Virus record (IMG/VR): IMGVR_UViG_3300033148_004933
Coordinates: 1 to 38,782 of that record
Direction: 5' to 3' (one strand)
Length of the DNA: 38,782 bases
From: a virus
Taxonomy: Duplodnaviria; Caudoviricetes
Within the stretch, counting starts at the first letter, position 1. Every line of letters begins with the position of its first letter. Below are positions 1 through 38,782 of this stretch, in pieces. The notes beneath the pieces are model-generated. The model saw nothing but the letters and a program-made list of their open reading frames with translations, searched no databases and was not told where the DNA came from. The position numbers and the translations under genes were made by a program.

Positions 1-1
1 A

Positions 2-67
2 GATACAGTAGAACTTCACGGAATATGCTTTAATTATATCAGCGATAAATTAGGCGAAAGTTTATAA
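2..67 (+). CDS. C-terminal fragment of an upstream gene, probably the fibre/adhesin that starts at 37166 (circular permutation, with a gap)
   Basis: Frame 2 reads DTVELHGICFNYISDKLGESL* from the window edge. Gene order portal -> fibre -> protease implies the two ends are neighbours. Confidence 0.5.
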   Translation, partial: DTVELHGICFNYISDKLGESL

Positions 68-114
68 ATCAAATAAAGAGTTTCGGGAGATAATAAATTA
101 ACTAAAAATAATAT

Positions 115-429
115 ATGAAAAAATATATAATCATAGGAGTAATCGTCGTAGTCGCAATAGTAATATCTTATATGTTTCAGGTAGAAGTAAAAGTAACTAT
201 GCCTGAGGCAGAAGCTTTATATAATGCCAAGTCAACCAAACTTATAGAGGGAATCGGGGAAACTCCAGATAACTTAGAGATGACTATTGAAACAAAGATT
301 AACCGAACTCAAGAAGAATTATTAGAAGAAAAAGAAAAATGCGAGCGGGATATAGAATACCATCAAAAAGATATAGCTCGGCTCCAAGCAGAAATAGATG
401 AAATAAATAATCTATTAAAAAGTTTTTAA
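115..429 (+). CDS. Hypothetical protein with N-terminal TM/signal anchor and C-terminal coiled coil
   Basis: MKKYIIIGVIVVVAIVISYMF hydrophobic N-terminus; heptad-like C-terminus; A-rich leader. Confidence 0.7.
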   Translation: MKKYIIIGVIVVVAIVISYMFQVEVKVTMPEAEALYNAKSTKLIEGIGETPDNLEMTIETKINRTQEELLEEKEKCERDIEYHQKDIARLQAEIDEINNLLKSF

Positions 430-447
430 TTAAATAATTATAAATAT

Positions 448-1428
448 ATGGAAAAACAATATATACAAGCAAAAATACAAACGGTCGGTAAAAAAATAGA
501 GTTCGTCGCATCAGATGAGACGATTGATAGAATGGGCGAAAGCCTCAAGATTACTGATTGGGATCTTAGAAATTTTAAGAAGAATCCTGTCTTGCTTGTT
601 AATCATGATTATAAGGTTGAGAATATTGTTGGTAAAGCAAAGAATATAAGAAGAAATCTTCAAGAAAAGAAGCTTGTATTTGAGGCTGTTTTTCATGATA
701 TAACAGAGAAAGCGCAAAGTGTTCAAAAACTGATTGAAGAAAAGTTTTTGAAGACTGTATCTGTTGGATTTATTCCACATAGTGATGATAAAGGAAAATC
801 AGTAACTTTAGAATTATTAGAAATTTCATTTGTTCCTATACCTGCTAATCCTGCTGCAGAACAATTGATGGTAAAAGGATTTGGAAAGATAAAAGATTTA
901 ATTAAAGATGAAGATAAAAAACAGATAGAGGATTTTATTAAAAAAGAAGAAAAGATTGAAGAAGAAGAAAAGCAAACAAAAACTGAAGTTCAATCATTAG
1001 TATTATCAAAAAAAACATTTAAGACAAAATCAGACGCATCTAAGTGGGTAAAGGATCACGATTTTAGAGCAGATAAAGTAGATGTCACAGAAGATTCATT
1101 TAGATTCAGACAATTTAGTCCGGGCAGATGTAAAGAGGGATCGTTTAGGACTATTAGCATCACAACAGGAGTGAAGGCAGTTATATGTAGGCCAAAAGAA
1201 GGACGATCTGCTGAAAATTGTATATTGATTCCTGAAAAGTTTATAGAAAAACAAGCCCTATCCAAAGAGATAAGACCTCAAGTAGATAGGCCTAAAGAAA
1301 ATAGTCGGGCTGTAACAAAGGTAGAGAAAAAGCTGAAAAGATTAGATCTACGTATGTTGCAAAAGGTAGCCAAATACGTTAACAACTTGCTTTATGAAGC
1401 AAGGAAACGTAATAAATTAAACAGATGA
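448..1428 (+). CDS. HK97-family prohead maturation protease with C-terminal extension
   Basis: Motifs FVASDETIDR, NPVLLVNH, VSVGF, LLEISFVPIPANP; directly upstream of the major capsid gene. Confidence 0.92.
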   Translation: MEKQYIQAKIQTVGKKIEFVASDETIDRMGESLKITDWDLRNFKKNPVLLVNHDYKVENIVGKAKNIRRNLQEKKLVFEAVFHDITEKAQSVQKLIEEKFLKTVSVGFIPHSDDKGKSVTLELLEISFVPIPANPAAEQLMVKGFGKIKDLIKDEDKKQIEDFIKKEEKIEEEEKQTKTEVQSLVLSKKTFKTKSDASKWVKDHDFRADKVDVTEDSFRFRQFSPGRCKEGSFRTISITTGVKAVICRPKEGRSAENCILIPEKFIEKQALSKEIRPQVDRPKENSRAVTKVEKKLKRLDLRMLQKVAKYVNNLLYEARKRNKLNR

Positions 1429-2678
1429 AAAAGAAATATATTACAATAGACGGTAAGAAGATTGAGGTTAAGGAAGAGGAAGTGCCTGAAACTCCTGAAG
1501 AGGAAACTCCTGAAACTCCGGAGGAGACTCCAGAGGAGGAAGAAGAGGAAGAAGAAACACCCGAGTCAACTGAAAAGCAGATAAAGATAGCGGCAAAAAA
1601 AGCTGCCAAAGAGATTATTTCAGAATTGAAAGGACTTGATAAGATTGAAGAATTGGATAAAAAAGTTGAAAGACTTTTAGAAGTATCGCATCCAGTTAGT
1701 GATAAGTTGAAGCAGATTTTGAATGGTAAAGATTATATCAAGGACGCCGATAATTTAACTAAAGAAGAAAAAATCGTTGGTTTTTTCCATGCTTTAGTTA
1801 CTAGAAATGAAGTTGCTGTAAAAGCTTTATCAGAAGGAACTGCTGCTGATGGTGGTAACCTATTTCCTGATGAATTCCGTGAGGAAATTATCAAGGAATT
1901 GGCTCAGTTTAATGTGATGAGAGGTCTTGTCAGGGTTATTCCTATGAAAAGGGATATCATGAAACTTCCTACTCAAGGATCAATGCCAAAGGTTACTTGG
2001 ACTGAAGAGAATGCTGCAAAATCAACTACTACTGCAGATTGGTCTTTACAGACTTTAACTGTAAAGAAATGTGCTGCAATTCTTTATTCTTCTGATGAAC
2101 TTATTGAGGATTCTGATATATTTGACGTTGTACAACTTATTATTTCTCTATTTGCAGAGGCTGTAGCAGATGAAGAGCAAAGAGTTATCATCTTAGGTAA
2201 TGGTACTACTCAACCTACTGGGTTGGAGACAGCGAGAGCTGCCACTACTATTGCTGCTGTTACGCCGGCTACTGCCGGTGCAGGTACATTTGATGATATT
2301 CTTGAGCTTGAATATGCTGTGCCTAGCAAATATAGAAAGAATGGATCGTACATTGCAAATAATCAGACAATCAAAAGTTTAAGGAAGCTAAAGGATAGTG
2401 ATGGTAGATATATGTGGGCTGAACCAGTTTCTGCAGGTAATCCTTCAACATTAAGTGGTAGACCTATTTTTGAAGTCAGTGATCTTCCTAATGGAACCAT
2501 TTATTTTGGAGATTTCCGAAGAGCTTATTGGTTGGGAGATAGAAAGAGAATGTCAGTTAAGGTTACTCAGGAAACTGAGACCGCCTTTACCAAAGACCAA
2601 ACAGCTATTCGTGTTGTCCATCGTATTGCCGGTAATGTCGTTCAAGGGAACGCATTGAGAGTAATACAAAATATGTAG
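1425..2678 (+). CDS. Major capsid protein (HK97 fold) with acidic N-terminal scaffold/delta region
   Basis: KALSEGTAADGGNLFPDE, WTEENAAK, SDELIEDS, LRKLKDSDGRYMW, FGDFRRAY; ATGA overlap with the protease. Confidence 0.95.
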   Translation: MKKKYITIDGKKIEVKEEEVPETPEEETPETPEETPEEEEEEEETPESTEKQIKIAAKKAAKEIISELKGLDKIEELDKKVERLLEVSHPVSDKLKQILNGKDYIKDADNLTKEEKIVGFFHALVTRNEVAVKALSEGTAADGGNLFPDEFREEIIKELAQFNVMRGLVRVIPMKRDIMKLPTQGSMPKVTWTEENAAKSTTTADWSLQTLTVKKCAAILYSSDELIEDSDIFDVVQLIISLFAEAVADEEQRVIILGNGTTQPTGLETARAATTIAAVTPATAGAGTFDDILELEYAVPSKYRKNGSYIANNQTIKSLRKLKDSDGRYMWAEPVSAGNPSTLSGRPIFEVSDLPNGTIYFGDFRRAYWLGDRKRMSVKVTQETETAFTKDQTAIRVVHRIAGNVVQGNALRVIQNM

Positions 2679-2722
2679 AACATATTTCTACATGTGCGAT
2701 CAACGATAAAGGTTGGTCGCAC
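2673..2722 (+). terminator. Two tandem hairpins after the major capsid gene (attenuator or mRNA stabiliser)
   Basis: ATGTAGAA-catat-TTCTACAT (2673-2693) then GTGCGATCAAC-gataaag-GTTGGTCGCAC (2694-2722); no clear U-tract. Confidence 0.55.
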
Positions 2723-2732
2723 AAATAGAGTT

Positions 2733-2861
2733 ATGTTTATAAAAAAGAAAAAAAAGAAAAAGTGTAAATGTATTATATGTCTTAAGAGAGATAAGATGAT
2801 AAGGTCTTATGATACTAAAAGAAAATGTATACAACACAATCAAAAGTTGAGCAATATTTAA
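2733..2861 (+). CDS. Small basic hypothetical protein (42 aa)
   Basis: MFIKKKKKKKCKCIICLKRDKMIRSYDTKRK...; fills the gap between capsid and connector genes; not in the ORF track. Confidence 0.35.
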   Translation: MFIKKKKKKKCKCIICLKRDKMIRSYDTKRKCIQHNQKLSNI

Positions 2862-3412
2862 ATACTGATTTATCTGCAGTCTCAAGCGAAGTCTTAAAAT
2901 GGATAGCCTCAGTTCAGGCTTGGATTGATAAGTACTGTGGTAAAACATTTGAGGCATCATCTGAAACAAGATATTATGATGGTAATGGAAAACAAAGAAT
3001 CCTTATAGATTCTTTTATTGGAAATCCTACTGTTGCTATATTGGAATCTGATGGAACGGTTCATTTATCATTAACAGAAGGACCTGCAGAAGATTATATT
3101 ACTTATCCTCTTAATGAATCAGAGAAGAATGAATTAGTTTTAGTAACAACAGCAAATATATTATCTTTTCTAAGAGGAAAGAGAAGATTGAGAGTAACTG
3201 CAACTTTTGGCGCATCATCAGCAGTTCCGGCAGACGTTGAATTAGCTGCTACAAAATTAGTTGCATCAATAGTAGAAAAAAGAACCAAAGGCGGAGAAAC
3301 AAAATCAGAAAAGTTAGGAGATCAGACAATATCATATAAAGATATTGATGAGGAAGCAAGTGCGTTAGGGATATATAATATATTAGATCAATATAGAGAA
3401 ATTTATGTATGA
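2825..3412 (+). CDS. Head-tail connector (gp6-like)
   Basis: Position after capsid; WIDKYCGKTF, ETRYYDGNG, VPADVELAA, KSEKLGD, ILDQYR. Confidence 0.8.
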   Translation: MYTTQSKVEQYLNTDLSAVSSEVLKWIASVQAWIDKYCGKTFEASSETRYYDGNGKQRILIDSFIGNPTVAILESDGTVHLSLTEGPAEDYITYPLNESEKNELVLVTTANILSFLRGKRRLRVTATFGASSAVPADVELAATKLVASIVEKRTKGGETKSEKLGDQTISYKDIDEEASALGIYNILDQYREIYV

Positions 3413-3729
3413 GTATTTTACACTTAGCAACAAATACGATGGTAGTTTCCAGAATGACTCAAGTTTCAGGAAGCAAATATGCGCTATCAACAGTAACTTC
3501 TGTAAGAGGAAATTTACAGCCATTAAGCGTTGATGGCGATGCTTTAAGTGAAGGTCTTTTCGGTAGGACGTTTCAATTCTTTGCTGAAGGAGATGTAGAT
3601 ATTCAGTCAGGGGACAAGTTAAGAGATGAGAACGGTGATTTTTATAAAGTTGCAGATAATGGAGTTGTTAGGAGAACGTATGGAGGATTAGATTATTTGA
3701 AAGTTATCTGTGAAAGAGTAGAAAACTAA
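3409..3729 (+). CDS. Head closure/stopper protein
   Basis: Synteny, size 106 aa, DIQSGDKL motif. Confidence 0.65.
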   Translation: MSILHLATNTMVVSRMTQVSGSKYALSTVTSVRGNLQPLSVDGDALSEGLFGRTFQFFAEGDVDIQSGDKLRDENGDFYKVADNGVVRRTYGGLDYLKVICERVEN

Positions 3730-3730
3730 A

Positions 3731-4081
3731 ATGTCAGTAACAGTTAGTGTAAAATTTGAAGGAGTAAAGGCGACAAAGTTCTTTGGTAGATTGCCGATAC
3801 ATATAAAGAAAGCATTGAATAATGCTATAATGAAATCAGCATTTTTAGTAGAGAGAGAATCAAAGAGGGTTGCCCCAGTAGATACAGGAAGGCTTAGATC
3901 CTCTATATTTACGATTATAGAGCCGTTAAAAGCTACGGTGCAACCAAGAGTCAACTATGCTATATTTGTCCATGAGGGGACGTTTAGAATGCGATCTAGG
4001 CCATTTATGAGATGGGGTGCAGAAAAAGCAAGAAATGAAATACAAAGAATCTTTAATAATGAAATTAAAAGAATACTATAA
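3731..4081 (+). CDS. HK97 gp10-like neck protein
   Basis: APVDTGRLRSSI, YAIFVHEGT, RPFM motifs. Confidence 0.85.
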   Translation: MSVTVSVKFEGVKATKFFGRLPIHIKKALNNAIMKSAFLVERESKRVAPVDTGRLRSSIFTIIEPLKATVQPRVNYAIFVHEGTFRMRSRPFMRWGAEKARNEIQRIFNNEIKRIL

Positions 4082-4521
4082 TGTGGGAAAAATTATCAAC
4101 AAAATTAATAGAAATCCTTGAATTAAATACTTTATTGCAGAAAGTATATAATTATGAAAAGCAGAAGCCAGATGGGATTCCGTTTGCCACATTAACACCA
4201 TCATCAAACGAAAGTGAGTATGATACAACAACAGAAAATGAAAGGGTTTATGCTTTTACATTAAGGTTGTATAATGAAAGAACAGGACAAATAAAACCTG
4301 AAGACGCCGAAACAGCGATGAGAGAATTGGTTGACTCGGTGTTGGATGATCTTGATAAGAATTGGGAATTGACTGGATTAGAATCAGAAACAGGTTATAC
4401 ATTTTTATTAATGGAAGCTGCGCCTTCAGTGTGGGGTTATATTGAAGAGCCAGCCCAATATAGAGTGGCAGAGATAGTCGTTCGCTGTCGCTTCTCAATA
4501 GATATAAATTTAATAAGTTAA
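4081..4521 (+). CDS. Tail terminator/completion protein
   Basis: Synteny between gp10-like and tail tube genes; size 146 aa. Confidence 0.6.
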   Translation: MWEKLSTKLIEILELNTLLQKVYNYEKQKPDGIPFATLTPSSNESEYDTTTENERVYAFTLRLYNERTGQIKPEDAETAMRELVDSVLDDLDKNWELTGLESETGYTFLLMEAAPSVWGYIEEPAQYRVAEIVVRCRFSIDINLIS

Positions 4522-4540
4522 TAAAATTAACTAAAAATAT

Positions 4541-5524
4541 ATGAAAGCAATAGGAAGATTATTTAATATAGGAATATCAAAAGAAACAACAAGGGGAACA
4601 CAAGTAGATTCTCCAACGTTTTATGTTCCTAAAAGAGCTTTTACTCACTTTGATAAAGTGATAAAGGCGAGGTCGGAATTATCTTATAATAATATAATCA
4701 GCGAAGGAAATATAAATCCAGTTGCTCTTAAATGGGCAGAAGGTTCATTTGATACAGATGTATTATCAAATAGCTTTGGTCTTTTCTTGCTGGCGTTGTT
4801 AGGAACTGTATCTAGCGGAAGTGTAGTTGATAGTTCTTATACTCATACATTTACACTTCAGAACGATAACCAGCATGATAGTTTGTCATTGTGGGTTGAT
4901 GATCCTTTGACTGGAGATATAGTGTTTACTCTTGCGATGATAAATACTTTGACTATGGAATTTGTGCCTGATGATGTTGTTAAGGTGTCAATTGATTTTA
5001 TGTCAAAGGCATCAAAAGGAGTAAATAATTTAACTCCATCTTATTCTGCAGAGAGTAAATTTCTTGGTAGACATTTAACATTTAAGATTGAAAATACAAC
5101 TGGAGATTTAGCAGCAGGAAGCAATGTGCCAATTAAATCTTTAATATTGAGGTTTAATAAGAATGTTATTAAAGATGATGTTCTTGGAACAGTTGATCCT
5201 GAAGATATATTAAACCAACAGTTAGGAATTGAAGGTGAAGTTGTATTGAATCTTGAGAACAGGACATATAAGGATTTAATGTTAAACGGAAGTTATAAGG
5301 CAGTTAGAATTCAATTAATTAATGTTGATGATACAATTGGAGCAGGATCTATAAATCCACAATTTATAATTGACTTTTCAAGAGTTGATTTTGAAGAATG
5401 GGAGCCTGAAAGACCTAATGACGAAATATCAACACAGAGAATTCTATTTAAGGTTTTATATGATATTACAAATGATGATGTCATTAATAATTGTCAACTA
5501 ATAAATGGACAAGCAAGTTACTAA
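4541..5524 (+). CDS. Major tail tube protein
   Basis: GISKETTRG N-terminus, YTHTFT motif, 327 aa, upstream of chaperone and tape measure. Confidence 0.8.
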   Translation: MKAIGRLFNIGISKETTRGTQVDSPTFYVPKRAFTHFDKVIKARSELSYNNIISEGNINPVALKWAEGSFDTDVLSNSFGLFLLALLGTVSSGSVVDSSYTHTFTLQNDNQHDSLSLWVDDPLTGDIVFTLAMINTLTMEFVPDDVVKVSIDFMSKASKGVNNLTPSYSAESKFLGRHLTFKIENTTGDLAAGSNVPIKSLILRFNKNVIKDDVLGTVDPEDILNQQLGIEGEVVLNLENRTYKDLMLNGSYKAVRIQLINVDDTIGAGSINPQFIIDFSRVDFEEWEPERPNDEISTQRILFKVLYDITNDDVINNCQLINGQASY

Positions 5525-5525
5525 A

Positions 5526-5822
5526 ATGCCTAAACTAACCGATATAAGACAAACAAAAAGTATAGCGCTTCCATCATATCCTGATAGCAAGGTTGTTATA
5601 TATGATTCAATGATAATGGGAACGTCTCTTAAAATATCAGATGAGGATAGAAATAATCCTATAAGATTATTAAAGTATATGATTAAGGAGTGGAACTTTA
5701 CTGGAGCAGATGATAAGCTTTTACCTATTAATGAAGAAAATATAGGATTGTTAAAAGCAGAGGATGCTACGTTTCTTGTTGAGGAAATAGCGAAGTTTGC
5801 AGGTATTACAAAAAAAAAATAA
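5526..5822 (+). CDS. Tail assembly chaperone (gpG-like); likely start at 5526
   Basis: IKEWNFTG..LPINEENI motif; ends in A10 slippery run. Confidence 0.8.
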   Translation: MPKLTDIRQTKSIALPSYPDSKVVIYDSMIMGTSLKISDEDRNNPIRLLKYMIKEWNFTGADDKLLPINEENIGLLKAEDATFLVEEIAKFAGITKKK

Positions 5823-5947
5823 TAGGGCTTGCTGATTTGTGTTTAGAAATGGGATGGACCCAAAAACAGATGATGGAAGAGAATACATCAGAGTTTATAA
5901 ATATGCTTGTAAAAGCAATTAATTTTAGAAATAAAAAACGTGGCTGA
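5810..5947 (+). CDS. -1 frameshift extension of the tail chaperone (gpT-like)
   Basis: A10 at 5810-5819; -1 frame reads IIGLADLCLEMGWTQKQMMEENTSEFINMLVKAINFRNKKRG* and ends overlapping the tape measure start. Confidence 0.75.
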   Translation, partial: KKKIIGLADLCLEMGWTQKQMMEENTSEFINMLVKAINFRNKKRG

Positions 5948-7403
5948 TCAAAGAGTAAAATTAATTATAACTGGACAAGATAAGGCATCAGGGAAGTTAA
6001 AAGGAGTGTCAGGAGCGTTGGGAGGACTTAAATCTGCAGCAAAGGCATTGATTCCAGTAATAGGGGTTGCCGGTTTAGCATTAGCATTTAAAAGTGTTTT
6101 AAAACAAACGATTGAATTTGAATCTAAGCTTGGAGATATAGCAACTCTTATTTCAGGTGATTCAACTATAGCTATAAATAAATTTAGAAAAGGAATACAA
6201 GAACTTTCAAAAGTAGTTCCTGTTGATCCAAAGGAATTAGGATCTGCAGCTTATCAGGTAGTATCAGCAGGAATAACAGATACTGCAGAAGCATTAGAAG
6301 TATTAAAGGAAGCTTCAAGGTTAGGAGTTGCAGGTCTTGGTGAAACAGAAGAGGCAACTAATTTATTAACATCAGCTTTAAATGCATTTCAATTACCTGC
6401 GAGTGATGCTGAACGAGTTGCAGGTATATTATTTAATACTGTTAAGCAAGGTAAAACAACTGTTGCTGAATTGAGTAGAGCGTTTGGACAAGTAGCTCCT
6501 ATTGCTGCTGAAATGGGAGTATCATTAGAGGAATTACAGGCAGCAACTGCAGCATTAACAACTTCAGGTTTACAGACAGCTATTGCACAGACTCAGTTAA
6601 GGGCAGCGATGTCTTCTTTGCTTAAACCTACAAGAGAAGCACAGGAGTTATTTAATAAATTAGGCGTAGTATCGTTTAAAGAATTAATTGAAAAATCTGG
6701 TGGACTTGTTGAAGCGTTTAATCAATTGGTAATTGCATCAGAGGGAAATGAAGAAGCACTTGCAAAGGCAGCGGGTTCTGTTGAAGGATTAGGCGCAATA
6801 CTTTCTTTAACTGGCGCTCAGGCTGATACCTTTTCAAAAACATTAGGAACAATGAAAGGTGCAACAGATGTTTATAATGAGGCTGTTGCAAAACAAAATG
6901 AGCAGATTGACAAACAGTTCCAATTGTTGAAGAATAATTTGAATGTTGAATTACAGAAATTAGCTTTGAAGATAATGCCAACATTGCTTGATGTAATGAA
7001 AGGATTACCAACAGCTATTGATACATTATTTGTTAAACCATTTAATGCAGTTGTAAATGTTTTATCAGAGATATTTTTTCAGATAGGAAGGGTAATAAAT
7101 GCAATGAAAGAGTTTCAAAGAGTAGTAAGAGAAACAACAAGTTTGAAAGGAATAGGAGAAATTATAGGAGGTGTAGGAGGCAAAGTAAAGGGATTGTTAG
7201 GATTTCAACAAGGTGGAATTGTTCCCGGCCCTATTGGTCAGCCTGTTCCTGCAATAGTGCATGGAGGAGAAAGGATTATTCCTAGCGGAAGAAGTGCAGG
7301 TATAATCGTTAATATATCAGGATCAATGTTTTTAGATGACGATGCTGCAGAAAAGTTTGGAGAAAAATTAGTTAGGATATTAAAAGATAATGTTAGAATA
7401 TAA
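5940..7403 (+). CDS. Tape measure protein (TP901-like core), short at 487 aa
   Basis: Ala/Leu-rich helical repeats, QGKTTVAELS, VSLEELQAA, C-terminal FQQGGIVPG..VHGGERI. Confidence 0.9.
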   Translation: MADQRVKLIITGQDKASGKLKGVSGALGGLKSAAKALIPVIGVAGLALAFKSVLKQTIEFESKLGDIATLISGDSTIAINKFRKGIQELSKVVPVDPKELGSAAYQVVSAGITDTAEALEVLKEASRLGVAGLGETEEATNLLTSALNAFQLPASDAERVAGILFNTVKQGKTTVAELSRAFGQVAPIAAEMGVSLEELQAATAALTTSGLQTAIAQTQLRAAMSSLLKPTREAQELFNKLGVVSFKELIEKSGGLVEAFNQLVIASEGNEEALAKAAGSVEGLGAILSLTGAQADTFSKTLGTMKGATDVYNEAVAKQNEQIDKQFQLLKNNLNVELQKLALKIMPTLLDVMKGLPTAIDTLFVKPFNAVVNVLSEIFFQIGRVINAMKEFQRVVRETTSLKGIGEIIGGVGGKVKGLLGFQQGGIVPGPIGQPVPAIVHGGERIIPSGRSAGIIVNISGSMFLDDDAAEKFGEKLVRILKDNVRI

Positions 7404-8911
7404 TGGCAGTTCAAGTAACAATAAATGGGGTTGATAAAACTAAGAGTATTGAGTTTGGCTCATTAAAGATAAAGAATATAATTACAAGGAAAAGAGATTT
7501 ATGCAACTTTATTATCAAGTCCTATATAGGAGATGTGTTTACACCTGCAGTTGGAAGAGAGGTTGTTATAACAGATGGAGGAGTAAAAATATTTGCAGGA
7601 GTAATAACTGAATTAGAAAATACATCAAGGTCTTTTAAGATTATAAGATGGAAAATAAAATGTCAGGATTATACTAGATTGCTTGATCAGAAATTAGTTG
7701 CTGATACATTTGAAAGCCAAACTGTTGATGCAATAATAGCATCTCTTCAATCTGATTATTTCCCAGCAGGATTTACTATAAATAATGTTGATGCTCCAGT
7801 TTTAGTCAACTCTATAAAATTTAATTATAAGCCGTTAATAAAATGCATAGAAGAATTAGCAGATTTAATTAATTACGATTATTATATAGATTTTAATAAG
7901 GATCTACACTTTTTTGCTAAAGAGAAAAATGCAGCACCCTTTGATATTCAAGATGATAATGGTAGTTATAGGCATAATACATTAGTAATAAGGAGAGATA
8001 ATTCGCAGATAGCTAATTCAGTTGTGGTTAGAGGAGGAGAATATTTAGGAGAAACATTTTCATCGGATATAGAATGTAACGGAGTTGACTTTGTTTTCCC
8101 TTTGCCTTATAAGTTTTCAGAGTTTAAAGCTACATTGACAGGAAATGTTTTAAATGTAGGAACTGATTTTTTAAGCGACCCTAATGATTTTGATGCTTTA
8201 CATGGATTTCAGGAGAAAGTTATAAGATTTAAGAGTACAGATACACCTTCAAACGGAGCATTATTAGTAGTTTCTGGAAAACCTAATTTGCCTGTAATTA
8301 CTAAAGTTAAGAATCAGCCGGCAATAGATGCAATGGTTTCTGCTGAAGGAGGAGATGGATTATATGAGAAATTGATTATTGATAAATCAATTAGAACTAA
8401 AGCAGGAGCAAGACAAAGAGCAACAGGAGAACTTGTTACTTATGCAGAAACAATATCAGATGGAGAATTTGAAACTGAAACATCTGGATTATTTGCTGGC
8501 CAAGAAATACTTGTTAATTCAGCTTCAAGAGGAGTTAATGAAAAATTTATAATAAATAGAGTAACTATAACTCAATTTTCAAACGATACATTTGTTTATA
8601 AGGTATCATTAATTAGCACAAAATCACTTGACTTAATAGATATATTACAAAAATTATTATTAGCAGAATCAAAAAAGTTAGAAATTAATGAAGACGAAAC
8701 TATTGATCTTGTAGAAGGATATGATGAACAAATGACAATTGAAGATGCAGTTGAATTTTCTTTAGAGCATAATCTTCAAACAGAAACAATAGTAATAGGA
8801 GAAACATTTACTGCACAATCATTAGACTTCCCTACTGTATTTGTATTAGGACCTTTTATACCATCAGCAGCAAAGAGAGTATTTCTTTTAAGCGCTTCTC
8901 ATTTAAGTTAA
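7403..8911 (+). CDS. Tail tip/hub protein
   Basis: Follows tape measure; CQDYTRLL, YDYYIDFNKDLHFF, NSVVVRGG. Confidence 0.7.
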   Translation: MAVQVTINGVDKTKSIEFGSLKIKNIITRKRDLCNFIIKSYIGDVFTPAVGREVVITDGGVKIFAGVITELENTSRSFKIIRWKIKCQDYTRLLDQKLVADTFESQTVDAIIASLQSDYFPAGFTINNVDAPVLVNSIKFNYKPLIKCIEELADLINYDYYIDFNKDLHFFAKEKNAAPFDIQDDNGSYRHNTLVIRRDNSQIANSVVVRGGEYLGETFSSDIECNGVDFVFPLPYKFSEFKATLTGNVLNVGTDFLSDPNDFDALHGFQEKVIRFKSTDTPSNGALLVVSGKPNLPVITKVKNQPAIDAMVSAEGGDGLYEKLIIDKSIRTKAGARQRATGELVTYAETISDGEFETETSGLFAGQEILVNSASRGVNEKFIINRVTITQFSNDTFVYKVSLISTKSLDLIDILQKLLLAESKKLEINEDETIDLVEGYDEQMTIEDAVEFSLEHNLQTETIVIGETFTAQSLDFPTVFVLGPFIPSAAKRVFLLSASHLS

Positions 8912-8932
8912 TAAATTATATAATAAAATAAT

Positions 8933-9397
8933 ATGAAAAAAGAAGAAAAAGTAACATTAAAAGGAGAATATAAGTTTACTATCAGAGATGCAAAAACTGG
9001 AAGAATAAAAAGAATATATAGATATTCTAATATTATTCCTACAGTTGGGCGTACTATGATAGCGAATAACTTAACTGATACTTCTCCAGATAATACTCTT
9101 TTAGTTTCTCATGTTGCTTTAGGAACTGGAGTAACGGCTCCTGCAAATGGCGATACTACATTAGAAACAGAGAGTTTTAGGAATGCTGTTGCTTCAAGAA
9201 CTAATGGAAATAATGTAGCTTATATTACTGGATTTTATGGTGCGACAGAAGTTACTGGAACATTCAGAGAGGCTGGCATATTCTCTGATGGTTCTGGTGC
9301 AGCTGATTCAGGAATTTTATTATCAAGAGTAGCAATTAATATAACAAAGTCCAATTCAGAAACATTAACCATTGACTGGACTTTGACAATTACATGA
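8933..9397 (+). CDS. Tail fibre-associated/baseplate protein
   Basis: HVALGTG..P..GDTTLETE, REAGIF, ITKSNSETLTIDWTLT motifs typical of fibre N-terminal modules. Confidence 0.65.
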   Translation: MKKEEKVTLKGEYKFTIRDAKTGRIKRIYRYSNIIPTVGRTMIANNLTDTSPDNTLLVSHVALGTGVTAPANGDTTLETESFRNAVASRTNGNNVAYITGFYGATEVTGTFREAGIFSDGSGAADSGILLSRVAINITKSNSETLTIDWTLTIT

Positions 9398-10257
9398 GTA
9401 TTCCAGCAGATGCTTCTGCAGGAGATGAACTTACTGCAGTAGAAGTAAATTTATTAAGAGATTTAGGGTTTATAGTTGATCAAAACGCAGGTGAGACAAT
9501 AAATGGTGGCACTTTACCAGTGGCTGTTTATTGGGATAATACTGATGATGAATGGAAGGCTTGTGATGGTAATGATGCAACAAAAATACAATTTGCAGGT
9601 TTTGCAATATCAAATTCAACTGATGGTAATCCTATAAACGTACAAACTGTAGGTAGAGTTACAGGATTTTCTGGATTGACAGTTGGCGCTAATTATTATG
9701 TGCAAGACGATAAGACTATTGGAACATCAGTAGGAACAATATCTATCTTTGTAGGTGTTGCCATAAGTGCAACCGAGATAATGATAAAAGGAAATGGAGC
9801 TTTTGTAGATTTGTTAGGCGCTCAGACAATAGAGGGTGTGAAGACGTTTGGTTCATTTCCAGTTACTCCATCTTCTGCTCCATCAGCAAATTATCAGGTT
9901 GCAAATAAAAAATATGTTGATGATGAAGTTTCAGCTAATAAAGGATTAGAATATGTTGCGATTGTTCCCATAAAGAATAATCCGGGAGATTTAGGTACGA
10001 CTTGGACGGATTGGGATTTGTCAGGTTATGTTCCAGCAGGAACAGTTTATGTAGAAATTACTATTTGTAGTTCAAGTGGAGATGAAGCTGGGGTTCGTAA
10101 AAATGGATCTTCTATTGAACGCAAAATATCTGGTGATGCAAGTTATCAATGCGTTGCATTTACTACTGAGGTAGATGCAAATAGAGTAGTAGAACGATAT
10201 TCCAACCCTTCAGGTGGAGCAGACTTTATTCTTACTGGTTATTGGAAGAGAGTATAA
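9394..10257 (+). CDS. Tail fibre / receptor-binding protein
   Basis: Gly/Thr-rich beta content, AQTIEGVKTF and VANKKYVDD fibre motifs, distinct C-terminal domain. Confidence 0.65.
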   Translation: MSIPADASAGDELTAVEVNLLRDLGFIVDQNAGETINGGTLPVAVYWDNTDDEWKACDGNDATKIQFAGFAISNSTDGNPINVQTVGRVTGFSGLTVGANYYVQDDKTIGTSVGTISIFVGVAISATEIMIKGNGAFVDLLGAQTIEGVKTFGSFPVTPSSAPSANYQVANKKYVDDEVSANKGLEYVAIVPIKNNPGDLGTTWTDWDLSGYVPAGTVYVEITICSSSGDEAGVRKNGSSIERKISGDASYQCVAFTTEVDANRVVERYSNPSGGADFILTGYWKRV

Positions 10258-10259
10258 TT

Positions 10260-10445
10260 ATGGCCAAGATAGATTTATTAAAAAATATAAAAGAAGGAAA
10301 GGATAAAGTAGATTTAAAAACTTTTAAAGAAAGTATTATTGCTTTATTTGATGGAATGTTAAAAGAAGATATTGATCAGGATATAAAAAATTCAATAGCA
10401 AGATTAAGAGCAGTTACTATTATTAAATTTAAAGATATAAAATAA
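10260..10445 (+). CDS. Hypothetical protein (possible fibre chaperone)
   Basis: ORF track; likely start at 10260. Confidence 0.5.
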   Translation: MAKIDLLKNIKEGKDKVDLKTFKESIIALFDGMLKEDIDQDIKNSIARLRAVTIIKFKDIK

Positions 10446-10648
10446 TGGAACAAAATAACGGAAAACAAAGTTTTATAGATACAGAACAAAATAAAAGAAT
10501 AACATGGCTAGAACAGCATTATTCAAATTTTAATTCTGAATTGGGTTCTGTTAAAGCTGATGTTAAATGGCTGAAATGGTGGATGAAGATGATGATCGGA
10601 AGCCAAATAGCTATTATATTAGGTTTACTTAAGTTGCTCTTTTATTAG
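10445..10648 (+). CDS. Small coiled-coil + TM protein (XhlA/holin-like)
   Basis: N-terminal coiled coil then hydrophobic WWMKMMIGSQIAIILGLLKLLFY; lysis-region position. Confidence 0.55.
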   Translation: MEQNNGKQSFIDTEQNKRITWLEQHYSNFNSELGSVKADVKWLKWWMKMMIGSQIAIILGLLKLLFY

Positions 10649-10663
10649 AAAGCGAGGTGTGAT

Positions 10664-10879
10664 ATGGAAAACGATAAGATGATTTGTATAGAACCAGTAA
10701 AAAACATAGAAGAGCTTGTTCCAGCACTTAGAAGGATTGTTCAGTTAGCAAGAATAGCTCTTAACGCAGGTCGGATAATCCAGATTGACCTAAAGGAAAA
10801 GAAAGTAGAGGAAGACCCAATACTTGCTTGGAAAGATAGGGTTGCTCTCGGTTTGTCGGGACTTTGTCAGGGGGAATAG
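10664..10879 (+). CDS. Hypothetical protein
   Basis: 71 aa ORF with a GAGGTG Shine-Dalgarno, which is rare in this genome. Confidence 0.55.
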   Translation: MENDKMICIEPVKNIEELVPALRRIVQLARIALNAGRIIQIDLKEKKVEEDPILAWKDRVALGLSGLCQGE

Positions 10880-10890
10880 TACTTTAGGGT

Positions 10891-10973
10891 CTGTCTTAGA
10901 GACAGCCGTTAAAAAGGGGGTTGGAGACAAACTTAAAAATCAAGTACTACAAGAAGTTGTAGTCTGACCCCCT
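10891..10973 (+). other. Structured intergenic element (hairpin plus multibranch stem)
   Basis: CTGTCT/AGACAG hairpin; AGGGGGTTGG pairs with CTGACCCCCT and encloses ACTACAA-gaag-TTGTAGT. Confidence 0.5.
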
Positions 10974-10982
10974 CTATTATTA

Positions 10983-11165
10983 TGTGGATAAAGATATGGA
11001 AAACTTGTGGATAAAATAAGGTCTGTTATTTACCTACATCTTACCTACAGTTTATTAACAGTTTATTAACAGGGTAAATGGGGCTTTTTAAAGGGAAAAT
11101 CTGACTTGTTAACAGTTTTATGGTTGCTTAATTATAATAAACTAATATATTAATATATTATTATA
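10983..11165. promoter_or_regulatory. Putative replication origin: DnaA-box array plus AT-rich unwinding region
   Basis: Perfect TGTGGATAA at 10983 and 11006; degenerate boxes TTACCTACA (11030, 11041), TTATTAACA (11052, 11063) at 11-bp spacing; TTGTTAACA (11106); nearly pure A/T 11128-11165. Confidence 0.65.
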
Positions 11166-11170
11166 AGAAG

Positions 11171-11722
11171 ATGAAAAAAAATATTCCAAAATGGGCAATA
11201 CTTCATCATCAAGCAGGAAATTCTAATTTTGCATCAGTTAATAAAGATCATAGAAATAATCCTAAAATTTGGCTTGGACATTATAGCGCATTGGGATTTG
11301 CTATTGGATATCATTATTGGATTGGAAAACTTGGAGAGATTCATCAAGGCAGGCTTGATACAGAAGAAGGCGCTCATTGTATAGGAATGAACCTAAGAAG
11401 CATAGGAATCTGTTTACAGGGTAATTTTTCAAAAGAGGGAGAATATCCTACGGAAGCACAGAAAACCGCACTGAAAGGGCTTTTAATGGAGCTGATGAGG
11501 AAACATAGTATATCTGCAAGCCATATCGTTCCTCACCGGCATTTTAATAGAACAGAATGTTATGGAAAGAACTTAAAGAATGATTGGGCTCAGCAATTAG
11601 TAGCGGTGGAATTACAAAAGAGTGATGATAAAGAAGAGGTAAAATTATTGAAAAAGAAGATCAGTATAGTAGAACAAATGATAAGAGTTTTGATTCAATT
11701 AAAGTTTATATTATTTGGTTAA
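11171..11722 (+). CDS. Endolysin, N-acetylmuramoyl-L-alanine amidase (amidase_2, T7 lysozyme-like)
   Basis: ILHH, IGYHYWI, GAHCIGMN, SIGICLQGNF, PHRHF..TECYG zinc-amidase motifs. Confidence 0.92.
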   Translation: MKKNIPKWAILHHQAGNSNFASVNKDHRNNPKIWLGHYSALGFAIGYHYWIGKLGEIHQGRLDTEEGAHCIGMNLRSIGICLQGNFSKEGEYPTEAQKTALKGLLMELMRKHSISASHIVPHRHFNRTECYGKNLKNDWAQQLVAVELQKSDDKEEVKLLKKKISIVEQMIRVLIQLKFILFG

Positions 11723-11755
11723 AGGCCGAAATAATAAAATTAAATACTTAAATAT

Positions 11756-11926
11756 ATGAATAAAATATTTAATTTAGGAAAAGGTAGACTTAGTTATATT
11801 TTAGCGATTGGAGCAGTTATATATGGTATAGTTGGATTGATCGCTGGTTTGATAGAACCAGAAACAGCAATAGGAATAATTTATACTGGTCTGGCAGTAT
11901 TTGGAATTAGACGAGCAATTAAATAA
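11756..11926 (+). CDS. Putative holin (56 aa, two TM segments)
   Basis: MNKIFNLGKGRLSYILAIGAVIYGIVGLIAGLIEPETAIGIIYTGLAVFGIRRAIK; directly after the endolysin; not in the ORF track. Confidence 0.7.
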   Translation: MNKIFNLGKGRLSYILAIGAVIYGIVGLIAGLIEPETAIGIIYTGLAVFGIRRAIK

Positions 11927-11974
11927 ATGATCAGATTAAAGGTCGTATTATTCAATTTTAAACCAAAAAAACAT

Positions 11975-12166
11975 ATGAAAGAAGATATTAAATTAAAAGA
12001 AGGAGAGACACCTGAAACTCCTGAAACTCCTGCAGAGCCTGAAGCAACTCCTGAAGAGACACCAGAAACGCCTGCAGAAGAAACTCCAGAGACTCCTGCT
12101 GAGGAAACACCTGAAACTCCAGCTGAAGAAACTCCTGAAGAAGGAAGTGAAGAAAAACCTGAGTAA
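11975..12166 (+). CDS. Acidic Pro/Glu/Thr repeat protein (63 aa)
   Basis: (PAEETPET)n repeats with synonymous codon variation; A-rich leader; followed by a terminator. Confidence 0.7.
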   Translation: MKEDIKLKEGETPETPETPAEPEATPEETPETPAEETPETPAEETPETPAEETPEEGSEEKPE

Positions 12167-12174
12167 GATTTGAT

Positions 12175-12199
12175 AGCCCCCCTGAAAAGGGGGGTTTTT
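12175..12199 (+). terminator. Rho-independent terminator ending the late operon
   Basis: GCCCCCCT-GAAA-AGGGGGGT stem followed by a T run. Confidence 0.85.
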
Positions 12200-12227
12200 A
12201 GTTTAAATGTGGGGGAAAACTTTGCTA

Positions 12228-12256
12228 TTGACAAAGGTTCTTAAATGAATTAAAGT
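12228..12256 (+). promoter_or_regulatory. Sigma70-type early promoter flanked by DnaA-like boxes
   Basis: TTGACA-N17-TAAAGT; TGTGGAAAA at 12274-12282 matches the reverse complement of TT(A/T)TNCACA. Confidence 0.65.
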
Positions 12257-12287
12257 GGACTATAGAGGATAATTGTGGAAAACTTTT

Positions 12288-12425
12288 ATGAGAAAACCAA
12301 AGTTTAGAATTCCATATCATAGGCTCTGTCCTAAATGTAAAGAGATTTTAGAACAGACAAGAAAAGAATACAATCGTTTTTGTGATAGAATAAGGAAAGC
12401 TAATAAAAAGCAGAAACCAGCTTAG
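12288..12425 (+). CDS. Small basic CxxC protein (45 aa), first early gene
   Basis: MRKPKFRIPYHRLCPKCKEILEQTRKEYNRFCDRIRKANKKQKPA; not in the ORF track. Confidence 0.55.
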   Translation: MRKPKFRIPYHRLCPKCKEILEQTRKEYNRFCDRIRKANKKQKPA

Positions 12426-12440
12426 TCGGGCTGGCTTTTT
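12413..12440 (+). terminator. Weak terminator/attenuator
   Basis: CCAGC-ttagtcgg-GCTGG followed by CTTTTT. Confidence 0.45.
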
Positions 12441-12465
12441 AAATTATTAATTAATAGAAAAAATT

Positions 12466-12573
12466 ATGACTCAAGAACAAGAAAAAGAAGTTATAAGGGT
12501 TTGTGGTAAAAACTATGAACCAAGTGATGTGCCTGCTTTGTGGAGGCAAACTGAGAAATCAGAAGCCGATTAG
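12466..12573 (+). CDS. Small hypothetical protein (35 aa)
   Basis: MTQEQEKEVIRVCGKNYEPSDVPALWRQTEKSEAD with an A-rich leader. Confidence 0.4.
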   Translation: MTQEQEKEVIRVCGKNYEPSDVPALWRQTEKSEAD

Positions 12574-12614
12574 TCAAAGGCTAATGATATAATAATAGAA
12601 TAAATAAATTATGT

Positions 12615-13463
12615 ATGAAAAAAGAAATTAAAGAGATTGACGAGGGTAAAAAGGTAATGCGTATCACTACTCTAAATGAAAGGTGGTATGCAAAACCAAT
12701 TGAGGATAAAGAAACTGGTCTTCCTAAATATGAATTCCTGCCATCATCAACTTGGATAGCAGGGTATTATCCAAAAGGCATAGGATTCTGGAAATGGTTA
12801 GCGAATAAAGGATGGGACGAAGCAGAAGCATTAAAAATAGCAGCAGGAGATAAAGGATCAAAGGTTCATTATGCATGCGAGGATATTGATAAGGGAGTAG
12901 GAATAGAAATTACAAAGCAGAAATATCCTAATCCTACTAATGGAGAACTTGAGGAGTTGACGATTGAAGAAATAGATTGTATTAATAGTTTCAAACAATG
13001 GTTAGATGAAACTAAGCCAGAATTATTGGCTAATGAGATTACGGTATTTGGAGATGGATATGGTGGAACGATAGATAAGATTTATAGGATAGATGGACAG
13101 ATTTGGATCGTGGATCTAAAAACAAGTAAGACGGTGTGGGAGTCAGCTAAACTTCAATTATCTTCTTATTCAAATGCTGATATTGATTATAAGGAACTGA
13201 AGATTACAGAGAAAGAATGGAAAGAAAGGAAGCAGGCCATACTTCAGCTCGGATATGATAAGTATAGGACAGAAGGCAAGGCGAGATTCAAGTTTACCGA
13301 GATAGAGGATAAGTTTGAGTTATTTAAAATGGCTAAGAAGATTTGGGCAAATGAAAACCCAAATTCAAAGCCAAAAGAAATGGAATATCCTTTAATTATA
13401 AAGTCTGAATTTAGGACTTTAAAAGATAAGGATGTTAAGAAAAATGAAAATAAAAATAACTAA
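12615..13463 (+). CDS. PD-(D/E)XK exonuclease (phage recombination nuclease)
   Basis: GSKVH, YGGTID, IVDLKTSK, LQLSSY motifs. Confidence 0.85.
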   Translation: MKKEIKEIDEGKKVMRITTLNERWYAKPIEDKETGLPKYEFLPSSTWIAGYYPKGIGFWKWLANKGWDEAEALKIAAGDKGSKVHYACEDIDKGVGIEITKQKYPNPTNGELEELTIEEIDCINSFKQWLDETKPELLANEITVFGDGYGGTIDKIYRIDGQIWIVDLKTSKTVWESAKLQLSSYSNADIDYKELKITEKEWKERKQAILQLGYDKYRTEGKARFKFTEIEDKFELFKMAKKIWANENPNSKPKEMEYPLIIKSEFRTLKDKDVKKNENKNN

Positions 13464-13764
13464 GCTATTAGGAACAACATCAATTCAGTTTGAAGTTGAT
13501 GAACCCAAACAAAAGGATGCCTTATTCTCAGCGGGGGTTCTTGCAAGTACTCCGATAAAATGTGGCAAGTGCGAAAGCGAAGATGTAATATTGTCGGGCA
13601 ACAAAGCCAAAGGATATACATTTGTAAAAGTAATTTGCAACAAATGTGATGCCCGGGCTCAACTGGGAGAGTATAAAGAGGGAGGTTTCTATTGGAAAGA
13701 GTGGGAAAAGTATATTCCAAAAGGAGGAGGAAGAGATGAGGATGTTCCTATTATAGAAGAATAA
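13444..13764 (+). CDS. Zinc-ribbon protein with acidic C-terminal tail (possible ssDNA-binding/annealing partner)
   Basis: CGKC...CNKC; ends GGGRDEDVPIIEE; follows the exonuclease. Confidence 0.55.
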   Translation: MKIKITKLLGTTSIQFEVDEPKQKDALFSAGVLASTPIKCGKCESEDVILSGNKAKGYTFVKVICNKCDARAQLGEYKEGGFYWKEWEKYIPKGGGRDEDVPIIEE

Positions 13765-13770
13765 TCTGAA

Positions 13771-13806
13771 CCCGGGGCTGCTGAGCGGGATCTTAACAGC
13801 CCCGGG
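13771..13806 (+). other. GC-rich intergenic hairpin
   Basis: CCCGGGGCTG ... CAGCCCCGGG perfect 10-bp inverted repeat, extended by imperfect inner pairs. Confidence 0.7.
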
Positions 13807-13813
13807 CAAAATT

Positions 13814-14131
13814 ATGAACAAGTTTAAAATATGGGGGCTACAAATAGAGGAGATATTAGTAGACGATAAAGTATTTTGGAAAACAGATGTAAGAAATCCC
13901 TTTAAATTAGACGATAAGTGGCAAGTCGGACTTAATGAAAAGTTCTTTAGAGAGTGTTGGAGAAACGGGGTAGATAAAATAATATTACAAATAGGAGAAA
14001 GAGAAATAATGATGGAAGTGCCGTCAAGTAAATCTCTTAAAAAGAAAGTAAAAGCGGGTGAATATGAGGATAAGCCCTCGCTATTTAAAGGGTCAGCACC
14101 TATGAGGATTTATCATTTTAAAGTAATTTAA
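13814..14131 (+). CDS. Hypothetical protein
   Basis: ORF track, operon-like spacing. Confidence 0.65.
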   Translation: MNKFKIWGLQIEEILVDDKVFWKTDVRNPFKLDDKWQVGLNEKFFRECWRNGVDKIILQIGEREIMMEVPSSKSLKKKVKAGEYEDKPSLFKGSAPMRIYHFKVI

Positions 14132-14159
14132 CACCTAAGTATGGGCTTGGGAAATAAAT

Positions 14160-14351
14160 ATGAGCCAAATGAAAGAACTTTATACTGAACTCCAAGAAGC
14201 AGGTTGGAAAGAAGAAGATATTAAAACTGTTTCTGATAAACTATTTATGATAAAAAGACAAGAGGAAACAGAAGATGAATATATGGAACAAGAGGCAATA
14301 GAAGAACAAGAAGAACAAGTTAGAAACGAACCAGAAGGAGAGGGAGTTTAA
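14160..14351 (+). CDS. Acidic hypothetical protein
   Basis: ORF track; Glu-rich. Confidence 0.6.
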   Translation: MSQMKELYTELQEAGWKEEDIKTVSDKLFMIKRQEETEDEYMEQEAIEEQEEQVRNEPEGEGV

Positions 14352-14369
14352 TTAACCTAAATAATACAT

Positions 14370-14582
14370 ATGAAAGAAGAAATACTAAAAGAGTTTAGAG
14401 AGAAGTTTCATTATGATGAAGAATATGGTTTTTATACAGAACCTTTAGGAAATTCTGTAAGTCATAAACCTATAGAAGATTTCTGGCTATCCAAATTAGT
14501 AGAAGAATATAAACGGGGATATAATGAATGTTTAAAAGAGCAAGGAAAGGTTGGAGAAAAATATCAGCACCTTTATCTTTAG
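14370..14582 (+). CDS. Hypothetical protein
   Basis: ORF track; A-rich leader. Confidence 0.6.
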   Translation: MKEEILKEFREKFHYDEEYGFYTEPLGNSVSHKPIEDFWLSKLVEEYKRGYNECLKEQGKVGEKYQHLYL

Positions 14583-14624
14583 CAATTATTAAAATAGATA
14601 TGAGAACAAAGATAAATAAATAGT

Positions 14625-15128
14625 ATGAAGTATCTAAAATATCTTAATTATGTTATCCGCCACAAATGGTATGTAGGGATAGAGTGTTTTAAGAAAGGTT
14701 TAATCTGGCGAGGTTTAATGCACGATAATAGTAAGTTTCTATTAGATGAGTTTGTTTCTTATGCAAATTATTTTTATGGCGGGAAAAATGATATTAAGCA
14801 AGGTAGAGATGAAACAGGATATTATAAACCAACAGACACAGGAGACAAAGCATTTGATTTTGCTTGGTTATTACACCAAAAGAGAAACAGACACCATTGG
14901 CAGTGGTGGATATTACCAGAAGATGAGGGAGGAGTAAAGATTTTAGAAATTAGAGAACCTTATTTTACAGAAATGATTTGTGATTGGATTGGAGCAGGAA
15001 AAGCACAGGGACATTTTTCGCCTAAAGACGACCCGTTAAAAGAAACAAGAAATTGGTGGCGGGTTAATAATCATAAGATGCAATTAAATCCTATTACAAG
15101 AGAAAAATTAGAGCAATTATTAAAATAG
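14625..15128 (+). CDS. DUF5662-like HD-related protein
   Basis: RHKWYV, HDNSKF, AWLLHQKRNRHHWQWW, EMICDWIGAG motifs. Confidence 0.75.
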   Translation: MKYLKYLNYVIRHKWYVGIECFKKGLIWRGLMHDNSKFLLDEFVSYANYFYGGKNDIKQGRDETGYYKPTDTGDKAFDFAWLLHQKRNRHHWQWWILPEDEGGVKILEIREPYFTEMICDWIGAGKAQGHFSPKDDPLKETRNWWRVNNHKMQLNPITREKLEQLLK

Positions 15129-15130
15129 AT

Positions 15131-15358
15131 ATGAGTAAAGAAATAAAGAAATGGAAAATTGAATATGACCCAGAATTAGATGAGTTTTTTTGTGGGAGAT
15201 TACCCCAGCCAAAAGATGCTCGGATGTATGCTATTGAAACTGGGTTTTATTATTACTTGAATAAGAAAGGAGAGATAACGGGCATTTGCATAGAATACTT
15301 TAAAACAGTGGCTGAAAAATGGCTTAAATTAAACAAGATAAATTTAAAAAGAAAATAA
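15131..15358 (+). CDS. Hypothetical protein (DUF2283-like pattern)
   Basis: IEYDPELD...NKKGEITGICIE. Confidence 0.55.
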   Translation: MSKEIKKWKIEYDPELDEFFCGRLPQPKDARMYAIETGFYYYLNKKGEITGICIEYFKTVAEKWLKLNKINLKRK

Positions 15359-15359
15359 T

Positions 15360-15547
15360 ATGAAAACAGAATTAAAAGACATCCAAAAAAAGCAAGATGA
15401 GTTAGATCACGAAACTTTACTTTGCTCAAAATGTGGTAAAGAAGAAATCTGGGGATTTATAAGAGATTGGGGGGTTTGTAATGAATTGAATGTGTAGCGA
15501 ACCATTTTGAAGAAGAAGAAGCAAATAGAATAAAAAACTCTGTTTAA
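15360..15547 (+). pseudogene. Small zinc-finger gene frameshifted by a 5-nt tandem duplication
   Basis: TGAATTGAAT at 15482-15491. Removing one copy restores CSKC...CNEC and an ORF ending at TAA 15545-15547. Confidence 0.6.
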
Positions 15548-15563
15548 TTATTAAAATAGAGAT

Positions 15564-15755
15564 ATGGCAGAAACAAAATTAAAAGAGCCAATTATATTAA
15601 GCAAATGCTGTAATTCAGAAGTTGATTTTGTCGGTGGTGGATATGATGGAGAAGATATAGTTCCTATAAAAGATATTTGTAAAAAATGTGGTTGTGAATG
15701 CGAGATTAAAAGAATAGTGCCGAAAGATTGGAAAGATGAAAAACCGCCTTTTTAA
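15564..15755 (+). CDS. Small Cys-rich protein
   Basis: SKCCNSEV...CKKCGCEC. Confidence 0.65.
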   Translation: MAETKLKEPIILSKCCNSEVDFVGGGYDGEDIVPIKDICKKCGCECEIKRIVPKDWKDEKPPF

Positions 15756-15773
15756 GCAATTATTAAAATAGAT

Positions 15774-16427
15774 ATGAAGAAAGAGTATTCTTATGGACTA
15801 TATAATAAATCAAATGAAAATGAGCAGTGGATAAGATTAACAGAGGGTTGTCCGCATAATCACCCTTATTGCTACGAGCCACAGGAAATTAAGATATTTG
15901 GGATCCCCGAGATTGTGAGAAATAAAGTTAAGATTATGGATATGAATTTGTTATGTAAGCCAGAAGCATTAAGAATAATAAAAGAATTGGGTGGAAAGAA
16001 GGTTAATAAAAAAGTTGTATATTACGAGTTGATATGTGGAATAGATTTCAGATTTCTTACTTTGGAAATAGCAGAAGCATTAAAGTCCTCAAGATTTAAA
16101 AGAATTAGATTGGCTTGGGATTTATTAATGCAAGATCAGTATAAAATTAAAGATGCAGTAAATAATTTGTTAAAAGCAGGATATAGTTCAAAAGAAATTC
16201 AGGTTTTTATGATCTGTAATTGGAAAATATCACAAGAAGAATGTAAGAGAAAATTAGATTTATGTAAAATATGGAGAGTTCAAGTAGCAGATTGTTATTA
16301 TGATAATCAACTTAGTCCGAATGTTAAACCTATTTATTGGACAAAAGAAGAGATAAAGAGTTTTCGGCAAAAGTGTAGAAAACATAATCAATTAGTAAAT
16401 TTCGGGATTGATCCTGAATTAAAATAG
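15774..16427 (+). CDS. Radical SAM-like protein with variant CxxxHxxC motif
   Basis: RLTEGCPHNHPYC, MDMNLL, GIDFR, IRLAWD. Confidence 0.7.
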   Translation: MKKEYSYGLYNKSNENEQWIRLTEGCPHNHPYCYEPQEIKIFGIPEIVRNKVKIMDMNLLCKPEALRIIKELGGKKVNKKVVYYELICGIDFRFLTLEIAEALKSSRFKRIRLAWDLLMQDQYKIKDAVNNLLKAGYSSKEIQVFMICNWKISQEECKRKLDLCKIWRVQVADCYYDNQLSPNVKPIYWTKEEIKSFRQKCRKHNQLVNFGIDPELK

Positions 16428-16441
16428 TCCCCTAAGAAGAT

Positions 16442-16690
16442 ATGAATAAAGAAGAAATAATAAAAGAAAAAATAATAGGTATTTTATGTAATGAACACGA
16501 CTTACGACTTAGAAGATGGGTAGCAGAATTATTAGCAGACCAGATTTTCGGAATATTTAAAAAAGCCCTAAAAGCCCAAAACCAAGAACTATTAAAGAAG
16601 ATAGAGAGAAGATTAAATAAATTAAAAGGGAAAAAGGCGGATATAGAAATAATAGAGTTTTTAGAAGATTTAATAAAGATACTTAAATAA
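16442..16690 (+). CDS. Hypothetical protein
   Basis: ORF track. Confidence 0.6.
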   Translation: MNKEEIIKEKIIGILCNEHDLRLRRWVAELLADQIFGIFKKALKAQNQELLKKIERRLNKLKGKKADIEIIEFLEDLIKILK

Positions 16691-16695
16691 GAGAT

Positions 16696-17028
16696 ATGAA
16701 TAAAGAGAAAAAAACTAAATATCCTTTATGTCCTAATTGTAATAATGCTATGGTTTGGACTTTTGCCTTTCCTTATAAAGAATATGCCTGTTTGCCTTGT
16801 GATGAATCTGCTCCAATGTTTAACGGACTTACAAAAGGATTTAGAAGTGAAAAATCAATGAATGCTAAAAAAGAAAAATGGAGTGAAGAATTAAGTATAA
16901 TAGCAAGAAGGATTGGTGGAGCTCAATGTGCTGTTGATGGATGTGTTAATGGAAGCTGTGATTTATGCAAAAAATCGGCTGATAAAAATTATAAGTTTAA
17001 ATATTATAAATCTAACCTCCCTAAATAA
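16696..17028 (+). CDS. Cys-rich hypothetical protein
   Basis: CPNC, CLPC, CDLC motifs. Confidence 0.65.
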   Translation: MNKEKKTKYPLCPNCNNAMVWTFAFPYKEYACLPCDESAPMFNGLTKGFRSEKSMNAKKEKWSEELSIIARRIGGAQCAVDGCVNGSCDLCKKSADKNYKFKYYKSNLPK

Positions 17029-17045
17029 AGATATACTATGAGTAT

Positions 17046-17465
17046 ATGAATACAAAACAAAAAGGTCGAAAATTAGTAAAGATAATTCTTGCACAGGTTC
17101 GGAACGAGCTTGATAGGAGCGCTTATGAGGTTTCAGGATCGGGGGCCGGGCTCGATAAAGGAGATATCAGAATACCAATCTTGGATCTTGTTATAGAGGC
17201 AAAAAACTGTAAGGTTATCCAAATGGCAAACTGGGTGAAACAAGCAGAGAGAGAGGGACTGGGGCATAGCAACACGGCTCTAATGTGGAGGCATCCTAAA
17301 AGTTCTCAAGAGAATCCAGAGGTGAGAGTAGATATTAGCTTGGATTATTTTATAACACTGGCATCGAGATACAAAGAGCCAAAAATAAAAGTCCCAGATC
17401 GGGATTTAAAATGGGCGCTAACTACTTTAAAAAACGCAATCAATCAAGTGTTAAAAAAATTATGA
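17046..17465 (+). CDS. Holliday junction resolvase-like PD-(D/E)XK nuclease
   Basis: KQKGR, SGAG..KGDI, IEAKN, WVKQA motifs. Confidence 0.7.
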   Translation: MNTKQKGRKLVKIILAQVRNELDRSAYEVSGSGAGLDKGDIRIPILDLVIEAKNCKVIQMANWVKQAEREGLGHSNTALMWRHPKSSQENPEVRVDISLDYFITLASRYKEPKIKVPDRDLKWALTTLKNAINQVLKKL

Positions 17466-17641
17466 AGAAACCATTTACAAAATTTGAGTGGGTATTGATT
17501 GGAATTATATCGCTTTTAATTGGATTTCTAATTGGATTTATATCTGGCCGGCGGATTCTTTATGAATATAAAGTGAGACCATTACTTAATGAGAATACAA
17601 GAGTAATGGATGATTGTGGTGGAATTGAGGAATGTGAATAA
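17462..17641 (+). CDS. Small membrane protein
   Basis: WVLIGIISLLIGFLIGFISG TM segment; ATGA overlap. Confidence 0.6.
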   Translation: MKKPFTKFEWVLIGIISLLIGFLIGFISGRRILYEYKVRPLLNENTRVMDDCGGIEECE

Positions 17642-17666
17642 AAGAAAACCACCCTTAACGGGTGGT
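17641..17666 (-). terminator. Hairpin with A-tract on its left (minus-strand or bidirectional terminator)
   Basis: ACCACCC-ttaac-GGGTGGT preceded by AAAGAAAA. Confidence 0.5.
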
Positions 17667-17736
17667 GGAGTAGATTAATCAAAATACTCGCTTTACATAA
17701 TAGACGAGAAATTGTCAACTATATTACATTAAATAA

Positions 17737-18312
17737 ATGGAAATAATAGAAGTTAAAATTGAAGATTTAAAAGCTTCAGAATATAATCCTAGAGGATTGA
17801 CTGAAAAGGAGAAAAAAGATTTAATGGAAAGTATAAAAAGATTTGGAATGGTTGAACCAATTTTAGTTAATTCTGCGCAAGAAAGAAAAAATATAATAAT
17901 TGGAGGACATCAAAGATATTATATTTGTAAGGAATTGGGAAAAGAAACTGTGCCAGTTGTTTATGTAAATATTCCTGATTTAAAGAAAGAACAGGAGTTG
18001 AATTTAAGGCTTAATAAAAATTTAGGTCATTGGGATTATGATTTACTTACTAACTTTGATGAGGAGATGCTTTTGGATACAGGATTTGAAAGCGAAGAAT
18101 TAATGGAAATGTTTGGTTTAAATGAAATTGAAAGTGTTGAAGTTGATTTAGAAAGATTAAGAATAATAATTGTTGAAGCACCTGAAGCCCCAAAATTAAA
18201 AGAGAGAATGGCTTTTTATTGTGATAATATTGAGGAGTATAAAAGAATAGTAGAATATTTTAAAACTGGTAGAAGTAGTTTAGATAAGAATAAATTATTA
18301 GAAATGATATGA
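17737..18312 (+). CDS. ParB/Srx N-terminal domain protein (methylase-associated type)
   Basis: YNPR, SIKRFGMVEPILVN, IIGGHQR, LNLRLNK. Confidence 0.85.
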   Translation: MEIIEVKIEDLKASEYNPRGLTEKEKKDLMESIKRFGMVEPILVNSAQERKNIIIGGHQRYYICKELGKETVPVVYVNIPDLKKEQELNLRLNKNLGHWDYDLLTNFDEEMLLDTGFESEELMEMFGLNEIESVEVDLERLRIIIVEAPEAPKLKERMAFYCDNIEEYKRIVEYFKTGRSSLDKNKLLEMI

Positions 18313-19202
18313 AATATTTTAGTTTGTTTGCTGGAATTGGTGGATTGGAATATGGTTTATGGAAGCGTGGAAATGAATGTGTTGGTTTTTCAGAAATAAA
18401 GAAGAGTTCTATTGATATTTATAAGAAAAATTTTGGTAATATAAAAAATTTTGGTAATATAAAAAAGATAGATATTAAAGAGATGCCAGATTTTGATATT
18501 TTATTAGGTGGATTTCCTTGTCAATCGTTTAGTTTAGCAGGAAGTAGAATGGGTTTTAAAGATAGAAGGGGTAAGATGATATTTTATATTTACGATATTT
18601 TAAAAAGAAAGAAACCAAATTATTTTGTTTTAGAAAATGTTAAAGGATTAATAAATCATAATAATGGAAAAACTTATAATAGTATATTTAAATTATTAAT
18701 GTTTGCGGGATATAATGTAAGGTGTGTTTTATTAAATAGTTTGTATTATGGATCTGCTCAAAATAGGGAAAGAATATTTTTTATAGGAAGTAAGGATGAG
18801 TTTGATATGATTACTCCTGAAGTAATTGATGATAGTATAAGGTTTAGGGATATAAGAGAAAGGTGTGGTGATTTTAAATTTGTGGATAAAAGGGAGAGGA
18901 TTGTTGAAAAGATTGAGCAAAAGAGAAAGTTTAATTTTGAGTTGATAGGTGGGTATGATAGGGTTGGAACTTTGACTACTATGTATGGATGTGGTGAGAA
19001 GTTGGTTTGGGAGAATGATTGGTTTAGATATTTGACTGTTAGAGAATGTGAGAGGTTGCAGGGATTTCCTGATGATTGGACAGAGGGTGTTAGTGATAGT
19101 CAAAGATATTGGCAACTTGGGAATGCTGTGAATTGTAATGTTAGTGATTATCTTTTTGGTGTTTATTTGCCAAAAATATGGACAGGTTTTGTTTTTCGGT
19201 AG
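18309..19202 (+). CDS. DNA (cytosine-5) methyltransferase
   Basis: FSLFAGIGG, GGFPCQSFS, ENVKG, QNRERIF, RLQGFPD, QLGNAV motifs. Confidence 0.95.
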   Translation: MKYFSLFAGIGGLEYGLWKRGNECVGFSEIKKSSIDIYKKNFGNIKNFGNIKKIDIKEMPDFDILLGGFPCQSFSLAGSRMGFKDRRGKMIFYIYDILKRKKPNYFVLENVKGLINHNNGKTYNSIFKLLMFAGYNVRCVLLNSLYYGSAQNRERIFFIGSKDEFDMITPEVIDDSIRFRDIRERCGDFKFVDKRERIVEKIEQKRKFNFELIGGYDRVGTLTTMYGCGEKLVWENDWFRYLTVRECERLQGFPDDWTEGVSDSQRYWQLGNAVNCNVSDYLFGVYLPKIWTGFVFR

Positions 19203-19222
19203 GGGAGTGGTATGATGGAGTA

Positions 19223-19627
19223 ATGAAATGTAAAAAATGTGGAAGAAAATTAACTGGGAGAAAAACATCATATTGTAGTTTTTATTGTTCTAAAACTCAT
19301 CTTAAAAGTTTGTATAGGAAAAGAAACCGAGAAAAATTAAATGCTTATAATAGATGGTATAGAAAAAACATTAATAGAGGAAAAAATAAAAGGAGTAAAA
19401 TGGATAAGTTTAAAAATGAATCTAATCCAAATTACATTATTCGTGAAGGATGTCGCAAGTGTGGAACTACAGAAAATTTAACTTTAAATCACATCGTTCC
19501 ATTATCAGCAGGAGGAACTGATAAAGAGGAAAATTTAGAAGTTCTCTGTCAAAAATGTAATAATTTAGAATATAAAGAAATAGTCAAAAAAGCATTAGAG
19601 TTTTATTTTAAACACAGGAGTGCATAA
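19223..19627 (+). CDS. HNH endonuclease (likely start 19223)
   Basis: CKKC, YCS..CS, CRKC..LTLNHIVPLSAGG..NLEVLCQKCN. Confidence 0.85.
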   Translation: MKCKKCGRKLTGRKTSYCSFYCSKTHLKSLYRKRNREKLNAYNRWYRKNINRGKNKRSKMDKFKNESNPNYIIREGCRKCGTTENLTLNHIVPLSAGGTDKEENLEVLCQKCNNLEYKEIVKKALEFYFKHRSA

Positions 19628-19681
19628 CTTGGGGAAAACAGTGATAAAAATTAAAGGTCGTTAAAAAGAAAGGAGGTAATT

Positions 19682-20125
19682 ATGTCTAAGAAAATAGTTT
19701 TAATTCAAGGAGCATTTGATATTCTTAATGCAGGGCATGTGATGGCTTTTAGGAAATGCACTACTCTAGGAGATCATGTTATTGTTGCATTGAACACAGA
19801 TCAACTCTACAAGGTTTATAAAGGAAAAGGCAAAGGACCCATAGTTCCTTATAGGCAAAGAAAACAGATTATTGAATCTATTAGATATATTGATCAGGTT
19901 GTTCCTGCTATGCAATTTAGTCCTTTTAATCTTCTCAAAAAGTATGACGTTGATGTTTATGTTTATACCAAGGAATGGGAAAAAACAAAGGAATTTGAAA
20001 TTGCATATATGAAAAGGAATGGCAAAAAAGTTTTTGTATGTCCGAGATATAAGAATGCTTATTGCACAAGCTTGATTAAGCAAAGAATAATTGAAAGACA
20101 TAAGACCTCAAAAAAAGGAGGATAG
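19682..20125 (+). CDS. Cytidylyltransferase-family nucleotidyltransferase (TagD/RfaE-II-like)
   Basis: GAFDILNAGH (HIGH-like), VALNTD, RYIDQV, TSLIKQRI; strong AAGGAGGT SD. Confidence 0.85.
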   Translation: MSKKIVLIQGAFDILNAGHVMAFRKCTTLGDHVIVALNTDQLYKVYKGKGKGPIVPYRQRKQIIESIRYIDQVVPAMQFSPFNLLKKYDVDVYVYTKEWEKTKEFEIAYMKRNGKKVFVCPRYKNAYCTSLIKQRIIERHKTSKKGG

Positions 20126-20143
20126 ATAAAATCTGTCCTCCTT
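20115..20143 (+). terminator. Hairpin overlapping the stop codon
   Basis: AAGGAGGATAGAT-aaa-ATCTGTCCTCCTT. Confidence 0.6.
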
Positions 20144-20165
20144 ATTATCAATTAATTTAAAATTT

Positions 20166-20507
20166 ATGAAAAACATAATAAAAGCAATAAGAGAATATTT
20201 AATTTTAAGAAGAATGATAAGAGAGAAAGAAAGCGCCTTGTTTGAGACAGAAAGGGATATTGAATTCTTTGAAATATGCAAAGGAGAATATGTAAATATG
20301 ACGGTTCAAGGAGAGAATGATATGAGAAAGGAATTGCAGCAAGAATTAAATAAAGCTGAAAACAAAAAAGATAACGGTAAGATTAGAAGATTGTCAAATG
20401 ATATACAAGAGTATAAGAAAGTGCAGGGTCTTTATGCAATGTCAAAAAGAACAAGAGATGAATTAAAACTTTATCTTAATTTATTAAGACATGGAAATAA
20501 AGACTAG
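20166..20507 (+). CDS. Coiled-coil hypothetical protein
   Basis: ORF track. Confidence 0.65.
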   Translation: MKNIIKAIREYLILRRMIREKESALFETERDIEFFEICKGEYVNMTVQGENDMRKELQQELNKAENKKDNGKIRRLSNDIQEYKKVQGLYAMSKRTRDELKLYLNLLRHGNKD

Positions 20508-21102
20508 CTGGGATGATGGAAAGTTGTTGGATCTCAAATTAATAGATCTATTGGAAAAATATGAGATGCCTGCAACTTTCTATATTCCTAACGATTGTGA
20601 ATTGTCAAATCAAGAAATATATGAATTGTCTTTAAAGTTTGAAGTTGGAGGACATACTGTAAATCATCCACAAGATTTGAAAAAGCTTAGTGATCACGAA
20701 TTGTTTTTTGAAATTACAAGTAATAAGGATTATTTAGAGAAAATAATAGAAAAGAAAATATATAAATTCTGTTATCCAAGGGGAAGATATGACAAAAGAG
20801 TTATAAAAGCAGTCAAGGATGCAGATTATTTAGAAGCAAGAACAACAAAAGTGTTTAAACTTTTGAAACCTAAAAATCCTTATGAGACAGGAACTACAAT
20901 ACATGTATTTCAAAGGCCTGAATATCAAGGAGTTGATTGGTTGAAGTTAGCAAAGGAGTATTTCTTTTTAGCTAAGCAAGCAAATGATTCTATATATCAT
21001 TTGTGGGGTCATTCTTCAGAGGTAAATAAAAATAAAAACTGGGATAAATTAGAAGAATTATTTAAGTTTATAAAAAATTATGAAAAAAATAACGTGTCCT
21101 AA
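20491..21102 (+). CDS. Polysaccharide deacetylase (NodB/CE4)
   Basis: TSWDDG, ATFYI, GGHTVNHP, FCYPRG, HLWGH. Confidence 0.9.
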   Translation: MEIKTSWDDGKLLDLKLIDLLEKYEMPATFYIPNDCELSNQEIYELSLKFEVGGHTVNHPQDLKKLSDHELFFEITSNKDYLEKIIEKKIYKFCYPRGRYDKRVIKAVKDADYLEARTTKVFKLLKPKNPYETGTTIHVFQRPEYQGVDWLKLAKEYFFLAKQANDSIYHLWGHSSEVNKNKNWDKLEELFKFIKNYEKNNVS

Positions 21103-21268
21103 TTGTAATTTTGAGGGTAAGCCAAAGTATGGAAGAAGCGTTGGAATAGAATTATTATTATTTCTATTTACATGGTGGATGTTTTTAATTCCATTGTTTC
21201 TTTATTATGGATTTACAAAGAGATGGATTTGTCCTAAATGTAATTATAAATATATAATTAAGAAATGA
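21080..21268 (+). CDS. Small zinc-ribbon membrane protein (LITAF-like architecture)
   Basis: CPNC - hydrophobic segment - CPKC. Confidence 0.65.
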   Translation: MKKITCPNCNFEGKPKYGRSVGIELLLFLFTWWMFLIPLFLYYGFTKRWICPKCNYKYIIKK

Positions 21269-22122
21269 TTAAAGTATATCTTCCAAATATATCAAGATCA
21301 CAGATCGGGGGGGGCTGGACGTTTATTAGGAACTTAAAAGAAGGACTTAAAAGAGAAGTTGAGTTTGTTGATAATGTGGATGATTGTCATGTGTATTTTA
21401 TAGCAGGACCTACAATAGTTAATCCGTCAGAGGCTCATGAAGCTCATAAAAAAGGCAAGGCAATAGTTTTTAGAGTTGATAATGTTCCACGGAAATCAAG
21501 AAATAGAAGATCAACTCCATATGAAAGAATGAAAGAATTTACTGATCTTGCTACAGTTGTTATTTATCAATCTGAATGGGCGAAGAAATATTGTTATCCT
21601 TTATGCGGAGATGGAGAGATTATTTATAATGGAGTTGATACAAATATATTCTATCCTAATAAAGATTTGAGGCCTAAAGATAAAACTGTTTTCTTATATG
21701 CTTATCATGGCAAAAATGAATTGAAGCAATTTTGGAAAGCTCATTATATTTTTCAAATGCAACATAGAGAAAATCAAAATGCAGAGTTCTGGTTTATAAA
21801 TGACTTCGGAAGAAACTGGCAGGAAATTAATGATTCAAAATTTGATTTTTGGAATGGAGAAAGATATGTTGAATTAGAGAAAGTAGATAATCCTAATGAT
21901 ATGGCGAAGCTAATGCAACAGGCATCGTTTCTAATATATCCATCAATACTTGATGCATCGCCTAATTTGGTTTTGGAGGCAAGAGCTTCAGGATTGGATG
22001 TTATTGGCGCATCATCAAGAGAGTTTTCAGGAACAAAAGAATTGCTTGATCCTCAGCTTGACATATCATTAAAAAGAATGTGTGAGGAATATTTATCATT
22101 ATTTAGATTAATAGTTAATTAA
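21265..22122 (+). CDS. Glycosyltransferase, GT-B (GT4-like)
   Basis: IGGGWTF, YQSEW, IIYNGVD..FYP, PSILDASPNLVLEARASGL. Confidence 0.85.
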   Translation: MIKVYLPNISRSQIGGGWTFIRNLKEGLKREVEFVDNVDDCHVYFIAGPTIVNPSEAHEAHKKGKAIVFRVDNVPRKSRNRRSTPYERMKEFTDLATVVIYQSEWAKKYCYPLCGDGEIIYNGVDTNIFYPNKDLRPKDKTVFLYAYHGKNELKQFWKAHYIFQMQHRENQNAEFWFINDFGRNWQEINDSKFDFWNGERYVELEKVDNPNDMAKLMQQASFLIYPSILDASPNLVLEARASGLDVIGASSREFSGTKELLDPQLDISLKRMCEEYLSLFRLIVN

Positions 22123-22125
22123 AAT

Positions 22126-22599
22126 ATGAGAAATAAAAAAGGGCAATTTATTAAAGGACAAAGACCAGAATGGTTAAGAAAAAATATAAGTAAGTCATTA
22201 AAAGGAAAACCTAAATCAACAGCATTTAAGGAGAATCTTAGAAAGATTAGAACGGGTTGTAGGTTGAATAAAACAACGAGAGAAAAAATAGCGAAAAAGC
22301 TAAAAGGAAATAAGAATTCTGTTCGTGCCATAGATGGTAAAAATAAATATAAAGCAAGAGGATATGTTATGGTTTATAGTCCAAATCATCCGTCAGTTAA
22401 TAAATATCCTTATGTGTTTGAACACCGACTTATGATGGAAAAGAAGATTGGAAGACCTTTGGAACGATGGGAAATTGTTCATCATAAGAATGGAATAAAA
22501 GACGATAATAAAATTAGTAATTTAGAAATTTGTTTTCGTAAAAAGCACTTTGGGAAAGTTCAATGTCCTTTTTGTAGAAAAGAATTTTTAATAAAATGA
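22126..22599 (+). CDS. HNH homing endonuclease with NUMOD3-like N-terminus
   Basis: RNKKGQFIKG, KIAKKLKG, EHRLMMEKKIGR, VHHKNGIKDDNKISNL. Confidence 0.9.
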   Translation: MRNKKGQFIKGQRPEWLRKNISKSLKGKPKSTAFKENLRKIRTGCRLNKTTREKIAKKLKGNKNSVRAIDGKNKYKARGYVMVYSPNHPSVNKYPYVFEHRLMMEKKIGRPLERWEIVHHKNGIKDDNKISNLEICFRKKHFGKVQCPFCRKEFLIK

Positions 22600-22600
22600 T

Positions 22601-23194
22601 ATGTCATCATATACTCGTAATCAATTAGAAGATTGGCTTAAGACAATAGATGTCAAGGCAGATAGGGTTCTTGATATTGGAGGTAGTCAATTACCAATTA
22701 AGGGAAGGACTAAGAGTTGGGATGTTAAGGATTATAAGATACTTGATTTAAAAAATCCTCACGAGCAGAAAGTTAAACCTGATTGGGTTGGTAATATACA
22801 AGATGATTTGACAGATATTGATATTAGTGAGTCAATTGAAGTTCCTTATTTTAATGTAGTATTCTGCTTAGAAGTAAGTGAATATTGGTATAATCCACTT
22901 CAAGCATTGCAAAATATTAGTGAATTATTGATAAAGGGTGGTATTTTATATATCAGCTTTCATTTCTTATACCCAATGCACAATCCAAAAGGAAAAGATT
23001 ATTTAAGATATACAAAATGGGGAGTGGAAAAGTTGTTGAAAGAAATTGGATTTGAAATAGAAGATATAAAATATAGAACAGTTAAAGATAAAGGAAGATT
23101 ATTTGAATTTTATGCTGGAGAATGTATGAGGCCTTGTAAGAGTTATAATCAACATTCTGATATTGGTTATTTAATAAAAGCAATAAAAATATGA
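22601..23194 (+). CDS. Class I SAM-dependent methyltransferase
   Basis: VLDIGG, FNVVFCLEV, LIKGGILY, DYLRYT. Confidence 0.85.
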   Translation: MSSYTRNQLEDWLKTIDVKADRVLDIGGSQLPIKGRTKSWDVKDYKILDLKNPHEQKVKPDWVGNIQDDLTDIDISESIEVPYFNVVFCLEVSEYWYNPLQALQNISELLIKGGILYISFHFLYPMHNPKGKDYLRYTKWGVEKLLKEIGFEIEDIKYRTVKDKGRLFEFYAGECMRPCKSYNQHSDIGYLIKAIKI

Positions 23195-24006
23195 AGAAAT
23201 ATAAAATTGGCATAGTAGGAATCGGCATGGTTGGTGGTGCATTAATGAGATATTTTAAAAAGAAAGAAGCTTATGAAGTTAAGCTTTTTATTTTTGATAA
23301 AAAAGGTCTGGGATCAATGGAAGAAGTTGATAAGGCAGATTATATTTATATCTGTGTTCCTACTCCTTATGTTATGGAAAAGGGTTGCGATACTCTAATT
23401 ATTGAAGATGTAATATCTCAATTGAGTCCGGGTAAAATTATAATAATTAAATCAACATCTTCTCCCGGGACAACTGATTATTTTCAAAGAATTTATCCTA
23501 AACATAAATTTTTATTCAATCCAGAATTCTTAACAGAAGAAACAGCAGATCAAGATATGTGTTTTCCTGATAGACAGATTATAGGATATACTAAAGAAAG
23601 CTATAATGTTGCAAAAGATGTTTTACAACAATTACCATTAGCGCCTTTTGAGAGGATAGTTCCTGCGATAGTTGCAGAGATGATTAAATATGCAGGTAAT
23701 ACTTGGTTCTCTGTTAAGGTAGCAAAGAACAATGAATTGTATGATTTGTCAAGAAAGATAGGATTTACTGAGGAAGAATGGGAACAGGTTGTTGATGGAA
23801 TGTCAGCGGATAGAAGAATAGGAAGAACTCATTTAAAGATAATGCATAAAGGCAAAAGAGGATACTGGGGAAAGTGTCTGCCAAAGGATGCAAAGGCGTT
23901 ATTGGATTTTGCTAAAATTCATAAAGTTGATATGCCTGTTTTAAAAGCTACAGATGAATATAACGATAAATTATTAGATCGTCAAGGTTATAAAAAGTTT
24001 ATATGA
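23191..24006 (+). CDS. UDP-glucose/GDP-mannose 6-dehydrogenase family (lacks C-terminal domain)
   Basis: GIGMVG, CVPTP, IKST, NPEFL, AEMIKY, GYWGKCLPKD; only 271 aa. Confidence 0.9.
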   Translation: MKKYKIGIVGIGMVGGALMRYFKKKEAYEVKLFIFDKKGLGSMEEVDKADYIYICVPTPYVMEKGCDTLIIEDVISQLSPGKIIIIKSTSSPGTTDYFQRIYPKHKFLFNPEFLTEETADQDMCFPDRQIIGYTKESYNVAKDVLQQLPLAPFERIVPAIVAEMIKYAGNTWFSVKVAKNNELYDLSRKIGFTEEEWEQVVDGMSADRRIGRTHLKIMHKGKRGYWGKCLPKDAKALLDFAKIHKVDMPVLKATDEYNDKLLDRQGYKKFI

Positions 24007-24641
24007 ATTTAGAAAAAATAAACATCAAAGAGCATTTTTCAATGGAAGAATGGGATACAAGGGCAGTGGCAAGAGAAAAGCTTTATAAGAATATGGCTAA
24101 GATAATGCATGAAACTAAGAAGCCATTTATGCAGGATTGTGAGATTGAGGCTTTTGAAAAAGTTTTATTAGGTCTTAATGAAAAATATCTTGATATTCTT
24201 GAATGGGGATCTGGATATAGTACAGTATATTTTTCTGAATTTTTAGTAGATAATGATATTGATTATAAATGGGATTCATTAGAAATAGACGTTAGATGGT
24301 ATATTGAAATTGTGAAATTAGGATTAGAATATACTAAAATAGATATTCATTTATTTGATGAAGAGATATTAAGGATAGACGATAGAAGATGTCTGAGGAG
24401 ATTTCAAATGAATGAATATGTTAAGTTTCCAAGTCGTCTTGAAAAGAAGTTTGATCTTATCTTTATTGATGGATCTAAAAGAGTGAGATGTCTTAAAGAG
24501 GCAACTAAATTATTAAATCCTGATGGCGTTGTATTATTACATGACGCACAAAGGCCAGAGTATAAAGAAGGAATGGATTTATACGATGGTAAGATTTTAG
24601 CAGGAACTTTATGGCTGGGGAAGTTAAAAAAATCCCAATAA
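24003..24641 (+). CDS. Class I SAM-dependent methyltransferase
   Basis: ILEWGSGYST, FDLIFIDG..R, LNPDGVVLLHD. Confidence 0.85.
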   Translation: MNLEKINIKEHFSMEEWDTRAVAREKLYKNMAKIMHETKKPFMQDCEIEAFEKVLLGLNEKYLDILEWGSGYSTVYFSEFLVDNDIDYKWDSLEIDVRWYIEIVKLGLEYTKIDIHLFDEEILRIDDRRCLRRFQMNEYVKFPSRLEKKFDLIFIDGSKRVRCLKEATKLLNPDGVVLLHDAQRPEYKEGMDLYDGKILAGTLWLGKLKKSQ

Positions 24642-25234
24642 TAATGACTTGCAATTATGCAAGGCCTATATTGGTAGATCAGACATTAAAATCAGTAAGA
24701 GAAAATACTGAATATCCGTACAATCTTATATATACAGAAGATTATAAAAGAGGTCCTGATAAATTAGACTATCTAAATTTAAGAAATGAATTAGTTGACG
24801 GTATTAATTTTGAATGGGATTATATTATTTTTATGGATGATGATATATATTGCAGAAAAGGTTGGTTGAGTGCAATGGTCAAAGCTTTAGAGAATAACCC
24901 TGATGTTTATGTATTAGCAGGAACTACTTGGCCGGCTCATAGGATAGTTGAAGTCAGAGATGATATTTCTATAAGCAAGCAATTTGTAGGAGGATGTTTA
25001 ATAATGAGCAAATGGGTTTGGGGACAAATAAGACCGTGGCCTATTAATAAAAAGAAAACAATTATTATGTGGGAAAGAATATATGATCTTGGAGGAAAAA
25101 TAGCAGTATTAAATGATCAGACAAAATTAATACATTGTGGAGTAAAGAGTATTATAAATAGAAGAGGAAGAAGAAAAGATACAATAAAAAGAATAAGAGA
25201 TTTTGCACATAGTTTTGGAGCAAAAACAAATTAA
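24611..25234 (+). CDS. Glycosyltransferase, GT-A (GT2-like)
   Basis: IIMTCNY, TLKSV, YIIFMDDDI DXD motif, GWLSAM. Confidence 0.8.
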   Translation: MAGEVKKIPIIMTCNYARPILVDQTLKSVRENTEYPYNLIYTEDYKRGPDKLDYLNLRNELVDGINFEWDYIIFMDDDIYCRKGWLSAMVKALENNPDVYVLAGTTWPAHRIVEVRDDISISKQFVGGCLIMSKWVWGQIRPWPINKKKTIIMWERIYDLGGKIAVLNDQTKLIHCGVKSIINRRGRRKDTIKRIRDFAHSFGAKTN

Positions 25235-26127
25235 TGAAAATAGCATATGTAAGTAAACTATATTTATATTCAAATTTATTAATAGAGGGATTGATAAAAA
25301 AAGGCGTATATGTTAAATCGTTCAGATATTATAAGGACATAAAAAGACCACAGGATTATGATATAATTTATATTGAGTCATTGGGAGCTGATGTTACTGT
25401 TGCAAGTAAGAGAGAACATAAAAATCTTATAATATTAACAAGAGGAGTAGGAGTTTATGAGTCAAGGATTGATAGGATAATATGGAAAAATATAAAGACA
25501 TTATTTTTTTTACAACAACATCAGTTGGATTATTTTAAAAGGAGATGGGGTAATAAAAAGATTCCTACGAAGCTCGGAGTGTTGCCAGTTCCTGCGCCTT
25601 TAAAGCAATTTACATTGAAGAAAGATATAAGATTGACAAATAAAGTTGCTTTGATTGCAAATATAACAGATAGAAAAGGATCGGCATATATACCAGATTT
25701 TCTTCAGATGTATCCTGATTTAACGATTCATCATTTAGGACAGGTATGCCTATATGGAAATCCAGTTAGAGAATATGTTAGATGGAGATTAGAAAGAGAT
25801 GGAACTGCAAATAGATATTTTTGGAAGAAGCATATATCACAAGGAGATTTAAACAATTGGCTTGAAGATAAATCATATATTTGGCTACCTTCAATTAGTG
25901 AAGGATTTTGTAGAGCATTGATTGAGGGACATTGTAAGGGATTAAAACCTATTATAAAGAATTACGCAGGAGCAGAAACAATTTGGGACAACACATTTTT
26001 ATATGATAGAATAGATCAAATAAAGAGGATATTAGATTTACCTTATGAGCCGGAAAGATATAGGAAGTATGTAAATAATAAATTTAATAAAGAAAAAGTA
26101 GCAGAGATTTTTCTTTCTTATGTATGA
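25234..26127 (+). CDS. Glycosyltransferase, GT-B
   Basis: RKG, PSISEGFCRALIEGHCKGLKPI (E-x7-E). Confidence 0.75.
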   Translation: MKIAYVSKLYLYSNLLIEGLIKKGVYVKSFRYYKDIKRPQDYDIIYIESLGADVTVASKREHKNLIILTRGVGVYESRIDRIIWKNIKTLFFLQQHQLDYFKRRWGNKKIPTKLGVLPVPAPLKQFTLKKDIRLTNKVALIANITDRKGSAYIPDFLQMYPDLTIHHLGQVCLYGNPVREYVRWRLERDGTANRYFWKKHISQGDLNNWLEDKSYIWLPSISEGFCRALIEGHCKGLKPIIKNYAGAETIWDNTFLYDRIDQIKRILDLPYEPERYRKYVNNKFNKEKVAEIFLSYV

Positions 26128-27242
26128 TACATTATTTAAATATACAAATCCCAGATAGTTTTCAATTGCCAACAGAGCAATATCGTGGTAGAGGAAAACA
26201 TTGTTTTGTTGTTAGGGCAACAGACGAAGTTAGAGAAAAATTTGGATTATTGCATAAGAAACTTTTGTTAAAAGTTTTTCATCTTGACCCAATAGATGAA
26301 GGGACAGATATAAGTAAAATAAAATGGGGCGATGATCCTAAAGGAGATAACCCTAGATTGAATACAACAATAATGGAAGCTACAAAGATTCAGAATATTT
26401 GTCATTTTGAATATGTAGCGCCTAAAGTTCATGCTTTATTAACTGTAATATTTAGAGAGAAATTATATTTAGCACAACTTATTGATGATCTTGGAGCAGA
26501 TTTTAAAGAACATCATACCGATTCATACGCTGTTTATGAGAGAATTAAGGAGCTTGGCGCAAAATACGGATTTACTAATCAAAAAGATGATGTTTCAAAG
26601 TGGGATGTCTTGCAGGATAAGCTTATAGATTTTCAAACATTCTGGTTTACAGAAGAACATAAAAAGAAAATTGTACAGATTTATAAAGATAAAACTAAAT
26701 GGGGCAAGATATATTATCATGAGTGTCCGGCATTAGAGTTAACTGGTGGGCCTAGAAATATGGCTAAGAGAGTAATAGAAATGGGATTAGATAAGGTTGA
26801 TTTTAAAGATAAGACAGTTTTGGATATAGGGTGCAGTGGAGGTATATTTATTAATTATGCGTTGGACAGAGGGGCTAAGAGGGCTGTTGGTCTTGATTTT
26901 AAAGAGTGTGTTCAGGGTGCTAGATTAGCTTCAAATGAATCAGAACATTTTAATGCTGAATATTATGGTATTGATCTTCTGAAAACGAATACAAAATATT
27001 TGCAGGGATTAATGAATATTGACAAGTTTGATATAGTGTTGTATTTTTCAATGTTTAGGCATGTTCATTTTCCAGACTTTGTCTGGGAGCTTTGTGGAGA
27101 TATGGCTATTATTGAATGGAATAATTGGAAAAGCGAAGAAGAAATAAAAGGATTAGTTGGTAAGCAATTTAATATTAATAAAGAAGGCAGAACAACAGAT
27201 CATGGCACAGGTAAACCGTTCTGGTTCTGTAAACCAAAATGA
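26124..27242 (+). CDS. Kinase-like domain fused to a SAM-dependent methyltransferase
   Basis: N-half GRGKHCFV, LLKVF, EATKIQN, DDVSKWDV, KLIDF; C-half KTVLDIGCSGG, FDIVLYFSM. Confidence 0.7.
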   Translation: MIHYLNIQIPDSFQLPTEQYRGRGKHCFVVRATDEVREKFGLLHKKLLLKVFHLDPIDEGTDISKIKWGDDPKGDNPRLNTTIMEATKIQNICHFEYVAPKVHALLTVIFREKLYLAQLIDDLGADFKEHHTDSYAVYERIKELGAKYGFTNQKDDVSKWDVLQDKLIDFQTFWFTEEHKKKIVQIYKDKTKWGKIYYHECPALELTGGPRNMAKRVIEMGLDKVDFKDKTVLDIGCSGGIFINYALDRGAKRAVGLDFKECVQGARLASNESEHFNAEYYGIDLLKTNTKYLQGLMNIDKFDIVLYFSMFRHVHFPDFVWELCGDMAIIEWNNWKSEEEIKGLVGKQFNINKEGRTTDHGTGKPFWFCKPK

Positions 27243-27826
27243 GATATAACAAATACGAAAAACAGGGTGCATGCCATTGGAAAGAATATGCAAGGGGAAG
27301 AAATTATAAGGAGATAGTTGACTCAAGTTTGATTCCTTTTCTAAAGAGAGATTTAAAAAAAGGAACTGTTGTTGATATTGGATGTGGAGATGGGTTGCCT
27401 ACATGTAAGCTTGCCGGTCTGGGGTTTATAACAATAGGTGTTGATGTTTCAGAGCTGGGAATAAAATATGCTAGACATCATTGTAATAAAGAAGTTGAAT
27501 GGGTACCAGAAGATGTGATTGATTTCTTAGGAGATTGTATTGTTGACAATAGAACATTTGATTATTTATATTCCTTGAATACTATTGAGCATTTAGAAGA
27601 TGCAAAAGTATTAGTTGAACTTTGCAAGAGAATAAAAAACTTTTCTATAATAGTTACTGATGATAAAGATACTTGTAAAAAGGATAATCCATTCCACGTT
27701 AAAGAATTAAATAGAGACGACTTTAAGGAATTATTTTATGAGTTTAATTTAGAAGAAATACAAATTAATCATCCAAAGTTTTTTGGATATAAAATAAAAT
27801 ATGAAAAATGTACTTCAAATAATTGA
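27239..27826 (+). CDS. Class I SAM-dependent methyltransferase
   Basis: VVDIGCGDG, GVDVS, TIEHL, FHVKE. Confidence 0.85.
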   Translation: MRYNKYEKQGACHWKEYARGRNYKEIVDSSLIPFLKRDLKKGTVVDIGCGDGLPTCKLAGLGFITIGVDVSELGIKYARHHCNKEVEWVPEDVIDFLGDCIVDNRTFDYLYSLNTIEHLEDAKVLVELCKRIKNFSIIVTDDKDTCKKDNPFHVKELNRDDFKELFYEFNLEEIQINHPKFFGYKIKYEKCTSNN

Positions 27827-29381
27827 TACGCCCAATTGGGCAATTAATAAATTAGCAAGCGCTATCGTTAAATATAATCCTAAATATAATTTTGAAACTA
27901 TCTTTGTCCATCCAAAGGATTTGGAACAAGGACATGTTGATTTGGCAGATATAAAGGAATCAATAGAAAGAGCCGATATTATAGATGCTCAATATTGGAG
28001 GACTTGTTCTCAGTTGCTTGAAAAAATACCAGAGATGAAAGAAAAGAAAATTATATTGACTCATCATAATGAGAAGAATCTGTTATCTGCAGACTGGACT
28101 GATATAGATTTGCATATAGCAAAGACAAAATATTCCTTTGATATATTAAACGCAAAATATGAAGGAAAGGTGAGGCTTATTTATAATAGTTTTGATCATG
28201 AGACATTTAAATTTAACGATGATTATCCGCCTTCTGATAAAAGAGTTGGTTATGTGGGAAGGACATCACCTTGGAAAGGATTAAAAGAAATAGCGCAAGC
28301 TTGTGCTGAGTTGGGATATGAATTGCTATTTATGGGTAAAATGGATAAACCTAGTTATTTTAATTCAATCCCTCAAGAGCATAGAGATATTATAGATTGG
28401 AATTATTTAGATTGTCCTGATGAAGAAAGGCCTAATGCATATAAAGATATGACAATTTATGTAGGTAATTCGGGTCCGGGCAGAGAGGTTGGAACATTGG
28501 GAGTGATTGAGGCTATGGCTTGTGGTATTCCAGTAGTTACTACACGAGCAGGAATAATGAATGATATAGGAAAGCATGAAAAGAATTGTTTGATTGCGGA
28601 CTTTAATGATTACGAATCATTGAAAGAAAATATATCAAGATTGATGCAATCAGCTTCATTGAGAAGTAAGTTAAGAAAAAATGCTTGGAATACAATTAAG
28701 AATTATAATAATGAAAGAATGGCAAAGGAATATTCAAGGGCTTTTAATGAGATTTTATTTAATAAGAAGCCACTTGTTTCAGTTATAATTCCGGCTACAA
28801 AAGAAAGAGAAGAATGTGTTAGTAAAATATTATTAATATTAGAGGAAAGCACTTATAAAAATATAGAGGCTATTGTAATTTGGGATGAGTTGGATGATGT
28901 AGAGATTGGTGTATTAGGAACAGATAAGTTGTCTTATCCGATTAATCAATTGAATACAAATAAGCTAGGTTATAATTTGGCTATGGCAAGGAATTTAGGA
29001 ATTATAGAAGCTGAAGGAGAATATTTAATGTTTTGTGATAGTAGATTATTGCCTGATAAGGATAGTATAACTAATTTTATTATGCCAATGGCAGCAAAAA
29101 CTTGGCTTTTTGGAAATAAGAATAATGATAAAAAAACATTTATTGAGAACTTTTCATTTATATCTAAAGAAAATATTGTTAGCGCTGGAATGTTTAATGA
29201 AAGAATAAATGAATATGGCGGTATGTCACAGGAGTTAAGAGAAAGATTTGGTGATCAGGGATTTGAATTTAAATTTATAGAAGAAGCAAAATGCAGTGAA
29301 TTAAAGACAAGTAAAACAAGGTCTGATCGCCGTCAACAAATTATAAGAATGAAAAACTTATTATGGAAGCTTCGTAATTGA
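27801..29381 (+). CDS. Bifunctional glycosyltransferase (GT4-like + GT2-like)
   Basis: GYVGR..WKG, EVGTLGVIEAMACGIPVV; then PLVSVIIP, ARNLGI, LMFCDS, YGGM. Confidence 0.9.
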   Translation: MKNVLQIIDTPNWAINKLASAIVKYNPKYNFETIFVHPKDLEQGHVDLADIKESIERADIIDAQYWRTCSQLLEKIPEMKEKKIILTHHNEKNLLSADWTDIDLHIAKTKYSFDILNAKYEGKVRLIYNSFDHETFKFNDDYPPSDKRVGYVGRTSPWKGLKEIAQACAELGYELLFMGKMDKPSYFNSIPQEHRDIIDWNYLDCPDEERPNAYKDMTIYVGNSGPGREVGTLGVIEAMACGIPVVTTRAGIMNDIGKHEKNCLIADFNDYESLKENISRLMQSASLRSKLRKNAWNTIKNYNNERMAKEYSRAFNEILFNKKPLVSVIIPATKEREECVSKILLILEESTYKNIEAIVIWDELDDVEIGVLGTDKLSYPINQLNTNKLGYNLAMARNLGIIEAEGEYLMFCDSRLLPDKDSITNFIMPMAAKTWLFGNKNNDKKTFIENFSFISKENIVSAGMFNERINEYGGMSQELRERFGDQGFEFKFIEEAKCSELKTSKTRSDRRQQIIRMKNLLWKLRN

Positions 29382-29406
29382 TAAGCACATCAATATGAGG
29401 TATAAT
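29378..29406 (+). promoter_or_regulatory. Sigma70-type promoter of the HNH gene
   Basis: TTGATA (29378) -N17- TATAAT (29401); ATG 7 nt downstream at 29414. Confidence 0.65.
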
Positions 29407-29413
29407 GGAAGTA

Positions 29414-29917
29414 ATGGAAAGAATAAAAAGAATAAAAACTTGTATTGGTTGTGGTGATAATTTTCAATTTTATGCTTTTAATATAGAGTATAAAAGGAGA
29501 AAGTATTGCACACGAATATGTGCTAATAAACAAACTGCAAATGCAAATAGTATTTCAAAAATGGGTGAGAAAAATCCAATGTATGGAAAGCATCCTTGGA
29601 ATTATAAAAAATATGGCGTTCAGAAAGGAAGGCGTGGAAAAGATAATCATTTCTGGAAAGGTGGGAAAACTGATACCACGCATAGAGCAAGACAGAGCGG
29701 TGTTTGGAAAAAATGGAGATTGGCTGTTTATGAAAGAGATAATTATACTTGTCAAATATGCAAAGTTAAAGGTGATGAACTTATACCACATCATATTAAA
29801 TTGTATCGTTTTTATCCAAGAGATAGATATAAAGTCGGCAATGGAGTTACTTTATGCAGGAAACATCATAGAGGACTTCATAATAAAAATGTTGGTAAAA
29901 AAATTATAAAAATATGA
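29414..29917 (+). CDS. HNH homing endonuclease (likely start 29414)
   Basis: KYCTRIC, GEKNPMYGK, NHFWKGG, WRLAVYERDNYTCQIC, HHIK, NGVTLCRKHH. Confidence 0.9.
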   Translation: MERIKRIKTCIGCGDNFQFYAFNIEYKRRKYCTRICANKQTANANSISKMGEKNPMYGKHPWNYKKYGVQKGRRGKDNHFWKGGKTDTTHRARQSGVWKKWRLAVYERDNYTCQICKVKGDELIPHHIKLYRFYPRDRYKVGNGVTLCRKHHRGLHNKNVGKKIIKI

Positions 29918-30940
29918 TTAATAAACAAAAAAACGCCACGGGATCCGAAGGCACACACGAAGAAAGAAAGATTCGTTGCTTAGGGTATCCGTGGCACTGA
30001 TCTCTTAGGACATCAGTATGAGTTATCAAAATTACCATTCGTTGAATGGTCTTGGTTAATGCAATATAAGAGGAAGTATTCTAAAAGGATAAGAAATGAT
30101 TTTATGACAAACTGGGTTCATTATTATGAAGAGGGTAAATATGATCTGGCTATTTTACATTTGGATCAGCAATGTGTTGATGAGGAATTACAAAGAAGAG
30201 GCAAGGCATCTTTGTATATGCAGATTAACGAAGTTATAAAAGATATTCCTAAAATTGTAATTCAGCATGGTACGCCTTATTATCCTGAGAAGTTTACTAA
30301 AGAATTTATGATACAGGAAATAAAGAAATTGATAGGAGATAATGTGATGGTTGTTAATTCAAGGACGGCTGTGAAACAATGGGGATTTGGTATTCCTATA
30401 ATACATGGATTAGATCCTGAAGAATGGTTTGATTTAACAAAAGAACCTAGAGTTGTCACTGTTATAAGCCCGGCCGGGCTTGATAAATATTATGATAGGA
30501 CATTTTTAAGGGCAGTTAGAGAAAGATTAGAAGAGCAGAGTATTGGGATGTGTCATATAACGGTAGATTTTAGGGCTTCTAATTGGGATGAGTATAGGAA
30601 GCTATTAGGATCTAGTTTAATATATTTTAATCCTACGAGAGAATCACCAATGCCTAGATCAAGAACAGAGGCGATGTTATCTGGCTGTTGTGTTATAACA
30701 ACACCACATCAAGATGCAGATACTTTTATTGAGCATGGGGTCAATGGACTTATTTGTAAAAGGAATCCAGATCATGTTATTAAGCTTATAAATTGGTGTA
30801 TGGATAATTATAAGGAAGCAATAAAAATCGGGCAGAAAGGAAAAGAGACAGCTAAAAAAGTATTTTCAATTGAAAGATATCAAGATGATTGGAAAAAATT
30901 AATGTTTAAAACCGTTGAAGATTATGGTAAGAAGAGTTAA
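29914..30940 (+). CDS. GT-B glycosyltransferase interrupted near its 5' end (recoded or pseudogene)
   Basis: 28-codon ORF 29914-30000 ends ..RCLGYPWH*; +1 frame from 30005 reads LGHQYELSKLP... into the 293-aa ORF with ESPMPRSRTEAMLSGC and FIEHGVNG. Confidence 0.75.
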
Positions 30941-31088
30941 ATCATTAAGAAGAAAAATAGGATATTCTCATAGAGAGCATAGATCAAAGAAAGGAAGAAA
31001 AAGAATAAAAAGCTTTGCTGATTATAAAAGAAATAAAGATTATAAATTAAGAAAGCAAAAATTAAAACTAAAGGATAAATTAATATAA
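30924..31088 (+). CDS. Very basic small protein (54 aa)
   Basis: MVRRVKSLRRKIGYSHREHRSKKGRKRIKSFADYKRNKDYKLRKQKLKLKDKLI; fills the gap exactly; not in the ORF track. Confidence 0.55.
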   Translation: MVRRVKSLRRKIGYSHREHRSKKGRKRIKSFADYKRNKDYKLRKQKLKLKDKLI

Positions 31089-31090
31089 TT

Positions 31091-31966
31091 ATGAAGAAAC
31101 AAAAGACTGCCTTTCTTAGCTTTGAACAATATCATGGCAAAAAGAATATAGGATCATCAAAGATTCGTTGTCATTGGCTTATAGAAAACTGGCTTAAAGA
31201 AGGCAAGGATATTGGCAATGTAGAGGTTTTTAAGATCGGGAAGAAATATGATTGTATTATATTTCAGAAAGCATATTGGATTGAATATGCAAAGGTGTTT
31301 AAAGGAATAAAGATTTTAGATTTATGTGACCCTGATTGGTTGAGCTGGCCTTATGAGATGATATCTATGATTAATGAAGTTGATGGAATAACAACATCAA
31401 CAGAAGCGCTTGCTGATTCAATAGCTAAGTTTACAGATAAGCCTGTATGGCACTTGCCTGATAGGGTTAATCTTGATTTAATAAAACCGATAAAGAAACA
31501 TAAAGGCAATGCTAAAACTGTTGTTTGGTATGGATATCCTCAAAACTTTGAGATGCTTCAATCGGCTATTAATGCTATAAAGAAAGAGAAGCTTAATCTT
31601 ATTGTTATATCAAGCAAGCCGTTCTCAATGGCTGGTTGGCCTGAAGATATTGAATTGACTAATTTCTTTTATAATGAGGAGCATGTATATCAGGATATAG
31701 CAAAGGCGGATATAGTGATAAATCCAATATCAGATTTGGCTCATTGGAAATATAAATCTAATAATAAGACTGTTATAGCTTGGGCTTTGGGAATGCCTGT
31801 TGCGGTTAATGATCAAGAGTTAAAGAAATTTATCCCGGAGGAAGCAAGGATACAAGAGGTTAGTAAAAGATTAAAGGAGGTTAAAGAGAAATATGATGTT
31901 AAGTTATCAGTAAAAGAATTAAAAAACATAATCATATATTTGTCAAACAAGAAAAAGCAAATATAA
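31091..31966 (+). CDS. Glycosyltransferase-like protein (GT-B)
   Basis: GSSKIR, IIFQK, ILDLCD, VWYGY, YKSNNK..AWALGMPV. Confidence 0.7.
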   Translation: MKKQKTAFLSFEQYHGKKNIGSSKIRCHWLIENWLKEGKDIGNVEVFKIGKKYDCIIFQKAYWIEYAKVFKGIKILDLCDPDWLSWPYEMISMINEVDGITTSTEALADSIAKFTDKPVWHLPDRVNLDLIKPIKKHKGNAKTVVWYGYPQNFEMLQSAINAIKKEKLNLIVISSKPFSMAGWPEDIELTNFFYNEEHVYQDIAKADIVINPISDLAHWKYKSNNKTVIAWALGMPVAVNDQELKKFIPEEARIQEVSKRLKEVKEKYDVKLSVKELKNIIIYLSNKKKQI

Positions 31967-31970
31967 ACAA

Positions 31971-32399
31971 ATGGGGACAAATAAAAGACTTATAGGATTG
32001 CAAGACCTAAAAGCAATAGAAATGAAATTTAAAGGAGTTCCTTTAAAAAAGATAGCAAAAGAAACGGGTATTGCATATATAACTGTTCGTCAATGGTTCA
32101 TGACTGGCGGTAGACTTCATGAGGAATATAAAGAATACTGTAATAAACAGGAAGAGATTTTATTAAGCGAGGCTAAAAAACTTTTTAAGAAAAATATTAA
32201 AAATGCTTCTATTGCTCTTATAAGATTATTGAAATCAAATGATCAAAAAATTGTAATCGCTGCGGCTAAAGAAATAATAAACAGGGAACTTGGCGAGCCA
32301 TTGAAAAGAGTTACTGATGAGACTGATGATACTGTCATGAAGATATTAAAAGAGGCAGGAGTTATAAAAGAAGAAAAAGATGACGGAGGAAAAGTTTAA
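31971..32399 (+). CDS. terS: Terminase small subunit (HTH)
   Basis: HTH LKKIAKETGIAYITVRQW; AAKEIINR; directly upstream of the large subunit. Confidence 0.7.
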   Translation: MGTNKRLIGLQDLKAIEMKFKGVPLKKIAKETGIAYITVRQWFMTGGRLHEEYKEYCNKQEEILLSEAKKLFKKNIKNASIALIRLLKSNDQKIVIAAAKEIINRELGEPLKRVTDETDDTVMKILKEAGVIKEEKDDGGKV

Positions 32400-33822
32400 A
32401 AAAATATTAAAGATATTCTATGCATTTCAGAAAACAAATCACGGAATAACTTATTATCCATTTCAAAAGGAAATAATTGAAAGAGTATTGAGGACAGTAT
32501 TGTTTAGGACAGGCGAAGATATCTATTTTGAAATAAGCCGTCAAGCCGGCAAGACAGAGGCTTTAGTTGGAGTGGTAGAATTCTTAATGATCTTTTATCC
32601 TAGCTTGATGGGTGATATAATAAGAATAGGAATATTTGCGCCACAGAAAGAACAGACCAAAACGGATTTTGATAGATTAAAAGATAAGTTAGAGAGAGGC
32701 AAGCTACAAGGATTTAAAAGTATAGTAGATCCTAATGAATCAAATGCAGTAACTTTACAATTAGCAAATGGATCATATTGTTATACGTTTCCATTGACAA
32801 TAACATCAAAGGTAGAATCAAAAACATTGGATTTGATTATTTATGAAGAGGCGAATAGTATTGATGATATTCAGAAAAAAAAGAAGTCCGATCCTATGGG
32901 AACTAATACAAATGCGCCTAGAATAGCAGTTGGAGTGTCTGGGACAGCTATAAACTTTTTCTATAAGGCAATTCAAAGAGGAAAGAATGCTTATAGTTAT
33001 CCACACCCTATAATTGAAAAACAGAAAAGAGAAGCGTATAATAAAGATGGAGACGAATCACATCTTTATTATGAGAAATTTATAAAAAGCCAGATAGATT
33101 TGTACGGCGAAGATGATGATGCTTTTAGAACTCAGTATAAATTAGAATGGATTATAGGGATTGGGCAGTTTTTAACTAGAGATGATTTAGATAAAATAAA
33201 AGGAGATTTTGAAGTATATAATACGGATCATGAGGTTGTTGTTGGAATTGATACGGCCAAAAGTCCGGATAAAACTATTGTAACTGTAAAGGATATAGAA
33301 GATAAAAGAATATGCGGATGGCTTGAGATTGCAGGAGAAAACTACGAAGATCAATATTATATAATAGAAAAATGGCTTGCTAAAAGATATCCAAATGTTG
33401 TAAGAGTAGCAATTGATTCAACAGGTCAGGGAGATTTTATGCCTGATATGTTTGAAAACCATTCTGATTATGAGATATTGCCTGTAAAGTTTTCTTTACA
33501 AAGTAAAGATGTAATGTATAAGAATCTTTTAATTCAAGTTAGAAATCAAGGAACTAAATATCCTAAGACAGATTGTAAAGAAAGAGAACATTTTGAAATG
33601 CAATTACTGGATTTGCAGAAAGAATATAAAGGAGAGTATTTGTCTTGTCATCATCCTGATGATCCTAAAACACATGATGATTATCCTGATTCATGGGCAT
33701 TGGCAGAATTAGCACATAAAGATTTAATTGAAAATGGAGTTGATATAAATATTATCAATACTAAGGATAAAAAAAATTATGTTATAAATAAAGGTGAAGA
33801 ACCCATCATGGGTATAGTATAA
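32380..33822 (+). CDS. terL: Terminase large subunit
   Basis: Walker A SRQAGKT, Walker B IIYEEA, nuclease GIDTAK, AIDSTG, HDDYPDS. Confidence 0.92.
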   Translation: MTEEKFKKILKIFYAFQKTNHGITYYPFQKEIIERVLRTVLFRTGEDIYFEISRQAGKTEALVGVVEFLMIFYPSLMGDIIRIGIFAPQKEQTKTDFDRLKDKLERGKLQGFKSIVDPNESNAVTLQLANGSYCYTFPLTITSKVESKTLDLIIYEEANSIDDIQKKKKSDPMGTNTNAPRIAVGVSGTAINFFYKAIQRGKNAYSYPHPIIEKQKREAYNKDGDESHLYYEKFIKSQIDLYGEDDDAFRTQYKLEWIIGIGQFLTRDDLDKIKGDFEVYNTDHEVVVGIDTAKSPDKTIVTVKDIEDKRICGWLEIAGENYEDQYYIIEKWLAKRYPNVVRVAIDSTGQGDFMPDMFENHSDYEILPVKFSLQSKDVMYKNLLIQVRNQGTKYPKTDCKEREHFEMQLLDLQKEYKGEYLSCHHPDDPKTHDDYPDSWALAELAHKDLIENGVDINIINTKDKKNYVINKGEEPIMGIV

Positions 33823-36119
33823 TGGATATCATAAAAGAATTAGTTAAAAAAGTAGATATTGACATAGAAGAGAAACAAATAAGTCCTGATGATTTATTTG
33901 CGCCCTCTTCTTTTTTATTGACTGGAGAGGTTCCTCCTGATAGAAAAACGAGCGAATTGTTGAGATCATCAACAGGATGGGTTTATGCTTGCGTTAATGC
34001 TATTGCAGATGAGATAGGATTTATAAATATAAGGTTATTTAGATTTAATAAGAATGGTTCTGAAGAGATATTTAATAATCCTATTTTGGATTTATTGCAT
34101 AGAGCAAATGATTTTACAACAAAGTTTGATTTGTTCTGGTTGACCACGAATTATTTAGAATTGACAGGTGAAGCTCCTTGGTTTTTAGTCTATGAAGGCA
34201 ACAAGCCTTCTCAGATAGTTCTTTTAAGACCAGATAGATTAAAGGTAATTCCCGGTGAAAATGTTAATGAAATTATAAAAGGATATAAATATAATATTGG
34301 AAATGGACAGGAGATAGATTTAGAATTTAATGAAGTTATATTTTTAAGATATCCTGATCCTGCAAAACCATTTAGAGGAATTGGAACACTTAGCGCAGCA
34401 GCTTTAACGTTTGATATTGACAAATTTTCTGAAGAGTGGAATAAAAAGTTTTATTGGAATTCGGGTAGGCCTGATTCTGTATTAACTACTGAACAGAAAT
34501 TAACAAAGACGCAGATAGAAACATTGGAAGATAGATTGAGGAAATTTAAATCTATAACGAATGCTCATAAGATGATGATACTTCAGAAAGGATTGAAATA
34601 TGAGCCTATGGCTATATCTCAGAAAGATATGGACTTTATGAAACAGCAGGAGTTTAGCAGAGATAAAATATTAGGAATATTTAGAGTTCCTAAATCAGTG
34701 CTTGGATTAGTTGCTGATTCTAATAGATCAAACACAGAGGCATCAGATGTTATATTTGCTAAAAGAACAATACGTCCTAAGATGCAAAGAATTATAGAAC
34801 AGCTTAACGAATTCTTATTGCCATTATTTTCGGGAACAGAGAATATGTTTTTGTCATATGATGATCCTATTCCTGAAAATTCTGAAGCTGCAACCAAATC
34901 AAAAGAGAGTGCGCTAAAGACAGGATACGCTACAATTAATGAAATAAGAGAAAGATCAGACTTAGAATCAATTGGACCTGAAGGAGATAAGATTAGGATT
35001 CCTAATAATCTTGTTTCAATTGAAGAATCATCAAATCCTGCAGAAAAGAAATTAAGTAGAAATGATAAAGTATTTATTAGACAAATGAAAGCTAGAAATA
35101 GAAAGAAAGAACAAAAAAATCAGATTGTTAAAAAAGTAAAAGAGGTTATAACTAAACAGATTGAGGAAAATATAATAAAAATAATGAAGACTCAAGTTGG
35201 AATATTTAATGGTAAGAAAAAAAAGAAAATAAAGAAAAAAGAAGAAGATAATATTTCTTCTGAAGAAAAAAAGAAATTAGATTTTCAATCAAAACAATTA
35301 CAAATAGCTGATAAGTTTGAGGAGGCATTTTTAAGAAGAGTGAGATCTGTATTCAGAGATCAGAGAGATGCTATTTTAAGGGAACTATCAAGCAAGGCAG
35401 TTGATCCTAAGGGATTTAAATTAGATCCTGATAAGTGGGGCAAAAAGTTTTCTAATGAAACGAAAGCAGTAGTATTGGGTATAATAAAAGAAGAAAGCGA
35501 TGAAGCATTTAACTTTTTAGAAATTGAAGATCAATTAGATTTGAGCAGTCCTTCAGTTAAGAATTATACTGAGGTAACAACATTTAGATATGGCCGAGAA
35601 GTTACTAAGACTACTAATAAACAAGTGGAGAGAGTTATAGCTCTTGGTGTAAACAAAGGAGAAAGCATACCACAGATTACCGAAAGAGTCAAAGGATTAT
35701 TTAGTCAAATATCTACTGGAAGAGCAGTAAGGATAACTCGTTCAGAGGTGATAAGAGCTGCTAACTTTGCCACAGAGCAATCATATATTCAATCTGGTGT
35801 TGTATCTCATAAAGAATGGTTAACAGCTTTAGATGATAGGGTATGTCAATTTTGTATGCCTATGAATGGAAGAGTCGTCGGATTAAAACAACCATATCAT
35901 AAATATAATGACAACTTTGAGGGAAATCAGGGAGGAGTATTAAGATTTAATTATACAGAGATTCAATATCCGCCATTACATCCACAATGTAGATGTACTA
36001 TTATTCCTATTGTTGTAAAATCTTTTGTATCATCAAAGATTAAGAAGCTTGAAAAAGAAAAAAAAGAATTAGTTGATGAAAAAAATAAAATTGATAACCT
36101 TGTAAATGGACAAGAATAA
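33822..36119 (+). CDS. HK97-type portal protein fused to a MuF/SPP1 gp7-like head morphogenesis domain
   Basis: WVYACVNAIA, LRPDR, DMDF, IFRVP, TINEIR; C-terminal RAVRITRSE, KEWLTALDDRVC, PPLHPQCRC. Confidence 0.92.
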   Translation: MDIIKELVKKVDIDIEEKQISPDDLFAPSSFLLTGEVPPDRKTSELLRSSTGWVYACVNAIADEIGFINIRLFRFNKNGSEEIFNNPILDLLHRANDFTTKFDLFWLTTNYLELTGEAPWFLVYEGNKPSQIVLLRPDRLKVIPGENVNEIIKGYKYNIGNGQEIDLEFNEVIFLRYPDPAKPFRGIGTLSAAALTFDIDKFSEEWNKKFYWNSGRPDSVLTTEQKLTKTQIETLEDRLRKFKSITNAHKMMILQKGLKYEPMAISQKDMDFMKQQEFSRDKILGIFRVPKSVLGLVADSNRSNTEASDVIFAKRTIRPKMQRIIEQLNEFLLPLFSGTENMFLSYDDPIPENSEAATKSKESALKTGYATINEIRERSDLESIGPEGDKIRIPNNLVSIEESSNPAEKKLSRNDKVFIRQMKARNRKKEQKNQIVKKVKEVITKQIEENIIKIMKTQVGIFNGKKKKKIKKKEEDNISSEEKKKLDFQSKQLQIADKFEEAFLRRVRSVFRDQRDAILRELSSKAVDPKGFKLDPDKWGKKFSNETKAVVLGIIKEESDEAFNFLEIEDQLDLSSPSVKNYTEVTTFRYGREVTKTTNKQVERVIALGVNKGESIPQITERVKGLFSQISTGRAVRITRSEVIRAANFATEQSYIQSGVVSHKEWLTALDDRVCQFCMPMNGRVVGLKQPYHKYNDNFEGNQGGVLRFNYTEIQYPPLHPQCRCTIIPIVVKSFVSSKIKKLEKEKKELVDEKNKIDNLVNGQE

Positions 36120-37176
36120 CTTAAAAAAAGTAGAAGGATTAATTGAGGAAAATAAAAGTTTTAAAAAAAAGAATGAGATATTAATAAATAAACTTTTAAA
36201 AGAAAATCCTAGATCAGCACAGATTATAGAGCCAGTAATTAATATATTAGATAAGTGTATTGGTAATAAAGAAACTAAAACATCTGCTGGAAGATTAAAA
36301 ATTCTTATTAAAGAAAATCAGAAGTTGAAAGAAATATATGATTATTTAAAAGATATAGAAATATCTGATAGTTATAATATAAAAGATATAGATGCAGCAG
36401 TTAAGTTTTTTAAAAAGAGTTCGGATAATATTATAAACAAATTAGAAGAGATAATAAGCAAAGAATTAGAAAAGAATTTTTCAGAAAGCCATAATGTCAT
36501 AGTTCAGAATCCGATTAAAAATATTATTGTTGATAGTATACTGAATGAAATAATGATTAAGAATTTTCCTGAATCTTTTAAAATATCAAATTTAAAAGAT
36601 ATTAAACAACAGGAATTTCCTAAATCGTTTATTGTTAAAAGTAAAAGATTTGTTGAGATAAAAAAACAGATTGAATTACTTGTTAAGGATAACAAAAGAT
36701 TAATTGAAGTTATAGAGAAACAAACCGAAAATGGCAGAGAAGTAAAGATAACTAATAGTAAACCAAAGGATGCGATACCAGTTGTTTTAACAACAGAAGA
36801 TAAACAGAGATTTTATAATGTGATGATGCAAGTGCTTGGAGCTGCTGGAACGGATCCTAAGAAATTAGATAATATAATTTCTAATACACGAATTCCTTCT
36901 GTTGTTGGTCATGGTAGTTTAACAATTGCTAATGCAGGAACACCCGGTAACCTTCCAAATGTTGCATGTAAAAGAGTTGTGATTCAAGCTAACGAAGGAA
37001 ATACTGGAAGAATAGCTATTGGTGGATCTAATGCTGTTCGTGCGGCATTAGGTACAAGGAATGCTATTTATCTTTATAAAACTTGGAGACAAGAATTTAA
37101 TGTAAGTAATCTTAATTTACTATGGGTAGATGTCGTAGTAAATGGAGAAGGTATAACATATACTTATGAGAATTAA
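36106..37176 (+). CDS. Hypothetical virion-associated protein with C-terminal beta-sandwich-like domain
   Basis: Lys-rich N-part; C-terminal VVIQANEGNTGRIAIG..NLNLLWVD. Confidence 0.65.
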   Translation: MDKNNLKKVEGLIEENKSFKKKNEILINKLLKENPRSAQIIEPVINILDKCIGNKETKTSAGRLKILIKENQKLKEIYDYLKDIEISDSYNIKDIDAAVKFFKKSSDNIINKLEEIISKELEKNFSESHNVIVQNPIKNIIVDSILNEIMIKNFPESFKISNLKDIKQQEFPKSFIVKSKRFVEIKKQIELLVKDNKRLIEVIEKQTENGREVKITNSKPKDAIPVVLTTEDKQRFYNVMMQVLGAAGTDPKKLDNIISNTRIPSVVGHGSLTIANAGTPGNLPNVACKRVVIQANEGNTGRIAIGGSNAVRAALGTRNAIYLYKTWRQEFNVSNLNLLWVDVVVNGEGITYTYEN

Positions 37177-38782
37177 AATAATTTCAATATTAACAGGAAT
37201 TATCATAGGAACGATTATTACTGGATATGCTTTGGCACAAGGTGGATTTTGGGTCCCTGATGCTAATGATGATTTAGCGCCCTTGGATGATAGTTGGGGA
37301 ATTAGGTTAGGAGGAACATCTACACCTGATTTAAGATTTTATGAAGGGGCTAATTATATAGGATTTACAGCACCTGCATTAATTGGTAATCAAGTATGGA
37401 CTTTACCAAATGCTGATGGAAATCCAAATGAATTTCTACAAACAAATGGAGCTGGAATTTTAACATGGGCTGTAGGAGGTGCAGGAATTCCGGGTGGAGT
37501 AGATACTCAAATACAATATAACAATGGAGGAGCTTTTGGTGGAGCTTCAGGATTTATTTGGGATGATGTTAATAGTCTTGTTGGTATAGGAGATACAACC
37601 CCTGATGCTGTATTAGAGATAACAACAAGTTCAGCAGTAGATTTATTCTATATCTCTACTTCAGCAGATACTGATGGCGATATATTTAAAGTAGATAGCA
37701 ATGGCGATATTACAGCGAGTAAAACTATGACAGCGTCTACATTTAATGCTACTAATGAGGATGATGTATTACAAGTAGATGGGAGTTGTATTTTAAGACC
37801 AGGGGCGTCAGCAAACAGAAATTTATTTTTGGGTGAAGGAGCTTTTGATAATGATGATGGTTTTCAAAATATGGGAATTGGATTTGAAGCTGGAAAGAAT
37901 AATGATGATTCTGGTGGAGGAACTTTTGGAACTGGAAATGTTTATATTGGATATATAGCTGGTGCAGGGGTTACTGCCGCAACAAATAATATTGGTAGAT
38001 TTAATGTGGCAATAGGGGCTTTTGCACTATCAAGAAATACAACTGGATTTAGTAATATGGCTATTGGATATAATGCAATGAGAGAAAATACAACAGGGAT
38101 TTCTAATGTTTCAATAGGACCCAGTTCAGCTTTAGATGGAAAAAGTGGTGCAAGAAATATGTTTATTGGAGACCTTACTGGACGTGAAAATGTAAGTGGT
38201 AATGATAATGTTGCAATAGGTTCAAGTGCAGGGAGAGGTGTTAATGGAAATTCATTCCATAGAAATATTTTTATTGGTTCAAGTGCTGGACAAGGAATAA
38301 TGACAGGTTCAGACAATATTTTTATAGGATATAAATCAGGTATAAATCAAACAACAAACTCCAACCTTCTAATAATAGACAACCAAGATAGAGGAAGTGC
38401 GGTGGCAGAAGCAACAGAAGCACTAATCTATGGAACTTTTGATAATACTTATACAGACCAACTACTTACTTTTAATGCTTCAGTAGGAATAAACGACGAT
38501 ACGCCAGATGCTGTATTAGAAGTAACGACTTCAACTGACGGACAGGACTTCTTTATGGTTAGTTCTTCTGCGGCAGATGGGGATTTATTTAAAATTGATA
38601 GTGGTGGAGATGTTATAATAGGAGGAGATACAGATTACTTTAAACTTACAGATGGAGTAGTAAGTATGGCTGGAACAGCAAGAATAATTAAGGATTTATG
38701 GATAGATTCATCAGGAATAAAAGCCCCCGGCGATAAACCAGCTACTGAAGTGTCTCATGGAAACTTAGATATTGCTGCTTGG
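37166..38782 (+). CDS. Fibre/adhesin-like protein with signal peptide and YadA-head-like repeats (partial, open to window end)
   Basis: 539 open codons, absent from the ORF track. MRIKIISILTGIIIGTIITGYALA-Q; WTLPNADG, QIQYNNGGAFGG; about ten NxxIG repeats. Confidence 0.85.
   Translation, partial: MRIKIISILTGIIIGTIITGYALAQGGFWVPDANDDLAPLDDSWGIRLGGTSTPDLRFYEGANYIGFTAPALIGNQVWTLPNADGNPNEFLQTNGAGILTWAVGGAGIPGGVDTQIQYNNGGAFGGASGFIWDDVNSLVGIGDTTPDAVLEITTSSAVDLFYISTSADTDGDIFKVDSNGDITASKTMTASTFNATNEDDVLQVDGSCILRPGASANRNLFLGEGAFDNDDGFQNMGIGFEAGKNNDDSGGGTFGTGNVYIGYIAGAGVTAATNNIGRFNVAIGAFALSRNTTGFSNMAIGYNAMRENTTGISNVSIGPSSALDGKSGARNMFIGDLTGRENVSGNDNVAIGSSAGRGVNGNSFHRNIFIGSSAGQGIMTGSDNIFIGYKSGINQTTNSNLLIIDNQDRGSAVAEATEALIYGTFDNTYTDQLLTFNASVGINDDTPDAVLEVTTSTDGQDFFMVSSSAADGDLFKIDSGGDVIIGGDTDYFKLTDGVVSMAGTARIIKDLWIDSSGIKAPGDKPATEVSHGNLDIAAW

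Follow-up and report, generated by a model that had tools for sequence, protein, structure and literature searches.

In the 38,782-nt sequence of an uncultured phage (the window), a glycosyltransferase gene is broken by a short, stop-led gap, and judging from sequence comparison this gene is likely a minimal counterpart of the T4 gene 60 bypass, spread by a selfish DNA-cutting gene. The break recurs across a gene family, is accompanied by a hairpin held in a set position, separates two frames that are both under selection, is associated with HNH genes and has been exchanged through cassette swaps. The comparative evidence makes it quite probable that ribosomes cross the gap by programmed translational bypassing, with a refolding hairpin as the driving force and a homing cassette as the carrier.

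All features of the locus lie on the plus strand. Homology with an intact sister locus, L003, stops at the 3' end of an upstream GT4-GT2 gene (27801..29381), which in this alignment is the left edge of the cassette. A free-standing endonuclease gene of the HNH type (29405..29917), encoding a zinc-finger/NUMOD3-like N-terminus and an HNH domain, is likely the mobiliser of the cassette, and its stop overlaps the ATG of ORF1 (ATGA, 29914). ORF1 (29914..30000) runs for 28 codons to a TGA and encodes an N-terminal extension and the first strand of the glycosyltransferase (KIRCLGYPWH), with the motif kept as in intact genes. It ends in CAC TGA (29995-30000), and its final sense codon, CAC (29995..29997), is the putative take-off codon; the His at this site is invariant in 69/69 intact proteins. 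The 7-nt coding gap TGATCTC (29998..30004) opens with the stop and closes with a presumed landing triplet, CTC (30002-30004), after which ORF2 (30005..30940), the body of a GT-B (GT4) glycosyltransferase, resumes at TTA 30005. On re-checking, the sequence statements of the preliminary description (the HNH stop/ATG overlap, CAC TGA, TTA 30005 and the stems) all hold, and on refolding of the window its three hairpins form as described: a 5' hairpin (29935..29995), a stem containing the stop (29996..30017) and a 3' stem (30034..30050). The 5' stem reaches -28.1 kcal/mol (z -4.7, with 0/200 shuffles equally good), while the stop-containing stem is weak (z -2.1).

None of the sequencing runs listed contains reads of the window genome itself. 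The site is bridged by two contigs, less than 90% identical, from a different sediment sample, and the gap is present in both. One carries a 7-nt gap with T30003A, which gives a CAC landing, a single base that is possibly an error because this contig is 149 nt long at depth 3; the other carries a 6-nt gap at depth 6.3. As far as these contigs reach, the 7 nt, for which a read check was proposed earlier, show no sign of an assembly error. No tRNA gene was found in the 38,782 nt, so that no phage-encoded suppressor is seen. A search for a second device elsewhere in the window turned up a single candidate, a weak one at 12590 (-18.1 kcal/mol) that is followed by a Met after seven codons and is attributed to chance.

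The interruption is a family pattern rather than a one-off. A survey of this GT4 glycosyltransferase family of phages covered 180 loci, of which 49 (42 distinct) have an interruption within the motif P-W-H-x-x-H-Q, raw counts that overstate independence because many of the 42 are relatives; the earlier concern that the insert might be unique to this genome does not apply, as relatives carry the gap. Excluded before counting were 21 loci without the junction, three unresolved loci (L186, L194 and L197), eight distant cellular homologues and exact duplicates. The gaps measure 5-11 nt, with one exception of 25 nt (L071) that holds a GCAA-loop hairpin, and by length modulo 3 they fall into all three frames (15, 14 and 12 of 41), so that the alternative of a +1 frameshift, offered in the preliminary description, fails for the family. 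Breaks follow six different motif positions (P, W, H, L/I/T, A or Q), and every gap restores the fixed motif spacing, the W-H-x-x-H-Q spacing being constant in 85 intact genes. An in-frame stop opens the gap in 41/42, with TGA, TAA and TAG all represented; the lone other start is CGG (L060), a rare codon that accounts for one of 70 Arg codons of that locus. A slow A-site codon directly behind take-off, a general feature of programmed bypassing, is present throughout. Stop reassignment was ruled out, since all three stops lead gaps and 26/41 gaps are out of frame. A further case, L220, obtained through a separate pattern search, fits the same rule, and the distinct natural variants total 43, including the window gene. 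The gene is matched by none of 50,697 records of cultured phages.

Across the family, only the 5' stem of the three hairpins exceeds chance. A strong 5' hairpin (z <= -2) is present in 41/41 broken vs 0/82 intact genes, three intact genes without usable upstream sequence having been left out. In the window its 3' arm terminates on base 1 of the take-off codon; in 35/41 genes the stem end lies at most one base from the first base of that codon, and it shifts along with the codon (Spearman 0.80). Positions -6 to -2 are paired in 42/42, and the hairpin covaries, the synonymous base at -4 being any of the four bases and meeting its Watson-Crick partner in 19/19. The stop-containing stem is genuine in the window genome and unconserved across the family, and a stem starting at the take-off codon (the T4-type A-site stem, z <= -2) occurs in 5/42 broken vs 6/85 intact genes (p 0.89). 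The 3' stem arises incidentally from the codons for P-F-V-E-W, is also seen in weaker form in intact L003 and is not part of the bypass device; a 3' barrier to forward slippage was found in 0/41 broken vs 6/82 intact genes. A mini Shine-Dalgarno about 6 nt ahead of the landing occurs in 0/42 broken genes. Of the 36 ORF1s whose ATG could be placed, one has K-x-Y-K, sought as a KKYK-type peptide signal; a peptide signal of another kind may still act. The shortest ORF1 mentioned has 13 codons (L095).

In 24/42 genes the landing triplet, which closes the gap, and the take-off codon specify the same amino acid; compared with other offsets, same-residue landings number 23/41 vs 9/328, and matches at two or more positions 37/41 vs 50/328. 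Identity by codon position is 31, 38 and 19 of 42, lowest at the wobble base, and flanking bases match in only 7-13 of 42. Counted against bypassing are the 18/42 landings that encode a different residue and the 4/41 that match at a single position. In the window, CTC mismatches the take-off codon CAC at its middle base; CAC itself stands at this place in a close relative. The family evidence backs the bypassing first proposed, with CAC as the take-off codon; of the two landings then suggested, the most likely is CTC 30002, because of the CAC in the relative and the fixed motif spacing of the intact genes, rather than CAT 30011.

Under the bypass model, the ribosome would melt the 5' hairpin while translating ORF1 and stall when CAC occupies the P site and UGA the A site. 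The top of the hairpin would refold behind the stalled ribosome, and zipping of its last base pairs would draw the 3' arm from the mRNA exit channel; peptidyl-tRNA-His would then release its codon, and the ribosome would be pushed forward until some 6 nt (4-8) separated its P site from the stem end behind it. There the tRNA would re-pair loosely (in the window, CTC for CAC) and translation would resume at TTA, yielding P-W-H-L-G-H-Q. The purpose may be that the gap and recoded codons spoil the nuclease target in a conserved motif while the protein stays unchanged, the same shielding of a nuclease target by a gap as in T4 mobA/gene 60. Ribosomal protein bL9 has an anti-slippage role; the idea of hosts lacking it was dropped, bL9 being present in 4/5 genomes with family loci (bins that are perhaps not the true hosts). 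In gene 60, the 5' stem is described as acting as a motor (PMC5009743), and upstream hairpins are reported to promote forward shifts on 70S ribosomes, but the hairpin-dependent forward shift described in that source was seen only without RF2, which counts against bypassing here (PMC6321510).

To judge from gene distribution, the gap likely arrived and spread with the adjacent HNH homing endonuclease. The window HNH protein is a weak match in Pfam (HNH_2, E 0.026, under the cut-off) but can be aligned with neighbours from the same cassette that Pfam does recognise, H129-H130 and N146 being unchanged in 11/11; its gene is missing from intact L003 (79% identical). HNH genes lie upstream of 17/33 broken vs 4/76 intact genes (loci with <500 nt upstream being left out), and in 17 independent pairs HNH and gap go in the same direction in 9.9 and in the opposite one in 0.1 (median p 0.002). 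Against this, an HNH gene is missing within 1 kb of 16/33 broken genes and present at four intact ones, so that the HNH link drawn in the preliminary description stands as a strong association but is partial. Broken and intact labels switch at least 22 times on the tree, and L052 and L140 have identical flanks with different hairpin-gap modules. A nuclease gene beside an altered site, absent in intact sisters and patchy on the tree, fits the pattern of a free-standing homing cassette.

The target protein is a GT-B/GT4 glycosyltransferase: ORF2 matches Pfam PF00534 (Glycos_transf_1, E 7.9e-10), and the model of intact L003 (pLDDT 96) has the GT-B fold and resembles HepE, MshA and BshA, with strand 1 corresponding to the part supplied by ORF1. 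The downstream frame is under purifying selection. Median dN/dS of ORF2 is 0.078 in broken genes (9/10 pairs estimable) and 0.106 in intact ones (5/10 pairs estimable), with 0.15 for the window ORF2 vs intact L003; the relaxed selection envisaged earlier as a possible objection is not seen. ORF2 is full-length in 40/42, the remaining two having 206 and 220 aa.

A single-base frameshift or stop readthrough would have to be +1 in the window (adding two residues), -1/+2 for gaps of 5, 8 and 11 nt and readthrough for 6 and 9 nt, and is highly improbable. In the window, the ORF2 frame stays open over the 7 codons that precede the resume codon, and +1 shifts are described as stimulated by upstream hairpins (PMC6321510), but three mechanisms would be required for one hairpin architecture, extra residues would enter a motif whose spacing is fixed in all 85 intact genes, and the codon repeat that closes the gap would be left unexplained. 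Such shifts are impossible in L144 (10-nt gap), where a stop in the ORF2 frame immediately precedes the resume codon, so that the gap is passable only by a hop or by removal at the RNA level. The latter, whether by unknown micro-splicing or by an RNA polymerase jump upon hairpin formation, would be independent of frame, as the data are, and a hairpin near the junction might act on a polymerase or nuclease. It is nonetheless highly improbable: the gaps share no sequence and no downstream structure, the 3-nt repeat keeps to the codon register and matches least at its 3' base, the opposite of what primer realignment requires, the stop leading 41/42 gaps is a translation signal, and Rfam over 29200-30300 gave no match of note, only a chance-level one (HgcG, 13.4 bits vs a cut-off of 77).

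It is just as improbable that ORF1 terminates normally and ORF2 re-initiates, with products acting alone or assembling. Split phage enzymes with assembling halves are described beside homing endonucleases (10.1101/2022.08.31.505936), and the window has a Met at 30059, the start that the preliminary description had feared homologues might use; yet an ATG within 25 codons occurs in 10/42, scattered and without a shared start codon, and in 1/42 at the position of Met 30059, where initiation would lose strand 1, helix 1 and strand 2. CAY and TAC are among the resume codons, and the matched landing codons would be unaccounted for. The notion that these are dead genes bearing insertion scars or target-site duplications from a mobile element, or assembly errors, draws on the short repeat at the gap end and on the absence of reads of the window genome from the listed runs, but is hardly credible, given purifying selection with full-length ORF2 in nearly all cases, a covarying hairpin and independent assemblies that share the break, with compensated indels in ORF1.

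Beyond hairpin-driven bypassing in this family, there is perhaps an even chance that one refolding hairpin suffices as a portable bypass device, working as a ruler, and that homing endonucleases have fitted it repeatedly into unrelated conserved phage genes (this glycosyltransferase and, in L037, a GDP-mannose dehydratase). Bypassing would then be common in phages and would join introns and inteins as a third route to self-protection. The hairpin would move a stop-stalled ribosome a set 4-8 nt beyond the stem end, and little codon match would therefore be needed for landing. A scan of 874 kb of flanks recovered 36/48 known sites and gave 16 other matches (14 distinct), of which one stood up, in gmd (GDP-mannose dehydratase) of L037; among 16 gmd loci the break is in the L037 contig only. 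The pattern search returned eight matches (four contigs already in the set, L220 as the one new true case and three unrelated), and 18 loci of other HNH relatives yielded weak candidates only. The 43 natural variants of a ~70-nt device differ in gap length, frame, take-off, stop and landing match while keeping one hairpin, and form a ready series for asking if the refolding of mRNA is by itself enough to move ribosomes forward, a model argued in bioRxiv 10.1101/2024.12.09.627546. Gene callers cut short or miss such interrupted genes, and homing endonucleases may spread without introns or inteins via silent recoding.

Only a handful of natural cases of programmed bypassing are known, in the gene 60 family, in Magnusiomyces mitochondria and in the Hau3 terminase. 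In the main texts of open-licence PMC and bioRxiv papers, neither this glycosyltransferase family nor a class of hairpin-led micro-gaps is reported, though the 2022 preprint may have further cases in its tables. A 2016 review states that short-distance counterparts of bypassing were long presumed, no natural example of an in-frame stop hop being known at the time (PMC5009743). The synthetic E. coli 'stop hops' that it describes share matched codons around a stop, 9 nt giving one residue as in the 6-nt gaps here (PMC5009743), L033 being an exact codon match (CAC TAA CAC); the present cases differ in being natural and hairpin-linked. In cluster O mycobacteriophages, an HNH gene likewise adjoins a tape-measure gene without a normal start, bypassing being one option and no splicing having been found, but the mechanism is left open and, as described, no gap or hairpin is defined (PMC4351075). 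The Magnusiomyces byps are also numerous, mobile, hopped inserts that tolerate imperfect take-off/landing matches, but are mitochondrial, 27-55 nt long and use an unused sense codon and a hairpin within the insert (PMC5009743), which only L071 resembles. The terminase of Streptomyces phage Hau3 shares a short gap in a conserved motif, a slow A-site codon and a proposed stimulatory 5' stem-loop; its gaps are 10-nt and 7-nt UUA gaps, and the 10-nt hop was demonstrated by MS in E. coli once UUA was changed to a stop (PMC10732093). It differs in its rare UUA trigger, proposed as a host-state sensor, its internal SD, its occurrence in 3/100 genes and, as described, the lack of an endonuclease link (PMC10732093).

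The closest comparison is T4 gene 60/mobA, whose cassette the 2022 preprint calls unique (Manning and Atkins, 10.1101/2022.08.31.505936). Its target is the topoisomerase II large subunit (Gly46 or Asp45) instead of a glycosyltransferase, gaps in its family span 20-50 nt (50 nt in T4) compared with 5-11 nt, and its 5' stem ends 9 nt upstream of the take-off codon, whereas the glycosyltransferase hairpin ends on it. Unlike T4, the family takes off from six motif positions and at least seven amino acids, and 18/42 of its landings are non-synonymous. Shared, as described in that preprint, are an HNH gene overlapping a new N-terminal extension, a recoded target-gene start, a take-off codon followed by a stop or rare Arg codon, a presumed landing codon, a 5' stem, insertions that recurred independently, gaps that outlast their nuclease and nuclease-domain exchange. 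The miniature gene 60-like bypass first envisaged keeps its HNH cassette, 5' stem, stop and presumed landing, while the T4 take-off stem, mini-SD (0/42), KKYK signal and 3' barrier are unconserved or absent, so that the glycosyltransferase device would resemble gene 60 in its working without being a member of that family.

The window is a complete virus record of 38.8 kb whose genes include, by Pfam, those for portal, capsid, tail and tape-measure proteins, the portal protein being fused to a Mu gpF-like domain (33822-36119). A large glycosylation cluster with several glycosyltransferases (GTs), methyltransferases, a UDP-sugar dehydrogenase and a polysaccharide deacetylase (20491-31966) precedes and adjoins the presumed terminase genes; virion and DNA glycosylation are both possible. 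Re-reading of the sequence bore out the preliminary description of the interrupted GT. On the plus strand, an HNH-type ORF (29405-29917) overlaps ORF1 (29914-30000), the N-terminal part of the GT, whose 28 codons end in CAC TGA, and the GT4 body (ORF2) picks up beyond a 7-nt gap with TTA 30005, which is +1 relative to the ORF1 frame. A 5' stem (29935-29995) folds with -28.1 kcal/mol (z -4.7). This genome itself is in none of the listed sequencing runs, but two contigs of relatives (<90% identical, from another sediment sample) span the gap site. One, a short contig at depth 3, has a gap of the same length that ends in CAC where the window has CTC, and carries C29939A and G29991T, stem partners of each other. 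In the second, the gap measures 6 nt and ORF1 carries indels that keep the frame, one of them opposite the bulged A29987. A weak hairpin-stop candidate at 12590, ahead of the ORF at 12615, was judged to reflect chance rather than a second device.

The GT family comprises 180 loci (179 from four scans, plus the window), of which 49 are broken by a gap in the motif P-W-H-x-x-H-Q, 107 are intact, 21 lack the junction and 3 were unresolved. Once duplicates and eight distant cellular genes are set aside, 85 of the intact loci are distinct, and 42 of the broken loci are distinct; a 43rd broken case, L220, came from a pattern search run separately. The gap is not peculiar to the window genome. Among the first 41 distinct cases, the gap measures 5 nt (3), 6 (9), 7 (13), 8 (8), 9 (6), 10 (1) or 11 (1), and the residue before it is Pro in 1 case, Trp in 11, His in 19, the one after that His in 8 and Gln in 2. 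The 42nd, L071 (L071:2941-3002), has a 25-nt gap after Ala; along with the usual 5' hairpin it contains a GCAA-loop hairpin, CCCCC-GCAA-GGGGG, within the gap, with Ala at both take-off and landing, and seems to stand midway between the short gaps and inserts of the T4 or byp type. The first gap codon is TGA, TAA or TAG in 41 of 42 genes. The sole exception is CGG, a rare codon that accounts for just one of the 70 Arg codons tallied there (L060:2990-3003).

A 69-nt stretch that ends at the take-off codon, the last sense codon of ORF1, folds with z <= -2 in 41/41 broken genes (median -5.9) vs 0/82 intact genes (median +0.4). Its 5' arm usually lies within an N-terminal extension of ORF1, which mostly has 23-31 codons; intact genes reach that His in about 12. 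In 35/41 the end of the stem falls no more than one base from the first base of the take-off codon. It shifts along with the take-off site from Pro to Gln (Spearman 0.80), and lies 4-8 nt from landing in 40/41. In single-sequence folds, pairing covers positions -6 to -2 in 42/42. In the His class, base -4 is synonymous and can be any of the four bases, with its correct partner in 19/19. Only one of the three hairpins proposed in the preliminary description therefore matters: stems beginning at take-off (5/42 broken, 6/85 intact) and downstream stems (0/41 vs 6/82) are not enriched. A mini-SD is absent from all 42 broken genes, and K-x-Y-K in ORF1 (1/36) is not enriched. In L165 (1670-1712) ORF1 begins within the 5' arm, so this stem could also gate initiation.

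The landing triplet was defined sequence-blind as the 3 nt ahead of the codon with which the motif starts again. In 23/41 cases (24/42 with L071) it specifies the same residue as the take-off codon, compared with 9/328 triplets at other offsets, a rate reached by none of 10,000 permutations. Take-off and landing agree at codon positions 1, 2 and 3 in 31, 38 and 19 of 42 genes, flanking bases match at background (7-13/42), and the third base differs in 13 of the 24 same-residue pairs. This pattern marks a codon-level repeat rather than DNA duplication or primer realignment. A strict codon-match rule is disfavoured, as 18/42 landings are non-synonymous and 4/41 match at a single position; the CAC to CTC of the window is one of these loose matches.

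Broken genes are dispersed over a quick protein tree, with 29 changes, at least 22 of them forced by well-supported branches. A block of HNH gene, new ORF1, hairpin and gap distinguishes close broken and intact sisters (window/L003, L147/L101, L113/L118 and L060/L055), and L052 and L140 have identical flanks on both sides but different modules, with take-off at Trp in one and His in the other. At the N terminus, the HNH genes have a zinc-finger and NUMOD3-like part in common, but their nuclease domains are of two kinds. HNH-like sequence occurs within 1 kb upstream of 17/33 broken vs 4/76 intact genes (including L179, added from Pfam), and in 17 independent pairs the link runs in the same direction in 9.9 and the opposite in 0.1. 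The association of HNH with the gap is strong but incomplete: 16 of the 33 broken genes lack HNH within that distance and four intact genes have it. By analogy with mobA, reportedly described by Bonocora in 2011, the gap probably protects the gene from HNH cleavage. Upstream of L093, an HNH homologue lies within 1 kb on the strand opposite to the broken GT. The intact member L175 (= L035, L105) occurs on long contigs of 78 and 212 kb, one labelled Candidatus Magasanikbacteria, and on a 32-kb viral record; it is possibly a prophage, and hints that some of the family have a CPR host.

Programmed translational bypassing is the predicted and likely route to the full GT. The stop would stall the ribosome at the end of ORF1, the hairpin zipping up behind it would drive forward movement, and the ribosome would re-pair loosely at the landing triplet before resuming translation. 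This forward push is modelled on the "motor" role of the 5' stem of gene 60 (PMC5009743) and on the forward shifts that upstream hairpins cause on 70S ribosomes, there only with RF2 absent (PMC6321510).

That the broken genes are dead is hardly conceivable. Relaxed selection had been named as evidence against bypassing, and the median ORF2 dN/dS is 0.078 among broken genes (9/10 pairs estimable), 0.102 between broken genes and intact sisters (6/6; window vs L003, 0.15) and 0.106 among intact genes (5/10). Re-initiation at ORF2 is highly improbable: an ATG occurs in its first 25 codons in 10/42 genes, at scattered positions. The K-I-R-I-F-x-x-P pattern of intact genes is kept in ORF1. In the predicted GT-B structure of intact L003 (pLDDT 96; matching HepE, MshA and BshA), strand 1 consists of residues from ORF1, and helix 1 and strand 2 would be lost as well if translation began at Met 30059. 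These genes are therefore alive and in need of ORF1. Deleting the gap in silico restores the motif spacing of intact genes in every case. Removal of the gap at the RNA level is considered just as improbable as re-initiation. Gaps of 5-11 nt represent all three frames, and a mixture of frameshifting and readthrough across them is very unlikely.

The putative bypassing device recurs in a GDP-mannose 4,6-dehydratase gene (gmd; L037:4628-4713, the contig of L202), where CAA TGA CAA lies within the nucleotide-binding motif G-I-T-G-Q-D-G, with an extended ORF1 and a hairpin of z -6.0; no HNH gene lies directly upstream. The GT of this contig is also broken, and the gmd further on has an in-frame intein-like insertion (L202:2062-3081). 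Other phage gmd genes (L209, L210, L212, L213) are split by long insertions at differing sites, which suggests a homing hot spot.

A literature search of open-licence PMC and bioRxiv texts found no published account of this GT family or of a hairpin-led micro-gap class. The window system would work in the manner of T4 gene 60, and its cassette is laid out as Manning and Atkins (10.1101/2022.08.31.505936) describe; the CGG of L060 resembles the AGG that replaces the stop in some gene 60 homologues. However, the GT family differs in the defining features of the gene 60 family, namely target gene, take-off stem, mini-SD, peptide signal and 3' barrier. Nearest in size among known systems are the Hau3 gaps (PMC10732093).
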